NCBI GenBank assembly: GCA_965197475.1
Contig: CBDANF010000003.1
Span: 384,001-448,000 of the forward strand
DNA: 64,000 nt
Source of the DNA: Candidatus Poribacteria bacterium
GTDB taxonomy: Bacteria; Poribacteria; WGA-4E; WGA-3G
Reading direction: 5' to 3'
Shown here: positions 1 to 64,000 of the stretch, in pieces
Layout of the letters: every line of letters starts with the position of its first letter
How positions within the stretch are numbered: the first letter of the stretch is position 1
The notes under the pieces: model-generated
What the model was told of the DNA's origin: nothing
The model's database searches: none
What the model saw: the letters and a program-made list of their open reading frames with translations, nothing else
Translations under genes and position numbers: made by a program

Positions 1-939
1 TCATTGAAATCAAAGGAGAACCCTTTCGTTTTTTTGTTTCCATGTATATCATATAACTTAACTACTACATAGTTTTTTTCTCAGGTGGAAATTCAGTAGT
101 CGTAAATTCAACTATCGTATTATATTTACCTTCTAAGAGTTTGCAACTCGCCAGGTTGAAGTCGCGAAAAGTCCCCAACACGGCTTGATAGAGTCCATCG
201 GGATCAGATACCTGAAAGCGAAGGCGAATAGCATCTGATGATATAGTGAGGCTCGGGGGAAGCATTTGAACAGTTGTGTTGTCATTTACGGGGCCTTGGG
301 TAGGGTTGAAGTAGGGATGTATATTTAACAATTCAGCAGCACATAATGAAATTTCACTTTGGAATGCCCAATCTCCGTAGGACATTATATATATATATCA
401 TCTCGCCAATCGTGGTCTAACCCAAAGGTATGCCCAAGTTCGTGTGCAACAACATTAAGTACTCTGCACCCGCGAACGTTGATAAAAGCAAATCTTCCGG
501 CTCCTATCCCACAGAACCCTTTTATATCTAGCTCAATGAAGATGAGGCAGATATTCTTTGATGTGTCAAAATATGCACCAATTTCTTTTTTAATTTTGCC
601 AGTAAAGTCGTCACGCTGGTAATGGGCATTCTGGTAATGGGCATTATTAAACTTTCCTTCTACATGATGTACTACCTTTCCAGTTGTATCTGCTTCAAAC
701 GTAAATGTTTTTCTGCCAAATCCATGCCGTGCCATCTCATCGGCGTAAAACTTTTGAGCATCTTTCACCAATGTATCCAGTTTTGTATCTATGTCAGGAT
801 CAGGTTGACGGTCATTCGGGATAAAATAGATTACTCGTACAACATATTCGGGTGAGTCGTCTTGCGCGAAACTATTCGGCACAAATGTGAACGTTACAAA
901 AGTAAGTAGTGTGAGTGTGAGACATAACATCGTTTTCAT
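1..939 (-). pseudogene. Secreted zinc metallopeptidase-like protein (HExxH), split by frameshifts; continues off the left edge
   Basis: ORF 385..939 has a signal peptide and VAHELGHTFGLDH. ORF 65..385 continues with MSYG (Met-turn-like). The junction is an (AT)n tract at 386-398, and a second shift appears at the T7 tract at 73-79. Confidence 0.7.
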
Positions 940-1006
940 GCGTTAGTTCTCCTTTATTATAGATTGTTTATCATCTATAGCTGCTTGCCAGAGATTTTGT
1001 GTTTAT

Positions 1007-1041
1007 GTAGGGACAGGTAAGGCATAAAAACCTCGCCCTAC
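1007..1041. repeat. GTAG-type REP-like hairpin
   Basis: GTAGGGACAGGT...ACCTCGCCCTAC imperfect inverted repeat just downstream of the 1055..3421 gene. Confidence 0.5.
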
Positions 1042-1054
1042 AGTGCTAAATATT

Positions 1055-3397
1055 TCATTCACCTTGAATAATCTTAAACTTATGTGCAGCCTCTTCCAAA
1101 CCGATAAAACGACTATAAATTGCTACGTGACTCAGTTTGCCTTTCCAGTTCCTGCCGCCACTTGCTTCATCGCCGAAAAGCAACGGATAGCGTTCCCAAT
1201 TACTGAAATCCCCTTGCGTTCCGTTGCTAACATGGACAAGTTCACCGTTAATGTAGCAGTAGACGTTCCCCTCAAAATAACTGACGATGACGTGCGTAGG
1301 TTTTCCCAGTTCAATCTTACCGAAAGCAAACTCGCCACCTAACGCATTCGTGCCGGTTCTCGGCGTGCGAATTCTCACAGCAAAACTGCTTCCATCCTGT
1401 CCGAAAGTGAAGTTACGATGGGTAGCGTCGTTTGAGAAGGAGATAATCCGCGCGGGACCACTCTGGTCAAGATTATCCGTCGTAACGAGACACTCAAGCG
1501 TTAATTGATTATTTTGTTGACATGCTGCGAGGAGTGTATCATTGACATTCTTGGCAAGGATTGCACCGCCTGTTAGATCCATCTGTCCGTTTTCAGTAAT
1601 TGATGCGTCGTCCCGCGGTTCAATTTCATTGCTACCATCAAGTGTGCCGTGCCAGAGAAACACAAGTTCATCGCTTGAACCGGGAAATTCTGTATGCGTC
1701 CCGACATCAGTGGGTGCTTCGGGGGATACATGGATTGCCAAGGATGTTGTAGATATTACGCCTTCAGCATCAGTCACAGTGAGCGTCACGATGTATTGTC
1801 CGAGGCTTTCGTAAACGTGTGTTGGATTCAATTCATCGGATATAGTGCCATCTCCGAAATCCCAATGTTGCATCAAATCGTCTGCTGCGGAGAAGTTAAC
1901 CGTGAACGGCGCACTCCCTTGCAGTGCATCAGCGGATGCTTTTGCCTCAGGACGGAGTTTCTCACCTGGCGAGTATAACGTAAAACGATACGCGAAACCA
2001 CTGTGGGGTGCAGCGAACCTATACGTTCCCGGTTGTGCTGTCCCGATAGGAATGATTTTCATGTTCCATGTATCCACACGATCGACTTTATAGGGTTGTT
2101 CTCCTTTCAGATCTAAGATTATCGTTTGTGGGGCAGTCATGTAAACAAGGTAGTATTCCCCATGTTTGGCGAGGATGTATCGACCTGCATCATCACCGAT
2201 CGGTTCAAGCGTATCAAACGGCGGTGCATCAGTCATGAAGTCTCTGAGAAATGCAATTCTCGGTGGACTTTCACCACGCAGCACACCTCCTTTTGCCCAC
2301 CAAAGAAGGTCTTCAGGATGTTTGTATGTTTCCCCGTGCCCGACGTAGCATCCTGAAACAGTTCCTGCCCAAAAGTGTTGTACCATTTCTTGTGGTGTTA
2401 GACTTCCCCATCCCTGTGGAACATCCCCTTCGTAGCGGCACTCATCATAGATAACAGGTTTTCCGTATCGGGTACGATAGTGGATTCCCTCTGCCATATT
2501 ATAAGTTTGGATACTGGTGTGTGTCACCCACGGTTTGTTGTGATCATACCAACCTCTGCAGTTGTGAATCCCACGTAACCGCTGATACGGGTCATGGTCG
2601 CGGATAATCTGGAAAAACCGATCCCAATCCGATTCCTCTTTCGCTGGCATGATGTCATATTCATTTGCCAGAGACCACCAGACGTTTCGGAAAGTCGCCA
2701 AGCGCGCAACTGTATACCGAAGGTAACGGTCATCACTTTCGGCATCCATGTTTTCAAAATCCCATCTGTCATAAGTGTGGAAAAGAATAATATCCGCTTC
2801 AATACCGAGCTTTAATAGGTCTTGAACGCGCTGCTCAAAATGCTGCCAGAATTCGGGATTGAATCTTGTGAAATCCCAATCTTTCAGTGGTTTTCCTTCA
2901 TACGGATAGTAGGCCGGTTCATTTTTGTTGTAGCTGTAATCCTTGGGAAAGACACACATCCGTATCTTGTTGAAGGGTGCCATGCTGAGGGTTTTGAGCG
3001 TCTGTTCCTCCATAGCATCCCCTTGATGCGCCCATGCGTAGCAAGTTGTACCAAACTGATGATACGGTGAATCATCGGCATAACGGAGATAGAAATTCTT
3101 ATGGACTTGCACAGGTCCATGGTTCCCCTCGGAAGGTTCAATGCATGTGAACTGACCCGTTTTACCGTCGAGCTCGGTGCTGTTACTTTTCGTAGTGTAG
3201 GTCCATTCCCCAACTTCGTCGGGCATGAATCGGATTTTGTATATTCCGTCTCCGTCGTAGAACCCGTGTGGTTCAAAAGTCCGACTCCCTTTTATATCAC
3301 GGCGTTTAAATTCTGCTGTCAATTCGACCTCAACGAACGGATTTCCCATTCCTGGTCCATTCAAAGTTAACTCATATATTCCCCAACGTTCAACCAT
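1055..3397 (-). CDS. DUF5060/DUF4038 (apiosidase-like) putative glycoside hydrolase with PKD and LamG-like domains
   Basis: N-terminal FYDGDGIYKIRFMP; GTTCYAW and WWSLANEYD catalytic-like motifs; PKD motif WDFGDG...NPTHVY; C-terminal GPARIISFS LamG-like domain; AAGGAG RBS before ATG 3397. Confidence 0.75.
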   Translation of the reverse strand: MVERWGIYELTLNGPGMGNPFVEVELTAEFKRRDIKGSRTFEPHGFYDGDGIYKIRFMPDEVGEWTYTTKSNSTELDGKTGQFTCIEPSEGNHGPVQVHKNFYLRYADDSPYHQFGTTCYAWAHQGDAMEEQTLKTLSMAPFNKIRMCVFPKDYSYNKNEPAYYPYEGKPLKDWDFTRFNPEFWQHFEQRVQDLLKLGIEADIILFHTYDRWDFENMDAESDDRYLRYTVARLATFRNVWWSLANEYDIMPAKEESDWDRFFQIIRDHDPYQRLRGIHNCRGWYDHNKPWVTHTSIQTYNMAEGIHYRTRYGKPVIYDECRYEGDVPQGWGSLTPQEMVQHFWAGTVSGCYVGHGETYKHPEDLLWWAKGGVLRGESPPRIAFLRDFMTDAPPFDTLEPIGDDAGRYILAKHGEYYLVYMTAPQTIILDLKGEQPYKVDRVDTWNMKIIPIGTAQPGTYRFAAPHSGFAYRFTLYSPGEKLRPEAKASADALQGSAPFTVNFSAADDLMQHWDFGDGTISDELNPTHVYESLGQYIVTLTVTDAEGVISTTSLAIHVSPEAPTDVGTHTEFPGSSDELVFLWHGTLDGSNEIEPRDDASITENGQMDLTGGAILAKNVNDTLLAACQQNNQLTLECLVTTDNLDQSGPARIISFSNDATHRNFTFGQDGSSFAVRIRTPRTGTNALGGEFAFGKIELGKPTHVIVSYFEGNVYCYINGELVHVSNGTQGDFSNWERYPLLFGDEASGGRNWKGKLSHVAIYSRFIGLEEAAHKFKIIQGE

Positions 3398-3752
3398 AGA
3401 TTTCTCCTTATCTTGTTTCAAATGTGCCTATGTATTTCCGAACGAAATGATTCCAATGAGAAAGATTATAGAAAAAATACGTCTCAATGTCCGACCTCCA
3501 CTAGTCAAACTATAGCAGCTTGACGATAATATAACGAGGTTTTCTGTTCCAAAAACGGTATGTCCTTACATTGCTCAAGTATACTTGAAAAATTGACGTG
3601 CGTCAAGAAATTCTGAGACATTCACAAAGCCATTCAGTTTTCGAAAACATATCAATGTATGTGTAGGTAATAATCATGTGTGGCATGATATTTCACGCCA
3701 CACATGATGGACTTCACCGTAAAGATTACCCTAAAATCATTTGAGGTGAACA

Positions 3753-4617
3753 ATGACAAAACCAAGGTCTCGCCATCTCCTTGAAATGTTAGCAGAAATT
3801 CCTGATTTTCGCGAGGCACAAGGCAAACGCGATCCGCTCTCTGCCATTTTAGGTCTTACGGTTTGGGCAATGCTGTGGGTTATCGTAGTTACAGCACTAT
3901 CGCACATGGGGCGAACTTATCACTCCGCGCTCGTCCGGGCACTTGGGTTCACACACAAAAAACACCTTGTGCCTCAACGCTACCCTATTTTCAAAAACAT
4001 AAACGTAGAAGCGTTACAAAAACATTGAGTGAGTAGGCATCCGGTGTGTTGGCGGCTTTGCCTGATGAAGTTGACACGACTGCCATGGCAATGGATGGCA
4101 AATCCTTATTATGTCATGCCTGTCAAGGCGAACCAGAAATCATTTTTAGATGATATTCGCACCTTATTTAAACCCTTAACCACAGGCGAGAGCAGCATCC
4201 AGGCAGACCAAAGCACTCAAAAATACACACGCTGCTCTCTGCGCACATCTGGAGGACTCTCACGAAACAGTTGAAAAAGGACGCTGTTGGACTGAAACAC
4301 ACACGCATACCCGCACAGGAAAAACAACACATTGGATACAATATAGCATAACGAGTTTGCCACCAGAAGACAGCTCCGCAGCACGATTTTTGACACTACG
4401 GCGTGGACATTGGGCAATAGAGAACCTTTCACATCGCACTCGGGATATGCTATTTGGTGAGGATGCGTCTCAAGTGCGGTGTGGTAGCATACCACAAGTA
4501 ATGTGCACATTACGCAATACGGTGATGAGCCTGTTGTGCACCTCTGGATACACAAAAATAGCATACGCACTCCGAAATTTCGCCGCACATCCAGACCAAG
4601 CACTTAAACTTATCTGA
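3753..4617 (+). pseudogene. ISAs1-family transposase remnant
   Basis: Fragments IPDFR..QGKR.PLSAIL, YVMPVKANQK and RGHWAIEN.SH..RD..FGED are ISAs1 hallmarks; several frameshifts and stops. Confidence 0.85.
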
Positions 4618-4645
4618 ATAAATACCGAAAATTGAATGGTCTGAC

Positions 4646-4674
4646 TTGCAATTTTCAGTCAAGTATAGTATAAT
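4646..4674 (+). promoter_or_regulatory. Sigma-70-type promoter for sucC operon
   Basis: TTGCAA-N17-TATAAT about 80 bp upstream of sucC. Confidence 0.55.
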
Positions 4675-4755
4675 CTTTAAATATATTTTCCTCATAACAC
4701 GCTGATGATCTACCTAATGCAGACGTAGGAAATTTTACAACAAAATATACATAAA

Positions 4756-5940
4756 ATGAACATACACGAATACCAAGCTAAAGAGTTTTTAGAGTCCTTC
4801 GGTGTTAATACACTCCCCGGTAGAGTCGCTGAAACGCCGGAAGAAGCGGTAGACATTGCCAAAACAATTGGTTGTCCACGATATGTTGTGAAAGCGCAAA
4901 TTCATGCAGGTGGACGCGGAAAAGGTGGCGGCGTTAAACTCGCAAACTCCATCGCTGAAGTAAAACAACTCACCGCAAATATGCTCGGAATGCAACTGGT
5001 AACACCTCAGACGGGTCCCGAAGGCAAACTTGTTAGAAAAGTTCTTATTGTCCAAGCCGCTGAAATACAGAAAGAGTTCTATCTTGCCATTTTACTTGAT
5101 CGAGAGACATCACAAATCACCTTAATTGGAAGCGAAGAGGGGGGTGTCAATATTGAAGAAGTAGCGGCACGAACCCCCGAAAAGATTATTAAGACACAGA
5201 TTCATCCCGCCTTTGGGTTAACCGAATTTCAAGCACGAGAATTCGCATACAAACTGATCACTGACACAACCTATCGGCAAGTTATCCCAAACACCGCTGA
5301 GTTGATTATGTGTCTTTACAATGCGTTTGTTGAATGCGATTGTTCACTGATAGAGATTAATCCGTTAACAATTGTAGGTGAAGATGATGACTTAGAAATC
5401 GTCGCGCTTGACTCTAAAGTCAACTTTGACGACAATTCCCTCTGGCGGCATTCAGAAATTTCTGTGATGCGCGATCTACACGAAGAAGACCCCAGCGAAT
5501 TAGAGGCAAGTGAATCTGGACTTAGTTACATCCGCCTTGATGGTAATATCGGCTGTATGGTAAACGGAGCGGGTTTGGCTATGGCAACAATGGATATTAT
5601 CAAACAGAAAGGTGGCGAACCTGCGAACTTTCTTGATGTCGGCGGCGGTGCATCCGTAGAGGCAGTCGCACACGCTTTCCGTCTCATCCTTGCTGACGAA
5701 AACGTAAAAGCCGTTCTTGTTAATATCTTTGGCGGCATCATGAAATGCGACACTATAGCAACAGGGATTGTTGAGGCTGCAAAGCAGGTCAAACTCAACG
5801 TTCCGCTTGTGGTTCGATTAGAAGGGACAAATGTGGAACTCGGAAAACAAATTATTGCCGAATCTGATTTGAACCTTCAACTGGCAGAGGGGCTTTCTGA
5901 AGCAGCGGAACTTGCGGTGACTGCAGCAAACGCTGCATAG
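4756..5940 (+). CDS. sucC: Succinyl-CoA synthetase beta subunit
   Basis: [48 protein letters not shown]. Confidence 0.97.
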
Positions 5941-5971
5941 ATATGTTTTTCGGGTGGGCAGGAAAGAGAAA

Positions 5972-7162
5972 ATGGCAAAACTTGAATTAGCAGATATAGA
6001 CGTAGCCGGAAAACGGGTTCTCGTACGCGTGGACTTTAACGTCCCTCTTAAAGACGGAAAAATTACGGATAAAACCCGTATTACTGCTGCTTTGCCAACC
6101 CTTTTAGACCTTATCCATCGGAATGCAAAAATTATCCTTGTTACACACTTAGGCAGACCAACAGTAGGATCATCCACAGATCGCGAAGAACTTTCTACCG
6201 CCCCAATTGCTATTGCACTTAGTCAAAAACTGGGCAAACGTGTTGCACATGTTGGCGATTGTATTGGTGGAACAGTGCAAAATGCTGTTGATTCGTTAGA
6301 AAACGGTGAGATTCTACTCCTTGAGAACGTTCGGTTTTATACCGAGGAAACAGATAACGATCCAGAATTTTCGAAGCAACTTGCCTCTCTTGCAGATGTT
6401 TATGTCAACGATGCCTTTGGGACTGCCCATCGCGCTCATGCCTCAACTGAAGGGGTTACACACTACCTGACAACGTGTGCCGTAGGTTTACTCATGGCAC
6501 GCGAAATACATTACCTCAGCATGAGTCTTGAGAACCCCGCGCGACCTTATGTGGCAATTCTTGGTGGCGCGAAAATATCCGATAAAATTACGCTGATTGA
6601 GAATCTATTGGGAAAGGTTGATAGTCTATTAATCGGTGGTGGTATGACTTACACGTTTCTTGCTGCAATGGGAGTTTCTATCGGTAATTCGCTCGTTGAA
6701 ACGGAGAAACTTGACGTTGCAGCATCACTAATTAAAAAGGAAGGGTTTTCAGATTCCGTCCTCCTACCTGCTGATCACGTTGTAGGGCGCGCGTTTGATC
6801 CTGAAACCGAATCTCAGATTATAGATGAAGTGGCTATCCCTGATGGATGGCAAGGATTGGACATCGGTCCCAAAACTGTTGCTGCATTTGGTGAACGGAT
6901 CACTTCAGCGAAAACGGTAGTGTGGAACGGACCTTTAGGTGTCTATGAATTCAAAAAGTTTGCACAAGGCACAATTGCAGTTGCTAAACAGATTGCTGCC
7001 TCACAAGCAGTAAGTATCATAGGCGGTGGTGACTGTGTCGCTGCAATACAGCAAGCAGGAGTCGCTGATCGGATTACGCATGTTTCTACTGGTGGCGGAG
7101 CGTCATTAGAGTTTTTAGAGGGTAAACCCTTGCCCGGCATCACGGCATTAACTGACAAATAA
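5972..7162 (+). CDS. pgk: Phosphoglycerate kinase
   Basis: RVDFNVPL, LLENVRF, NDAFGTAHRAHAS, HVSTGGGASLEFLEG. Confidence 0.97.
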   Translation: MAKLELADIDVAGKRVLVRVDFNVPLKDGKITDKTRITAALPTLLDLIHRNAKIILVTHLGRPTVGSSTDREELSTAPIAIALSQKLGKRVAHVGDCIGGTVQNAVDSLENGEILLLENVRFYTEETDNDPEFSKQLASLADVYVNDAFGTAHRAHASTEGVTHYLTTCAVGLLMAREIHYLSMSLENPARPYVAILGGAKISDKITLIENLLGKVDSLLIGGGMTYTFLAAMGVSIGNSLVETEKLDVAASLIKKEGFSDSVLLPADHVVGRAFDPETESQIIDEVAIPDGWQGLDIGPKTVAAFGERITSAKTVVWNGPLGVYEFKKFAQGTIAVAKQIAASQAVSIIGGGDCVAAIQQAGVADRITHVSTGGGASLEFLEGKPLPGITALTDK

Positions 7163-7183
7163 CCAAAACAGAGAACTACTAAA

Positions 7184-8620
7184 ATGTTTGATAAAATTAC
7201 GCCTCGTAGCGAAGACTACGCAAAATGGTATACACAAGTCATCCGCCAAGCAGAGATGGCAGATTATGCCCCTGTCCGCGGGTGCATGGTGGTGCGTCCT
7301 TACGGCTATGCGCTCTGGGAAAACGTCAAGGAACAACTGGATATCCGCTTCAAAGCGACTGGTCATCAAAACGCTGCCTTTCCGCTTTTCATTCCGATGA
7401 GTTTTATTGAGAAAGAGGCTGAGCACGTCGAAGGTTTTAAACCTGAGCTCGCTGTCGTCACACACGGTGGTGGTAAAAAATTGGAAGAGCCGCTCGTCGT
7501 GCGACCAACATCTGAAACCATCATCGGCTATATGTATAGCCAGTGGATACAATCTTACCGAGACCTACCCGTGCTTATCAACCAGTGGGCAAACGTGGTG
7601 CGATGGGAGTTGCGTCCCCGCCTTTTCCTCCGAACGATGGAATTTTTCTGGCAAGAAGGGCATACTGCGCATGCAACGCATGAGGAAGCAGAAGAGGAGA
7701 CACTCCGCATCCTTGACATTTACACCGATTTTGCGGTTAACGAAGCTGCGATACCAGTCATTCCCGGTCGTAAAAGTGATAGTGAAAAGTTTCCCGGTGC
7801 CTTAACCTCCTACACAATTGAGGCAATGATGGGTGATAAGCGCGCACTTCAAGCAGGCACATCACACGATCTCGGACAAAACTTTGCTAAGGTCTTTGAT
7901 ATACAATATCTTGATGCAAACCAGAAACAACAGCACTGTTGGACAACCAGTTGGGGTGTTAGCACCCGGATGATTGGTGCGATTATCATGACACACGGAG
8001 ATGACCAAGGATTGGTGATGCCGCCAAGACTCGCACCCACGCAACTTGTTATCGTTCCGATTGTACCGAAAAATAACGATGATGCTAAACAGGCTGTCAC
8101 GCAAACCGTTAATGCAATCTGTGAAACCTTAGGCAGTATCCGCTACCATGTTGATGACCGGTACGAGTATTCCCCCGGTTGGCGATTCAACGAATGGGAA
8201 CTTAAAGGCGTGCCTTTGCGGATAGAGATTGGTCCTCGCGATATTGAAAATAAACAGGTCGTCTTTGCCAGACGAGATATTCCTGGTAAAGAAGGCAAAA
8301 CGTTCATCCCAATTGCCAATGTTGCTGAGACAGCAACGCAGATGCTTGACACAATTCAGGCGGATATGCTCAAACGTGCCACAGAATTCCGAGATGCAAA
8401 CACCTTTGAAGCAGAAAATTATGATTCATTTAAGGAGATTGTTGAAAACGGATTTGCACGTGCATGGTGGTGCGGAAACGCAGAATGCGAAGATAAGGTA
8501 AAAGAAGAGACACAAGCAACTATCCGATGTATCCCGATGGAGCAACCTGGTGGAGATGGTGCGTGTATTGTCTGCGGCACACAAGCAAAAGAGATCACAA
8601 TTTTTGCACGCGCATACTAA
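7184..8620 (+). CDS. proS: Prolyl-tRNA synthetase (archaeal/eukaryotic-type)
   Basis: RPTSET, QWANVVRWE, FFWQEGHT, QAGTSHDLGQNF, C-terminal Zn-binding region ending FARAY. Confidence 0.96.
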   Translation: MFDKITPRSEDYAKWYTQVIRQAEMADYAPVRGCMVVRPYGYALWENVKEQLDIRFKATGHQNAAFPLFIPMSFIEKEAEHVEGFKPELAVVTHGGGKKLEEPLVVRPTSETIIGYMYSQWIQSYRDLPVLINQWANVVRWELRPRLFLRTMEFFWQEGHTAHATHEEAEEETLRILDIYTDFAVNEAAIPVIPGRKSDSEKFPGALTSYTIEAMMGDKRALQAGTSHDLGQNFAKVFDIQYLDANQKQQHCWTTSWGVSTRMIGAIIMTHGDDQGLVMPPRLAPTQLVIVPIVPKNNDDAKQAVTQTVNAICETLGSIRYHVDDRYEYSPGWRFNEWELKGVPLRIEIGPRDIENKQVVFARRDIPGKEGKTFIPIANVAETATQMLDTIQADMLKRATEFRDANTFEAENYDSFKEIVENGFARAWWCGNAECEDKVKEETQATIRCIPMEQPGGDGACIVCGTQAKEITIFARAY

Positions 8621-8667
8621 CATAAACTATAGTTTGGGTTTACGATGTGTACTAAAGAAGGCATTAA

Positions 8668-9111
8668 ATGAAAAAGAAGGTTTTACTCCTTGCGATCTGT
8701 TTTCTAATCGTAAGTACTAACGCATTCGCAGAACTCACACAATCCGATCTTGATAATATAGACAAACTTATTAAGGCATCTGAAACTCGGATTAAGGAAT
8801 ATGTCGATTTAAAAATCAACGCTTTAGATGTCAAGTTAACCGGTCAAATCAAGGCTTTAGACGAAAGGTTAAGCGGTCAAATAGAGGCTGTAGGTGAACG
8901 GATCAATGGCGTAGGTGGACGATTGACACAAATATATGGGTTTGTGATTGCATTGGTTGCTTTGATTGCTGTGGCTGTAGCGTTGCCACAAATCCTTGTA
9001 GCAAGACAAGGAAAAGAGATGCTGCGCACACAAAACCAACGAATTGAGACGTTGCAACAAGAGATAGAAAAACTTAAACAGGAACGTATTGACAAAGATC
9101 TTAAAATGTAA
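8668..9111 (+). CDS. Hypothetical protein: signal peptide, coiled coil and TM helix
   Basis: 147-aa ORF with heptad-like repeats and hydrophobic IYGFVIALVALIAVAVALP. Confidence 0.7.
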   Translation: MKKKVLLLAICFLIVSTNAFAELTQSDLDNIDKLIKASETRIKEYVDLKINALDVKLTGQIKALDERLSGQIEAVGERINGVGGRLTQIYGFVIALVALIAVAVALPQILVARQGKEMLRTQNQRIETLQQEIEKLKQERIDKDLKM

Positions 9112-9232
9112 AAACTTCCTATGAAATGGCATAACATAACCCAAGTTACTACCCGTAGAATACCACACGCAGAATTCAAAACGCGTATTCTACCCTTTCT
9201 GTTCAATTTGTGTAGGCACTAAAGAATTTAGG

Positions 9233-9427
9233 ATGTTTCTCATGAAAAATATAAAGTATTTAGGCAAAGTGGTACTGATTATTCTGGGCGTAGTTTGGTT
9301 GGGATGCTCTTTTAGTGGGTGTTCGCATAATACTCCTTTACTGTTTACCATTTTGATACTACTGTGTGTAAACACAGTGCTTTTGGTATTTTGTTTATAC
9401 TTACTTATCAAGATAATTTTGAGATAA
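9233..9427 (+). CDS. Small hypothetical membrane protein
   Basis: 64-aa ORF with two hydrophobic segments; weak support. Confidence 0.35.
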   Translation: MFLMKNIKYLGKVVLIILGVVWLGCSFSGCSHNTPLLFTILILLCVNTVLLVFCLYLLIKIILR

Positions 9428-9582
9428 CTGAAATAACGCTGTAGCGTGATTCTTATGTTAGGGAATCATATCTCTACAGAATGAACATTCAGAACTGAAC
9501 CGTATTTTTCACATGATAACCAAATTGAAAGAGCAAAGCGTGTTAGACTAAAAATCATAAACGAATAAATCGGAGGAATTAA

Positions 9583-10257
9583 ATGAATTTCAAACAGAAA
9601 ATCGCATATATGGCAATCGGGTGTCTATTCACATTAGCAGGTTATTTCCTTGCTACACTGGGATCAGGAGGGTTTAACCCACAAAATGCATCCGCACAAG
9701 CACCCACTCAACGAAGGTCACCTTTCACAACACCTGAGGTTAACCCACAAAATGCATCCGAACCAGCGAGTGACGGAAAGGCAATTAATGAAATTATTCT
9801 GTGTAGAAAATTGATGATAGTCAATGCTAAGGGTAAACCAGTTGCCGTTTTGGGCGATAGGGGTGAAGGAGGCGGCGCATTGTCTATCTATAACAAAGCG
9901 GGTAAAATGGTCGCTAAACTGGATAGTACTGATGGAAACGGTATGGTATCCATTTTAAACAAAGAAGGTCTACCTGTTGGATTCATGGGAGTAGATGATA
10001 GAGGACTCGGTATAATGGGCACCATGAATAAAGCAGGAAATATAGTTGCGAAATTGCAAGTAGGCAAAAATGGAAACGGCGGGTTGACCATTGCCAACAA
10101 AGAAGAGATACCAATTGCTATCATAATTGCAGACAGAAATGACAACGGTTCCCTAGTCATCACTAACAAAGAAGGGAAAGCCGTTGCTGGATTGGCCGTT
10201 ACCGACAAAGGCGGTAGACTGGGTAGTTTTTACGAAGGAAAGTGGAGATATTACTAA
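9583..10257 (+). CDS. Hypothetical exported protein with ~23-aa Gly-rich beta repeats
   Basis: GGAGG RBS; N-terminal TM; repeated G.G.L.I.NK.G..VA.L units. Confidence 0.75.
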   Translation: MNFKQKIAYMAIGCLFTLAGYFLATLGSGGFNPQNASAQAPTQRRSPFTTPEVNPQNASEPASDGKAINEIILCRKLMIVNAKGKPVAVLGDRGEGGGALSIYNKAGKMVAKLDSTDGNGMVSILNKEGLPVGFMGVDDRGLGIMGTMNKAGNIVAKLQVGKNGNGGLTIANKEEIPIAIIIADRNDNGSLVITNKEGKAVAGLAVTDKGGRLGSFYEGKWRYY

Positions 10258-10302
10258 CCAATTAAAAATGAATTCATAATTATGTATTAGAGGAGGAGAA
10301 AA

Positions 10303-10713
10303 ATGGCTGGATATATCAAAATCTATTGTATTGGAAATGAGACTTATGATGGCATTAACCCAATTTTTTATCAAATTTTAGTTGGAACTTCAGACCGAAT
10401 GTGGTTAGAACCGCATTATTTTGACAAGAGTTTTAGTCCCCTTGGAAAAGTTAAAGTTATTGTTCCTCCAAGCCCTAACCATCCAGATATTCTTCTTGAT
10501 GCATGTATTGCATTTAGTCCAAAGTTCTTTGAGTCATGTCCATCACTTGGTAAAGTCGCTCAAGTGCTTGCTGATGCAGAACGGATTGACTTTCACATGA
10601 AGGGTGAGCCAGTTGGTTGGGCGGAACTTCGAGAAGAATCACGCCCTTTATTCAAAGAAATGACAATTTTTGAAGCAGAACTCAGAAAAAATCAGGGACC
10701 CAGTGTATGGTAA
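10303..10713 (+). CDS. Hypothetical protein
   Basis: GAGGAG RBS, 136-aa ORF. Confidence 0.7.
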   Translation: MAGYIKIYCIGNETYDGINPIFYQILVGTSDRMWLEPHYFDKSFSPLGKVKVIVPPSPNHPDILLDACIAFSPKFFESCPSLGKVAQVLADAERIDFHMKGEPVGWAELREESRPLFKEMTIFEAELRKNQGPSVW

Positions 10714-10877
10714 GATAGCTGGGTAGAATTAAAAACCACAATTTTTTGAAAAAGGATGCTCGTTGATTAACTAAATAGAATGTTTACGATGAATTGAGTT
10801 ACATGCCTACAGCTAGAAACATGTTAAGTATATTTCTACAACCGTTTTATGGGATGTATTATAGAAATGGAGGAATA

Positions 10878-11201
10878 ATGATTATTTGGGGTTCTGGAGG
10901 GAAGGTGGTTAACTGTGGTTCTGCAGGTTCACGTTACTGTGAAGTTTGTGAAAGAGAACGACAGTTCAACCTAATTTTACAATATAGGTATTGGGGTTTA
11001 TATTGGATATTTAACTTCATAACAGAAAAACAATACCTCCTGTTATGTGATATATGTAGCAGAGGTTGGGAGCTGAATAACGAAGAAGTCGAGTCAGATT
11101 TGGAAAGAGTCCCTATTCCTTTTATGCGGCGTTATGGGTGCCTCACCTTAATAGGTGGGATTGCTGCAATTGGGATTATTGGTTCTATTGGTGGATGTTG
11201 A
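10878..11201 (+). CDS. Zinc-ribbon membrane protein
   Basis: GGAGG RBS before MIIWG; CEVC...CDIC pairs; C-terminal TM helix. Confidence 0.7.
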   Translation: MIIWGSGGKVVNCGSAGSRYCEVCERERQFNLILQYRYWGLYWIFNFITEKQYLLLCDICSRGWELNNEEVESDLERVPIPFMRRYGCLTLIGGIAAIGIIGSIGGC

Positions 11202-11319
11202 TTATAAATTTTATTGACAAGTAAAGTTAAGAATCTAACACCAAAGATTGCGAACTACCCAAAACCGATGCCCAACTATCAAAATATTCGCTTGTCATTA
11301 ATTACTGAGGGGTAAAATC

Positions 11320-12369
11320 ATGTATGAAATTAAGATTATTACTTTAGGCATATTTTTATTAAGTTGTGTGGTACTTCAGACTGCTATGGGTGATATCGTG
11401 ACAAAAACGCAAGTTACTACTTTTTTAGAGGCAAACTCAGAATATCCGCTAGCTGAAGAGATACATCCAAAAGCATTAGATAAACTTGTTGAACTCTATA
11501 GGGGGAGTTCAATTGAGTCTGGAGATATTGCAAGATATGGAAAGTATTTGAGTGGATTTCAAAATCTTAAATCTGTTTTCTATGAGATTGTAGGAATGGT
11601 AAAGCTTTCAGATTCTGCGATATTAGTAGGAGAGTATTTTATTTTATCTTACGGAACTGACCCGTTACAAAAGTACGGCAGGCATTTACACTCATTGGAT
11701 GTAGATCAGAGGTCAAAGATAGACACAATAGTCTGGAATAAGAAATTGACAGGTGCCAATCGTCGTAGCAATGTGAAGAAATACTTGCGAGAGTTACGAT
11801 TATTTAATAACGAATCTGATCTACAGACCTTTGTTGATAATCTTTTTATTGCTTATATTCATTCACATCTTTGGGTTGAGGAAAAGAAGGAGAGGTTAGG
11901 TAACTCTCTGATTACTAGCCACGACTATTTTCGAGGGAACCTTAGATTAACCAATACACTTTCTTTTTTTCCACATGAGAAAACCAAGTTTGTTTCTGCT
12001 TTTAGAGAATTAGAAAACCAGGGGTTTATTGAAATCATGGACGCTCAGGATCCTGCAGCGCGGAATGGTATTCAACATACTCTCGCTAGAATGCCTCTAA
12101 GGAATGGTGAGATCGTAATTATACCTGTTCTTACATTGCTTTCACCCATCAGACATGGTCTGAAAGCAAAGAAGGATCTCCAATTTTTACGCATTATTTA
12201 TCCACATTTCAAAGAAGGTGTCCGTACAAAGAATTGGAAAAATTTCGCAACCAAGATGGAACAACGCGGACATAGAGACCTTATCAATAAAGCGCAGCGA
12301 GTGGCATATATCAGATTTTTGCCCCCATGGCCGATTCCAGTTTCAAACAAAGTTAACCGAGGACATTAA
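11320..12369 (+). CDS. Hypothetical exported protein
   Basis: 349-aa ORF, GAGGGG RBS, signal peptide, AT-rich. Confidence 0.7.
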   Translation: MYEIKIITLGIFLLSCVVLQTAMGDIVTKTQVTTFLEANSEYPLAEEIHPKALDKLVELYRGSSIESGDIARYGKYLSGFQNLKSVFYEIVGMVKLSDSAILVGEYFILSYGTDPLQKYGRHLHSLDVDQRSKIDTIVWNKKLTGANRRSNVKKYLRELRLFNNESDLQTFVDNLFIAYIHSHLWVEEKKERLGNSLITSHDYFRGNLRLTNTLSFFPHEKTKFVSAFRELENQGFIEIMDAQDPAARNGIQHTLARMPLRNGEIVIIPVLTLLSPIRHGLKAKKDLQFLRIIYPHFKEGVRTKNWKNFATKMEQRGHRDLINKAQRVAYIRFLPPWPIPVSNKVNRGH

Positions 12370-12444
12370 TCTGCAAGAGATTTTACTAAGTTTGAACAGT
12401 TTTTAGAATTGTTAGTTGCTTTGGAAATAAGGTAAGAACTTAAC

Positions 12445-14487
12445 ATGCACTACACATCACAACAAAATGATTGGTTAGTCCAACCCTATAGCCAACCCGC
12501 TACAGTAGAAGAAACGGACAATCAGCTTATTCTCGATAATGGACTCATTCAGCGAAGGTTCGTCACCGCACCGAATTTCGCAACAGTCGATTATACCAAT
12601 CTACTTACCGAGAAAAGTCTGCTGCGTGGCATCAAACCAGAGGCAGTCCTGACGATTGACGGACACGAATTTGAGATAGGCGGCTTGAAAGGACAGCCCG
12701 ACTACGCTTATCTTGATGAGGAGTGGATAGCAGACTTGACCAGTGACCAGAACGCGTTTCAATTTCGCGAATATCGTATCGGCAAACCCGAATGTCCCTA
12801 CCCGTGGGTAGACAGACGTTCTACGACATCATCAGTCCATCCGCCAGAGGGTGTGACACTGACGGTTGCGTTTTCACCGCCGCCATCCGTTGACTCCCTT
12901 CAGGTTTGTGTGCATTATGAACTATACCAAGGCATCCCGGTACTATCCAAGTGGGTCACTATTCGCAATGAGGGTCAAAAACCGATTCAGCTTGATGCCT
13001 TAAGCTGTGAAATCCTTGCGGTCAACGAGCAGGAAAAACATCGGCTACATGTTGAGAGTGATTATGCCTTCAGTGGAATGCAAACGACACAGTGGGGTCC
13101 AGATGAGGATTACAAGACGCAAGTCGATTATCGCTATCAGATGCCACTGTTGATGACAAGTAGTTATCCACTCGGTCCAGGGATACCGCTTCAACCGGGA
13201 GAGACTTTCAAGAGTTTTCGCACCTTTGAAATACTGCATGATAGTGATGTGCGTGAACGAAAGGGACTTGCACGCCGCAAGATGTATCGCACGGTCGCGC
13301 CACAGGTCACTGAGAATCCAATTTTTATGCATGTTCGGAGTGCCGATCCGGACGCGGTCTGTTTGGCGATTGATCAGTGTGAAGAAGTCGGTTTTGAAAT
13401 GGTGATTATGACCTTTGGCAGTGGATTCAATATTGAGAGCGAAGACCCGGAATACATCACCAAAATGAAGGGATTGGCAGATTATGCACATAGTAAAGGT
13501 ATTCGGATTGGTGGGTATACGCTGATGTGTGCTTCACGGGGTGTGGGAGAAGAGTTCAACTGTATTGACCCAGACACAGGAAAACCCGGTAGCAAGTTTG
13601 GACAGAGTGCTTGTCTTGCGAGCAAATGGGGAGATGGTTATGTCCAGCGAGTCCTGAATTTCATGGATGCAACCGGAATGGATATTATTGAGACTGATGG
13701 TCCTTATCATGGTGATGTCTGTGCTTCAACGACGCACGAGCACCATAGCAGCTTGGCAGATTCGCAGTTGCGTCAGTGGGAAGCGTGCGTGCATTTTTAC
13801 CACGAATGCCGAGCACGCGGTATCCATATCAATTCACCAGATTGGTATTACCTCAACGGTTCAAACAAATGCGGTATGGGCTATCGCGAAACGAATTTCA
13901 GTTTGCCCCGCGAACGGCAAATTCTAATTTCCCGACAGAATATCTACGATGGAACTTATGAAAAGACACCGAGTATGGGTTGGATGTTTGTACCGTTGGT
14001 AGAATATCACGGTGGCGGACAAGCCGCAACTTATGAGCCGCTTTGCGACCACCTTGATGACTACGAATCACATTTAGCACAGAACTTCGGCAGTGGTGTG
14101 ATTGCGTGCTATCGCGGTCCCCGGCTTTTTGATACTGAACAGACGAAAGCTGTCGTTAAGAAATGGGTTGACTTCTACAAAAAGTATCGCCAAATATTGG
14201 ATTCTGACCTGATTCATGTGCTACGCCCAGATGGACGTTCTATTGATTGTGTGCTCCACGCAAACGCCCAAATCAAACCATGTGGATTAGCAATGCTCTA
14301 TAATCCTACACGGACGGAGCAACAGATCACTTTGAAATTACCGCTCTATTATACTGGATTGTCTGAAACTGCCAAGATTCGTGAAAAAGAAAAAGAACCC
14401 AAACTGTTCAAAATCGACAGGAATTACAACGTTGAGATTCCAATTAAGATGGAGGCGAAAAGCATTAGCTATCTCGTTATTGAATAA
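12445..14487 (+). CDS. Alpha-galactosidase-like (GH36/clan D-like) glycoside hydrolase
   Basis: LILDNGLIQR, VHYELYQGIP, IMTFGSGF, ETDGPYHGD motifs. Confidence 0.65.
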   Translation: MHYTSQQNDWLVQPYSQPATVEETDNQLILDNGLIQRRFVTAPNFATVDYTNLLTEKSLLRGIKPEAVLTIDGHEFEIGGLKGQPDYAYLDEEWIADLTSDQNAFQFREYRIGKPECPYPWVDRRSTTSSVHPPEGVTLTVAFSPPPSVDSLQVCVHYELYQGIPVLSKWVTIRNEGQKPIQLDALSCEILAVNEQEKHRLHVESDYAFSGMQTTQWGPDEDYKTQVDYRYQMPLLMTSSYPLGPGIPLQPGETFKSFRTFEILHDSDVRERKGLARRKMYRTVAPQVTENPIFMHVRSADPDAVCLAIDQCEEVGFEMVIMTFGSGFNIESEDPEYITKMKGLADYAHSKGIRIGGYTLMCASRGVGEEFNCIDPDTGKPGSKFGQSACLASKWGDGYVQRVLNFMDATGMDIIETDGPYHGDVCASTTHEHHSSLADSQLRQWEACVHFYHECRARGIHINSPDWYYLNGSNKCGMGYRETNFSLPRERQILISRQNIYDGTYEKTPSMGWMFVPLVEYHGGGQAATYEPLCDHLDDYESHLAQNFGSGVIACYRGPRLFDTEQTKAVVKKWVDFYKKYRQILDSDLIHVLRPDGRSIDCVLHANAQIKPCGLAMLYNPTRTEQQITLKLPLYYTGLSETAKIREKEKEPKLFKIDRNYNVEIPIKMEAKSISYLVIE

Positions 14488-14491
14488 GGAA

Positions 14492-14591
14492 TAGGACTTA
14501 CGCAGCTGGTTCATAAGTCCCCTTGATAAGGGGATTTAGGGGTTAAAAATCAAAAAACCTCACACTACGTGCTAAATTTGCGTAAGTCCTG
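14492..14591. mobile_element. MITE with AGGACTTACGCA...TGCGTAAGTCCT terminal inverted repeats (copy 1)
   Basis: 12-bp perfect TIR; flanks AGGAA/AAGAA (near 5-bp TSD); internal CCCCTTGATAAGGG hairpin; second copy at 38893. Confidence 0.8.
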
Positions 14592-14597
14592 AAGAAT

Positions 14598-15470
14598 ATG
14601 AGCATACTCGTAAACAAAAACACAAAAGTAATTGTTCAAGGTATAACAGGACGTTCTGGACGTTTTCACACAGAACATTGTGCGGATTACGGTACGCAAA
14701 TTGTTGCCGGTGCAGTTCCCGGTAGAGGCGGAACTGATGTGAACGGCATCCCTGTATTTGACACCGTGGCAGAGGGAGTTGCTGAGACAGGAGCAGATAC
14801 CTCTCTTATTTTCGTTCCTGCACGCTTCAACGCCGCCGACTCAATTATGGAAGCCGCTGATGCTGGTATTGAACTGATCATCTGCATTTCAGAACATATC
14901 CCTGTCCTTGATATGGTAAAGGCGAAAGCGTTCCTTCATGGCAAACAGACACGCTTAATCGGTCCGAACTGTCCGGGTATCATTACCCCCGGCGAATGTA
15001 AAATCGGAGTAATGCCTGCGTTTGCCTATTCTCCCGGTAATGTCGGTATCGTCTCACGAAGTGGTACGCTAACCTATGAAGCCGCGTATCAATTGAAGCA
15101 ACTCGGCATTGGACAATCCACCTGCGTAGGTATCGGTGGCGACCCAGTAATCGGGACAAGCTTCGTTGATGTTCTCAAACTGTTTGAGGAAGATAATGAA
15201 ACGCATGCAGTTGTCTTAATCGGAGAAATCGGTGGCACAGCTGAGGAAAAAGCTGCACAGTTCGTTAAGAACGAAATGACGAAACCCGTGGTCGGTTTTA
15301 TCGCCGGACAGACTGCGCCACCGGGCAAACGGATGGGACATGCAGGTGCAATTATCTCAGGTGGACAAGGCACAGCTGCAGATAAAATTAAATCACTCAA
15401 AGACGCTGGAATTGCTGTAGCAGACGACCTTACGACCATCGGAGAAACCGTGGCAGAGATCTTGGCTTAA
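14598..15470 (+). CDS. sucD: Succinyl-CoA synthetase alpha subunit
   Basis: [33 protein letters not shown]. Confidence 0.97.
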
Positions 15471-15497
15471 GCCGGATTTTTCATCTGGATTTAAACT

Positions 15498-16325
15498 ATG
15501 AAAAAAGACATCGTCTACCTCCACACTAAAAAACAGCAGCAACCCATCACCGTGCTGACATGCTACGATTACCCCACCGCTTGCATGCAGGACGAAGCAG
15601 GTATTGACATCGTGTTTGTTGGGGATAGTGTCGGCACAAATATTCTCGGCTATAAAAGCGAAATGGAAGTAACGATGGCAGATATGCTACATCACCTCAA
15701 GGCAGTCCGCCGCGGTGTAACAAATGCCTATCTCCTCGTTGATATGCCCTATGCCGCTGATCGGAATTTGAAGCAAGCCATTGCGAATGCAAATCTCTTT
15801 TTAGATGCTGGGGCTGATGGTGTTAAATTGGAAGGCGGAACAGAAAAAGTCCCCATTGTTACTGCACTTACTGAGCAGAGAATAGAGGTCTGTGCACACA
15901 TCGGACATAACCCACAAATTCACGGCACCAAAGCGGCGACGCACGGAAAAACATTCGCTAAAGCGAAGGAACTCATTGAAACAGCGTCAGCACTTGCAGA
16001 TGCGGGCGCAAAACTCATCGTTCTTGAGAAAATCACCGAAGAGGTAAGCCAAATCATAACGGATACGCTTGCCATTCCTACCATCGGCATCGGGGCAGGT
16101 AGGTTTTGCGATGGACAGGTGCTCGTTATCAACGATGTTTTAGGAATAGGCACCCCTTTCAAACACGCCAAACGTTATCAGGATTACAACCAACTTACCT
16201 TTGAAGCAATATCGCAATATAAACAAGAGGTAGAAAACGGCAGTTTTCCAACAGATGCCAACGTTGCCCACATCGCCGCTGATAAGTTGATACGCGTGCA
16301 GAAGTGGTTGGAGTCAGAACGTTAA
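15498..16325 (+). CDS. panB: 3-methyl-2-oxobutanoate hydroxymethyltransferase
   Basis: LTCYDY, VGDSVG, VKLEGG, PTIGIGAG..CDGQVLV. Confidence 0.92.
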   Translation: MKKDIVYLHTKKQQQPITVLTCYDYPTACMQDEAGIDIVFVGDSVGTNILGYKSEMEVTMADMLHHLKAVRRGVTNAYLLVDMPYAADRNLKQAIANANLFLDAGADGVKLEGGTEKVPIVTALTEQRIEVCAHIGHNPQIHGTKAATHGKTFAKAKELIETASALADAGAKLIVLEKITEEVSQIITDTLAIPTIGIGAGRFCDGQVLVINDVLGIGTPFKHAKRYQDYNQLTFEAISQYKQEVENGSFPTDANVAHIAADKLIRVQKWLESER

Positions 16326-19282
16326 TGTCCCTCTGCTTTTTCTCCTACATTGATACCTTTGAGGACTTCATCCCAATCCCACAAAAGAATTGTGCCGTCT
16401 TGTCCCGTACTCACAAGCGTTTTGCCATCGGGTGAGAACACCAACGTTTGCACTGGTGCTGTGTGTCCATCAAGTGTAGTGAGTTTGTCTCCTGTTTCCA
16501 TGTCCCATAACTCAATTCTATGATTATTAAGTCCAGCAACAAGGATGCGATTGTCTGGTGAAAACACAAACACTTCAACACCAAACGTTTTGGCACCCTG
16601 GGACACTTCCTTAAAAGCGATCTGTTCCTTAATCTCAATCAAACGGATTTGTTTATGAGTTGCGATAGCAAGCAAATTGCCATTTAGCGAGAATGCCAGT
16701 GTTTGAATAGATTCCTGATAATGGATGCCACTATTAGCTTTGCCTCTTAATACCGGTTCCTCTCCCGTAAAGAGAAGTGCTAACGGAACTCCAGTTTTCG
16801 CATCCCACATCTGCACTTTTCCGTCCATGGTTCCACTGACAAGTTTTTTGCCGTCTGGCGAAAAAACTAAAGCCCTGATTTTAGACTTAAACTTGCGATT
16901 ATTGTTCTGATATGAGAGGGATATTTTAGGGAGAGATATATCAGAAGTCTCACCTGTCTCTGTATTCCATAGACGAATCTTACCAGAAGCACCGAATGCC
17001 ACCGTTTTTCCATCAGGTGAAAAAGTCACGGATGAAAAAAATCCTTTTTTCGCAGCCAAAGTCTGCAATTCACGTCCCGTCCTAACATCACTCAGACGAA
17101 CCAGCGGCTCAGCCCACCTTATAGGGGCATGTGGAAAGGCTCTATTACCTTTTACACGAAAACTGACGAGCTTTGTCCCATCAGGCGAAAACGCTGAAAC
17201 CGATAAAAGTTGATATGTTTCTGGGTAGAAATCGGTTTTTTGTAATGCATTCGAACCTGTTTTTTGTGATGTTTTCACATCCCAAAGGCTAATTACCTCA
17301 TCATAAGCGATACTCGCAAGCGTGGTGTTATCTTTAAAGAAAGTTGCTGCTTCCACCTCCATTGTGTGTCCGGTGATGCGTGTGGGTAATAGATCCCCAT
17401 TTTTGATATTCCAAAATCGGACTGTGCCCATTGTAGTTCCACCGGCAAGTGTGCGATTATCTGGTGAAAACGTTAAAGCATTGATGCCGCCGGTATGACC
17501 TGTGAAAGTGGTGATAGACTCACCAGTGGCGATATCCCACAATTGCACTGTCTTATCTCTCCCTCCGCTTGCCAGCATTTTTCCATCCGATGAGAATGCT
17601 AACGCGTCGACCCACCTCGTGTGTTTGTCAAGGAGAATAGATTCCTTGCTGTTGATATCCCATAATTGTAATGGGACTATTTCATTATTATTTTTACCTG
17701 CACTCGCGAGACGGGTGCCATCAGGTGAAAATTCCAAGGCTAAAAGAGATATGTTTCCCTTGAGTGTAAACAGTATTTTTCTGGTTGTTGTGTCCCACAA
17801 CTCAATCCTGGTTCCTACGCCAATTGCAAATTTATCATGTGTGAGCGCATAGCATCCAGGATCATCGAACGTCCCTGTCTGTTCTTCAATACGCTTCCAC
17901 ATTCCTTTGCCGGTTTCAACATCCAGCAGGCTGAATGTGTCTCCCTCGTCACCCAAAGCAAAAAGTGTTTTGCCATCTGCAGAGAACCGCAATACTGAGG
18001 CATGCGGAAAAAAACGAGTGAGTTGCATTTTCTGACCGGTAGCTACTTCCCACAACTGGAGTCCCACTGCGTACAACCGGGGTCCCTTTCTGCGATAACT
18101 GCCAATACTGCCTGCAAGGAAGCGTCCGTCTGGAGAAAATGCGATGGATTCGTACTTACCGGGAAACATGGATACTTCTTTACCCGTTTTCGCATCATAA
18201 AGCCACAAACCGATATCGCTGCCTACTGCAAGCAGCTTCCCATTCGGTGAGAATTGTAGCACATTAATCCCGCCTTTTCCCAAGCGTGCCTTTGCCTCTT
18301 TTGGCAATTCCCATTTTGTCCAATCTTTCACAATTTCATCTCCTTGTGCCTCTGTAATTGCTTCAGGAGCATCATTAGGTTGCTGTTCTGGGTTATTAAG
18401 CTTACCCAGTGCACTCACGTTTCCTATTTGCATTCGTACATCTGGTTTAGATTCCAAATTCACGACTATAGGTGCATCAATAATATCAATCGTCATCTCC
18501 GAGTTAGCATCAAAATTATAGGGATCCTGAAAACGAGTCAAGTATTTGCTATTTCCAAAACCGAGCATGAGCAACACCACTGCTAATGTAGAAGCAGCAA
18601 TCGCCCACGGCACTAACGGTCTACTGCCAGATGGCGCGTCAGGTTTGATACGTGCAATCTCACGCATAATAGTATCAGTGAGATTCGGGGAAATTTGGAA
18701 ATTGTCTAATGCCTCTCTTATCATTGGTTCCTCCTTTTTCAAACGCTGCTGTGCGCGACGAAGCCGACTCTTAACCGTATTTGCAGATACACCTAAAAAC
18801 GTACCTATCTCTGTGCACGACATCTCTCCGAAGTAATGGAGTGTCATAACAGTGCGTTCACTCTCCTCAAGCTTCGCAAGCAGTTTTTTGACGACATCGC
18901 GTTGTGCTTGTCCAGATATGCGCTTGTTTTCTTCAACGACAAATTCGGAGTACGCGGCTTTTTCTAATTGCTCCTTGTCTGCCTGCTCCAGATGCTCCAA
19001 CGACTGTGTCCACAAACGCTTTTTACGCAGCCAGGAGCTGCAGCGGTTCGCTGCAATCACATAAAGCCAACCCACGAAACGCTGAGGTTCCTTCAGGGTT
19101 GTCAATCGCTTGTATGCTTTCAGGAATGTATCCTGCGTAATCTCTTCAGCGATATGAAAATCTCCGATTTTCCGCCACGCAAGCGCGTGAACCTGTTTTT
19201 GATACTTTTCCACAAGCTCCGCGAAAGCGGTATCATCACCTGAGAGAACGCGTTGAATAAGCTTAACATCGTCGTTTTTCAT
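16322..19282 (-). CDS. ECF sigma factor fused via a TM helix to WD40 repeats (copy 1)
   Basis: Sigma region 2 (AEEITQDTFLKAY...WLYVIA.NRC), region 4 (VSANTVKSRLRRA), TM PWAIAASTLAVVLLMLG, many FSPDG/GH..WD repeats; GGAGG RBS. Confidence 0.9.
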   Translation of the reverse strand: MKNDDVKLIQRVLSGDDTAFAELVEKYQKQVHALAWRKIGDFHIAEEITQDTFLKAYKRLTTLKEPQRFVGWLYVIAANRCSSWLRKKRLWTQSLEHLEQADKEQLEKAAYSEFVVEENKRISGQAQRDVVKKLLAKLEESERTVMTLHYFGEMSCTEIGTFLGVSANTVKSRLRRAQQRLKKEEPMIREALDNFQISPNLTDTIMREIARIKPDAPSGSRPLVPWAIAASTLAVVLLMLGFGNSKYLTRFQDPYNFDANSEMTIDIIDAPIVVNLESKPDVRMQIGNVSALGKLNNPEQQPNDAPEAITEAQGDEIVKDWTKWELPKEAKARLGKGGINVLQFSPNGKLLAVGSDIGLWLYDAKTGKEVSMFPGKYESIAFSPDGRFLAGSIGSYRRKGPRLYAVGLQLWEVATGQKMQLTRFFPHASVLRFSADGKTLFALGDEGDTFSLLDVETGKGMWKRIEEQTGTFDDPGCYALTHDKFAIGVGTRIELWDTTTRKILFTLKGNISLLALEFSPDGTRLASAGKNNNEIVPLQLWDINSKESILLDKHTRWVDALAFSSDGKMLASGGRDKTVQLWDIATGESITTFTGHTGGINALTFSPDNRTLAGGTTMGTVRFWNIKNGDLLPTRITGHTMEVEAATFFKDNTTLASIAYDEVISLWDVKTSQKTGSNALQKTDFYPETYQLLSVSAFSPDGTKLVSFRVKGNRAFPHAPIRWAEPLVRLSDVRTGRELQTLAAKKGFFSSVTFSPDGKTVAFGASGKIRLWNTETGETSDISLPKISLSYQNNNRKFKSKIRALVFSPDGKKLVSGTMDGKVQMWDAKTGVPLALLFTGEEPVLRGKANSGIHYQESIQTLAFSLNGNLLAIATHKQIRLIEIKEQIAFKEVSQGAKTFGVEVFVFSPDNRILVAGLNNHRIELWDMETGDKLTTLDGHTAPVQTLVFSPDGKTLVSTGQDGTILLWDWDEVLKGINVGEKAEGH

Positions 19283-19332
19283 TTGTGCACCTCCGGAAGA
19301 AATGGTTGCATCACACTCTGGGCTTATAAATT

Positions 19333-19363
19333 GTGACGCTACTTTGGAGTGCAATGGGTGCAT
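19333..19363 (-). promoter_or_regulatory. Putative ECF autoregulatory promoter ATGCACCC-N16-GCGTCAC (copy 1)
   Basis: Both boxes are conserved upstream of all three ECF genes while the spacer sequence differs. Confidence 0.65.
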
Positions 19364-19561
19364 AATTCTGCAAATATAGAAGTGTGTTTAGATAAGAGAG
19401 TAAGAGATTTATTTTACAGATATGAAATCTAAGAGAAATTATAGCGGACTCTATCAAAATATCGTCCGTTAACTGATTATAATTCCTCTGTTAGTAGAAT
19501 TATACCATAAATCTGGTTTCTGGGAGGGATTTTCTAAAAAAATAGATTTCTTGGAAAGTTC
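19354..19561. repeat. Conserved ~200-bp non-coding region upstream of ECF copy 1, duplicated at 25895..26102
   Basis: Near-identical sequence, e.g. gtgtgtttagataagagagtaagagatttattttac and tagcggactctatcaaaa. Confidence 0.85.
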
Positions 19562-19735
19562 GATCCGGATTTACGTAAAGTTTGGTTACACGTTATCCTT
19601 TTGAGATGCATAGCGCGCAAGGTGACATGACAAATTGTGCAAGCCTATTTCTTACACTGCCAGTTTTTATGTGAGGTAACAATATTCAAATGTTTAAACG
19701 GTGGGTCTTCTAACTGCCTAAATACCTTTATTCTC

Positions 19736-22714
19736 CTACCGGTCCAACCCCTTGAGGACTTCATCCCAATCCCACAGAAGGATGGTGCCATCTGCCCCAA
19801 CACTGACAAGCGTTTTGCCATCAGGTGAAAATACCAACTTTTCAATTGATACCGTGTGCCCATCAAGCGTAGCGAGTTCGTCTCCAGTGGCTATATCCAA
19901 TAACTGAATACTGCCTCCTATAAGTCCAGCAGCAAGCACGGTATTATCTGGTGAAAACACTAATGCCTCGTCATATTTATGTGCACGATGGACAATTTCG
20001 TCATTTACTACTACGACAATCTCGGACACTTCCTTAAAGTGAGGTTTTTTCTGACTTCCGAATAAACGTATCTGTTCCCTATTTCCTACTGCAAGTATAG
20101 CACCATCTGAAGAAAACGCCAACGCTGTAATTCGGATTCCTGAATACATAGCGTGAAGTCTTCTATCTACTAATGTATTGCCTATCCCATGTGCTATAAG
20201 GTAGGTGGCTAACACAACACCAGTTTCTGCATCCCACATCTGAACTTTTCCATACGTGGTTCCACTGACAAGTTTTTTTCCATCGGGTGAGAACAGTAAA
20301 GCACTAATCATAGGCACGGACTTATTGGACTTATCGTTCGGATCTGAGAGAGAAATATCAAAATTTTCACCTGTCTCCGTATTCCACATGCGAATTCTAC
20401 CGTGACCGCCGAGAGCTACCGTTTTCCCATCAGGCGAAAAAGCCATTCCTGAAATACTACTACCCTTTGGCTCCGTCAAGCTCGCTAGCTCACGTCCGGT
20501 ACTGACATCAGTCAAGCGGATCAGTTGATGATCTGTGTTGACAAGCTTTGTCCCATCAGGTGAAAACGCTGAAATCCATAACAACTCGCGATGCCCTTTA
20601 GTCTGGAAAGCAGATTCTTGTTGTGTCTTTAGATCCCAAAAGGTAATTATGCCGTTAAATGCTATACTTGCAAGCGTCTTACTATCTTTATAGAAAGCTG
20701 CCCCTTTCAGCCAATTTGTGTGTCCAGAGATGTTTGTCGGTAGGGGATTCCTTGTTTCTGTATCCCAAAACAGAACTTCGCCATCTGCACTTGCACTTGC
20801 AAGTGTGCTACCGTCTGGCGAAAAAGTTAGCGCAGTAATTCTGTTTATATGTCCATCAAGCGTCGCGAGTAGTTTACCTGTAACGGTATCCCACAAGCGA
20901 ACCATTTTTTCGTTACGCCCGATGATGTTACCTCCGCTGGCGAGCATCTTTCCATCAGGAGAGAATGCTAACATTTCTATCCAACCGGTAGGTTTTTGGA
21001 AGGTAATCGGCTTGTTGTTGTTAGCGGTGTCCCATAATTGCAGTGTTGTATGATCGCTCACAGTAGCGAGTCGCGTGCCATCAGGTGAAAACGCCATGGC
21101 TGATACACGGTTGTCCGACCACCTTATACCACCCAACAATTGATCAACCTTTAAATCAATTACATCTCTTAAATCACTTAAATCATTTTCTTCATTTTCT
21201 CTGAGTGTGGATAATTTCTCACCAGTTGTTGTGCTCCACACCTCAATTCCGCTACCACTTCTGCCAATAGCGATTTTATCCTGCGTGAGCGCGTAGACTT
21301 CGTCAACATAACCAGATCGTTTTTCCAATTTATTGACAGTCTGCTGCCCTGTCTCAACATCTAATCTGCTAATTGTGTCTCTTGATTTACGCAAACTGAC
21401 AAGTTTTTTTCCATCTTCAGAAAACCGCATTACTTCCGCAGCAGCCTGTGCATCGTGAGGTGTCACTTTACGAACAGTAACAATCTCCCACAACTCAAGA
21501 CCTCTTTCAAGGCGACTACCACCGCGCGAGGATAAGGGATCGTGACCACTATTTGCAAGGAAGCGACCATCGGGTGAAAAAGCGAGTGATCTGCATATTC
21601 CTGGAAATAGAGAAATTTCCTTACCTGTCTGTACATCATAGAGCCACACACCGATACTACCACCTACCGCGAGTAGCGTGCCATCGGGTGAAAACTGCAT
21701 CGCATTAATTCCGCCCTTTCCTAAACGCGCTTTCGCCTCTTTCTGCAATTCCCATTTTGTCCAATCTTCCGTTATTTCGTCCGCTTGTGCCTCTGCAATT
21801 GCTGCAGGAGCATCGTTAGGTTGCTGTTCAGGGTTGTTACGCTTATCAAGTGCATTAGCATTTCCAATTTGCGTCCGCACCTCAGGTTTGGACTCCAAGT
21901 TCGCGACTATAGGAGCGTCAATAATGTCAACCGTCATCTCTGCGGTAACATCTAAACTATAAGGTTTTTGAAAACACGCCAGGTATCGCTGGTTTCCAAA
22001 ACCGAGCATGAGCAATACCACTGCTAACGTGGAAGCAGCTACTGCCCACGGTATTAAAGGTCTACTGCCGGAAGGTGCAGCAGGTTTCATACGGGAAATC
22101 TCTTGCATGATGCTTTCAGTAAAATTCGGTGTAATTTTGAAATTGTCTAAAGCTTCTCTTATCATCGGTTCCTCCTTCTTTAAACGCTGCTGTGCGCGGT
22201 GAAGTCGACTCTTAACCGTATTTGCCGATACACCTAAAAACGCACCGATCTCTGTACACGACATCTCTCCAAAGTAATGTAGTGTCATGACAGTGCGTTC
22301 ACTTTCCCCAAGTTTCGCAAGCAGTTTTTTGACAACATTGCGTTGTGTTTCTATAGTGATCTGCTCATTTTCCACAACGACATGCTCGGAATAGGTCACT
22401 TTTTCAGGCTGGGCAACGTCCATGCCTTCCAACAACTGCCTCCGCAAATGCTTTTTACGTAACCATGTGCTGCAGCGGTTTGTAGCAATCACATAAAGCC
22501 AGCTTGCAAAACGCTGCGGTTTCTTCAACGTTCCGAGTTCCTGATACGCTTTCAGGAATGCATCCTGCGTAATCTCTTCGGCTATGTGAAAATCTCCGAT
22601 TTTCCGCCACACAAGCGCGTGAACCTGTTTCTGATATTTTTCCACAAGTTCCGCAAAGGCTGTCTCATCGCCATCAAGAATACGGTGGATTAATTGCACA
22701 TCATTGTTTTTCAT
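19736..22714 (-). CDS. ECF sigma factor-TM-WD40 fusion (copy 2)
   Basis: Same architecture as copy 1; 992 aa; GGAGGTGA RBS. Confidence 0.9.
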   Translation of the reverse strand: MKNNDVQLIHRILDGDETAFAELVEKYQKQVHALVWRKIGDFHIAEEITQDAFLKAYQELGTLKKPQRFASWLYVIATNRCSTWLRKKHLRRQLLEGMDVAQPEKVTYSEHVVVENEQITIETQRNVVKKLLAKLGESERTVMTLHYFGEMSCTEIGAFLGVSANTVKSRLHRAQQRLKKEEPMIREALDNFKITPNFTESIMQEISRMKPAAPSGSRPLIPWAVAASTLAVVLLMLGFGNQRYLACFQKPYSLDVTAEMTVDIIDAPIVANLESKPEVRTQIGNANALDKRNNPEQQPNDAPAAIAEAQADEITEDWTKWELQKEAKARLGKGGINAMQFSPDGTLLAVGGSIGVWLYDVQTGKEISLFPGICRSLAFSPDGRFLANSGHDPLSSRGGSRLERGLELWEIVTVRKVTPHDAQAAAEVMRFSEDGKKLVSLRKSRDTISRLDVETGQQTVNKLEKRSGYVDEVYALTQDKIAIGRSGSGIEVWSTTTGEKLSTLRENEENDLSDLRDVIDLKVDQLLGGIRWSDNRVSAMAFSPDGTRLATVSDHTTLQLWDTANNNKPITFQKPTGWIEMLAFSPDGKMLASGGNIIGRNEKMVRLWDTVTGKLLATLDGHINRITALTFSPDGSTLASASADGEVLFWDTETRNPLPTNISGHTNWLKGAAFYKDSKTLASIAFNGIITFWDLKTQQESAFQTKGHRELLWISAFSPDGTKLVNTDHQLIRLTDVSTGRELASLTEPKGSSISGMAFSPDGKTVALGGHGRIRMWNTETGENFDISLSDPNDKSNKSVPMISALLFSPDGKKLVSGTTYGKVQMWDAETGVVLATYLIAHGIGNTLVDRRLHAMYSGIRITALAFSSDGAILAVGNREQIRLFGSQKKPHFKEVSEIVVVVNDEIVHRAHKYDEALVFSPDNTVLAAGLIGGSIQLLDIATGDELATLDGHTVSIEKLVFSPDGKTLVSVGADGTILLWDWDEVLKGLDR

Positions 22715-22739
22715 AGATCACCTCCGATTTCACCCTATA

Positions 22740-22770
22740 GTGACGCCATGAAACGGTGAAACGGGTGCAT
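22740..22770 (-). promoter_or_regulatory. Putative ECF promoter ATGCACCC-N16-GCGTCAC (copy 2)
   Basis: Same motif, about 25 bp upstream of the ATG. Confidence 0.65.
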
Positions 22771-22792
22771 AATTCTGCAAATAGGAGTGTGT

Positions 22793-22923
22793 TTATACCA
22801 ATTCTGAAAAATAAAATACCATTACGGAAATTTATGACATTTTGAATGTCCGAGGCGCAATGAATTGCGCGAGGACAAACGCGTTTTTTGTTTATGAGAT
22901 GCTATCATTCAGAAATGGTATAA
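22793..22923. mobile_element. IS630-like MITE, TIR TTATACCAATTCTGAA / TTCAGAAATGGTATAA
   Basis: 16-bp inverted repeat with 1 mismatch; begins where homology to the other ECF upstream regions stops. Confidence 0.7.
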
Positions 22924-22938
22924 CTACACAAATTTATT

Positions 22939-25848
22939 TTATTTTTTTGTTCCGGACGATCCTTTAAGGACTTCATCCCAATCCCACAAAAGAATTGTGC
23001 CATCACCTCCTGCACTAACGAGTGTTTTACCGTCAGGTGAAAATGAGAACACATTCGGTGCGCCAGTGTGTCCACCAAGCGTTTTGAGAACCTTACCGGT
23101 GGTCACATCTCGTAATTGAATTCCACCACCAATCAGACTGAGAATAAGCAAGGTATTATCTGGTGAAAACACCAATCCATCCCAAAACAGATCAGGCTCA
23201 GAGGAAATTTCCTTAAAATGAGGTATTTTCGGACTCCCCAACAGATGAATCTGTCTCATATACACAACAGCAAGTAAGGAACCATCTGAAGAGAAGGTCA
23301 AATTCATAAGGGCTCCAGATTTCGGAGGCGGCTTATCAAAGAAGGATGTTAAGTGAACCCCAGTTTTAGCATCCCACATCTGAACTTTTCCGTCACTGGT
23401 TCCTGCTACAAGTTTGTTACCGTCCGGAGAGAAGGCAGCAGCACTGATCCATGCAGGTTGATCCGAAAAACGAATATCAAGAGTTTTATCTGTTTCTGTA
23501 TTCCACAAGCGAATTTTACCGTAGGTACCCCTGTGAGCACTGAACACTACCGTTTTGCCATCTGGAGAAAAAGTTAGATTTGGAGTAACATTTTCGTTAG
23601 AATACGTCAAGCTGGTCAACTCACGTCCGGTGGTGACATCAATCAAGCGAATCCGTGAAGTCGTTCCCAGAGGTTCAGTCGGGGTGTTTAGTATACCCTT
23701 GCTGGCAAGTTTTGTTCCATCGGGTGAAAACGCCAATGGGATGGCTTCTAAACAGTACCTCGTATTCTCAAAAGCAGTTTTAGTTCGGTGTGTGGTTCTT
23801 TGTGATGTCTCCAAATCCCATAAAGTGATTATTCCGCTATAAGCAACACTTGCGAGCGTGGAACTACCATTCATGAAACTTATTATTTCCAATTCATCGG
23901 TGTGTTCTGTAATTTTTGGCGGTAACTGATCTCCTGTTTTGATATTCCAATACAGGACAGTACCATCTTCACTTGCACTCGCGAGTATGCCGCCATCTGG
24001 TGAAAACGCTAAATAGTGAACGAGACCGATATGCCCTTTAAAGGTTGTGATCAATTCACCGGTGGTAGTATCCCACAATTTCACATTCTGACCTTCTCCA
24101 CAGGCAAGGATTTTTCCATCCGGAGAGAATAACAGGACATTTGGACCATCAACTAGCTCCTGAGTGGATCGCAACAGCACTCGACTTAGCGATTGTTTTT
24201 GGAGGAGGATAGGTTCATCGTTGCCTGTAGTATCCCATAAACGTACGGTTCTATCTTGTTTTCCACTGGCAAGGCGCGTGCCATCCGGTGAAAATGCCAA
24301 GGATATAACACGGTTAAAACCTATTCCTTTAACACCCTCTGCTTGAAGCCTTTCTGCTGGTCCTGTGAGTGTAGACACCTTTTTACCAGACTTTGAGTTC
24401 CACAACTCAAGTATTCCACTATCTTCAACTATCGCGACTTTGTCGTGTGTGAGCGCGTAGACTTCACGGGGATGTGAATCCAGTCGATTTTCAATCTTCT
24501 TAACATTACTCTTTCCGGTATCTGTATCTACCCAACAGATAGTATCTCCTGATTTATTCAGACTGACAAGTGTCTTGCTGTCTTTAGAGAACCAAAACGT
24601 AGATGCAGCAGGCAGCGAATCGTGTAGCGTTACTTTTTGACCTGTAGCTACCTCCCACAACGTAGTGGAGTCACCCCCACCATTGACAAGGAAACGACCA
24701 TCGGGTGAAAATGCCAAGGATCTGCATATTCCCGGGAATAGCGATATCTCCTTACCAGTGTTTACATCATACAACCATACACCTATACCACTACCAACAG
24801 CAAGTTGCTTACCATCTGGGGAAAACTGAATCCCTGTAATCCAACTTTTTCCCAAACGCGCTTTTGCCTTTTTCGGCAATTCCCATTGCGTATAATCTTT
24901 CACGGTTTCCTCCGTTTGTGTTTCTTCAGTTAATGTTGCGATGTTATCATTCGGCTGCTTTTCAGGATCATTTAGCTTTGCCAATGCGTTGGTATTTTTG
25001 ATTTGCGTCCGCACATCTGGTTTGAATTCCAAGTTCGCTACTATAGGTGCATCAATGATGTCAACCGTCATCTCTGCAGAGGCATCGAAACTATAAGGTT
25101 TCTGAAAACGTGCTAAAAATTTACTGTTTCCAAAACCCAACATTAGCAACATCACGACAACTGTTGAAGCAGAAATTAACCATGGCACGAACGGTTTGCT
25201 GCCAGACGGTGTGATAGGTTTTGTTTGTGAAATCTTACGCATGATGTTTTCTGTCAGATTTGGTGTGATTTTGAAATTGTCTAAAGCTTCTCTTATCATC
25301 GGTTCCTCCTTCTTTAAACGCTGCTGTGCGCGGTGAAGTCGACTCTTAACCGTATTTGCCGATACACCTAAAAACGCACCGATCTCTGTACACGACATCT
25401 CTCCGAAGTAATGTAGTGTCATGACAGTGCGTTCACTTTCCCCAAGTTTCGCAAGCAGTTTTTTGACAACATCGCGTTGGGTTTCTATAGTGATCTGCTC
25501 ATTTTCCACAACTATATGCTCGGAATAGGTCACTTTTTCAGGCTGGGCAACGTCCATGCCCTCTAACAACTGTCTCCGCAAATGCTTTTTACGCAACCAT
25601 GTGCTGCAGCGGTTTGTAGCAATCACATAAAGCCAGCTTGCAAAACGCTGCGGTTTTTTCAACGTTCCGAGTTTCTGATACGCTTTCAGGAATGTATCCT
25701 GCGTAATCTCTTCGGCTATGTGAAAATCTCCGATTTTCCGCCACACAAGCGCGTGAACCTGCTTCTGATATTTCTCTACAAGTTCCGCGAAAGCTGCCTC
25801 ATCGCCATCAAGAATACTTTGGATTAATTGAGAATCACTGTTTTTCAT
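22939..25848 (-). CDS. ECF sigma factor-TM-WD40 fusion (copy 3)
   Basis: Same architecture; sigma domain nearly identical to copy 2 at DNA level. Confidence 0.9.
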   Translation of the reverse strand: MKNSDSQLIQSILDGDEAAFAELVEKYQKQVHALVWRKIGDFHIAEEITQDTFLKAYQKLGTLKKPQRFASWLYVIATNRCSTWLRKKHLRRQLLEGMDVAQPEKVTYSEHIVVENEQITIETQRDVVKKLLAKLGESERTVMTLHYFGEMSCTEIGAFLGVSANTVKSRLHRAQQRLKKEEPMIREALDNFKITPNLTENIMRKISQTKPITPSGSKPFVPWLISASTVVVMLLMLGFGNSKFLARFQKPYSFDASAEMTVDIIDAPIVANLEFKPDVRTQIKNTNALAKLNDPEKQPNDNIATLTEETQTEETVKDYTQWELPKKAKARLGKSWITGIQFSPDGKQLAVGSGIGVWLYDVNTGKEISLFPGICRSLAFSPDGRFLVNGGGDSTTLWEVATGQKVTLHDSLPAASTFWFSKDSKTLVSLNKSGDTICWVDTDTGKSNVKKIENRLDSHPREVYALTHDKVAIVEDSGILELWNSKSGKKVSTLTGPAERLQAEGVKGIGFNRVISLAFSPDGTRLASGKQDRTVRLWDTTGNDEPILLQKQSLSRVLLRSTQELVDGPNVLLFSPDGKILACGEGQNVKLWDTTTGELITTFKGHIGLVHYLAFSPDGGILASASEDGTVLYWNIKTGDQLPPKITEHTDELEIISFMNGSSTLASVAYSGIITLWDLETSQRTTHRTKTAFENTRYCLEAIPLAFSPDGTKLASKGILNTPTEPLGTTSRIRLIDVTTGRELTSLTYSNENVTPNLTFSPDGKTVVFSAHRGTYGKIRLWNTETDKTLDIRFSDQPAWISAAAFSPDGNKLVAGTSDGKVQMWDAKTGVHLTSFFDKPPPKSGALMNLTFSSDGSLLAVVYMRQIHLLGSPKIPHFKEISSEPDLFWDGLVFSPDNTLLILSLIGGGIQLRDVTTGKVLKTLGGHTGAPNVFSFSPDGKTLVSAGGDGTILLWDWDEVLKGSSGTKK

Positions 25849-25873
25849 GGATCACCTCCGATTTCACCCTATA

Positions 25874-25904
25874 GTGACACCATGAAACGGTGAAATGGGT
25901 GCAT
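25874..25904 (-). promoter_or_regulatory. Putative ECF promoter ATGCACCC-N16-GTGTCAC (copy 3)
   Basis: Same motif with one change in the -10 box. Confidence 0.6.
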
Positions 25905-26103
25905 AATTCTGCAAATAGGAGTGTGTTTAGATAAGAGAGTAAGAGATTTATTTTACAAATATGAAATCTAAAGGGAAATTATAGCGGACTCTATCAAAAG
26001 TATCGTCCGTTAGCGAATTATATTTCTTCTGTTAGTAGAATTATACCATAAATCTGGTTTTTGGATGGATTTTCTAAAAGAATTAGGTTTCATGGAAAGT
26101 TCT

Positions 26104-26603
26104 TATACCAATTCTTGTATATTTATCCTTTTAAAAATTTTCAATTTCTGCTACACTTTTTCAATTTTACAAATCATAGGATTGACACCAATGAACATAA
26201 AGCCTCCACAGATTACAGAAAGTATTTCAGGGTTGAAATGTCATGGCTCAATAGTGTCCGTTTCCAAATATTCATTGATAAGTTCGCAAAAACCTTTCCA
26301 GAGACGCTAAATATCCTTGTGCTTGATAATGGTCGTTTTCATCAGGCGAAATCCCTACAACTTCCTGACAATATTGCTTTGCTTTTTCTACCCCGTTATA
26401 GTCCAGAGTTGAACCCGATCGAAAGGTTCTGGCAAGACTTTAAAGCCAAGTTGTTTCAGCACGCGTGGGAGTCAATAGAGTAAATGCAGGAAAAATCACA
26501 CAAGTTTTGAAAAATTATACTCAGGCAGCTATTGCCCAAATCACAAATTTTAGTTATTTCACGAAAGTCGAAAATGAGATATAATTATTAAGAAATGGAA
26601 CTA
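26104..26603 (+). pseudogene. IS630-family transposase remnant
   Basis: ILVLDNGRFH...LLFLPRYSPELNPIERFWQDFK DDE motif; left end TATACCAATTCT, degenerate right end AGAAATGGAACTA. Confidence 0.85.
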
Positions 26604-26607
26604 CCCA

Positions 26608-27630
26608 ATGAGCAAACCTACAAAAATCGGTATCGGTGTAATCGGTACTGGACGCATCGGTAAACTCCATATTGAACACCTCTCCCAAAATATACCCGAA
26701 GCAGAACTCGCCGCGATTTGTAGTTTGGACACCAAAACAGCAGAAAACCTCGCCGAACAGTTCAATATCCCTAAAGTAACCTCAGATTATCCCACTCTTT
26801 TAACTGATTCACAGATTGATGCTGTTGTTGTCGCCTCTTCAACGGATAGCCACGTCGAAATATGTCAAGCTGCAGCTGAGGCAGGCAAGCATATCTTTTG
26901 CGAAAAACCGATCGCCTTAGATTTGGAACAGATTGACGAAATCTTAGCGGTTGTTGAAAAAGCAGGAATGAAGTTTCAGGTCGGTTTTAATCGTAGGTTT
27001 GATGCAAGTTTCAGATGGGTGCGCGAGGCAGTCGCCTCTGGTGAGATTGGCGAACCGCACATTCTGCATATTACAAGTCGAGACCCGGCACCCCCACCGA
27101 TAGAATATGTCAAAGTATCTGGTGGGATTTTCCTTGATATGACCATCCATGATTTCGATATGGCGCGGTATCTAATTGGCAACGAGGTGGTCGAGATATT
27201 TGCTGTAGGTTGTGTGCGCGTTGATCCGAAAATCGGTGAGGCAGGAGACATTGACACCGCACTAATAACACTGCGCTTCCAAAACGGAGTTCTCGCAACC
27301 ATTGATAATAGCAGAGAGGCTGTCTACGGCTATGATCAGCGTGTAGAGGTTTTCGGTTCAAAGGGAATGATTACGGCAGGGAATCCATTGACAGATACTG
27401 TAACTTTCAGCGGGAGTGCGGGGAGTCGCACGGCATCGCCGCCATACTTTTTTGTGGAACGCTACAAGGAGACATATTTGTCTGAATTGCGTGCGTTCAT
27501 ACGATGTATTCAAGAGGATACGCAACCGCCAGTTACGGGTGCAGATGGTCGCGCACCTATTGTGATGGGTTATGCCGCTTTAAAATCGCTGCGTGAAAAT
27601 CGTCCAGTCCTATTGTCGGAAATCTTGTAG
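26608..27630 (+). CDS. iolG: Inositol 2-dehydrogenase (Gfo/Idh/MocA family)
   Basis: GTGRIG, IFCEKP, GFNRRFD, ITSRDP, DMTIHDFD, YGYDQRVEVFG. Confidence 0.85.
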   Translation: MSKPTKIGIGVIGTGRIGKLHIEHLSQNIPEAELAAICSLDTKTAENLAEQFNIPKVTSDYPTLLTDSQIDAVVVASSTDSHVEICQAAAEAGKHIFCEKPIALDLEQIDEILAVVEKAGMKFQVGFNRRFDASFRWVREAVASGEIGEPHILHITSRDPAPPPIEYVKVSGGIFLDMTIHDFDMARYLIGNEVVEIFAVGCVRVDPKIGEAGDIDTALITLRFQNGVLATIDNSREAVYGYDQRVEVFGSKGMITAGNPLTDTVTFSGSAGSRTASPPYFFVERYKETYLSELRAFIRCIQEDTQPPVTGADGRAPIVMGYAALKSLRENRPVLLSEIL

Positions 27631-27644
27631 TAACACAAAAAGGG

Positions 27645-28376
27645 CTACTCGTGACCACCAACTTCCCCAACCTCAATTTCAATCTCATCACGGTTTCGAA
27701 TCCGCTCCACAAGTCCGTCCCGAATATCCACAATGCGGTCAGAGACATCAAGCATTTTCAGGTCGTGTGTTGCTGAAATCACGGTAACCCCTTGTTCCGT
27801 GTTCAACTGTTTGATGAGATCAATAATCTCGCGCCCCGTAATCGTATCAAGGTTAGCCGTGGGTTCGTCAGCAAGGATAATGCTGGGGTCATTGGCAAGT
27901 GCTCTGGCAATCGCAACACGTTGACGTTGACCGCCTGAGAGTTCATCGGGCAGGTGATACATCCTGTCTCCTAACCCCACTCTATCAAGCAGTTTTTCTG
28001 CCTTTTCATTTCGTTGTTTTTCTGGGATACCAGCAAAAATCATCGGTAATGTAACATTACCGTGTGCGGTGCGTACATTCAACAAGTTGTAACTCTGAAA
28101 GATATAGCCGACGCGGTGGCACCGAAACGCTGCAATCTGCCTTTGTGATAGGTGTGACATATTTTGCCCATCAATGAAAACCTGTCCTTCAGTTGGTCGG
28201 TCAAGCGCGCCAATCATGTTAAAGAGGGTAGATTTGCCGGAGCCAGAGGGTCCCATCAATGAGATATATTCTCCGCGTTGGATTTCGATATTGATACCGT
28301 CCAAAGCGCGAAGGACGTTTGAACCCATTCGGTACTCTTTGACGACATCCTCAGTTTTTACAACGATATCCGGCAT
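27645..28376 (-). CDS. ABC transporter ATP-binding protein (LolD/MacB-like)
   Basis: GPSGSGKST, LSGGQRQRVAIARAL, LADEPT. Confidence 0.93.
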   Translation of the reverse strand: MPDIVVKTEDVVKEYRMGSNVLRALDGINIEIQRGEYISLMGPSGSGKSTLFNMIGALDRPTEGQVFIDGQNMSHLSQRQIAAFRCHRVGYIFQSYNLLNVRTAHGNVTLPMIFAGIPEKQRNEKAEKLLDRVGLGDRMYHLPDELSGGQRQRVAIARALANDPSIILADEPTANLDTITGREIIDLIKQLNTEQGVTVISATHDLKMLDVSDRIVDIRDGLVERIRNRDEIEIEVGEVGGHE

Positions 28377-28558
28377 AATAAGTCCTTTTTGCTATTCCCT
28401 AAACGATAATTAGTAAGCGCGCTATCAATGGTGTTCAATAATTTAGAGGCTGTAAAGTTTTTGGCAAATATTGCCATTTTCTTTTATTGTAGAGCGGATT
28501 CTCAAAATTATATATAATCTGAAAAGGTAGGCAGCCCCAACGGGGCGAAATGTGTATA

Positions 28559-28648
28559 ATACCAAATTAACCCGATTTGTAGCGCGAGGTCTCTGTGCCT
28601 CGCAATGCTAACTTTATCAGAAAAATACTATTCAAGTTAATTTGGTAT
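28559..28648. mobile_element. MITE with ATACCAAATTAAC / GTTAATTTGGTAT TIRs enclosing a GTAG REP-like hairpin
   Basis: 13-bp perfect inverted repeat; a related single end lies at ~58194-58213. Confidence 0.6.
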
Positions 28649-28701
28649 AACATTTGAAAACCAAGCCTATCATGTCTTAATAATTTTGAGTCAACTATAG
28701 A

Positions 28702-29394
28702 TTAAACTTCAGTCCGCATCGCTTCAGCAGGTGGAAGTTTCGCAGCACGCCATGCTGGGAACGATGAGCCGATAATAGCCAAAATCATACCGAGCACGCA
28801 TCCGAATAGGATAAGCAACAGCACACCGATTCGCATTGGTCCGTCCTCAGGTGTAGCAGGCAACAACGGAAAATAAAAGAATAGGTCAAGCCCATAGTCT
28901 TTCAGTCCTAAACCGACAGCACCCAATGTACCGATAAGCGCGCCGATAAGCGCGCCAGCGAATCCTTGAAAGCCGGACTCAAGCAGGAACAGTCGCACCA
29001 CAAATCCGTCCAGAGCACCGAGACATTTCATCGTTCCGATTTCACGGAACCGCTCGGTCACTGCCATCAGCATAGAGTTGGCAATCCCGACAACACAGAC
29101 AATAAGGGACATGATAATAAGCCACACATCCTTAGTTGAAATCCCTTGCTCAATAGTTTCATCGAGATTGGTAATAGTAGAACTTCGTCCGCTTTCTTGT
29201 AGGGCAAGGTCAATTTCATTGTTTGTCCAGACGGAAACGAGGAAAGCGATGCCAAGCGTAATTCCGGCGGTAGTGATGACAGAACGACCGAAGCGGATCT
29301 TTAGGCTTTGAAAACTTATCCGTAACGATTCTAAAAATGGGAGATCAATCTGTTCCTCAATCGGTGCTTTCTGATCCAAATTTTTGCTCCTCAA
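28702..29394 (-). CDS. FtsX-like ABC permease
   Basis: GIANSMLMAVTERFREIGTMKCLGA; C-terminal PAWRAAKLPPAEAMR. Confidence 0.88.
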   Translation of the reverse strand: MRSKNLDQKAPIEEQIDLPFLESLRISFQSLKIRFGRSVITTAGITLGIAFLVSVWTNNEIDLALQESGRSSTITNLDETIEQGISTKDVWLIIMSLIVCVVGIANSMLMAVTERFREIGTMKCLGALDGFVVRLFLLESGFQGFAGALIGALIGTLGAVGLGLKDYGLDLFFYFPLLPATPEDGPMRIGVLLLILFGCVLGMILAIIGSSFPAWRAAKLPPAEAMRTEV

Positions 29395-29483
29395 TAATAT
29401 TTATTCAAATTATTATATCAAATTTTCAGTTTAAGGTCAAGTTTTGTTGAATGTCGGCAGGCCTATTTAGTTTTCCGAATATT

Positions 29484-29625
29484 GTAGGAACGATCTCTGA
29501 ATCGCGACCTGTTACAGGTTGTAGGAGCGATCTCCGCATCGCGACCTTCAACCTCCGAATACGCTTTGTCTGGAATCGGAGTTCCCACCTACCGCGATAA
29601 GTCGGGAATTAGACTTTCCTCCTAC
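29484..29625. repeat. Cluster of GTAG/CCTAC REP-like palindromes
   Basis: GTAGGAACGATCTCTGAATCGCGA and GTAGGAGCGATCTCCGCATCGCGA followed by two GG...CCTAC units; similar unit at 44616. Confidence 0.7.
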
Positions 29626-29729
29626 TCTTGACAAACACGGATAAAAACCGAAAACTAAATAGCTCTGGAATGTCGTATAGGGTCATTTATTGGGCGAGGT
29701 CAACAGTTAACAATACCCAATGCAGCTTA

Positions 29730-30383
29730 TTAAACACGCCGCTCAATAGACCAATGCCGATCCGTGCTTTGCACCACAACAGCACCCGGCATATCCATCT
29801 GTGTCAGCATCTGATTAACTTCGGTCAGTGTAAACGAGGCAAGGAAGGAATCGTAATAGAGTTTCTGTTGGTAGGGAGTGTCATCAGCAGCATAGCGGTC
29901 AACAAACGCTTGCGCATCTGTCATCGTTTCAGGACGGATAAGGTCACGAATTAAAACCATGCCGTTTCCTTTGACAACTCTGCCCATCTCTTGAAGTGCT
30001 TTCATAGCATCATGGATATGATGCACAATGCTGTTGGAGATAAGTCCATCAAAAGTGTTGTCGGGATAGGGTAAGGTTTTGGCATCAACGTGTTCAAGTG
30101 TAATACGGTCAGTGAGACCGGCATCTGCGACGTGCCGTTTCGCTATCTTTAACATCTCTTCGGATAGGTCAATACCGGTGATGTGAATATCCGGACATTT
30201 TTGCGCAAGTAGAATCGGAATTTGTGCGGGACCTGTGCCGACATCAAGGAAATGTCCGGTTGACGCACCGAGTGCCATAACGCGATCAACAAAAGCATGG
30301 TCAACTTCACCGTGCCCCATCGCATCGTAAGCCTCGGCGGCTTCTGCTGTATCCATCACTTCTGGTTCTACAATTCGGTTCAT
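29730..30383 (-). CDS. Class I SAM-dependent methyltransferase
   Basis: LDVGTGPA, GIDLSEEML, DAKTLPY, SNSIVHH. Confidence 0.9.
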   Translation of the reverse strand: MNRIVEPEVMDTAEAAEAYDAMGHGEVDHAFVDRVMALGASTGHFLDVGTGPAQIPILLAQKCPDIHITGIDLSEEMLKIAKRHVADAGLTDRITLEHVDAKTLPYPDNTFDGLISNSIVHHIHDAMKALQEMGRVVKGNGMVLIRDLIRPETMTDAQAFVDRYAADDTPYQQKLYYDSFLASFTLTEVNQMLTQMDMPGAVVVQSTDRHWSIERRV

Positions 30384-31164
30384 TCCCCAATTCCTTGATG
30401 AGTTTAGCGACAGTCAGCGCGTTTTGCCGAATCTGGTCAGGTTGAAATTGGGTATACATCCCAACCGCCATCGCATCTGTCGGTTTGATGTTTTCAAGGG
30501 CAAACTGAAAAGCGTCATTTGGTTCGTTTCTGCCAGCCGCCAACACCTTTATGGCAATCACAGGCACTGACATCGCTTTGATGGTCGCAACTGCAGTATC
30601 ACGGTCACTCGGCAGATAGAGTTCTCTATGCTGTGTATGATTATACAACGCACAAACATAAAAGTCAACGTCATATTCTTCTGTGTAGCAATGTTTAAGG
30701 ATTTGCGGGTCATGTGTGCCGATACCAGCTGCACATCCGAGATCTCGAATACGGTTGAGGCTATCTTGAAGCAAATTGAGTCGTCCTTCAGCATACAACT
30801 TATCTGTGGTGCCTCCGTGATGGTAGATTGCAATCGGATGATAACGCGAAATAATTTTAAGATAAGCATTGAGGTCACTGTACTCTGTCGCCTTTGGTGT
30901 CTGTGCAATCCACTGAATAGTGCCACCCGCATTCCAATATTCGTTAAGCGTGCGCATGATGTGTTTGTCTGCACGAGCAAGCACGGTGTTGATCCCGTTC
31001 TGTTCCGCTTGTGCAAGGTCCGCCATAATTTGGCGTGTCGTATAGTAATCCTCCATCGCTTTTGAGGCAGCGAGGGAATAGTGCGAAATGCCACTATACG
31101 GATTACCACCGATTATGAGGCGCGTGACGCGATGCAATGCAATGGAAATTGTCGGTAATTTCAC
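30307..31164 (-). CDS. Conserved hypothetical protein, possibly aldo/keto-reductase-like TIM barrel
   Basis: VTRLIIGGNPYSGISH, PVIAIKVLAAGR; GTG start after AGGA. Confidence 0.65.
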   Translation of the reverse strand: MKLPTISIALHRVTRLIIGGNPYSGISHYSLAASKAMEDYYTTRQIMADLAQAEQNGINTVLARADKHIMRTLNEYWNAGGTIQWIAQTPKATEYSDLNAYLKIISRYHPIAIYHHGGTTDKLYAEGRLNLLQDSLNRIRDLGCAAGIGTHDPQILKHCYTEEYDVDFYVCALYNHTQHRELYLPSDRDTAVATIKAMSVPVIAIKVLAAGRNEPNDAFQFALENIKPTDAMAVGMYTQFQPDQIRQNALTVAKLIKELGNEPNCRTRSDGYSRSRRGLRCDGAR

Positions 31165-31237
31165 AGGACCAGTTCCTCAAATATTTAAAAAAGTCTGTTG
31201 GAAATTAAGCAGCCATGCTAAACTTAATAGTATAATA

Positions 31238-31252
31238 GCAATTTGTGTGCCA
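31238..31252 (-). promoter_or_regulatory. Sigma-54 (-24/-12) promoter
   Basis: TGGCAC-ACAAA-TTGC on the minus strand, upstream of the 31164 gene. Confidence 0.65.
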
Positions 31253-31349
31253 ATTTTTCTCATATATCAAAATCATTCGCATATACACCAAAACAAGCCA
31301 TCAGACAAGGAAAAAGAAATGCGAATGGGTTTTTGAAGATACTTCTAAC

Positions 31350-31395
31350 TGCACAAAATGGGGCGTAGTAACACACAAATGCACAAATTTGTGCA
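31350..31395. promoter_or_regulatory. Paired enhancer-like sites (TGCAC-N6-GGGCG and TGCAC-N6-GTGCA), 30 bp apart
   Basis: Perfect palindrome TGCACAAATTTGTGCA at 31380-31395; same arrangement at 39101/39131. Confidence 0.6.
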
Positions 31396-31455
31396 GAAGC
31401 AATGAATATTACCAAGTCATGCAATTCACTAAAGTGTTTGTGATTCTTTCAATTC

Positions 31456-31470
31456 TGGCACGAAAATTGC
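31456..31470 (+). promoter_or_regulatory. Sigma-54 (-24/-12) promoter for the alpha-2-macroglobulin gene
   Basis: TGGCAC-GAAAA-TTGC. Confidence 0.7.
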
Positions 31471-31566
31471 GCCAAATTCTTGCAACAAATGCTTTTTGAC
31501 ACAACCCAGTCACATAGGTAAAATTTTGTAAGTTCGACTCTCTCACTAACATAGGAGGCATTCCTC

Positions 31567-34500
31567 ATGAAATCCGACATTTCCAAAAAAATCATAATAG
31601 GTTTAATAGCGGTTATATCCTTTACTGCTTTTTACTGCTCAATACGGATTGTTAATGCCAAAGAGGTAGATGAATCGGAATTCACTGTAAAATCGTTCGT
31701 ACACGGTTCTGAGGTTGATGGAGCGGCTGATTTTTTGATAACACTCTCTAAACCCATAATTGATGAAAATCTACTTTTCACTGAATTGCCGAGTAATGCA
31801 ATTCAGATCACACCGGAACTTCAAGGAAAAGCAAGATGGGTGGCACGCAATAAAATCGGTTTCTATTTAGAAAGTGCTTTGGCACCATCTGTTAATTACA
31901 CTTTTGAACTTTCAACAAAACTGAATCCAACTGCTGATTTTGTTCTCACGGGGAAGCAAAAGTTTACCTATTCAACAGAACCATTTAAGGTGGAACGCGC
32001 TGAGATTGGCTTCCAATATGATAAAGACCTCAAGAAAGCAAAAGCTGTTGGGACAGTAAACTTTAATTACGCTGTCAACATTGCAGGTTTAGAGGAGTTC
32101 CTTTCAATTTTAACGGGAAGTGGTGTTGATGTTCCTTATATCTTCCAGACACAAAACCCTATTACGAGAACTGTTCTCATAGAAATTGAAGACATTTTAC
32201 CACTACTTGAAGGACGATACCTGCAGGTGCAAATTGGGAAAGGATTTAAATGCACGGGGACAGAAATCGGACTTAAAGAGGCAAACGTCGCACCAATACA
32301 ACTTGGTAATGTAAAAGAACTTCGGGTTAATCGGGCAGAGTTTGAACAGAGAGACAGCGCACCATTTATCTGGCTTAGTTTCAGTTCACCAATCACACTT
32401 GATATGTTTCAAGGACTTACGAGTGTTGAACCATCACTCCCGTTTCAGTTAGTCGCGCGTCATCGTGAATTAGAAATTCACGGAGATTTCGAGTTTCGTT
32501 CCGACTATACGGTGAACATTAAACGCGGTATAGCATCGGCAGATGGGTCTATTTTAAGAGACACTTTTGTAAAAAGACTAACAGTTCCCGATCTTCATCC
32601 GAGAATCCGTTTTACGGATAAGTCATTTTTCCTTCCGAGAAAAGGTTCTCTGAAGTTCAATCTTGCAACAACCAACATAGAACAAGTTGGATACGGTATT
32701 GCGAAGGTCTATCTCTCCAGTTTACCGACTCTGGTTCATCAAGGCGAACTTGCCATTGAGTCACGCTTGAACCAAGAGGTAATCACATCACTACCGCTAA
32801 AGGATTTCCTGACAGATAAACAGGCGGGTATTTTCAAGGTAGTAGTTCATTCTGATAAAGGCAGGGCAGGCTACGCAGAACGATTGATTGTAGTTACAGA
32901 CCTCGGCATTGTCGCCAAAAGAATTGATGAGGAATTATGGGTTTGGGTCAATTCGCTTGACTCTTTAGATCCTATTTCACAGGCGAAAGTTCATCTGATT
33001 GATAATCGTGATAAGGATACACTGCTCACGGGAAAAACTGATGTCGCGGGTTTTGTCAAATTCGCCTTAACTCCTGAACTGCTTGAAAAGAATCCTCAAT
33101 TCCTGCTCACTGTCACGAAAGGGGATGACTTCTCCCTCCTGCAATTACAGCGACACCAAATTCCAACGCACGGATTCAATGTCGGCGGAGCACCTTATTT
33201 AGCAGATGGACATGAAGCGTTTCTCTACACGGAGCGCGGTGTGTACCGTCCTGGAGAAACAGTTAATCTCGTCGGAATTGTACGCGGTAAAAACAGTGAA
33301 ACACCCGAGTCGCTTCCGATACGGATTGACATTTTAACCCCACATCAAACTACACTGCAAGAATTTCAGAAGCAGACAGATAAAGAGGGTGCTTGCGAAG
33401 TCCAGATCCCCATTCCTGCATATTCTCCAACAGGTTGGTATGCCGCCAGAATGTGGTCTGCGAAAAAACAGATAGGATATGTTTCGTTTCAAGTTGAAGA
33501 ATTTATGCCTGATCGGATGAAAGTCTCGGTAGAAGCAGATAAAGATTCCTATATGCTGGGGGACGAGGTCAATTTGGAAGTAAAAGCGTTGAATCTCTAC
33601 GGCACACCAGCAGTTGGAAGGAAAGTTAATGCTTCTTATAACCTTCAAAAAGTGCCTTATGTGCCTCCTGAGAAGTGGCGTTCGTTCAATTTCTCCGATT
33701 CAACACGTACTTTTCAGCATGACTGGGTGAGCCTTGATGCAGCTATAACCAACATAGATGGAAAAGTTACGTATCAGTTTACGCTTCCTGAAGATCTGAA
33801 ACCACCATCTGCGCTAAGCGGCTATGTCCAAACATCGGTTCAGGAATTTGGCGGGCGCGCTGTTGCTGCAACAAAATGGATTTCTATCCATCCATACTCC
33901 CATTATATTGGCATTAAACGTCCAAAGTCGGGAACGGTTAAGCGGAATGAAAAGGTCACATTCAACTATATTTCGATTGATCCGGAAGGAAGTCCTGCCG
34001 CCGGACGAACTTTGAAGGTGACAATTTCAGCAATTGATAACTCACATCGCTGGAGAACACAAGCCAAACCTACTGTTACGCAATTAGAGACTCGCACCTT
34101 AACATCGGCTAAGGACGAAGCAGATTTCAGTTTCACACCCGCTGCGTACGGTGTACATCGCGTAGAAATTGAGGATGTTAATAGTGGCGCGAAAACGTCA
34201 ACACAATTTTATGTCTCAGAGTGGGGTGGTGTACCGTGGTCAATGGAGAAACCTGACACGCTCGAAATGACACTTGATAAAGACTCATATCGTCCTGGGG
34301 AAAAGGCGAAATTGCATATTAAACCGCCCTTTCCCGGCAAGGTGTTGCTAACAATTGAGCAAGAGAAAGTGTTGAGTTACCAGACGATCATAGTAAAAGA
34401 AAACACGGCAACTTTGACGATTCCTGTTCAGGATATTTATGCTCCCAACGTATATCTTTCGGCAACGCTAATACGTTCCACAACATCTCTGGAAAAGGAC

Positions 34501-37035
34501 GCACCCGCGCGCGCATTTGGCATCATTTCGTTGAAACTTGATGCAGAATCGCACCAACTAAAAGTTGAAATTGACGCACCTGAACAGATTCGACCGAACC
34601 GTGAGGTGGACATAAAGTTTAGGGTGCAAGGTGAACGTAAAGGAAAACCTTACAGAGTTGCCATCGCCGCCGTTGATGAAGGTATTCTCCAGTTGACAGG
34701 AACGCAAACACCTAAACCACACGCTTATTTTTATCAACAGAGAAGGCTTGAATCCATTTCTTATGAGTTCTATACTGCAATTACGAAGGACAACCAATTT
34801 CCTATCAAGCCGATTGAATCGCTTGACGATTTGATGAAATTGGCAATTTCAGAAGCTGCAAAGGCACAGATGATGCGGATATCGCAAATCTTAGTAGAAA
34901 GTCATGCTGACACAGTAGCTTTTAGTCTTGCAGGTGGTCGGCTTAACACTGATACTGTAGTTCGGGTTACATCGGTGTCGCTCTGGTCAGGTTTAATGAC
35001 AACCGATGCAAATGGACACGGCAGCGTCCGTTTTAAGATACCCCAATTCAACGGTACATTGCGGGTGATGGCAGTTGCCTTTTCCGGTGCGGATTACGGT
35101 TCAGCCACGGAAAAAATCCAGGTACGTGATCCGGTGGTGCTAACACCGACTTTCCCACGTTTCCTCTCCGGCGGCGATCAAATTCGCGTCCCTGTTTCCG
35201 TTTTTAATGGCACTGCTAATAAAGGCGACTTTTCTGTTAAATTAAAAGCAACCGGTCCTGTTCAACTGCTTACAGAAAACGGTTCTATTAACCACTCGGT
35301 TATTGTGAAGGAGGATTCCCTTCAGAAACAGATGGAGATTGCAGCGGGTAAGGAGGGGCAACTCTTTTTTGACGTTATTGCACACGATGCAGTCGGCATA
35401 GTTACGTTTAATCTATCAGCATCTGGCAATGGCGAAGAGATACAATATGCGCCTGTTCGTCTCCCGCTTCGGTCAGCGGCACCACCAGTCACAAAGACAG
35501 GACAAGGTGTTGTCCGAGAGGATGAACCCGCAGATTTTATTTTCCCCTCAAATCTGAGAGCAGACACCTCAGAGTTTATGGTGACGCTGTCTCCTCTTCC
35601 TGCTGTTAGGTTTGCCAATGGACTTCGCTATCTGGTACAGTATCCGCATGGATGTCTTGAACAAACAACAAGCCGTGTTTTCCCACTACTCTATCTTAGC
35701 GATCTCGCGCGGGTCGTTGAACCCGCACTGGCAGAGGAAGGGAAAATTGACAAATACATTGAGGCGGGTATCACAAAATTAGAAAATATGCTGACACCAG
35801 AGCATCATTTTGCCTACTGGCCCGGAAGGTCCAACGTCAACAATTGGAGCAGCATCTATGCCTCCCATTTTTTGGTTGAAGCGCGAAAGGCAGGGCACAA
35901 GGTTTCCCCACTTGTTCACAACAGGATGCTTGAAGGGTTGAGACATCAAGCGAGAAGCAGTGGAAGTATCAATAAGCCAAACGAAAAATCAGATAGGTAT
36001 AGCCTCGCGCAAGCGGCTTATGCCTGCTATGTGTTGGCAGCAGCCGATCAACCTGAAACACCTGTGATGCATTATCTGAAAAATAATCGTTTAAGCGAGC
36101 TTAACGATTACAGTCAATTTCAACTTGCAGGCGCGTTCGCGCTTAGTGGTGAGGTCAAGTTAGCACTATCAATGCTGCCAGATTCAATAGAATTTGAAAA
36201 TACGGGACGACGAGAAACAGGGCGGAATTTTGACTCACCTATTCGCGCGCAAGCCATCATGCTGGATGTGCTCATAGAAGTCAAGGAAAACCACCCCGCA
36301 ATCCCTAAACTCGTTGAAAACCTAACCAATGCAGCGTCAAAAGGGCAACGGTGGGCTACTACACAAGAGAACGCCTTTGCTTTGCTGGCTCTCGGTAAGT
36401 TCCTGAATAAACAACCACATCAGAAGTTTACTGGAACAATTACGCGAAATGATGCACACCTCGCAAACTTTGATTCAACCGGAACACAGCATATTGGATC
36501 TGACTGGGATGGCGCGCACATGAAACTAACGGTAAAGGGAAAAGGCACATGCTACTATTATTGGGAAGCTTTCGGCATTAGTAGGGATTCCTATATTGAG
36601 GAATATGGGCGAGAATTGCAGATAAACCGCCGCTATCTTACACCTGACGGATCCCGAGTCAAAAACGTTTTTCAGCAAGGAAAGTTAGTAATAGCTGAGA
36701 TTACCGTCAAAGCTCTGACAAGCGATCTTGAAAACGTAGTGGTTGTTGATATGTTGCCTGCAGGCTTTGAAATTGAAAATCCTCGATTGATAACCCGCGG
36801 CGGTGCATCTTGGTCTAATGACAAACAAGCATTTACGCCTAATTATATGGACATACGCGATGACCGTCTTCTCTTCTATGGGACATTTCAATATCAACGG
36901 GAGCAAAAGTTTTATTACGCACTCCGCGCGGTAACGCAAGGAACATTTACTGTCCCGCCTGTCTCTGCTGAAGCGATGTACGACCCAACGAAATCAGCAG
37001 TAGCATCAAGTGGGACAATTCAGGTTATTAAATAG
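31567..37035 (+). CDS. Bacterial alpha-2-macroglobulin family protein
   Basis: YTERGVYRPGETV, LDKDSYRPGE, AAVDEGIL, thioester motif YPHGCLEQ, C-terminal AEAMYDP. Confidence 0.95.
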   Translation: MKSDISKKIIIGLIAVISFTAFYCSIRIVNAKEVDESEFTVKSFVHGSEVDGAADFLITLSKPIIDENLLFTELPSNAIQITPELQGKARWVARNKIGFYLESALAPSVNYTFELSTKLNPTADFVLTGKQKFTYSTEPFKVERAEIGFQYDKDLKKAKAVGTVNFNYAVNIAGLEEFLSILTGSGVDVPYIFQTQNPITRTVLIEIEDILPLLEGRYLQVQIGKGFKCTGTEIGLKEANVAPIQLGNVKELRVNRAEFEQRDSAPFIWLSFSSPITLDMFQGLTSVEPSLPFQLVARHRELEIHGDFEFRSDYTVNIKRGIASADGSILRDTFVKRLTVPDLHPRIRFTDKSFFLPRKGSLKFNLATTNIEQVGYGIAKVYLSSLPTLVHQGELAIESRLNQEVITSLPLKDFLTDKQAGIFKVVVHSDKGRAGYAERLIVVTDLGIVAKRIDEELWVWVNSLDSLDPISQAKVHLIDNRDKDTLLTGKTDVAGFVKFALTPELLEKNPQFLLTVTKGDDFSLLQLQRHQIPTHGFNVGGAPYLADGHEAFLYTERGVYRPGETVNLVGIVRGKNSETPESLPIRIDILTPHQTTLQEFQKQTDKEGACEVQIPIPAYSPTGWYAARMWSAKKQIGYVSFQVEEFMPDRMKVSVEADKDSYMLGDEVNLEVKALNLYGTPAVGRKVNASYNLQKVPYVPPEKWRSFNFSDSTRTFQHDWVSLDAAITNIDGKVTYQFTLPEDLKPPSALSGYVQTSVQEFGGRAVAATKWISIHPYSHYIGIKRPKSGTVKRNEKVTFNYISIDPEGSPAAGRTLKVTISAIDNSHRWRTQAKPTVTQLETRTLTSAKDEADFSFTPAAYGVHRVEIEDVNSGAKTSTQFYVSEWGGVPWSMEKPDTLEMTLDKDSYRPGEKAKLHIKPPFPGKVLLTIEQEKVLSYQTIIVKENTATLTIPVQDIYAPNVYLSATLIRSTTSLEKDAPARAFGIISLKLDAESHQLKVEIDAPEQIRPNREVDIKFRVQGERKGKPYRVAIAAVDEGILQLTGTQTPKPHAYFYQQRRLESISYEFYTAITKDNQFPIKPIESLDDLMKLAISEAAKAQMMRISQILVESHADTVAFSLAGGRLNTDTVVRVTSVSLWSGLMTTDANGHGSVRFKIPQFNGTLRVMAVAFSGADYGSATEKIQVRDPVVLTPTFPRFLSGGDQIRVPVSVFNGTANKGDFSVKLKATGPVQLLTENGSINHSVIVKEDSLQKQMEIAAGKEGQLFFDVIAHDAVGIVTFNLSASGNGEEIQYAPVRLPLRSAAPPVTKTGQGVVREDEPADFIFPSNLRADTSEFMVTLSPLPAVRFANGLRYLVQYPHGCLEQTTSRVFPLLYLSDLARVVEPALAEEGKIDKYIEAGITKLENMLTPEHHFAYWPGRSNVNNWSSIYASHFLVEARKAGHKVSPLVHNRMLEGLRHQARSSGSINKPNEKSDRYSLAQAAYACYVLAAADQPETPVMHYLKNNRLSELNDYSQFQLAGAFALSGEVKLALSMLPDSIEFENTGRRETGRNFDSPIRAQAIMLDVLIEVKENHPAIPKLVENLTNAASKGQRWATTQENAFALLALGKFLNKQPHQKFTGTITRNDAHLANFDSTGTQHIGSDWDGAHMKLTVKGKGTCYYYWEAFGISRDSYIEEYGRELQINRRYLTPDGSRVKNVFQQGKLVIAEITVKALTSDLENVVVVDMLPAGFEIENPRLITRGGASWSNDKQAFTPNYMDIRDDRLLFYGTFQYQREQKFYYALRAVTQGTFTVPPVSAEAMYDPTKSAVASSGTIQVIK

Positions 37036-37104
37036 TGGAAGGCGAGATGACGGTGTACTCGGTTTTGAACCGAATTAATAGGTAAAGGGTGAGGCACGGA
37101 TTCT

Positions 37105-37401
37105 CCCATAAGTGTAAATTACAGAAAAGCACTACGCACTTCCGCTCCAGCGGAGCGGTATGTCTATAGCACCTATGAAACACTCTCTTTAGCACCAGCG
37201 GTGCGAAAGGTGTATAGAAAGGCGGCAATACCCTTCTTTAGCACCAGCGGTGCGAAAGGTGTATCACAACACACGTATAATCTACACTTGTCGCCCCTCT
37301 GGGGCTTGAGTTGGTAGGGGTCGCGTGTCTATACACCTGTTGCCCCTCTGGGCTTAGATATCCAAAATATAGGTTTATTTCCTTAAATTGACACCTATGG
37401 G
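37105..37401. mobile_element. Composite MITE/repeat cassette: CCCATA(A/G)GTGT(A/C)AATT TIRs enclosing 3 direct and 2 inverted GCNCCAGNGGNGC...TAT units
   Basis: TIR matches at 14/16; TCTTTAGCACCAGCGGTGCGAAAGGTGTAT occurs at 37186 and 37235; inverted GCCCCTCTGGGGCTT units follow. Confidence 0.6.
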
Positions 37402-37566
37402 TTTCGCGTTCGCTCTACCCGACCTACGAAATAATGCAGTACCGTCACATAGAAATGGTATTGTTTGTCATTGAATCTACGATACAAGTAATATATTGTG
37501 TTGGGTTCCTCTAAGTGCTCAAGTCAAACTCACGTTATAATGAGTTGGTTCGTAGCCGCAAAGGGT

Positions 37567-38781
37567 TCATCTTTGTGAATCTTCCGGTGCAGCTAACACG
37601 CAGACATAGTCTTCACCAACAGCTATGCTAATCGGGTGTTGATCCTGAAACGTTGTTGCAGATAAAAAACGAGGGTTTTCTTGCACATCAAGGTGAATTA
37701 TAGAAAGGAAGCCTTTTGCGTTTGCTACGTAAAGCAACTTCCGCGAAATTTGAAAATCTGTAATTGGTCCCAATAGCTGGTTTCCCTCAAAGTTTATTGT
37801 TTCGGACTGCTGATCTTGCGTGACAAGATGAATCTTGGTTGAACTCTCAATAAAAGCATTTGTGGGTTTTCCGTGGGTGCCCGTCTTTTTCCCAGTCAAG
37901 TAGAGATAAGCGAGATAGTTCACCTCTAAGTTGTAGTGCTCAAGCCACTCCCACATAATAGGGCGATATTGGTCCTCTTCCCAGACAATCGTAATATCGC
38001 GATCTGGATATCTATAACTCGCAAATACCAGATAATCTCCGAAAACTCGGACTTTCTCAGATCTACCACTTAGCTCTAAAAGGTCGGTTCGATCTGAGAG
38101 GGCCGCCCAACCATAATCACTATTGGTCCTATGCTTCAGCAGAATCTGTTCTACTCCTGCCCCTATTGCTCTAACGCCTACTAACGAGGATGGTGATAGT
38201 ATCTCAACAGCTTCAACGAATCGGGCATTCCCGTCAGATACGGAATAAATGTATAGATAGTCATTAACATCCATCACATATAGATGGGATGAATGGATAT
38301 CGAATTCGCTTATTACATTTGAAGGGTGTAAACTCACCGTGGATTGAATCACGGGGTGAAGTGGATTGGAAACATCTACGAGATAAATCTTATGACGGCT
38401 TGCTACAAATACCTGATCTCCAGATACACGCGCCTTGCCAATTTCATCAGGGAAGACGATTGATGTCAGATAGGATGGCTGTTGCAGGTTAGAAACATCA
38501 ATGACGTGCAGATGCCTTTCTGTTGAGACATACGCGTGTTTTCCTGCAAGAACGACAGTGTTGTTTGGACCGGAGCGGAACGGTAAATCAATAGAACCAG
38601 CGAGTGTCGGATTTTTCACGTCTGTAGTGTCTACGACAGTAAAAACGCTTTCTTGCGGTTTTTCAGTGGCAACCGTTTTTTCACTCTGTTCAAGAACACG
38701 CAAGCTGCACCCCATGTTAATAATAACGGTTAGCATTACGATGACAAACGCAAAACTTGATTTAGCAAAAACTTTTCGCAC
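37567..38781 (-). CDS. LVIVD-repeat (beta-propeller) putative lipoprotein
   Basis: Hydrophobic leader ending NMGC; repeats such as LHVIDVSN and IYLVDVSNP; AAGGAG RBS. Confidence 0.75.
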   Translation of the reverse strand: MRKVFAKSSFAFVIVMLTVIINMGCSLRVLEQSEKTVATEKPQESVFTVVDTTDVKNPTLAGSIDLPFRSGPNNTVVLAGKHAYVSTERHLHVIDVSNLQQPSYLTSIVFPDEIGKARVSGDQVFVASRHKIYLVDVSNPLHPVIQSTVSLHPSNVISEFDIHSSHLYVMDVNDYLYIYSVSDGNARFVEAVEILSPSSLVGVRAIGAGVEQILLKHRTNSDYGWAALSDRTDLLELSGRSEKVRVFGDYLVFASYRYPDRDITIVWEEDQYRPIMWEWLEHYNLEVNYLAYLYLTGKKTGTHGKPTNAFIESSTKIHLVTQDQQSETINFEGNQLLGPITDFQISRKLLYVANAKGFLSIIHLDVQENPRFLSATTFQDQHPISIAVGEDYVCVLAAPEDSQR

Positions 38782-38892
38782 TGTTTTTTCTCCTTGTAAT
38801 AATTTGTCCTAATGATATTTTGTTTATTCTACTGTTAGCGTAATTGAAACCTTTTCAAACCTCACAAGTAAAAACTATGGACTTTACTATTT

Positions 38893-39014
38893 CAGGACTT
38901 ACGCAGCTGGTTCACAAGTCCCCTTGATAAGGGGGATTTAGGGGGTTAAAATACCGAAATAACAACTTTTTAAGTCCAATATTTCCTTTTTCTACTCAAT
39001 TTGCGTAAGTCCTG
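38893..39014. mobile_element. MITE with CAGGACTTACGCA...TGCGTAAGTCCTG TIRs (copy 2)
   Basis: 13-bp perfect TIR, 5-bp TSD TATTT on both sides; first ~55 bp nearly identical to copy 1. Confidence 0.85.
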
Positions 39015-39034
39015 TATTTGCTATCCGTGTATGC

Positions 39035-39049
39035 GCAATTTCTGTGCCA
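39035..39049 (-). promoter_or_regulatory. Sigma-54 (-24/-12) promoter for the LVIVD gene
   Basis: TGGCAC-AGAAA-TTGC on the minus strand. Confidence 0.65.
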
Positions 39050-39100
39050 ATGTCAAATACCCTAAACATGCCGATAAATCTGGTATATCAACGTTTGAAT

Positions 39101-39146
39101 TGCACGAAAAGGGACAAACGGAGAGATGACTGCACGATTTTGTGCA
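39101..39146. promoter_or_regulatory. Paired enhancer-like sites (TGCAC-N6-GGACA and TGCAC-N6-GTGCA), 30 bp apart
   Basis: Same spacing and trailing GAAGC as at 31350/31380. Confidence 0.6.
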
Positions 39147-39228
39147 GAAGCGGATGGAAAAGTAAAGGGGTTACGGGACAACAGCAGGGCGTTTACCGAG
39201 TGTGTAAAGTTTTTGTCAATTTCTGAAT

Positions 39229-39264
39229 CGCGGATTATGCGGATTACACGGATTGCGCGGATTT
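39229..39264 (+). repeat. Four tandem 9-bp NNCGGATTN repeats
   Basis: cgcggatta tgcggatta cacggattg cgcggattt. Confidence 0.7.
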
Positions 39265-39608
39265 TTGGAAACTGGGTGTCAAATCAATGGCAAATGCGCG
39301 CTTGATATATTGGAAATCGGGGTTGAAAACCCGCCGAATGCCTTATGTGCATGAGGCGTTGATTCACTCCTACAAGAGAAAGGGAATGGTTAATGCCAAG
39401 AACTTTACACACTCCTGATAAAATACCCATTTGTGTTTCAAGATGTTTTGTGTTATCATATAAAACATGAGTACCAACTCACAAAAACCTGTGTATTGAA
39501 ACCTCGTTCGTATACACTGTGATAATGTTCCTTACTGTCAAGGTTGTAATTTCACCAAAACATTACACTTTGTTTCTAATCGGATACGTTCATATAGGGA
39601 GAAATCAA

Positions 39609-42600
39609 TTGAAGTTTCGGAAGCATTTCATAAAAATAAGTTATCTATTGATGTTTATTTTAGTCGGCAGTGCTAATGCACAACAGAATCTTGCACAAGA
39701 GGCTTATGCGATCTTTGAGCGGTCCTGCCTGAGGTGTCATGGTGAAAATGGTTCCCATAGGGAAGCACTCATCATTCAGCATACAGCACTTATTGAAGGC
39801 GGTACTGTTATTCCTGGAGACCCAGACGGTTCCGAGCTCTATCAACGGTTAATCGAAACTGCTGTAGAAAAACGGATGCCGCTCGGACAACCACCGCTTG
39901 ATGCCGAAGCAATTGAGACGATTCGGCAATGGATTGCGGCAAGTGCACCAGATTGGAATGCTATTCCCAAACCAGAAACCGACTTTATTACGACCGATGC
40001 AATGCTTGGGACTATTGAGAACCATGTCAAAACGCTTTCTACGCGCGACAAAACGTTTGCACGCTATTTTACCTTGACGCATCTTTATAACGCGGGTGAG
40101 ACCACTGAGGCACTCCATGCCTATCGGCGGGCACTCTCAAAACTGATTAATAGTCTCTCATGGGGACTTGAGGTTGTTAAACCGCTGCCTATTGATGTAG
40201 AACAAACCGTTTTCTATATTGACATCCGCAAATATGAATGGGATGTTAGAAACGATGCATGGACACAGATTGAGCAGGTATATCCGTACCAAATGGCGTT
40301 TGATGCGCCGACACAAACACACCTCCGCGATAAATTGACAAACCTACAGCAAGAGATGAATTGCGAAGTGCCGTTTGTCCATGTGGATTGGTTTCTTGCG
40401 AATGCTTCATTGCCGCCTCTTTACCATGATATTCTCGCACTACCCGAAACAGACCGTGAATTAGAAGTTGAACTTAGGGTGTTTGTTATTGCCAACCTTC
40501 AAAATGCACCGGGGGAACGTGTGTGGCGTGCGGGTTTCAACGATTCCGGTGTTTCAAGACATAACCGCGTTGTTGAACGCCATACGTCCTCGTATGGCGC
40601 GTATTGGAAAAGTTACGACTTTGCGGGAAGTACGGAGTCACAGAATATTTTTGCACATCCGCTTGATTTTACACACGACGGTGGCGAAATTATTTTCAAC
40701 TTACCGAACGGGTTGCAAGCATATTATCTGGTAGATGCAGGAGGTAACCGACTTGATAAAGCACCTATAAGCATTGTATCTAATCCTGCTGTAGGCGACC
40801 CGACTGTTCGTAACGGGCTTTCCTGCATTGGATGTCACACGGAAGGAATGAAGACGTTTGAAGACGAAGTGCGTGCTGTTGTTGAACAAGCAGATAACCC
40901 GCCTTTTAACAAAGAGCGTGCATTAGAGTTATATGCAGAAAAATCGGTAATGGATGAACTTGTAAAGGAAGATACGCAACGTTATAGGGATGCACTTGAA
41001 GCAGCAGGCGGAGTATTTGGTGGTATTGAACCGATACAACGTTTCCATGAAGCGTTTCAGGGAACTCTCAGTGTGGCACATGCTGCAGCTGCTGTTGGGT
41101 TAGAGACCGAAACGTTCCTTGAAAAAATCAGTAAAAGTACGACCTTACAAAACCTATTAGGGGCATTGGTGTTAGAAAACGGTGCCATCAAACGAGATGC
41201 ATGGACATCGGATTTTCACGATGTGATTGCTGCGCTGAATACACCTGACAGTGTTCTTCCACCGGTTGTGCAGCGTCCGGAAATTATCCCTGGTGCTTCT
41301 GTTCGTATTCCCGATGCGAACTTGCGCGCTGCAATTGAGGATGCACTCGGCAAAGCACCCGGTGATGTGATTACGGTTCAGGATATGGCAACGTTGACAG
41401 AATTCTCTGCAGAAGGGATGGGAATCCAAGATATAACAGGACTTGAATACGCTACTAACTTGGGTGTTTTACGTATTGGTGGTAACTCAATCACAGACAT
41501 CTCGCCACTGGCAAGATTAACCCAGATGGGGCACCTAAGGATTGAGGGCAACAAAATATCAGACATCTCACCACTCACTAAATTAAAAAATATTGGTAAT
41601 CTTGAAATGTACAGTAATGAGATAAAAGACATCTCGCCATTGGCGGGATTAACTAAGATGCGTTGGTTATCTGTGTATGCTAACCCAGTCTCGGACCTTT
41701 CACCACTCAGAAACATGCAGGGACTCCGGGGTATGCGGGTAACCGTTGTTCCACCCGGAGATCTGTCCCCATTGGCAGAATTAGTCAACTTGACCCGGAT
41801 TTTCTATTGGTCATCCGGGTATCCTATTGCTGACTTGTCTCCCTTAGCAAAGTTGCCCAAATTACGTTTTATAGAAATTGGACATGCGGGCGGACAAACG
41901 GATCTAACCCCATTGGCAAAAGCAACCGCCCTTGAACATTTCAGTTACTTCGGACCTACCCCTGATTTATCACCACTAACGAACTTATCCCACCTGTTTA
42001 AAATAGAGATTTGGGATGGAGAGAACCCAGATCTGTCCCCGTTGGCAAGAGCAATAGGGTTGAAAGAACTATGGGTAAGCAGATGCGGTATTTCGGATAT
42101 CTCATTTTTAGAGAACCTAACAAGTTTGGAACGATTGAACCTTCAAGGCAACAACATATCTGATGTATCTCCGTTAGCAGGCTTAACTAATCTAAAATGG
42201 TTAAAACTCACCGACAATCCGATTACTGACTTCTCACCTTTAGCGGAACTCGCGCAAACTACGAATATACTTACGGGTGAGGTTGCTATTCCTGACCTAA
42301 ACCTTCGTGCGGCAATTGCAGGGGCACTTGGCAAAGATGCTGATGATGTATTTGTCCCAATTACAACCGAGGAGATAGAAACATTAACAACCCTAAGAGC
42401 AAGTAAAAGGGACATTAAGGATTTAACAGGAATTGAGCAAGCGATAAATCTTGAAGAGTTGTGGATTTCAGGAAATCCTGTATCTGACTTATCACCACTT
42501 GCTGGATTGACAAATCTCATCGGTTTAGGTGCTTGGGAAACTCCTATAACCGATTTATCCCCTTTGAAAGAATTAACAAAACTGAGGTGGATAGACTTTG

Positions 42601-44594
42601 GCAAAGTTCCCTTATCTGACTTGTCTCCTTTGGCCGGTATAACAAGTCTGAAAAAACTTACATTTTACAACTGCGAAATAACAGACATTTCACCGTTGGA
42701 GGAGTTAACAGATCTGATTTTCCTGGAAATTTCCAATAACTCTATAACAGATTTATCATCCATTGCAGCGTTAATTAACTTGGAGAGTTTAGCAGTTAGG
42801 CACAGTCGTATATCGGATATATCGCCCTTGGCAGCATTGACTAAATTGAAAAAACTGGATTTTCGCGGAAACAACATATCAGACGTGTCTCCTTTGACAG
42901 GATTGGTAAATTTGGAGGTTCTTAACCTTCATGGTAATTCAATATCAGACATTTCCCCTTTAGAAGAATTGTCTGTATTTCCTGTAAATACTTTTTGGGT
43001 TGATAATCCGGGTTCTGCTATAAGCGGGCCAAGAATAGTGGGACCCTGGCTTTGGGTGAATTTACCTGCAGAAGATTTAGACACAGATTGGTTAGCAGTA
43101 GCGAGCGGTAATGCCGTAACGGAGCAGCAAGTTGCCACATACGGTGCAGTAGAAGGAAAACTTGTCGGGAACAACATTTGGAAAGCTGGTAAAATTGACC
43201 AAGACAGCGATAACATCAATAAGGTGCTTGACTCATTTGGATACGAAGGAGACCGAGATTACCAAGTAATTTACGGAACAATCGTCTTGAATTCACCTAT
43301 TGAACAGGAAGTAATGATGCTTCAAGGAAAATCAGATGGTTCTTCTTTAAAAATTTGGATCAACGGTGAGTTGGCTCATGAGGACATCAGATCAATTAGT
43401 TTTGGTCATCGCTATGAGAGATTCTTCCATGTCACCTTGAAACAAGGATCAAATGTGCTGTTAGTTGCGGTTTTGCATGAGGATCATTCATCTTGGGCAG
43501 CCCGTTTTGGTTTTGAAGAAGGCACAGAATACACAGTTATACCCCACGATGTTGGCATCAGGTTTTCTACAACAGAGACAACCCTTCTCGTTGGTGATAC
43601 GTTTGCGCTGAACCTTAATGCAGAAAACATAACCGATTTAGCTGGATGGCAAACTGATATTGTGTTTAACCCTGATGTACTTGAAGCCGTTGAAGTCACC
43701 GAAGGCGATTTTCTGAAGTCAGAAGGTGGAGGAACCTTCTACCAAGCTGGCACGATTGATAATACAGCAGGAAAAATCACAGGTCTATTTTCGGCGCGGA
43801 TATCTGAAAGTGGTGTCAGCGGCACAGGCACACTGCTGTCAGTAACATTCAAGGCAAAAGCGGGCGGCGAAACACAAGTGGCACTGCAAAACTTTGAATT
43901 CATTTCTATCACAGATGACATAATTCCCACTGTTCCACCTAATATCATCATCACTGTGAGAGACTATCCGACATGGGATGTGAATCAGGATGGGCGTGTG
44001 AGTATTCAGGACCTTGTTCTTGTGGCGAAGGACTTAGGTTCAGGCACGCCTACCAACTTGCGAACAGACGTGAATCGCGATGGAGAAATCAATATCCAAG
44101 ACCTTATCCTTGTAGCACAGTATATGGGTGAGTCAACGGATTCTGCCGCCACGCCTCCCATTGTTGCTATAGACAGCAAAGTTCTAACGCCTGCAATAGT
44201 CCAAGCATGGATAAAACATGCACAAGTAGAAGATGACGGTTCTATTGCTTTCCGACAGGGTATAGCAAATCTTCAGAAACTTTTAGCATCGTTGATTCCT
44301 GAAAAAACTGCACTGTTAGCAAACTATCCGAACCCATTCAATCCAGAGACGTGGATACCTTATCACCTTGCAAAGCCATCGGAGGTTACTTTGACAATCT
44401 ATGCTGCAAATGGATCGGTTGTTCGGACGTTGGCGTTAGGGCATCAGGCTGCAGGTATCTATCAGAGTCGTAGTCGTGCAGCGTATTGGGATGGTAGAAA
44501 TGGCGTGGGTGAGTCAGTAGCAAGTGGTATCTATTTCTATACGTTAACGGCTGGAGATTTTACAGCGACGCGGAAGATGTTAATTTTGAAGTAA
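39609..44594 (+). CDS. Secreted multidomain protein: cytochrome c (2 CxxCH), internalin-like LRRs, cohesin, dockerin-like and T9SS-like/FlgD-Ig C-terminal domain
   Basis: CLRCH...RMP (planctomycete cytochrome c-like), CIGCH, many 22-aa ISDISPL..L repeats, LAGWQTDIVFNP, DVNQDGRVSIQDLVLVA, NYPNPFNPETWIPY...RKMLILK; TTG start after AGGGAG. Confidence 0.88.
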   Translation: MKFRKHFIKISYLLMFILVGSANAQQNLAQEAYAIFERSCLRCHGENGSHREALIIQHTALIEGGTVIPGDPDGSELYQRLIETAVEKRMPLGQPPLDAEAIETIRQWIAASAPDWNAIPKPETDFITTDAMLGTIENHVKTLSTRDKTFARYFTLTHLYNAGETTEALHAYRRALSKLINSLSWGLEVVKPLPIDVEQTVFYIDIRKYEWDVRNDAWTQIEQVYPYQMAFDAPTQTHLRDKLTNLQQEMNCEVPFVHVDWFLANASLPPLYHDILALPETDRELEVELRVFVIANLQNAPGERVWRAGFNDSGVSRHNRVVERHTSSYGAYWKSYDFAGSTESQNIFAHPLDFTHDGGEIIFNLPNGLQAYYLVDAGGNRLDKAPISIVSNPAVGDPTVRNGLSCIGCHTEGMKTFEDEVRAVVEQADNPPFNKERALELYAEKSVMDELVKEDTQRYRDALEAAGGVFGGIEPIQRFHEAFQGTLSVAHAAAAVGLETETFLEKISKSTTLQNLLGALVLENGAIKRDAWTSDFHDVIAALNTPDSVLPPVVQRPEIIPGASVRIPDANLRAAIEDALGKAPGDVITVQDMATLTEFSAEGMGIQDITGLEYATNLGVLRIGGNSITDISPLARLTQMGHLRIEGNKISDISPLTKLKNIGNLEMYSNEIKDISPLAGLTKMRWLSVYANPVSDLSPLRNMQGLRGMRVTVVPPGDLSPLAELVNLTRIFYWSSGYPIADLSPLAKLPKLRFIEIGHAGGQTDLTPLAKATALEHFSYFGPTPDLSPLTNLSHLFKIEIWDGENPDLSPLARAIGLKELWVSRCGISDISFLENLTSLERLNLQGNNISDVSPLAGLTNLKWLKLTDNPITDFSPLAELAQTTNILTGEVAIPDLNLRAAIAGALGKDADDVFVPITTEEIETLTTLRASKRDIKDLTGIEQAINLEELWISGNPVSDLSPLAGLTNLIGLGAWETPITDLSPLKELTKLRWIDFGKVPLSDLSPLAGITSLKKLTFYNCEITDISPLEELTDLIFLEISNNSITDLSSIAALINLESLAVRHSRISDISPLAALTKLKKLDFRGNNISDVSPLTGLVNLEVLNLHGNSISDISPLEELSVFPVNTFWVDNPGSAISGPRIVGPWLWVNLPAEDLDTDWLAVASGNAVTEQQVATYGAVEGKLVGNNIWKAGKIDQDSDNINKVLDSFGYEGDRDYQVIYGTIVLNSPIEQEVMMLQGKSDGSSLKIWINGELAHEDIRSISFGHRYERFFHVTLKQGSNVLLVAVLHEDHSSWAARFGFEEGTEYTVIPHDVGIRFSTTETTLLVGDTFALNLNAENITDLAGWQTDIVFNPDVLEAVEVTEGDFLKSEGGGTFYQAGTIDNTAGKITGLFSARISESGVSGTGTLLSVTFKAKAGGETQVALQNFEFISITDDIIPTVPPNIIITVRDYPTWDVNQDGRVSIQDLVLVAKDLGSGTPTNLRTDVNRDGEINIQDLILVAQYMGESTDSAATPPIVAIDSKVLTPAIVQAWIKHAQVEDDGSIAFRQGIANLQKLLASLIPEKTALLANYPNPFNPETWIPYHLAKPSEVTLTIYAANGSVVRTLALGHQAAGIYQSRSRAAYWDGRNGVGESVASGIYFYTLTAGDFTATRKMLILK

Positions 44595-44615
44595 TTTTTA
44601 GAAGAAGTAGTTAGG

Positions 44616-44667
44616 GTAAGAACGATCTCCAGATCGCGATCTGTCGGGAACAGGAGTTCCCTCCTAC
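44616..44667. repeat. REP-like pair between convergent genes
   Basis: GTAAGAACGATCTCCAGATCGCGA...GGGAACAGGAGTTCCCTCCTAC, homologous to the 29484 cluster. Confidence 0.65.
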
Positions 44668-44698
44668 CATTCGGATCGTATAACAAGTAACAGAATAT

Positions 44699-45190
44699 TT
44701 ACACACCCGCATCGGTAGGGTCTGTCGGTTCTAACTCTTCTTGACATTCAGCACAGTAGCCAATAATTTCATTTCTGAAGCGTACCGGTTTAAATTGGTG
44801 TGCTTCGCAAACTGCTTTTTGCAAGGCATCAATCCCCGGTTCTTTAAATTCAACGATCTGACCGCACCGAAGACAGATAAGGTGCGCATGCTCTTTGAGC
44901 GAATGGATGCTCTCATAACGAGTGTTTTTCTGTGCATCAATAAATTCTGTTAGCAATCCACTTTTAACAAGCAGCGGCAGAGTCCGATAGATAGTTGGGC
45001 GCGAAACGTTATACCCGTTTTGACGCATCTGAACTAAGAGGTCTTCGATTTGGAAATGTCCTGGGTACGCAAAAACCTGATTTAAGACATCCATCCGTTT
45101 TTGGGTCAAACGGAGCCCAGAACTTTTCAGGAAATCTTCAAACTGTTGTGTAAACTCATCATCTTGAGCAGATTCTTCAACGGAATTCAT
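44699..45190 (-). CDS. Fur-family transcriptional regulator
   Basis: GLRLTQKR, VSRPTIYRTL, HAHLICLRCG...YCAEC. Confidence 0.92.
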   Translation of the reverse strand: MNSVEESAQDDEFTQQFEDFLKSSGLRLTQKRMDVLNQVFAYPGHFQIEDLLVQMRQNGYNVSRPTIYRTLPLLVKSGLLTEFIDAQKNTRYESIHSLKEHAHLICLRCGQIVEFKEPGIDALQKAVCEAHQFKPVRFRNEIIGYCAECQEELEPTDPTDAGV

Positions 45191-45230
45191 CTTTCAACCT
45201 ATTTTTGGTTTTATTTTGTTGTTGGATTGT

Positions 45231-46049
45231 TTAGGTTTCAAAGCATAAGGTTTGACCTGCTTCAACAAGTCTATTTTTCACAGCAAGTTTGTAAAAATGT
45301 TCAAGACCCGCGATTTCAGATTCATCCAGATCATAGTGGATGTGGTGTTGCAAGTAGTCGCTGCATAGGATTTCGGATAAACCGAGTTTTGGTGCTTCAA
45401 TCCGTGCGATTTCAGGAATTTGTGTGATACCCCGATTTTTCGCTTCCAAAAGTAGGTTCGGTGCATCGCCAAGACACACGTCTCCCCTCGCCACCCAACA
45501 GGCATAGACGAAAGGCAATCCTGTTAACTCATGCCATTCAGTGCCAAGATCAACGCTATATTCCGTGGCACCGAGATTTTTGAGTGCTGCATCCCCAATG
45601 AGCAGGACTGCTTCTGTTTCTGCCACGGCAGGATCAATTGATGGATCGCAAGGGACGAAAGTTGGGTAAATCTGATATTTTTCAGCGAGTAAGATTTTCA
45701 GCAGCGCGACAGATGACCGCGAACTTGTATCTAAAGCAATTTGCTGAATGTCCTGAATCGGTACACGACTGAACAATTGGATGCTTAAGACGCTACCGCG
45801 CGATGCAATTGCTATGTTAGGCAGAATGCGGTAACCTGCTCCCGGAACGTTTCCCCGAAAGTATTCAACAATAGGGATCAAACCAATATCTAATTCGTCA
45901 TTACTTAAAAGGGTTGCAAGACGACTCGGTACGTGGACGCTGAGGACAATCTCATCTGTTTGAAGTTCGCCGTACAAAAACGGATAAATGAGTGGTTTAG
46001 TGTTCAAAAATGACACTGCGCCGATTCTTAAGCGGCTTTTCTGTACCAC
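45231..46049 (-). CDS. mqnA: Chorismate dehydratase (futalosine pathway)
   Basis: GAVSFLNTKPL, SRSSVALL, LLIGD.AL, DLG.EW...TGLPFVYA.W. Confidence 0.9.
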   Translation of the reverse strand: MVQKSRLRIGAVSFLNTKPLIYPFLYGELQTDEIVLSVHVPSRLATLLSNDELDIGLIPIVEYFRGNVPGAGYRILPNIAIASRGSVLSIQLFSRVPIQDIQQIALDTSSRSSVALLKILLAEKYQIYPTFVPCDPSIDPAVAETEAVLLIGDAALKNLGATEYSVDLGTEWHELTGLPFVYACWVARGDVCLGDAPNLLLEAKNRGITQIPEIARIEAPKLGLSEILCSDYLQHHIHYDLDESEIAGLEHFYKLAVKNRLVEAGQTLCFET

Positions 46050-47164
46050 CGATTTCCCTCTCGAATGATTTCATTGTAAAGCGTGTCGCGTTCTATCGGG
46101 ACATAGCCTGCTTCTTCAATGAGTCGTGTAAGCGAATCAACCGAGACAGCTTCCGGTGTATCTGCGCCTGCCATGTGTGTAATCTTTTCCTCTGTCACCG
46201 TGCCATCAATATCATCAGCCCCAAAACGGAGTGCTATTTGCGCAGTTTTCAACCCTGTCATAATCCAATAAACCTTAATATGTGGCATGTTGTCTAGCAT
46301 CAGTCGTGCTATGGCAATATTCCGTAGATCGGTTAAGCCCGTTGTTGAAGGGATATAAGCCATACGCGTGTTAGCAGGGTGGAATGCAAGTGGAATGAAC
46401 GTCACAAAACCACCAGATTTATCCTGCTGTTCCCGCAATCTGATGAGATGGTCAACCCTATCCTCATTTGTTTCCAAGTGTCCGTATAGCATTGTTGCAT
46501 TTGTAGGTATGCCAAGTTGATGTGCAATTTCGTGAATTTCAAGCCATCCCTCCGCGCTAAGTTTACCGGGGCATATTTTTTCACGCGTCTCTTCAGCAAA
46601 GATTTCTGCACCACCACCTGGTAAAGAATCTAATCCTGCCTCACGGAGTTGTTGCAAAACATCCTCTACAGACATTTTAAAGATACGTGAAAAATGATGG
46701 ATTTCAATAGCTGTGAAAAATTTGAGGTGGACATCGGGCATCCGTTCTTTGAGGCCGCGGATCATTTGAAGATAGTAATCAAATGGGAGTTTTGGATGCA
46801 AACCACCAACGCTATGAATTTCAGTGCATCCGTGTTGTACGGAATACATCGCTTTGTCTAAAAATTCGTCAACGCTCATCTCCCACGCGCCTTCTGTTTG
46901 CATATTTTTTCGGGCAAAGGCACAGAAGTGACACCGTGCATGGAGTATGCACACGTTTGAATAATCTATGTGTTGATTGATGTTGTAGTATGCGACGTTT
47001 CCGTTTAAGCTTTCCCGGCTATGGTTCGCGATAAATCCGACTCCGGTTATGTCCGGGCTTTCGTAAAGGGTGACACCCTCCTCAAAGGAGAGGCGTTCTT
47101 CTGCCTTGACTTTTTCGTAGATGGCAGGTAAGTTAGGGTCTGTAAAGAGGTTATAGTTTTCCAT
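46028..47164 (-). CDS. mqnE: Aminofutalosine synthase (CofH-like radical SAM)
   Basis: Cys motif CILHARCHFCAF, SLPGGGAEIF, NATMLYGH, FIPLAFHP, GADDIDGTV.EEKI; adjacent to mqnA. Confidence 0.88.
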   Translation of the reverse strand: MENYNLFTDPNLPAIYEKVKAEERLSFEEGVTLYESPDITGVGFIANHSRESLNGNVAYYNINQHIDYSNVCILHARCHFCAFARKNMQTEGAWEMSVDEFLDKAMYSVQHGCTEIHSVGGLHPKLPFDYYLQMIRGLKERMPDVHLKFFTAIEIHHFSRIFKMSVEDVLQQLREAGLDSLPGGGAEIFAEETREKICPGKLSAEGWLEIHEIAHQLGIPTNATMLYGHLETNEDRVDHLIRLREQQDKSGGFVTFIPLAFHPANTRMAYIPSTTGLTDLRNIAIARLMLDNMPHIKVYWIMTGLKTAQIALRFGADDIDGTVTEEKITHMAGADTPEAVSVDSLTRLIEEAGYVPIERDTLYNEIIREGNRWYRKAA

Positions 47165-47292
47165 TATTTTCAATACCTTTGGCACTGTCAGCATTAAAAA
47201 AACTGCTTGACACTAATCTCTGAATAAAGGTATTATAGCATAATAACTTTTTGAGATGCAAGAGAATCTTTTTGGAAGGAACAAATAAAATT

Positions 47293-48093
47293 ATGTCTAA
47301 ACTCGGACTAATCCATTACAACTACGCAGGCAAATCGCTTGATGACTTTCTAAAATTCACGAGCGAAACAGGGTTCGGTTACGTTGAACTCTCGATCGGT
47401 GATGTTTGGAAATCGGATACTGCAGACCCAGAAAAGAACGCAGAAATTGTTAGAGAGCAGGTTGAATCTTACGGTTTGCAGGTTTCAGCCCTCGGCGCAG
47501 GAAACGATTTTGTTGTGTTAGAGGAAGAAACGATCCGGGCACAGGTTGATCGGATGCAACGTATCGCGGGAATCGCAAAATGCCTCGGCACTTCGGTTAT
47601 TCGGACAGAAGGGGGCTCTATGAAAGATGCTGTGCCGGAAAGTCGATGGGTTGAGGCGATGGCAGAGTGTTTAACACGATGCCTTGAATTTGCTGAAAAG
47701 GACGATGTCTATTTGGCGGTAGATAACCATGGCATGGTTACCAACAATGGCGATTTGCAGGTAGAACTGTTTGAGCGTGTCGGTTCAAAGCATGTCGGTG
47801 CCAATATGGACACAATGAATTATCGTTGGGCGGGGCACGATTTAGAGACGGTGGGAAGGTATTATGAAATTATCGCTCCCTATACGTTACACACGCATCT
47901 GAAAGATGGAACGGGATCACGCGGGAATTATCGTGGTGAAGCACTCGGTGAAGGCGAAATTGATCTTGTGAAGGCGATCCGTTGTTTGAGGGAGGCAGGC
48001 TATGAAGGTGTCTGGTGTTGTGAGTATGAAGGCAGAGAGAATGATGGCACCGGTCAACGAAAGAGTTTTGCATGGATGCAGGAAAATCTGTAG
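47293..48093 (+). CDS. Sugar phosphate isomerase/epimerase (TIM barrel)
   Basis: GFGYVEL, LAVDNHG, HTHLKD, LGEGEID, CEYEG. Confidence 0.85.
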   Translation: MSKLGLIHYNYAGKSLDDFLKFTSETGFGYVELSIGDVWKSDTADPEKNAEIVREQVESYGLQVSALGAGNDFVVLEEETIRAQVDRMQRIAGIAKCLGTSVIRTEGGSMKDAVPESRWVEAMAECLTRCLEFAEKDDVYLAVDNHGMVTNNGDLQVELFERVGSKHVGANMDTMNYRWAGHDLETVGRYYEIIAPYTLHTHLKDGTGSRGNYRGEALGEGEIDLVKAIRCLREAGYEGVWCCEYEGRENDGTGQRKSFAWMQENL

Positions 48094-48124
48094 TATAACG
48101 TGAAATGAATTTGTTTTTGCGTGT

Positions 48125-48306
48125 TGTCTGAACCAGGATTTTCAAGATTTACAGATTTTCAGGATTACTGCCTTTTCTGTTATTACAGCTTACTCTTCAT
48201 GGCATTACAAAAGTCTCAAAATTCATACGCGCTTGTCTGCTTCAAGAACATTCATGCCTCCCACAATCTTGTAAATCCTATAATCCTGTGAATCCTGGTT
48301 CAGACA
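48125..48306. mobile_element. MITE with TGTCTGAACCAGGATT / AATCCTGGTTCAGACA TIRs and internal 9-bp GATT repeats
   Basis: 16-bp perfect inverted repeat extended by inverted 9-mer arrays. Confidence 0.75.
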
Positions 48307-48390
48307 GATGGCAGGGCACAGAGACCCCACCCTACAATCTTAACCGGACATGGCACACGTTAAATTGATGTATATGTGCGTTCTATAAAA

Positions 48391-49257
48391 ATGGAAAAAT
48401 CTACTTCCATCATCACCTTAACAACCGATTTTGGCACAAGCGATGTGTATGTAGGCGTGATGAAAGGTGTCATCTTAAACATTAATCCGAATGCACAGAT
48501 TGTTGACATTACACATGCGATCTCTCCGCAGAATATTGACGCGGCTGCCTTCACAATCAACGCTGCTTATCAATATTTCCCGAAAGGCACGATCCATGTG
48601 ATCGTAGTGGACCCGGGTGTTGGTAGTGATCGGCAAGCAATAGTTTGCAAAACGGATAGCGCGTTTTTTGTTTGTCCGAACAACGGTGTGTTAAGTTATT
48701 TGCTTCAGAACATTGAAACCGAAGAGACTTGCGCGCCTGAGGTAGTAGCCATTGAAAATCCAACCTACGTTTTACCACGAGTTTGCAACACTTTCCATGG
48801 CAGGGATATTTTCGCACCTGTGGCCGCGCACCTATCGCTCGGTGTTCCGCTTGTGCAGATCGGAACACCGATTCACGACCTTGCGCGTTTTTCTGTCCCA
48901 GCAATACACAGCTCCGATGATACATTACGAGGACAAATAATTAATATTGACAGTTTTGGTAATTTGATAACGAATATCTCGGAAAACGTGCTTGCGACTT
49001 TCTTGTTATCGTCTACACCGAGCGAGAATGCTATTGGAGAATTTGATAAGCGCGCGGTGTCTGCCAAATTTGAAATTATCGCAGGTACTACGTCTTTTAA
49101 GAAACTGAATAGTGCTTATGCTGAATCTGAAGCAGGGGAACCTCTTGCAATTATCGGCAGTTTTGGATTGTTAGAAATTGCTATCAATTTGGGGAATGCC
49201 GAAGCGAATTTGAGATTGAAAAGCGGTGATAGTGTCACCGTGCGAAGGTTTGATTGA
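48391..49257 (+). CDS. DUF62 SAM hydroxide adenosyltransferase (chlorinase/fluorinase superfamily)
   Basis: ITLTTDFG, VVDPGVGSDR, TFHGRDIFAP, IDSFGNLITN. Confidence 0.9.
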   Translation: MEKSTSIITLTTDFGTSDVYVGVMKGVILNINPNAQIVDITHAISPQNIDAAAFTINAAYQYFPKGTIHVIVVDPGVGSDRQAIVCKTDSAFFVCPNNGVLSYLLQNIETEETCAPEVVAIENPTYVLPRVCNTFHGRDIFAPVAAHLSLGVPLVQIGTPIHDLARFSVPAIHSSDDTLRGQIINIDSFGNLITNISENVLATFLLSSTPSENAIGEFDKRAVSAKFEIIAGTTSFKKLNSAYAESEAGEPLAIIGSFGLLEIAINLGNAEANLRLKSGDSVTVRRFD

Positions 49258-49282
49258 CATCGCCATTTCTACAGGTTATAAT
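49254..49282 (+). promoter_or_regulatory. Consensus sigma-70 promoter for trpS
   Basis: TTGACA-N17-TATAAT. Confidence 0.75.
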
Positions 49283-49311
49283 AGGGTTAGAACCAACAAA
49301 GGAGTACGGAA

Positions 49312-50313
49312 TTGAAACAGATCGCTTTAACAGGAATCAAACCAACAGGGCAGCCGCATATCGGCAACTATCTCGGTATGATCAAACCTGCTCTTGAACT
49401 CGCGCAAGATTATCAGGCACTCTATTTTATTGCTGATTATCACGCACTCACCACAGTTAAAAATAAAAAAGAATTAGAGGACTTGACGTATCAGGTGACT
49501 GCGACGTGGTTAGCATTGGGGTTGAATCCGGATGATGTCATTTTTTACCGTCAATCGGATATTCCAGAGGTGTTTGAGTTAGCGTGGGTATTAGCCTGTT
49601 TCACAGCGAAAGGATTGTTAAACCGCGCACACGCCTACAAAACCATAGTTGATGACAATATTTCTGCAGGTCGCGAAGAAGATAAAGGCATCAACGCTGG
49701 ACTGTATACATATCCAGTTTTGATGGCAGCGGATATTTTGCTATTCGGAACACACGTCGTTCCCGTTGGACTTGACCAACAACAACACCTTGAAATTACG
49801 CGTGATGTCGCCCTTACCTTTAATAAGAATTATCGGGAGATATTGGTCGTTCCAGAAGCCGTAATTCGCAAAGAGGTCATGACTATCTCCGGACTTGATG
49901 GCAGGAAGATGAGCAAAAGTTATAACAACGTCATCCCGCTTTTTGCACCGTCAAACCAAGTCCGCAAACAAGTCATGCACATCGTAACTGATTCCAAACG
50001 TCCTGAAGAACCGAAAGACCCAGATGAATGTAATGTCTTTGCTATCTACCGTCATTTTGCAGATGCAGATGCTGTTGAGGCAAAGCGGCAACTCTATCTT
50101 GATGGTGGACTTGCTTATGGTGATATGAAAAATGAACTCTTTGAATTGTTAGAAACAACCTTTTCTGCACAACGTGAGCAGTATAATACGTTGATGGAGA
50201 ATCGTGGTGAATTGAATAATGTGCTTAAGAATGGTGCGGAAAAGGCGCGCGATATCGCTGTGCCGATTCTGGGGAAGGTGCGTAAAGCGGTTGGTGTGAC
50301 GGGTGCGCTGTAA
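49312..50313 (+). CDS. trpS: Tryptophanyl-tRNA synthetase
   Basis: TGIKPTG.PHIGNY, YPVLMAADIL, VPVG.DQ, KMSKS; AAGGAG RBS and TTG start. Confidence 0.96.
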   Translation: MKQIALTGIKPTGQPHIGNYLGMIKPALELAQDYQALYFIADYHALTTVKNKKELEDLTYQVTATWLALGLNPDDVIFYRQSDIPEVFELAWVLACFTAKGLLNRAHAYKTIVDDNISAGREEDKGINAGLYTYPVLMAADILLFGTHVVPVGLDQQQHLEITRDVALTFNKNYREILVVPEAVIRKEVMTISGLDGRKMSKSYNNVIPLFAPSNQVRKQVMHIVTDSKRPEEPKDPDECNVFAIYRHFADADAVEAKRQLYLDGGLAYGDMKNELFELLETTFSAQREQYNTLMENRGELNNVLKNGAEKARDIAVPILGKVRKAVGVTGAL

Positions 50314-50431
50314 AATAGAACATTTACAATCGAATCTAAAATACTTATGCATTTTTTGCGAGTGTGCGGCGTTTGTAGTCGCGCAATTCACACGCCTCTT
50401 ACATTTCGTAGAAGACGACCGTAGGTTTTAC

Positions 50432-50686
50432 TCATTCTTTCAAATAGTGTCGTGCGCGGGATTTTGCAAGGCGCATTAGGTGCTCAAGCTGCAAACAGTG
50501 GTTAAGTTCTGCCGTTTCTTCAGGGGCAAGTCCGGTTGTTTTCTCACGATGAATCAGATATGCAACCCGCTCCTTCGCTTCTTCAGAAGGGCAAAAATCT
50601 ACCAAATTTTGAGGTGTCGTCCCCGCCGCTATGAAATCAATGATTTCTCTATAAATGGGTGAGATTTGCATTGAATTTTCCTCCAT
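50432..50686 (-). CDS. Small hypothetical helical protein (antitoxin-like)
   Basis: 84 aa; EIIDFIAAG...PSEEAKERV..L..REK...L.PEE..EL...LEHLMRLAK.RAR. Confidence 0.65.
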   Translation of the reverse strand: MEENSMQISPIYREIIDFIAAGTTPQNLVDFCPSEEAKERVAYLIHREKTTGLAPEETAELNHCLQLEHLMRLAKSRARHYLKE

Positions 50687-50776
50687 AATTTGATGAATAA
50701 ACCTTACGTTTCAGTTTTACTTATAGTTTGTATCAAATGACCCCATGAGTTATACTATTAGTATTCGTTAAACTAA

Positions 50777-51391
50777 CGAGTAGATGTCCTCGGATCTGAG
50801 GAACCCGCAGGCAAACACATCGCTTTAGCGAAAAAAATCTCCTGTCGACTCAAGCTCAACGATGTTGAAGCCGACCTTGAAGTTTTAGCGACTTATGGGC
50901 TCGCAGGTCTCAGACGGCATCGGATCCTCCGATTGACCCAAGAAGCTTATGACCAAGATGCCTTGCTGAGTTATGAGGATTTGGCAGTGTTATTAACTAC
51001 CAGTCCTGCCACCGTCAAACGCGACATCCGAGCGTTGAAGCAGTCCGGCTATTTCGTGATGACGCGCGGGGCGAAACACGACATGGGCCCGGGACTGTCT
51101 CATAAGACGCAGATTCTTGAGTTGTCCTTCAAAGCATACACCTTCACCGAGATTGAGCAAAAGACGAACCACTCCGAACGGGCTGTCTACCGCTACTTGA
51201 GGGACTTCACACAAGTTGCCACGCTCCATCATCAAGGGTTCCCTAACGCTCAGATACGCCTGATTTCTCATCTCTCTGACCGGTTGATACGCGAGTATCT
51301 CTCGCTGTTCAAGGAATATCAACACACCGATCGCATGACCCAACTCCTTCACCCAGAACCAGAGGACACAAAAAAGGAGGATCTCTCATGA
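50777..51391 (+). pseudogene. DUF1670-like HTH protein, 5'-truncated
   Basis: Frame is open from 50777 with no start codon: EEPAGKH...RILRLTQEAYDQDALLSYEDLA.LL...TRG..HD.GPG.SHK...HS..AV.RY. Confidence 0.7.
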
Positions 51392-52272
51392 GCAAACCTC
51401 TAACACGCACGCAAATCAACGAGAAGAAATTCAGACGCATCAACGATAAATCCCTACGACAGTTGCTTATCCATCGCTTTCTCAATGACTACGGGTATGA
51501 CAAAGGCGAAGTCACTGCCACCGCCATTGTTGATGATATTCTCAAGACCGTTGAAGACTATTTCGTAATTACCCTCCCCTTGGAAAAACTCGCCACCGGT
51601 GATCAACTCCCAGATGAGCGTTTCCTAAGTTATGGACAACTCGTTTGGATGGCCGTCCCTATTGATGAACATCCAGAAAGAGGAAAGTCCATCGTCAAAA
51701 CTCGGATGAAACCCATCATCCTGACCTACCTCGCCGCAGAGGATATTGAATCTTTTAGAAACGGTTTCACCTCCCGGCAATTGCGGATCAATCGCTTGGT
51801 CCGCTGGTGTCATCAAGCTTATGACCAAGGGGCATTATTGACACAACTCGACTTGGCAGTTTTGCTCAATGTCTGCGATGCCGTTGTCTGTGATTATGTT
51901 AATGAATGGCAAAAAACCACTGGAGAACTCTTGCCCACCCGTGGCAATATCCATGACTTATCGGGGGCTATTACCCATAAGAAAGAGATCATAACCCTCT
52001 ATCTTCAAGGACATCTCACCCCCAGGATTGCCGCAAAGACCAAACACTCTAAGGAGGCAGTTGACCGATACATCCGCGATTATGAGAGCGTCAAAGTCGT
52101 TCACACCGCTACCGCAGATATTGACAAAATCTCACAGATTACACGACTTTCTAAACGTGTCATCTCTCAATATCTCGACCTCATACCGCAGCACCAACTC
52201 CAAGCCATAGATGCAGACCTTGCCAATTCAGACTCAAACGATGAAGCCACTCACCAAGGAGAAGCCCAATGA
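51388..52272 (+). CDS. DUF1670-like protein
   Basis: AYDQGALLTQLDLAVLL, LPTRGNIHD, THKKEII.LYL, HSKEAVDRYIRDY; AGGAGG RBS, ATGA coupling. Confidence 0.8.
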   Translation: MSKPLTRTQINEKKFRRINDKSLRQLLIHRFLNDYGYDKGEVTATAIVDDILKTVEDYFVITLPLEKLATGDQLPDERFLSYGQLVWMAVPIDEHPERGKSIVKTRMKPIILTYLAAEDIESFRNGFTSRQLRINRLVRWCHQAYDQGALLTQLDLAVLLNVCDAVVCDYVNEWQKTTGELLPTRGNIHDLSGAITHKKEIITLYLQGHLTPRIAAKTKHSKEAVDRYIRDYESVKVVHTATADIDKISQITRLSKRVISQYLDLIPQHQLQAIDADLANSDSNDEATHQGEAQ

Positions 52273-52339
52273 GACCCTAATCCTATGTTCCCGACGAACT
52301 TTACTTCGCAAAACCGGGGCAGGTGCCTTGAAAGGACGC

Positions 52340-52369
52340 TTGACAGTCCGCTATCGGTTTTGCTATACT
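52340..52369 (+). promoter_or_regulatory. Sigma-70 promoter inside the DUF1670 element
   Basis: TTGACA-N18-TATACT with extended TG; ATG 6 nt downstream opens a 40-aa ORF (52376..52498). Confidence 0.6.
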
Positions 52370-52500
52370 TTAGACATGTGGATCGCTCAGCGCATCGTTT
52401 CTCAAAGAGGATGCTCGCGATCCCAACGCAACCCACTCATCAACGATCGCTGGGAAGCCAATAAACATCAGCCTTCCAGCTATCCTATGGTCATTTGATA

Positions 52501-54615
52501 CTATTTCAAAATCAACATTTTCCGCGTGGCAGAGAATTCTCCTGCTGTTAACGTATAAAAATAGACACCACTCGCCACAGACTCACCTACATCGTTTTTG
52601 GCATCCCAATACGCTGCACGGCTACGATTCTGATAGAGTCCCGCAGTCTGATTGCCCAACGCAAGTCTCCGAACCAAATTTCCATCTGCAGCATAGATGG
52701 ATATGGCGACCTCCGCAGGTGCAGCTAACTGATACGGTATCCATGTTTCTGGGTTGAACGGGTTTGGATAGTTGGGTAAGAGTGCTGTCTCTTTTGGCAG
52801 CGATGTAATCAATAGTTGTTCAAGCATGAGAATACCACGTTGGAAGGTTGGATCAGTGATGTTAACTTTTCGTGCTTCACTTAACCATTGCCGGAGATTG
52901 TTTGCTGAGAACATCTCTTGCGCATCTGCATAGACTGCTGGCGCGCCTGCCGTAGTTCCTAAAGCACCAGCGACTAATACAAGGTCTATAATATCAACCC
53001 TTCCGTCACTATTAACATCTGATGCATTTCCTCTGCCCTTTCCAAAATTAGTGGCAACAAGCACTAAATCTTGTATATTGACAACGCAATCCTTATTCAC
53101 GTCTTTAGTATTAGTGGTGGAACAAGTGATACTTTGACCATCCTCTGAAATAACAGTTTTTAATAATTGTGCACCATCAATCCATGCATAAGATTTTTTC
53201 CCTTCATTGTCTGATAAGATGACATCCCGTAAACCCAATTTTGAAGTTATAATTGCTTGGACTTTAAATTTAACAGTAGCGAATGTTCCATCACCATTAC
53301 TAACATCACCAGATAAGGAAAGCGATGCAAGTTGCACCGTGCCTGAATGTTGATTTGCAATAGGTTGAACTGGCACGCCTCCAGATAAATAATCCCCGTA
53401 TTTGGTTTCTACATATTCAAGCGCATCGGGATCAAATTCTATTGTTGCTTGATACCCAGAGAGGTTTTTACCGTTCGTAATTTTAACATCAAATGCTAAT
53501 TCTTCTCCAATAGTTAAAGATGTAACCGATTCTGGTGAAATACTGACAATTGGATAAGTTGTCAAATCGTATAGTAAAACTGTGTTATCATGACCAGAAG
53601 CAGCTAATATATTACCATCAGGAGAAATCACCATATTATAGATATTTCTTTTGGATAATGTCCGTTTATATTCAAAAGTTGTAACATCAAAAAAATGTAT
53701 TCCATAAGCATCACCACTTATAAGTATATTACTATCTTGAAAGATCAGTGACGATATAATGAAAAGATCACGGTGAAAAAAATTACGGTGAAATTTAAAT
53801 TTCAAATTCTTTGTTTTAGTATTATATAAATAAATATTACGATGATCACCAGCTGCTAAAACATTCCCGTCTGGAGAATATGATACAGAGAAAACTTGAT
53901 CTTGTATTTTAAGTAATGTAACTTCAGTATTTAATTCTGCGTCGTATATCCAAATTCCAAGGCTACAAGCGATGGATAATTCTTTACCATCTGGAGAGTA
54001 ACTTAATCCTCTAATTCCCGGGACTGTTGTAGATGAGGTGGCGAAGGGAACTGATGTAGGACTCGCTTCAGACATATCTACAGCCGGTATATCTGTAGGC
54101 AAGACATCTATAGGTATATCACCTACAGGCAATGCATCTGTAGTGGGTTCGTCTACATTTGAATTCCAAAAACGAATTCCTTTTGGGCCCGCCCCAGCTA
54201 AAGTTGTACCGTCTGGGGAAAAGAGGACATAATCTCTATACCCCTCACCATCTAATAGTAACAGCTTAGGTTCTCCAGTGATTGCATCATATAGCTTATC
54301 ACCACATACAAGCGACTTACCATCTGAGGAATATCGAACATATTTCCCATTAACGTCCTTAATAGTTAATTTTACTGTCTTATTCTCAATATCCCATAGG
54401 TCTACCTGCCGTATCCAATTGACGACACTTGCTAATGTCTTACCATCTGGAGAAAAATCTAAATCTCTAAAAAGTTGATTATCTTGCGTGCATAAACGCG
54501 CTAAAGCATTTTCAGGTAAGCTTAATTGTGTGCAACTCTGTGCTAAAATATCTAACGCAGATAGATTCAATCCCAGAAATAGCGTTAGAAAAATCGAAAA
54601 GTATAGTTTTTTCAT
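52501..54615 (-). CDS. Secreted WD40-cohesin-dockerin protein with T9SS-like C-terminal domain
   Basis: Signal peptide, SPDG repeats, NLSGYQATIEFDP, DVNKDCVVNIQDLVLVA, NYPNPFNPETWIPY...RKMLILK. Confidence 0.88.
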   Translation of the reverse strand: MKKLYFSIFLTLFLGLNLSALDILAQSCTQLSLPENALARLCTQDNQLFRDLDFSPDGKTLASVVNWIRQVDLWDIENKTVKLTIKDVNGKYVRYSSDGKSLVCGDKLYDAITGEPKLLLLDGEGYRDYVLFSPDGTTLAGAGPKGIRFWNSNVDEPTTDALPVGDIPIDVLPTDIPAVDMSEASPTSVPFATSSTTVPGIRGLSYSPDGKELSIACSLGIWIYDAELNTEVTLLKIQDQVFSVSYSPDGNVLAAGDHRNIYLYNTKTKNLKFKFHRNFFHRDLFIISSLIFQDSNILISGDAYGIHFFDVTTFEYKRTLSKRNIYNMVISPDGNILAASGHDNTVLLYDLTTYPIVSISPESVTSLTIGEELAFDVKITNGKNLSGYQATIEFDPDALEYVETKYGDYLSGGVPVQPIANQHSGTVQLASLSLSGDVSNGDGTFATVKFKVQAIITSKLGLRDVILSDNEGKKSYAWIDGAQLLKTVISEDGQSITCSTTNTKDVNKDCVVNIQDLVLVATNFGKGRGNASDVNSDGRVDIIDLVLVAGALGTTAGAPAVYADAQEMFSANNLRQWLSEARKVNITDPTFQRGILMLEQLLITSLPKETALLPNYPNPFNPETWIPYQLAAPAEVAISIYAADGNLVRRLALGNQTAGLYQNRSRAAYWDAKNDVGESVASGVYFYTLTAGEFSATRKMLILK

Positions 54616-54757
54616 GTAGGTAGTTTTCCTTCCTTAGGCATGCGTTTTGATGTTACGCTTTCAAGTATATATTTTGAAAAAGTAAAAGATCAAATTCCTT
54701 TCGTCCAAACTATCTGTCGGCATTGGCGTTGCTGTGAATTGTCCGCATTGGCTGCTT

Positions 54758-54994
54758 TTATTCATTTAGCATTTGTGCAAACGCTTCAATATTTTGCACT
54801 TCAGCAGCTTCAAGATGCAGCTGTTTGAGTTTTTGTGAATCGGCAATGCTTTGAAGTGCTGGTATTAGGGCGCGCACTGCATCTACAGCGAATCGTCTTT
54901 CAAGCAAAGCCAAAGTATTTTCTATGGTGGTCTCTCTGGCAAACTTTTCACTTAATTTTTCACATAGGAGTTGGTAAGTTTTAGATTCTTGCAT
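54758..54994 (-). CDS. Putative internally translated small Rpn C-terminal protein (RpnS-like)
   Basis: In-frame GGAGG-GACTC-ATG inside the Rpn gene, giving a 78-aa product MQESKTYQ... Confidence 0.55.
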   Translation of the reverse strand: MQESKTYQLLCEKLSEKFARETTIENTLALLERRFAVDAVRALIPALQSIADSQKLKQLHLEAAEVQNIEAFAQMLNE

Positions 54995-55633
54995 GAGTCC
55001 CTCCGATACGAGTCGTTCCAACAACTCAGAATTATAGACTACTCCACCGAAGAGGTAGATTCCGTAAAGTAGTTCTGCTTGTGTCTGCTGATCAATAAGG
55101 CTGGAATGCGTCGCGTCAATGCATTGTTGCAACCAGCGTTCAAGATCCATCCCTGCTGGCGGTTTCATGAGTGGGGTTAAGGGCAGAAGTCCTGGTGCCT
55201 GCATCTCTAAAATCGCTTGTCCATCTATTTTTATAAGCCGGATGACTTTATAGCGATTGACGTGTTCGTAACCGTTCCTTTTGTAGGCGTATCCGCCTGG
55301 GTCGTTCCTTCCAGCTCTTGGATGAAAATAGATGACGTTAGAATAGACAGGCATCTGGTATTTACCTACGAGGTATCCCTGATATTGTGCGTTTCTTGCC
55401 CACATCGGTTTTTCTGTACTCTCGCGGAGTTGCAATTCGACATGTAAAATTGCTTCTTGATTGTTGATTCGGACGCGCTTTGTGATGTCGGTGCGCTTCG
55501 CGATGACAGTCTGTTGTTCAGTGTCAAGATGCTCAAGTACTTCAACATCGTCAACGTTGAGGACGAATTTCGAGAGGTCTTCGGCGTGATCTGTCCATAA
55601 AATTTTCCCCATATTATCGTAATCTTGTGCCAT
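54758..55633 (-). CDS. Rpn-family (recombination-promoting nuclease, PD-(D/E)XK) protein
   Basis: KRTD...ILHVELQ, M..R...Y, PVYS.VIY, LLPLTPLM, C-terminal LLERRF helical domain. Confidence 0.8.
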   Translation of the reverse strand: MAQDYDNMGKILWTDHAEDLSKFVLNVDDVEVLEHLDTEQQTVIAKRTDITKRVRINNQEAILHVELQLRESTEKPMWARNAQYQGYLVGKYQMPVYSNVIYFHPRAGRNDPGGYAYKRNGYEHVNRYKVIRLIKIDGQAILEMQAPGLLPLTPLMKPPAGMDLERWLQQCIDATHSSLIDQQTQAELLYGIYLFGGVVYNSELLERLVSEGLMQESKTYQLLCEKLSEKFARETTIENTLALLERRFAVDAVRALIPALQSIADSQKLKQLHLEAAEVQNIEAFAQMLNE

Positions 55634-55639
55634 AGAAGT

Positions 55640-55669
55640 ATTATACACCGGTAGGTAGAGAAATGTCAA
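55640..55669 (-). promoter_or_regulatory. Sigma-70 promoter giving a probably leaderless rpn mRNA
   Basis: TTGACA-N18-TATAAT, 6 nt before ATG 55633, no SD sequence. Confidence 0.65.
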
Positions 55670-55805
55670 TGTGAAAAGTGTGTTGAGGTATGTAAATATT
55701 TTTCACAAGTCAGGCTGCGGTGTCTTCCCAGGGAATGCATTATTTTGTGTCTGATCAGAAATTGACAAATATTTACACATCCGAAATCATTAAACACCCC
55801 TTACA

Positions 55806-57068
55806 CTACAATATCACGAATTCCAAAAGCCGGTGCGCCTCACGCAAAGATTCCTCTACCGTCTCTGGTGTCTTTGCCCGGGCGAAAATGAAACCGAGGT
55901 ATTTATCACCTTCTGGCAACGGCACAACCTCCCCTCCGATAGGAATTGTGATGTTAACCTCCTCAATGCCGTTAACGTTACGTGCTTTCTTTCTGCCGCG
56001 CACTTCACCTAATATGCCAGCTTTCGGGACAGGAATCATCATCACACCTGCTGCCTGTTTTTCGCGATGGAAGGTCTCTATCGGTTGTCCAATTGCATGT
56101 CGGATAACTAGTTCCTCCAGCGACATTCCTGTGCCAAATCGCAACGTACGGGAACAGAGTCCGCCAATCGTGCGTGCGGCAATTTCAATCATAAATGCGC
56201 CTTTTTCATTATACCGCAATTCAGCATGCACAGGTCCGTGTTGAAGTCCTAATGCAACGGCAGCTTCCGCTGTTGTGCTATGCAGTTCATCCTGAATCTC
56301 TGTTGGCAAACGCGATGGTGTGATGTATAGCGTTTCTTCAAAAAAGGGCCCTTCAAGCGGGTCAGGTTTGTCAAAGAGGGCAAGCGTTCTGAGTTCACCC
56401 GCGAGAAGGATACCTTCCAATGCAACCTCTATGCCCGGGATGTAATCCTCAACGAGAAGATATTGAAAAGAATCGTTGTCGGTGTCTAAATCTTTGGATT
56501 CCTTTACTTTGTTGAGAAGTGTGGTGATGCGTTGAAAAGCCCCCGTAAATTGCACTGGATTGTCTGCTCGTATTACGCCACGGCTTGCTGATAGGGACAG
56601 CGGTTTGATGACACACGGATAATTGACTTGTGTGCTAATTTCCTTTACATTATCTTGAATCGAAAAACGTCTGTAGGTAGGTACATACACACCGTTTTTC
56701 TCAAGTGTTTGTCGTAAGCGGTATTTATCGCGCGTGGCTTTTGCTGATGAAATTGGATTGTGTGGAAGCCTAAGTGATACAGATGCGATTGTGGCGAGCA
56801 TGGTAGTGTCATCATCAACACCGACAATTGCTGTAATAGGATGTGTTTTGGCGAATTCGGTGATTGTTTGTGAGGAAGTGGTTGGATTGCGAAAGTCAAG
56901 CACTAAGGTGTCTCGCGGGGAGAGGTCTGCTGTCGTAGCGGGTTCTTCCGATGCAACAACAACTTCTACATTGAGTTTGAGTGCGGCATCAAGGAAGTCG
57001 GTTGCGCGATAGGTACGTGTAGGGAGGAGAAGGAGGACTCTCGGTTTTTCTAAGGCATGTGCCGACAT
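55806..57068 (-). CDS. ATP-grasp domain protein
   Basis: RDKY.LR, YPCVIKP...SASRGV, LVEDYIPG.EVALEG, GPVHAELR, IEIAAR. Confidence 0.88.
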   Translation of the reverse strand: MSAHALEKPRVLLLLPTRTYRATDFLDAALKLNVEVVVASEEPATTADLSPRDTLVLDFRNPTTSSQTITEFAKTHPITAIVGVDDDTTMLATIASVSLRLPHNPISSAKATRDKYRLRQTLEKNGVYVPTYRRFSIQDNVKEISTQVNYPCVIKPLSLSASRGVIRADNPVQFTGAFQRITTLLNKVKESKDLDTDNDSFQYLLVEDYIPGIEVALEGILLAGELRTLALFDKPDPLEGPFFEETLYITPSRLPTEIQDELHSTTAEAAVALGLQHGPVHAELRYNEKGAFMIEIAARTIGGLCSRTLRFGTGMSLEELVIRHAIGQPIETFHREKQAAGVMMIPVPKAGILGEVRGRKKARNVNGIEEVNITIPIGGEVVPLPEGDKYLGFIFARAKTPETVEESLREAHRLLEFVIL

Positions 57069-57119
57069 GTTGAGACCTATAGGGTGTGAGAAAACATCTA
57101 TAATTATCTTTACGCATCG

Positions 57120-57146
57120 GTAGGCGCGGTTTCAAACCGCGCCTAC
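57120..57146. repeat. Perfect GTAG REP palindrome
   Basis: GTAGGCGCGGTTT-C-AAACCGCGCCTAC. Confidence 0.75.
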
Positions 57147-57184
57147 AATAGTGATAATCATCCATCGTTCAAGAACCCGCCCTA

Positions 57185-58138
57185 TTAAATCTGTTTTCGG
57201 AGGTGTTTCTGATACTCTGCATGTGCAGTCTGCGGATCAGACTCTCCATCAAGCACACGGCGAAGACATTGCACAAAACTGATGGGATTATCTTCACCAA
57301 AAATAGTGCGTCCGAACAGGGTGGCGCGCCCACCGTTCTGCACAACGTTATGTGCAAGGGCAAACGTGCTACGTGCATTCTGCCTCGGACCACCCAATGC
57401 ACCGATCACGAGTGTTGTGTCGAATTGGCATAATTCTGTCCAAACATCAGCTGTCGTGTAGGCAGTTTTAATAAACCGAGGACGTTGATGTTTGCGAAGA
57501 TAACTCATCGTGCGGACAATAGAATCGGCAACGTACATGCCTCGTTTTTCTTCATCCATTCCCGGCAATTTAACATTCGGTAAGAAAACCTCTAATAGAT
57601 GGTCAAACCCTTCGATTTCGCCGACAACATGTGCGAATTGCACGTACGCCTGCAACATCCGTTCGTCCACAGTTGGGTCGTTGTTGAGCGTAATTGAATA
57701 TAATCCGAGACTGACTCGGCAATCTAATGCCGGACCAATGAGATTTTCACAATACCGCTGCATGTCTTCTGGGAACACCGTTTGAAAAGGCATTGACGGT
57801 CGCGAGGTGTAAACACCAAAACGCGGGTTCCAAATAGCGGTTTCAGAGTTCATTCGGACAATAGGCGTGATGGGAGTGCTCTCAAAAAGGTTTTCATCAA
57901 GTGCTAGTATCTCCGCATCTGCGGGTGTCATGAGTAGCCCATCAAGCTGCCCATCAGCAACAAGGTCACGTTGGAGCTGTAAAAACTCTCCGTGGGAGCG
58001 ATAATGTGGTTTTGGATGTTGGACTTGTCCGAGTCCTTTAATACCTGCGGATGCAAGTGGGTCAGCGGCGAAAACGAGAATAGGACTTTTCGCCAGCAGG
58101 TCTGTGTCAGCGAGTTTTTCAAATATCCGGTTGCCCAT
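57185..58138 (-). CDS. Uncharacterised aldolase-like TIM-barrel protein
   Basis: LGLYSITLNND, HLLEVF.PN, RFIKTAY, GALGG, ATLFGRTIF; AAGGA RBS. Confidence 0.65.
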   Translation of the reverse strand: MGNRIFEKLADTDLLAKSPILVFAADPLASAGIKGLGQVQHPKPHYRSHGEFLQLQRDLVADGQLDGLLMTPADAEILALDENLFESTPITPIVRMNSETAIWNPRFGVYTSRPSMPFQTVFPEDMQRYCENLIGPALDCRVSLGLYSITLNNDPTVDERMLQAYVQFAHVVGEIEGFDHLLEVFLPNVKLPGMDEEKRGMYVADSIVRTMSYLRKHQRPRFIKTAYTTADVWTELCQFDTTLVIGALGGPRQNARSTFALAHNVVQNGGRATLFGRTIFGEDNPISFVQCLRRVLDGESDPQTAHAEYQKHLRKQI

Positions 58139-58210
58139 ATATAATAAATTCCTTTAAAATGGTGTAGGGTAATTTTGCTTGGTTCTCCCTATACATCGGG
58201 TTAATTGGTA

Positions 58211-60727
58211 TTACAACGTATTGGTTGGATCAATATCTATAACACATTCAATAGCATTTGATTTTATTGCTGGTGGTGGATCATCGTTTAAGAACTGTAG
58301 GAGTTGACAGATATTTTCAACATTCTTACTTCGGAGCAGGAAGTGCCAGCGAAACTTTCCATCGATTTTTGAGAGTGGCGCGGGGGCGGGCCCTAAGATT
58401 TTTATCTCTGAAAACTGGTCGGTTTGTAAGACTTCAAGATGATTACGGACAGTATGCGCTGCATCAATTACCTCATTCTCATTTTTGCCGCGGAGCAGGA
58501 TCGTGGCGACATGGGAAAAAGGAGGATACTGTAAGGCACTTCGTGCTTCCACTTCCTTTTCATAAAAACCGACATAGTCATGCGTTTGTGCGGCTGAAAT
58601 ACAGTAGTTCTCCGGCATATAGGTTTGTATGATAACCTCACCAGCCGTTTCGGCACGTCCTGAACGCCCAGCAACTTGTGTGAGTAGACTAAACGTCTGT
58701 TCGCTGGCTCGGAAATCGGGTAGATTTAGAGCTGTATCCGCCACAATAACACCAACAAGGGTCACGTTTGGAAAATCTAAACCTTTTGCCACCATCTGAG
58801 TGCCTATTAATATATCAATTTTCTGATGTTCGAAAGCCTCTAAAATTTTCAGATGGGCGTTTTTCCGTGCCGTAGAATCTGCATCAAATCTCTTGACGTT
58901 TGCACTTGGAAACGCCTTGCGTACTTCCTGTTCAACGGTCTCTGTGCCGAACCCTCTACGTCCAAAATAGTCAATGGCAGGACTGTTACATTCAGGGCAT
59001 GAGGGGTGTGTATCGCGATTATGTCCACAATGATGACAGACCAACTTTTTCGTCTCAAAGTGAAACGTCAATGAAAGTGAACAGTTCCTACACTTCTCTA
59101 CATAACCACAAGTACGACAAAAAACATACCTTGAATGCCCGCGCCGATTGAGAAACAAAATAACTTGCTCACGTTTTTCCAATCGTTCTGCGATTGAGCT
59201 TCTGAGAAATTCAGAGAAGATAGTGCGGTTTCCCTTTTTTAGCTCACTTCGCATATCAACGATGTGGACTTCGGGCATCTTTCTGTCCAAAACCCGCGAA
59301 GGAAGCGTAAGCAGTTTATACGTGCCACTCTGTGCGTGAAAAAAACTTTCAAGGGAGGGCGTTGCACTGCCGAGTATTAATGGGCAGTTTGCGAGTTCGG
59401 TCCGCTTCTGTGCTACTTCTCGAGCGTGGTAACGCGGCGCAGTATCAGATTTATAAGAATCCGAATGTTCTTCATCAATAATTAGTAAGCCGAGTTTCTT
59501 AACTGGTGCAAAAACGGCAGAACGAGGACCTATGACAATATCAGCGTCACCTTTTTGGATGCGATGCCACTGATCAAAACGTTCACCATCACTGAGGCGA
59601 CTGTGAAGCACAGCAACGCGTTCTCCGAAACGTCCAATAATCCTAGATGCTGTTTGCGGCGTAAGAGAAATTTCTGGCACAAGCACGATAACTGATTTTC
59701 CGCTTTCGAGAATCTGTGCGATTGCCCGCATATACACTTCGGTTTTACCGCTACCCGTTACACCGTGAAGTAAGAAAGCCTGTTTTGAGCTGTTTTCGGT
59801 TTGAAGTTCATTAAGAATTTCTGTGAATGCAGCAGATTGTGCAGAATCTAAAACGTGAGGTTCTGTAGGCACTATAGGTTGGCAACTCAAGGGATTGCGT
59901 ACTGATGAAACGCGTGTAATTTTAATAAATCCGCGTCTTTCAAGTGTGCCGAGCAGAGACGCACTTGTCTTTACGCGTTTTGTGAGTTCAGTTGTGGCTA
60001 ATGGTGCATCTTCATCAAGCAGGATTTGTAAAATTTCGGCATGTTTGACAGCAGCTGCATGAGGTGTACGTCTTTCGTTACGATTAGCCGAATTTCCATA
60101 TCCATCTTCGCCGGATGTTAATTCAGCAATCTCAACCTCAATATCAGCAGGTGGTATGGCTAAAGTGGCGACAGTGGTAAACTGGGCAGTCGCTTTGGGT
60201 TTATGTGTGACGACAATATCAATAACACCTTTTTCTTGAAGTGCTGTTATTTTCGGGCGAAGATTTGCGGAACTCACGCCAATACGTCGTGCAAGCTGAG
60301 ATGGAGAGAGTGCACCCTCTGATTCCAAAAGCGCAACAATCCTCTTTTGTACTTTTCCTATGGGGACAACGTATTCAGAGCGCAATTGCACCAGTTGTTG
60401 TTTTTGGTTTCGCACAGCGGCAGGAACAGCACAAAAGAGCGCGTTTCCCCATGAAGATAGGTAGTAGTCCGCCATCCATTTAGTGAGTGTGAGTAGGTCT
60501 TCGGAAAATGTTGGGATCTCATCAAGACAGTCTGAGATATTCTTGAGTTTGTCGGAAGATAAATCCGTTTCATCAATCCGTTCAACAACAACCCCTTCCT
60601 GAGTACTGCCGTGAAAAGAAGCGAGGACACGGACACCAGGTTGCACAATTGCATCTAAATATTGCGGGACAGCGTAAGTAAACAGTCGGTTGACTGCGAT
60701 AGGAAAAGCGACGTTGGCGTAACTCAT
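58211..60727 (-). CDS. priA: Primosomal protein N'
   Basis: LLHGVTGSGKTEVY, VPEISLTPQ, IIDEEH, GSATPS, four CxxC pairs, QVAGRSGR. Confidence 0.97.
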   Translation of the reverse strand: MSYANVAFPIAVNRLFTYAVPQYLDAIVQPGVRVLASFHGSTQEGVVVERIDETDLSSDKLKNISDCLDEIPTFSEDLLTLTKWMADYYLSSWGNALFCAVPAAVRNQKQQLVQLRSEYVVPIGKVQKRIVALLESEGALSPSQLARRIGVSSANLRPKITALQEKGVIDIVVTHKPKATAQFTTVATLAIPPADIEVEIAELTSGEDGYGNSANRNERRTPHAAAVKHAEILQILLDEDAPLATTELTKRVKTSASLLGTLERRGFIKITRVSSVRNPLSCQPIVPTEPHVLDSAQSAAFTEILNELQTENSSKQAFLLHGVTGSGKTEVYMRAIAQILESGKSVIVLVPEISLTPQTASRIIGRFGERVAVLHSRLSDGERFDQWHRIQKGDADIVIGPRSAVFAPVKKLGLLIIDEEHSDSYKSDTAPRYHAREVAQKRTELANCPLILGSATPSLESFFHAQSGTYKLLTLPSRVLDRKMPEVHIVDMRSELKKGNRTIFSEFLRSSIAERLEKREQVILFLNRRGHSRYVFCRTCGYVEKCRNCSLSLTFHFETKKLVCHHCGHNRDTHPSCPECNSPAIDYFGRRGFGTETVEQEVRKAFPSANVKRFDADSTARKNAHLKILEAFEHQKIDILIGTQMVAKGLDFPNVTLVGVIVADTALNLPDFRASEQTFSLLTQVAGRSGRAETAGEVIIQTYMPENYCISAAQTHDYVGFYEKEVEARSALQYPPFSHVATILLRGKNENEVIDAAHTVRNHLEVLQTDQFSEIKILGPAPAPLSKIDGKFRWHFLLRSKNVENICQLLQFLNDDPPPAIKSNAIECVIDIDPTNTL

Positions 60728-60788
60728 TCTCTTCTTGTTCCCGAATTAACAGTAGATTTTTATCATGCCTAAGAATCAGATGTCAATT

Positions 60789-61493
60789 TCAATTTTCATC
60801 TAAAAACGCGACCACCTTTTGCATATCTTCCCAGACATCGCGCTTGGCATTTGGGTTTCGGAGCAGATATGCTGGATGATAGGTCGGCATAATGACAGGA
60901 TTATTTTCACGCTGTTCAGCAAGTGCATAGGGATGCATACGCCCGCGAAGTGCGGAAATGCTCATATTCGTATCAAGCAACATCTTACCTGCGAAACTAC
61001 CGAGCGCGACAATCACCTTCGGCTGGATCAGTTCTATTTGGCGTATTAGGTAGGGGCTACATGTTTCAACTTCATCCGGGGCAGGATTTCTGTTGCCAGG
61101 GGGACGGCATTTAAGCACGTTTGCGATGTAGACATCGTTTCGCGTTAACTGCATCGCTTCAATAATTTTTGTCAGTAATTGCCCCGCTCTGCCAACGAAA
61201 GGTTCACCTTGGCGATCTTCATCGGCACCCGGGGCTTCACCAACAAACATCAGATCGGCATTCGGGTTTCCTACACCGAAAACGACGGTATTTCGCCCCT
61301 CATGTAATCCACATTTGGTACAACTTTGCGCATCAGCATCTAAGGTAGATAAATCTAAGTTTGCGAATTCAGATTCTGGCTCGGATTCCTTTAATTCTGC
61401 TTCAAAAAAACCGAGTTCAAGTTGTTCTTCCACGTATTCCCTCACAGTCGCAACAAGTTGTAGATATTCCTCTCTAAGGTCATTTTTATCCAT
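60789..61493 (-). CDS. Uracil-DNA glycosylase, family 4
   Basis: CTKCGL, VGEAPG, PFVGRAG, KCRPPGNR, TYHPAYLLR. Confidence 0.93.
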   Translation of the reverse strand: MDKNDLREEYLQLVATVREYVEEQLELGFFEAELKESEPESEFANLDLSTLDADAQSCTKCGLHEGRNTVVFGVGNPNADLMFVGEAPGADEDRQGEPFVGRAGQLLTKIIEAMQLTRNDVYIANVLKCRPPGNRNPAPDEVETCSPYLIRQIELIQPKVIVALGSFAGKMLLDTNMSISALRGRMHPYALAEQRENNPVIMPTYHPAYLLRNPNAKRDVWEDMQKVVAFLDEN

Positions 61494-61515
61494 ACACTTT
61501 CCTTGCAGATCTGTG

Positions 61516-63228
61516 TCAGTTGCGTAGTTTATCAAATAGTGTTAGACTGTCAAACCAAGTGATATATAAAAATAGTGCGATGATAAGGACCACACTAACC
61601 TGTTGAACAATTTCCTGTGCTTTACGTGGCACCGGACGTCCTCGGATTTTCTCCACAGCAAAAAATAGTAGATGGCCTCCATCAGCAATGGGGATCGGTA
61701 ACAAATTAACGATAGCGAGATTAATACTGATAAAACCGATGAAAAAAAGTACAGTGGCTAAACCAACACTTGCAAACATACGACTCGTAACATCAAGAAT
61801 GCCAAGGGGACCAGTGAGAAATTTCGGGGACACTTCTCCACCGATCAGTTGTTTCAATGTTCGAGTGATAGATGTACAAGTAAGCCAAGTGGTCTCAACC
61901 CCTTTGCCGAATGCTGTGAAAACGTTATATTTAGGTAACGGAGGACCATCTATTTTCATTCCACTCAGATAAGTCGCCCATCTAATGCCAAAAAATGTAC
62001 CTTCTTCATCCTTTTTGGATCTTTTTGCGGGGGAAATTGTAAACGTTTTTTCTGTTCCATCTCGAAGAAAACCAAGTGTTATAGGGGTGTCCGCCACCTT
62101 TTCCAGTTCTGTGTAGAGCGATGTGCTATCTACAGATGTTCCGTTGATGCTAACCAGAACATCTTTGTTCTTAATCCCTGCCTTTGCTGCAGTACTTTTC
62201 TTTTGGACAAAGGTTTTTATCTGCCAAGTGACAGGCAAATCAAATGTAAGTTTTTCAAATGTATCTTTCTCAACACGCCTGCGAATACCAAGTTCAAGAG
62301 TATCTTGTTTCTGATTAATATGGTTGTAATATGCTTGGTATTCTGGACGACCACGCCAGTCTCTTTGAGGATCTATTTCAGGATGCCAAATCCCTGGATT
62401 GAATACGGGAACGGTATGCAATTTTTGTCCATCAATGGTTTCTATCTGATCTCCAACCATTATCCCCGCCTGTGCTGCCAAACCGCCTTCAACAACGCCG
62501 GAAACGAAAACATTACTACTACCGATTACCTTAATCTTGCCGTAGCTTCCCCTTGGCGGATTTGGGACTGCGTCTGGCACTACGGTGAGTGTTTTCAAAT
62601 CACCATCCCGCTGCACAACGAGTTCCAACTCCTTATCAGGATTCATGAATATTTTCGTTTGAAAAACAACAAAGTTTGTGATACGGTCGCCATTTATTGA
62701 AACAATTGTATCACCGGGCATCAAACCACCGACAGCAGCGGGACCCTCATCAGCAAGCATACCTATTTGAACAACCTCCTGTTTTTCGCCAAAAGATTGT
62801 CCTGTCAACCGACTGATTAACCCTGCGGAATCGGCATCAAGACCAACAGTGAAGATAAACCAAAAGGCAAGTATACCGAACAAGAGATTCACAGCGGGAC
62901 CTGCGATGACAACAAACGCACGATTACCCAGTGAAGCACTCGCAAATTCTCCCTCAGCACCTGTCTGTTCACTCGGGTTTTCACCCTCCATTTGTACGTA
63001 CCCGCCAAATGGCAACAGAGAGAGTTTGTATTCTGTATCTCCCCGTTGAAATCCAACAATTTTTGGACCAAAACCGAGTGAAAAGGAATTTACCTTAATC
63101 CCTGCCCGCTTTGCAGCGAGAAAATGACCAAGTTCATGAATAAAAATAAGAAAACCGAGCGGAATAATTGCAATAAGTACCGCTTTGATGCCCGGAATAA
63201 TTGCGAGAATTGGTCCAAGAAAATCCAT
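61516..63228 (-). CDS. rseP: RIP metalloprotease RseP with multiple PDZ domains
   Basis: IHELGHF, LPFGGYV, AGPAVN, NLLPIPIADGG; downstream of dxr. Confidence 0.93.
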   Translation of the reverse strand: MDFLGPILAIIPGIKAVLIAIIPLGFLIFIHELGHFLAAKRAGIKVNSFSLGFGPKIVGFQRGDTEYKLSLLPFGGYVQMEGENPSEQTGAEGEFASASLGNRAFVVIAGPAVNLLFGILAFWFIFTVGLDADSAGLISRLTGQSFGEKQEVVQIGMLADEGPAAVGGLMPGDTIVSINGDRITNFVVFQTKIFMNPDKELELVVQRDGDLKTLTVVPDAVPNPPRGSYGKIKVIGSSNVFVSGVVEGGLAAQAGIMVGDQIETIDGQKLHTVPVFNPGIWHPEIDPQRDWRGRPEYQAYYNHINQKQDTLELGIRRRVEKDTFEKLTFDLPVTWQIKTFVQKKSTAAKAGIKNKDVLVSINGTSVDSTSLYTELEKVADTPITLGFLRDGTEKTFTISPAKRSKKDEEGTFFGIRWATYLSGMKIDGPPLPKYNVFTAFGKGVETTWLTCTSITRTLKQLIGGEVSPKFLTGPLGILDVTSRMFASVGLATVLFFIGFISINLAIVNLLPIPIADGGHLLFFAVEKIRGRPVPRKAQEIVQQVSVVLIIALFLYITWFDSLTLFDKLRN

Positions 63229-63293
63229 TGTTCTCTCCTATTTTATGATTGCAAGATTAGGGAATTTCTGTGTATATTTAATAGAACGTTGAT

Positions 63294-64000
63294 CTATCGT
63301 TTTGTGTTAATGATTGAACGGGTAGTTGATTTTGCCCATTGGTCAACTTCAAGGACATCCTCAAGTGAAGGATCGGTAATCACATCATGTCTGTCCATTA
63401 CGCATTGCAAAATTGCAGGAATATCCATAAATCCGATCCGTTCATTAAGAAAAGCATCTACCACAACTTCATCTGCACTACTAAGGACAACAGGAAGTGT
63501 GCCTCCAACTTCTGCAGCAGTATACGCAAGTGAGATACAGGGAAACTTTTCTTTGTCAACCGGTTCAAAATGCAGCGTGCAAGGTTCTCGCAAATCTAAC
63601 CGTGTGATGGGTGTTGATAATCTTTTAGGATATGTCAAAGCATACTGAATCATAATTCGCATATCCGTGGGCCCTAACTGAGCAAGCGTTGAGCCATCTG
63701 TCCATTCAACCATTGAATGGATGATACTTTCTCGGTGTACAACAATGTCAATCTTTTCAAGTTCAATATCAAACAACCACTTGGCTTCAATAACTTCTAA
63801 CCCTTTGTTCATCATGGTAGCGGAATCAATCGTAATTTTTGCTCCCATATCCCAATTGGGATGCCGAAGTGCTTGTTGAGGCGTTACTGTGTAGAGTTCC
63901 TCTTTCCGCATATCCCGAAACGGCCCGCCTGAGGCAGTTAATAACAGCCGATGTATGTCAGCTTGTCGATCTCGTGCCCCCTCTAAGCATTGAAAGATTG
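63294..64000 (-). CDS. dxr: 1-deoxy-D-xylulose 5-phosphate reductoisomerase (5' end outside the window)
   Basis: TASGGPFR, HPNWDMGAKITIDSATMMNKGLEVIEA, IIHSMV. Confidence 0.96.
   Translation of the reverse strand, partial: IFQCLEGARDRQADIHRLLLTASGGPFRDMRKEELYTVTPQQALRHPNWDMGAKITIDSATMMNKGLEVIEAKWLFDIELEKIDIVVHRESIIHSMVEWTDGSTLAQLGPTDMRIMIQYALTYPKRLSTPITRLDLREPCTLHFEPVDKEKFPCISLAYTAAEVGGTLPVVLSSADEVVVDAFLNERIGFMDIPAILQCVMDRHDVITDPSLEDVLEVDQWAKSTTRSIINTKR

Follow-up and report, generated by a model that had tools for sequence, protein, structure and literature searches.

Insertion sequences of the IS110/IS1111 type, among them IS492, IS621, and IS1111, encode a DEDD transposase, use repeated host sequences as targets, and insert in a fixed orientation with no or minimal target duplication. 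Elements of the IS200/IS605 type, which are mobilized by the HUH Y1 transposase TnpA, insert without duplication 3' of a fixed penta- or tetranucleotide and have asymmetric tips. Integrases that use tRNA genes carry a copy of the 3' end of the gene, thereby keeping the target gene intact. Here, we analyzed a 64,000-nt stretch of a Candidatus Poribacteria MAG (the window) and found that it holds a non-autonomous copy of an insertion sequence, 2016 bp long when complete, which is active in this MAG. The element shares traits with all three of these systems; however, no known transposase was found in it, and it encodes two DUF1670 proteins only, suggesting that an enzyme of a kind not yet described may move it. 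In our best explanation, it is a mobile 2016-bp insertion sequence whose DUF1670 pair would be its own recombinase, a reading that we consider about evenly balanced between right and wrong.

The features of the locus are listed in Table 1. The initial annotation of the window described a perfect 13-bp inverted repeat around an interior richer in GC than the left flank, and both observations hold: the complementarity of the two repeat arms is perfect, and the GC content is 47-51% in the element interior vs 43-44% in the left flank. In the whole genome, the exact 13-mer occurs 38 times, in every case at an end of one of the 20 element copies and never elsewhere; with up to one mismatch, 40 occurrences lie inside element copies and one outside. 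This confinement to element ends argues that the inverted repeat is not due to chance. The alternative reading of the ends as a 10-bp repeat with a TA duplication at a GTAC target was mistaken: the ends lie further out, and a duplication is absent. The inserted DNA exceeds the 13-bp repeat by 7 nt on the left and 5 nt on the right, and DNA matches in other genomes extend across the whole unit from ATAGTTT to TATTT. Among relatives and metagenomes in which orfB is 56-91% identical, all 22 left ends have ATAGTTT, AAAGTTT, or TAAGTT[TC] as their tip.

Table 1. Features of the element and its target gene (positions are those of the window).
Feature	Position	Strand	Remark
Displaced original last codon and stop	50717..50722	-	TTACTT, which is AAG TAA on the minus strand
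Element	50723..52506	+	ATAGTTT and 13-bp repeat to 13-bp repeat and TATTT; extent from genome copies and matches elsewhere
Left tip ATAGTTT	50723..50729	+	Outside the inverted repeat
Left repeat arm GTATCAAATGACC	50730..50742	+	13 bp, subterminal; core CAAATGACC
Deletion junction	50796..50797	+	232-bp internal deletion vs full copies
orfA remnant, DUF1670 paralogue A	50797..51391	+	Startless here; AlphaFold2 mean pLDDT 80.7
orfB, DUF1670 paralogue B, 294 aa	51388..52272	+	Intact; AlphaFold2 mean pLDDT 82.8
3' non-coding region	52273..52488	+	More conserved among copies than the genes
Putative sigma-70-like promoter	52340..52369	+	Faces out of the right end; TTGACA, TGnTATACT
Right repeat arm GGTCATTTGATAC	52489..52501	+	Final base provides the G of the new minus-strand TAG stop
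Target gene, 704 aa, T9SS type A sorting domain	52501..54615	-	TIGR04183; protein ends ...TRKMLILK
Right tip TATTT	52502..52506	+	AAA TA on the minus strand, the element-borne Lys codon and stop

The genome contains 18 full copies (~2.0 kb; 2003-2012 bp from repeat edge to repeat edge), the window copy, and one stump. The window copy is 1784 bp long vs 2016 bp in the full copies, the only difference being a deletion of full-copy positions 68-299; window positions 50730-50796 align to full-copy positions 1-67 and 50796-52501 to 300-2004. The deletion takes the ribosome site, the start codon, and ~72 codons of orfA. Thus, the first gene lacks its 5' end relative to the 18 full copies, as first suspected. 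The proposal that the window holds an internally deleted copy of an undescribed transposon family also stands; however, only 232 bp are deleted and no transposase gene is hidden there. The full-length copies that the initial annotation suggested looking for contain only the two overlapping DUF1670 paralogues and, in all 18, no third gene.

The copies carry several marks of mobility. Three groups of four, three, and two copies are 100% identical; the four identical copies have four different flanks on both sides, while two of the group of three have a common left flank. Orthologous empty sites are present in two relatives (G021 and G053) and read ...cattatcattt|TATTTCAAAATCAAC. Six further members of the genus read TACTT|CA.AAT.AAC, as expected of the window left remnant joined to the right flank. 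Empty sites in relatives had been anticipated and were found; the GTAC target anticipated along with them gives way to the 3' end of a T9SS gene. Gene-free, MITE-like derivatives (455-767 bp), whose two ends both lie where a T9SS gene ends, made up four of the seven stretches retrieved, and a similar deletion form in which 28 bp of the left end are joined to 150 bp of the right end occurs in two sponge runs. The presence of the element is patchy: its DNA has a match in 29 of 41 relatives. Protein matches occur in 35 of the phylum's 151 genomes, and each of these has from 1 to 17 or more. dN/dS among the copies is low (0.097 for orfA, 43 pairs; 0.067 for orfB, 54 pairs). Altogether, the identical copies, gene-free derivatives, empty site, low dN/dS, and patchy presence show that the element is mobile. 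By its copies, its ends, and its empty site, the element is an insertion sequence in the general sense, and we infer that its sole genes serve mobility.

The element enters its target gene precisely in front of the last codon, in one orientation and without target duplication; the targets are genes whose products end in a type IX secretion (T9SS) sorting domain. The target protein in the window matches TIGR04183 (Por_Secre_tail) with 34.9 bits vs a cut-off of 23 over residues 616-702 of 704. In the genome, 18 of the 20 copies abut an ORF with this sorting-domain-type C-terminal motif, and the element occupies 18 of the 51 detected sorting-domain gene ends. In 19 of the 20 copies, the 6 nt to the left of ATAGTTT are a Lys codon and stop on the opposite strand (counted as AAG or AAA followed by TAA, TAG, or TGA); in other genomes and in metagenomes, a remnant of last codon and stop is likewise found at 16 of the 22 left junctions. 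This 6-mer varies among 100% identical copies and, therefore, belongs to the target DNA rather than to the element. On the right, the tip is TATTT at all 20 ends in the genome and at 18 of 19 elsewhere. Because the left 5-mers of identical copies vary (TATTT, CACTT, and TACTT) while the right TATTT is constant, there is no target duplication. The right tip supplies a replacement Lys codon and stop, leaving the target protein as it was. AAA TAG closes all 18 occupied sorting-domain genes, while the 20 unoccupied ends found with the same pattern have 13 TAA, 6 TAG, and 1 TGA. In two lineages (L047 and L050), the left tip is TAAGTT and the displaced remnant is an Arg codon and stop; in L050, the one of the two for which the right end was recovered and the exception among the right tips, this tip is TATCT, i.e., AGA-TA, again Arg and stop. 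One lineage with 76% DNA identity (G035, G026, and L038) is inserted not at the end of a T9SS gene but into a hairpin-like repeat. On the strand of the element, the target reads TAYTT^CARAATNANCATYTT and spans ~17-20 nt.

As with tRNA-gene integrases, the inserted DNA replaces the displaced part of the target gene. Unlike in those systems, only 6 nt (the last codon and stop) are replaced, insertion hits protein-coding genes that form one large family of paralogues, and no tyrosine or serine integrase is encoded. Insertion is unusually precise, with one orientation, no duplication, and repair of the interrupted gene by the tip of the element. This makes it relevant to genome engineering and to the question of how mobile DNA limits the damage it does to its host. 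The A-T-rich target with TA and bipartite DNA binding by HTH motifs (weak Pax and HMM likeness) recall IS630/Tc1-mariner elements. However, no DDE domain was found, there is no TA duplication, and the 13-bp repeats lie 7 and 5 nt inside the tips; the differing left 5-mers of identical copies speak against this identity.

The two genes overlap at ATGA, the stop of orfA and start of orfB. In full copies, orfA occupies positions 83-895 (270 aa; probably 266 aa from the second ATG). Their assignment to DUF1670 was read from the precomputed Pfam annotation of near-identical homologues: among the matches listed, PF07900 is present in 120/120 homologues of orfB (81-95% identical) and 120/120 of orfA (63-95% identical). 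PF08279 also occurs in homologues of orfA. In the ESM Atlas, DUF1670 occurs in 100% of the members of all 10 feature-neighbor clusters among those listed. The orfA and orfB families align over almost their full length in a profile-profile comparison (hhalign probability 100%, E 3e-59). The description of the genes as coupled DUF1670-like paralogues is, thus, confirmed by the ATGA overlap, the PF07900 annotation of the homologues, and this alignment. All 39 DUF1670 matches in the genome lie within element copies. Both ORFs have about their normal length in 14 of the 18 full copies (13 with 270 and 294 aa, one with 269 and 294 aa); in the other four, orfA is fused to orfB, lengthened by a frameshift, split, or truncated. 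Based on the strong purifying selection and on the retention of the pair in copies and relatives, we take both genes to belong to the element and to be needed.

The same two-gene design is found far beyond Poribacteria. All 13 bacterial related elements examined (1826-2105 bp) and all six archaeal loci, which share a block of 1672 bp, have both genes. The archaeal DUF1670 elements L029-L033, which are carried by ANME-2/Methanoperedens, end in the same core CAAATGACC/GGTCATTTG, as do elements in other bacterial lineages; this core is kept between bacterial and archaeal elements with ~36% identical proteins. Natural A-B fusions of 521 and 532 aa exist, as do forms of 930-952 aa with three matched DUF1670 stretches, and neither has a further NCBIfam domain. 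The whole family comprises 1004 representative clusters at E <=0.001 in many bacterial phyla and archaea. Stand-alone contigs of ~2 kb are common among the homologues, and in ten distant DUF1670 clusters, 47 of the 52 listed members are on contigs of <=4 kb, as repeats are.

These data bear on whether the whole family could be non-autonomous, with a classical transposase encoded elsewhere and the DUF1670 genes acting as passengers or regulators. The gene-free derivatives, which show that the ends suffice in cis, and the lack of a detected catalytic domain in the element would fit this scenario. However, outside the element copies the 13-bp repeat is found zero times exactly and once at one mismatch; moreover, purifying selection on both genes is strong, the pair and the repeat core are linked from bacteria to archaea, and homologues commonly stand alone on ~2-kb contigs. 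We consider this scenario very improbable.

Based on modeling, OrfA and OrfB are likely multi-HTH DNA binders, i.e., chains of winged-helix and HTH modules. Helices dominate both AlphaFold2 models, which have only 2-4 short strands. The initial annotation saw no recognizable transposase, and profile and fold searches (NCBIfam, PHROGs, PDB, Foldseek, and VIA-align) agree. NCBIfam assigns no family to orfB and gives orfA nothing beyond weak HTH matches; neither protein matches its transposase models at E up to 0.1, and its serine recombinase models gave no match. PHROGs returned regulator-like HTH matches only, and the PDB sequence search nothing relevant. Foldseek gave no match at E 0.001 or better, its weak rows including Pax paired domains. 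VIA-align matched only winged-helix and sigma-region-4/LuxR/resolvase-type HTH folds (Z about 6; orfB residues 128-251, orfA residues 100-255); in the case of Tn3 resolvase, the HTH alone aligns (Z 5.6, 42 residues). The suggested HMM and structure check for an RNase H/DDE or recombinase fold gave no RNase H-fold or integrase rows in Foldseek or VIA-align; a DDE family absent from these lists would escape it. Of the roles first suggested for the DUF1670 proteins, that of accessories to a missing transposase is not supported, and that of the mobilizing machinery is the remaining option, with no catalytic fold or motif found. Among 99 sequences, H197 and Y228 (orfB numbering) are invariant and K198 and H220 are 99% conserved; these four residues are common to both paralogue families and both domains of life, while the N-terminal 100-125 residues have few invariants. 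The invariant R, H, K, H, and R-Y differ in order and spacing from the R-K-H-R-H/W-Y of tyrosine recombinases, and hhalign of the orfB family to the single Xer-like protein of the genome gave a probability of 0.4%. The invariant H, K, R, and Y lie within HTH motifs and could serve DNA binding alone.

We also weighed a division of labor in which the DUF1670 pair is an element-specific DNA-binding/synapsis module that only marks the ends and the target, while cutting and joining fall to a host enzyme present in both bacteria and archaea. Xer-dependent integrating elements work in this way; here, the enzyme could be a Xer-type tyrosine recombinase, a topoisomerase, or a repair nuclease-ligase. 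Both proteins model as winged-helix/HTH chains without a recognized catalytic fold, seamless, duplication-free insertion at a short stretch common to donor and target is in keeping with conservative site-specific recombination, and the HTH of some homologues weakly resembles the DNA-binding N-terminus of IS630 and IS21 transposases (for P0310, E 3.5e-7 and 30 bits over profile positions 24-78 of 299). Against this idea, the same two-gene design and repeat core occur in Poribacteria and Methanoperedens-type archaea, and a host partner would therefore need to be universal and accept TAYTT sites unlike dif. Moreover, no host candidate was found, the only Xer-like match in this 92.7%-complete genome scoring 71.6 bits (cut-off 329.6). 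We regard host catalysis as unlikely, but as an alternative to be taken seriously.

Our preferred reading is that the DUF1670 paralogues act as the element's own recombinase, probably as a hetero-oligomer, as the existence of fused forms suggests. The winged-helix and HTH modules of both paralogues would bind the 13-bp repeats, and the pair would recognize TAYTT beside an end-like ATCAAnAT motif in the target and cut and rejoin DNA on the 3' side of this TAYTT pentamer. The pentamer precedes all three cut points, i.e., the left junction, the right tip, and the target, a geometry from which we propose seamless excision and conservative re-insertion. The excised form would probably be a circle, with ...GATACTATTT^ATAGTTTGTATC... 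as its junction; no circle or head-to-tail junction was seen in the sequence runs, whose contigs cannot show one. Candidate active residues (orfB numbering) are those in the HTH region that are invariant across the family: R139, R185, D190, H197, K198, H220, R227, Y228, and Y262. Extended to the family, DUF1670 would be a new class of transposase/recombinase built only of winged-helix/HTH modules, working as a paralogue pair (sometimes fused or with three stretches), unrelated to the DDE, DEDD, HUH, tyrosine, serine, and Cas1 enzymes, and inserting DNA scarlessly and without duplication 3' of TAYTT in bacteria and archaea, with one lineage tip-tuned for harmless insertion at T9SS gene ends; we give this generalization slightly less than an even chance. 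A literature search with the terms DUF1670 and PF07900 found no paper, and our reading offers a testable function for this Pfam family. If the pair is catalytic, it represents a further class of transposase; if not, it represents a new way of recruiting host recombination. In this sponge symbiont genome, the element may drive rearrangements.

In this geometry, the element resembles IS200/IS605 elements: a fixed short sequence stays at the left flank, the right end finishes similarly, and seamless excision is allowed. However, no protein matches an HUH or IS200 family model in NCBIfam, and the ends form an inverted repeat of the double-strand type instead of like-oriented hairpins, which speaks against an IS200/IS605 identity. 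There is also no replication-strand bias: where GC skew is positive on contig C3, six copies are plus and six minus, although the weakness of the skew makes this evidence soft. With IS110/IS1111 elements, the element shares site-specific insertion into repeated host sequences, fixed orientation, lack of duplication, and a short sequence common to donor junction and target; with the IS1111 group in particular, it shares subterminal inverted repeats and a sizeable non-coding region beside the genes. By contrast, it encodes two multi-HTH DUF1670 proteins and no DEDD (RuvC-like) transposase, and lacks a supported guide RNA (based on Rfam and on covariation in five sequences); the absence of an NCBIfam IS110-family match at E up to 0.1 speaks against this identity. 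The fold searches listed no DEDD enzyme either, which by itself would not decide the matter.

A seekRNA or bridge RNA operates in IS1111 and IS110. IS1111 is described as having subterminal repeats, a non-coding region downstream of its genes, and site-specific insertion (PMC11187229). The layout of our element is similar to that description, and an RNA from the conserved 3' non-coding region might direct target choice or the whole reaction with the DUF1670 proteins as partners. Mean pairwise identity is 99.05% in this region (full-copy positions 1777-2004, right repeat arm included), 97.4% in orfB, and 94.9% in orfA; these 228 nt are, thus, 99% identical while synonymous sites differ by 0.18-0.45, and they contain the conserved promoter-like site. 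However, the region has no Rfam match at E up to 1, none of 29 predicted pairs covaries among five sequences, its fold is not better than that of shuffles (z -1.65), and inspection by eye alone gave no convincing complementarity to the target. In related elements, this region is anywhere between about 80 and 345 nt long, and the archaeal elements have no more than about 18 and 58 nt of non-coding sequence. On balance, RNA guidance is improbable, and we favor recognition of the target by the DUF1670 pair. As for the promoter-like site, a scan of one full copy gave 11 of 12 hexamer matches plus TG; the spacer is 18 nt in the window copy vs 17 nt in full copies, and TTGRNA-17-TATACT is kept in all seven lineages compared, down to 76% DNA identity. 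Because this conserved site faces outward and lies antisense to each occupied gene, it may affect the expression of secreted proteins.

The 13-bp inverted repeat described in the initial annotation marks a multicopy element. Both 13-mers are present at the outer edges of 50730-52501, are perfectly complementary and are not a chance pair, as the 13-mer has 38 exact matches in the genome of the window (5.7 Mb, 3 contigs; window, C3:384001-448000), every time at an element end and never elsewhere. A DNA search of this genome returned the 1772-bp stretch many times. Using BLAST with a full copy, we found 18 full-length copies that measure 2003-2012 bp between the outer repeat edges and are 92.7-100% identical, besides the window copy and one 432-bp stump. 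The alignment of the window copy breaks at full-copy positions 67/300; therefore, 232 bp are missing, in line with the internal deletion that had been proposed. Given the position of orfA in the full copies, this deletion costs orfA its ribosome site, its start and ~72 codons but affects nothing else. A third gene is absent from all 18 full copies. In 14 of the 18, both ORFs have approximately normal length (270 and 294 aa in 13 of them; in one, orfA is a codon shorter). The remaining four have an altered orfA: a fusion to orfB (564 aa, one extra base), a frameshift extension, a split gene or a truncation. Near-identical proteins bear the name Candidatus Poribacteria, and the public runs in which the element is best represented are sponge metagenomes and metatranscriptomes. 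Overall, the interpretation offered in the initial annotation was partly right.

Coordinates of the element, its genes and neighboring or related features
Feature	Location	Remarks
Target remnant left of the element	window 50717-50722	TTACTT
Element, window copy	window 50723-52506	ATAGTTT...TATTT
Left segment of window copy	window 50730-50796	full-copy positions 1-67
Right segment of window copy	window 50796-52501	full-copy positions 300-2004
orfA	full-copy positions 83-895	270 aa, probably 266 from second ATG
orfB	full-copy positions 892-1776	294 aa; ATGA overlap with orfA
Target gene-end site		...ACGCGCAAGATGTTGATTCTGAAGTAA..., predicted insertion before last codon
84-aa ORF	window 50432-50686 (-)	between trpS and the element; no NCBIfam family
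303-aa ORF	window 54758-55669 (-)	downstream of the T9SS gene; no NCBIfam match
~120-bp repeat	L005:930-1050 (G000 C3, about 685650-685770)	unrelated to the element
Element copy, apparently in four pieces	G020:C1:1410682-1415816	one relative; spread across 5 kb

The boundaries of the element lie outside the repeat. In every copy, the repeat is preceded on the left by the 12 nt TAYTTATAGTTT and followed on the right by TATTT, and the right flanks look alike. Of the 20 right flanks, 18 read on the opposite strand as the end of a long ORF with the C-terminus ...TRKM[LV]I.K, which is the ending of a type IX secretion sorting domain as in the 704-aa ORF of the window (TIGR04183, 34.9 bits versus 23). 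In groups of 4, 3, and 2 copies with 100% identity across 2004 bp, TATTT on the right is constant, while the left 5-mer is TATTT, CACTT or TACTT; therefore, the former belongs to the element and the latter to the target. The 6 nt that precede ATAGTTT, taken on the opposite strand, encode Lys followed by a TAA, TAG or TGA stop in 19 of the 20 copies of this genome, and a last codon plus stop is present at 16 of 22 left junctions from other genomes and metagenomes. In lineage L050, TATCT (Arg plus stop) forms the right tip, the encoded target protein finishes in ...KKMILLR, and the left remnant is CGA TAG. Based on the identical copies, the remnants and L050, the element thus extends from ATAGTTT to TATTT. 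It sits between the penultimate and last codons of the target gene, and its tip supplies a new AAA TAG. This mode of insertion is unusual in that the target gene is spared.

Uninterrupted sites agree with these boundaries. In two relatives (G021 and G053), the orthologous site reads ...cattatcattt directly followed by TATTTCAAAATCAAC, and in six other members of the genus TACTT is joined to CA.AAT.AAC, which equals the window remnant joined to the right flank. There is no target duplication. The 10-bp repeat with a TA duplication at a GTAC target, as suggested in the initial annotation, is ruled out by the junctions of identical copies and by the empty sites. We also rejected two further models, one with the left TACTTATAGTTT as element DNA inserted 5' of TATTT and one with a 5-bp or TA duplication, because the left 5-mer varies among identical copies and, together with one more base, always represents a last codon plus stop. 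In a search with one 85-aa sorting-domain query, 18 of 51 sorting-domain ORF ends in this genome were occupied. Two copies, C3:845190 and C3:3736918, lie off such ends, and their right flanks fit the target consensus by eye at 7 and 8 of 12 positions. The left flank of C3:845190 is common to another copy, suggesting that this locus was rearranged or joined during assembly. The copy pairs C2:1160548/C3:845190 and C2:1472043/C3:49950 have one identical flank and one different flank, suggesting that copies recombined with each other or that the assembly of this three-contig MAG (contamination, 6.97%) was joined at the repeat. The 84-aa ORF beside the element is not constant in place within the genus, and its match lies elsewhere in G044, G007 and other relatives.

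Several observations bear on mobility and selection. Identical copies occupy different places in the genome, and the element is patchy and variable in copy number among relatives (29 of 41 by DNA); a DUF1670 protein profile matches 35 of 151 genomes of the phylum at an E value of 1e-20 or better. G023 and G038 contain gene-free derivatives of 455, 457, 704, and 767 bp that retain both ends and lie at the ends of T9SS genes; these are four of seven stretches analyzed, the other three having no end pair at ≤2 mismatches. A similar deletion form, with 28 bp of the left end joined to 150 bp of the right end, is present in two sponge runs. dN/dS is 0.097 for orfA and 0.067 for orfB among the 14 collinear 2004-bp copies, and identity between copies is higher in the non-coding ends (99.65% over the first 82 nt and 99.05% over the last 228 nt) than in orfA (94.9%) and orfB (97.4%). 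Two sponge metatranscriptome runs cover the element, their contigs being without strand information and open to DNA carry-over. In the empty-site comparison, the flanks of copy L005 map far apart in five relatives. Also at L005 is the ~120-bp repeat, with many copies in relatives (the matches listed include 9 in G006, 78-94% identical, and 17 in G021, 80-83% identical), which is probably a separate miniature element. The copy in G020 that appears to be in four pieces was probably hit by other insertions.

The junctions suggest how the element may move. On its coding strand, a TAYTT pentamer would lie directly 5' of all three presumed break points, i.e., the left junction (target-derived pentamer), the right tip (element-derived pentamer) and the target when empty. 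If the DNA were cut behind every pentamer and the partners exchanged, the element would leave without a scar and the gene would be whole again. The same reaction would generate a circle, the junction of which would set the two 13-bp repeats 12 bp apart; a search of genome contigs for a head-to-tail or circle junction with two 13-mers 0-30 nt apart gave no match. The public runs, covered as contigs and hence of little weight on this point, showed no circle joint either. Based on the target logo, the target ATCAAcAT resembles ATCAAAT of the repeat, and we speculate that this may explain the choice of a stretch coding for Lys-Met-Leu-Ile. In its geometry, the proposed cutting and rejoining matches conservative site-specific elements (IS110/IS1111, IS492) or IS200/IS605 and is unlike that of cut-and-paste DDE elements. 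Elements of the IS1111 type are closest in behavior; however, the element has neither a DEDD transposase, which is the defining test of that family, nor a supported guide RNA. It differs from IS630 in having no TA duplication and no DDE domain that we could find, and from IS200/IS605 in having no HUH protein and no hairpin ends. Moreover, copies in the positive-skew part of C3 are split between strands (6 plus, 6 minus), and this lack of replication-strand bias is a weak argument against a single-strand IS200-like route, although the 3 copies that clearly fall in the negative-skew part are all plus.

Among the matches listed, PF07900 was detected on 120 of 120 homologues of orfB and 120 of 120 of orfA, the latter often with PF08279 in addition, and the orfA and orfB families are paralogous from end to end (hhalign 100%, E 3e-59). 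AlphaFold2 models (mean pLDDT 82.8 for orfB and 80.7 for orfA) have three parts: at the N-terminus, three helices with a beta hairpin; a winged helix, with NiaR, BirA-type, Mga and the Topo VI-A CAP domain as best matches (Z about 6); and an HTH of the sigma-region-4/LuxR/resolvase type (Z about 6) followed by a third HTH. Foldseek gave no match at E 0.001 or better, and the PDB sequence search nothing relevant. NCBIfam assigned no family to orfB and, for orfA, returned HTH matches that all fall below threshold. Matches in PHROGs are limited to regulator-like HTHs, and a few homologues weakly match the DNA-binding N-terminus of IS630/IS21 transposases (best, P0310, 30 bits versus a cut-off of 100). 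An hhalign comparison with the Xer-like protein of the genome gave a probability of 0.4%, and the orfA-orfB complex prediction gave a score of 0.13 (mark, 0.32). When 99 bacterial and archaeal proteins of the A and B types are aligned, the positions with ≥88% conservation (orfB numbering) are R139, Q147, D155, R185, G186, D190, H197, K198, H220, R227, Y228 and Y262, nearly all in the HTH half; H197 and Y228 are present in 100%, K198 and H220 in 99%, and Y262 in 97%. No catalytic fold appeared in the PDB sequence search, Foldseek or VIA-align results for either protein; the main rival explanation, that the DUF1670 pair only recruits a host enzyme, is possible and in our view the less probable one. 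We give about even chances to the pair itself being the recombinase, because nothing else is encoded and because the pair is under selection together with its putative binding sites.

The last 228 nt carry an outward-facing promoter-like site (window 52340-52369; 11 of 12 hexamer matches plus TG) that is kept in seven of seven lineages compared, down to 76% DNA identity. For a structured RNA in this region, there was no Rfam match, no covariation in the alignment fold, and a single-fold z of -1.65.

The element extends beyond this genome. Thirteen related bacterial elements of 1826-2105 bp, with orfB 56-100% identical to the reference, all carry two genes, the left tip [AT][AT]A[AG]TT[TC] and the repeat CA[AT]ATGACC; their right end is AYAC or similar plus TATTT. 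As read from the flanks, most are followed by a T9SS-like gene end, e.g., KMLLLK or KKLILVK plus stop. A sister lineage at 76% DNA identity (G035, G026 and a metagenome contig; L038, L014 and L016) lies in a hairpin-like repeat, GAAACCGAGTTTT...AAAACYCGGTTTC, and not at a T9SS end; at L014, L016 and L038, the element is preceded by GAAACCGAGTTTT and followed by TATTTCTTSAAAACYCGGTTTC. At the right end of this lineage, another site resembling the repeat, GCTCATTTGATGATGG, lies 54 bp further in than the first; in the window lineage, a weaker counterpart, CTCATCAACGAT, lies 53 bp further in.

In archaea, six ANME-2/Methanoperedens MAG loci, together with one 2.2-kb Bacteroidales-binned contig, contain a sharply bounded 1672-bp block with unrelated flanks and two overlapping DUF1670 genes (279 and 252 aa). 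The ends of this block, ...TTTACATCTCGGnCAAATGACC and GGTCATTTGkCCTTATTT, share the repeat core and the T(T)ATTT tip with the Poribacteria element, and P0279, the orfB relative in this group, is 36% identical to Poribacteria orfB. The gene pair and these ends are linked across two domains of life. At the archaeal loci, the tip closes no ORF. Short stand-alone contigs are the usual signature of repeats in metagenome assemblies; many close homologues lie on contigs of about 2.0 kb, and contigs are ≤4 kb for 47 of 52 members among the matches listed of ten distant DUF1670 clusters. A related-locus search with P0263 returned no relative, alignments A1 and A3 contained no stretch with enough conservation for such a search, and tblastn against plasmids gave no match. 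A literature search found no paper naming DUF1670 or PF07900 and, among the papers listed, nothing relevant on Poribacteria IS, T9SS as an IS target, codon-restoring IS or Methanoperedens IS. Judged from this literature search, the element is apparently an undescribed, widespread IS family.

Fused A-B forms of 521 and 532 aa exist, as do forms of 930-952 aa with three matched DUF1670 stretches, and neither contains another recognizable domain. Among the homologues P0333, P0254, P0255, P0260 and P0265, four are such 930-952-aa proteins, with P0254 on a ~3.5-kb contig, and one is a 400-aa protein whose C-terminal region aligns with the N-terminal part of DnaG primase (E 3e-9).
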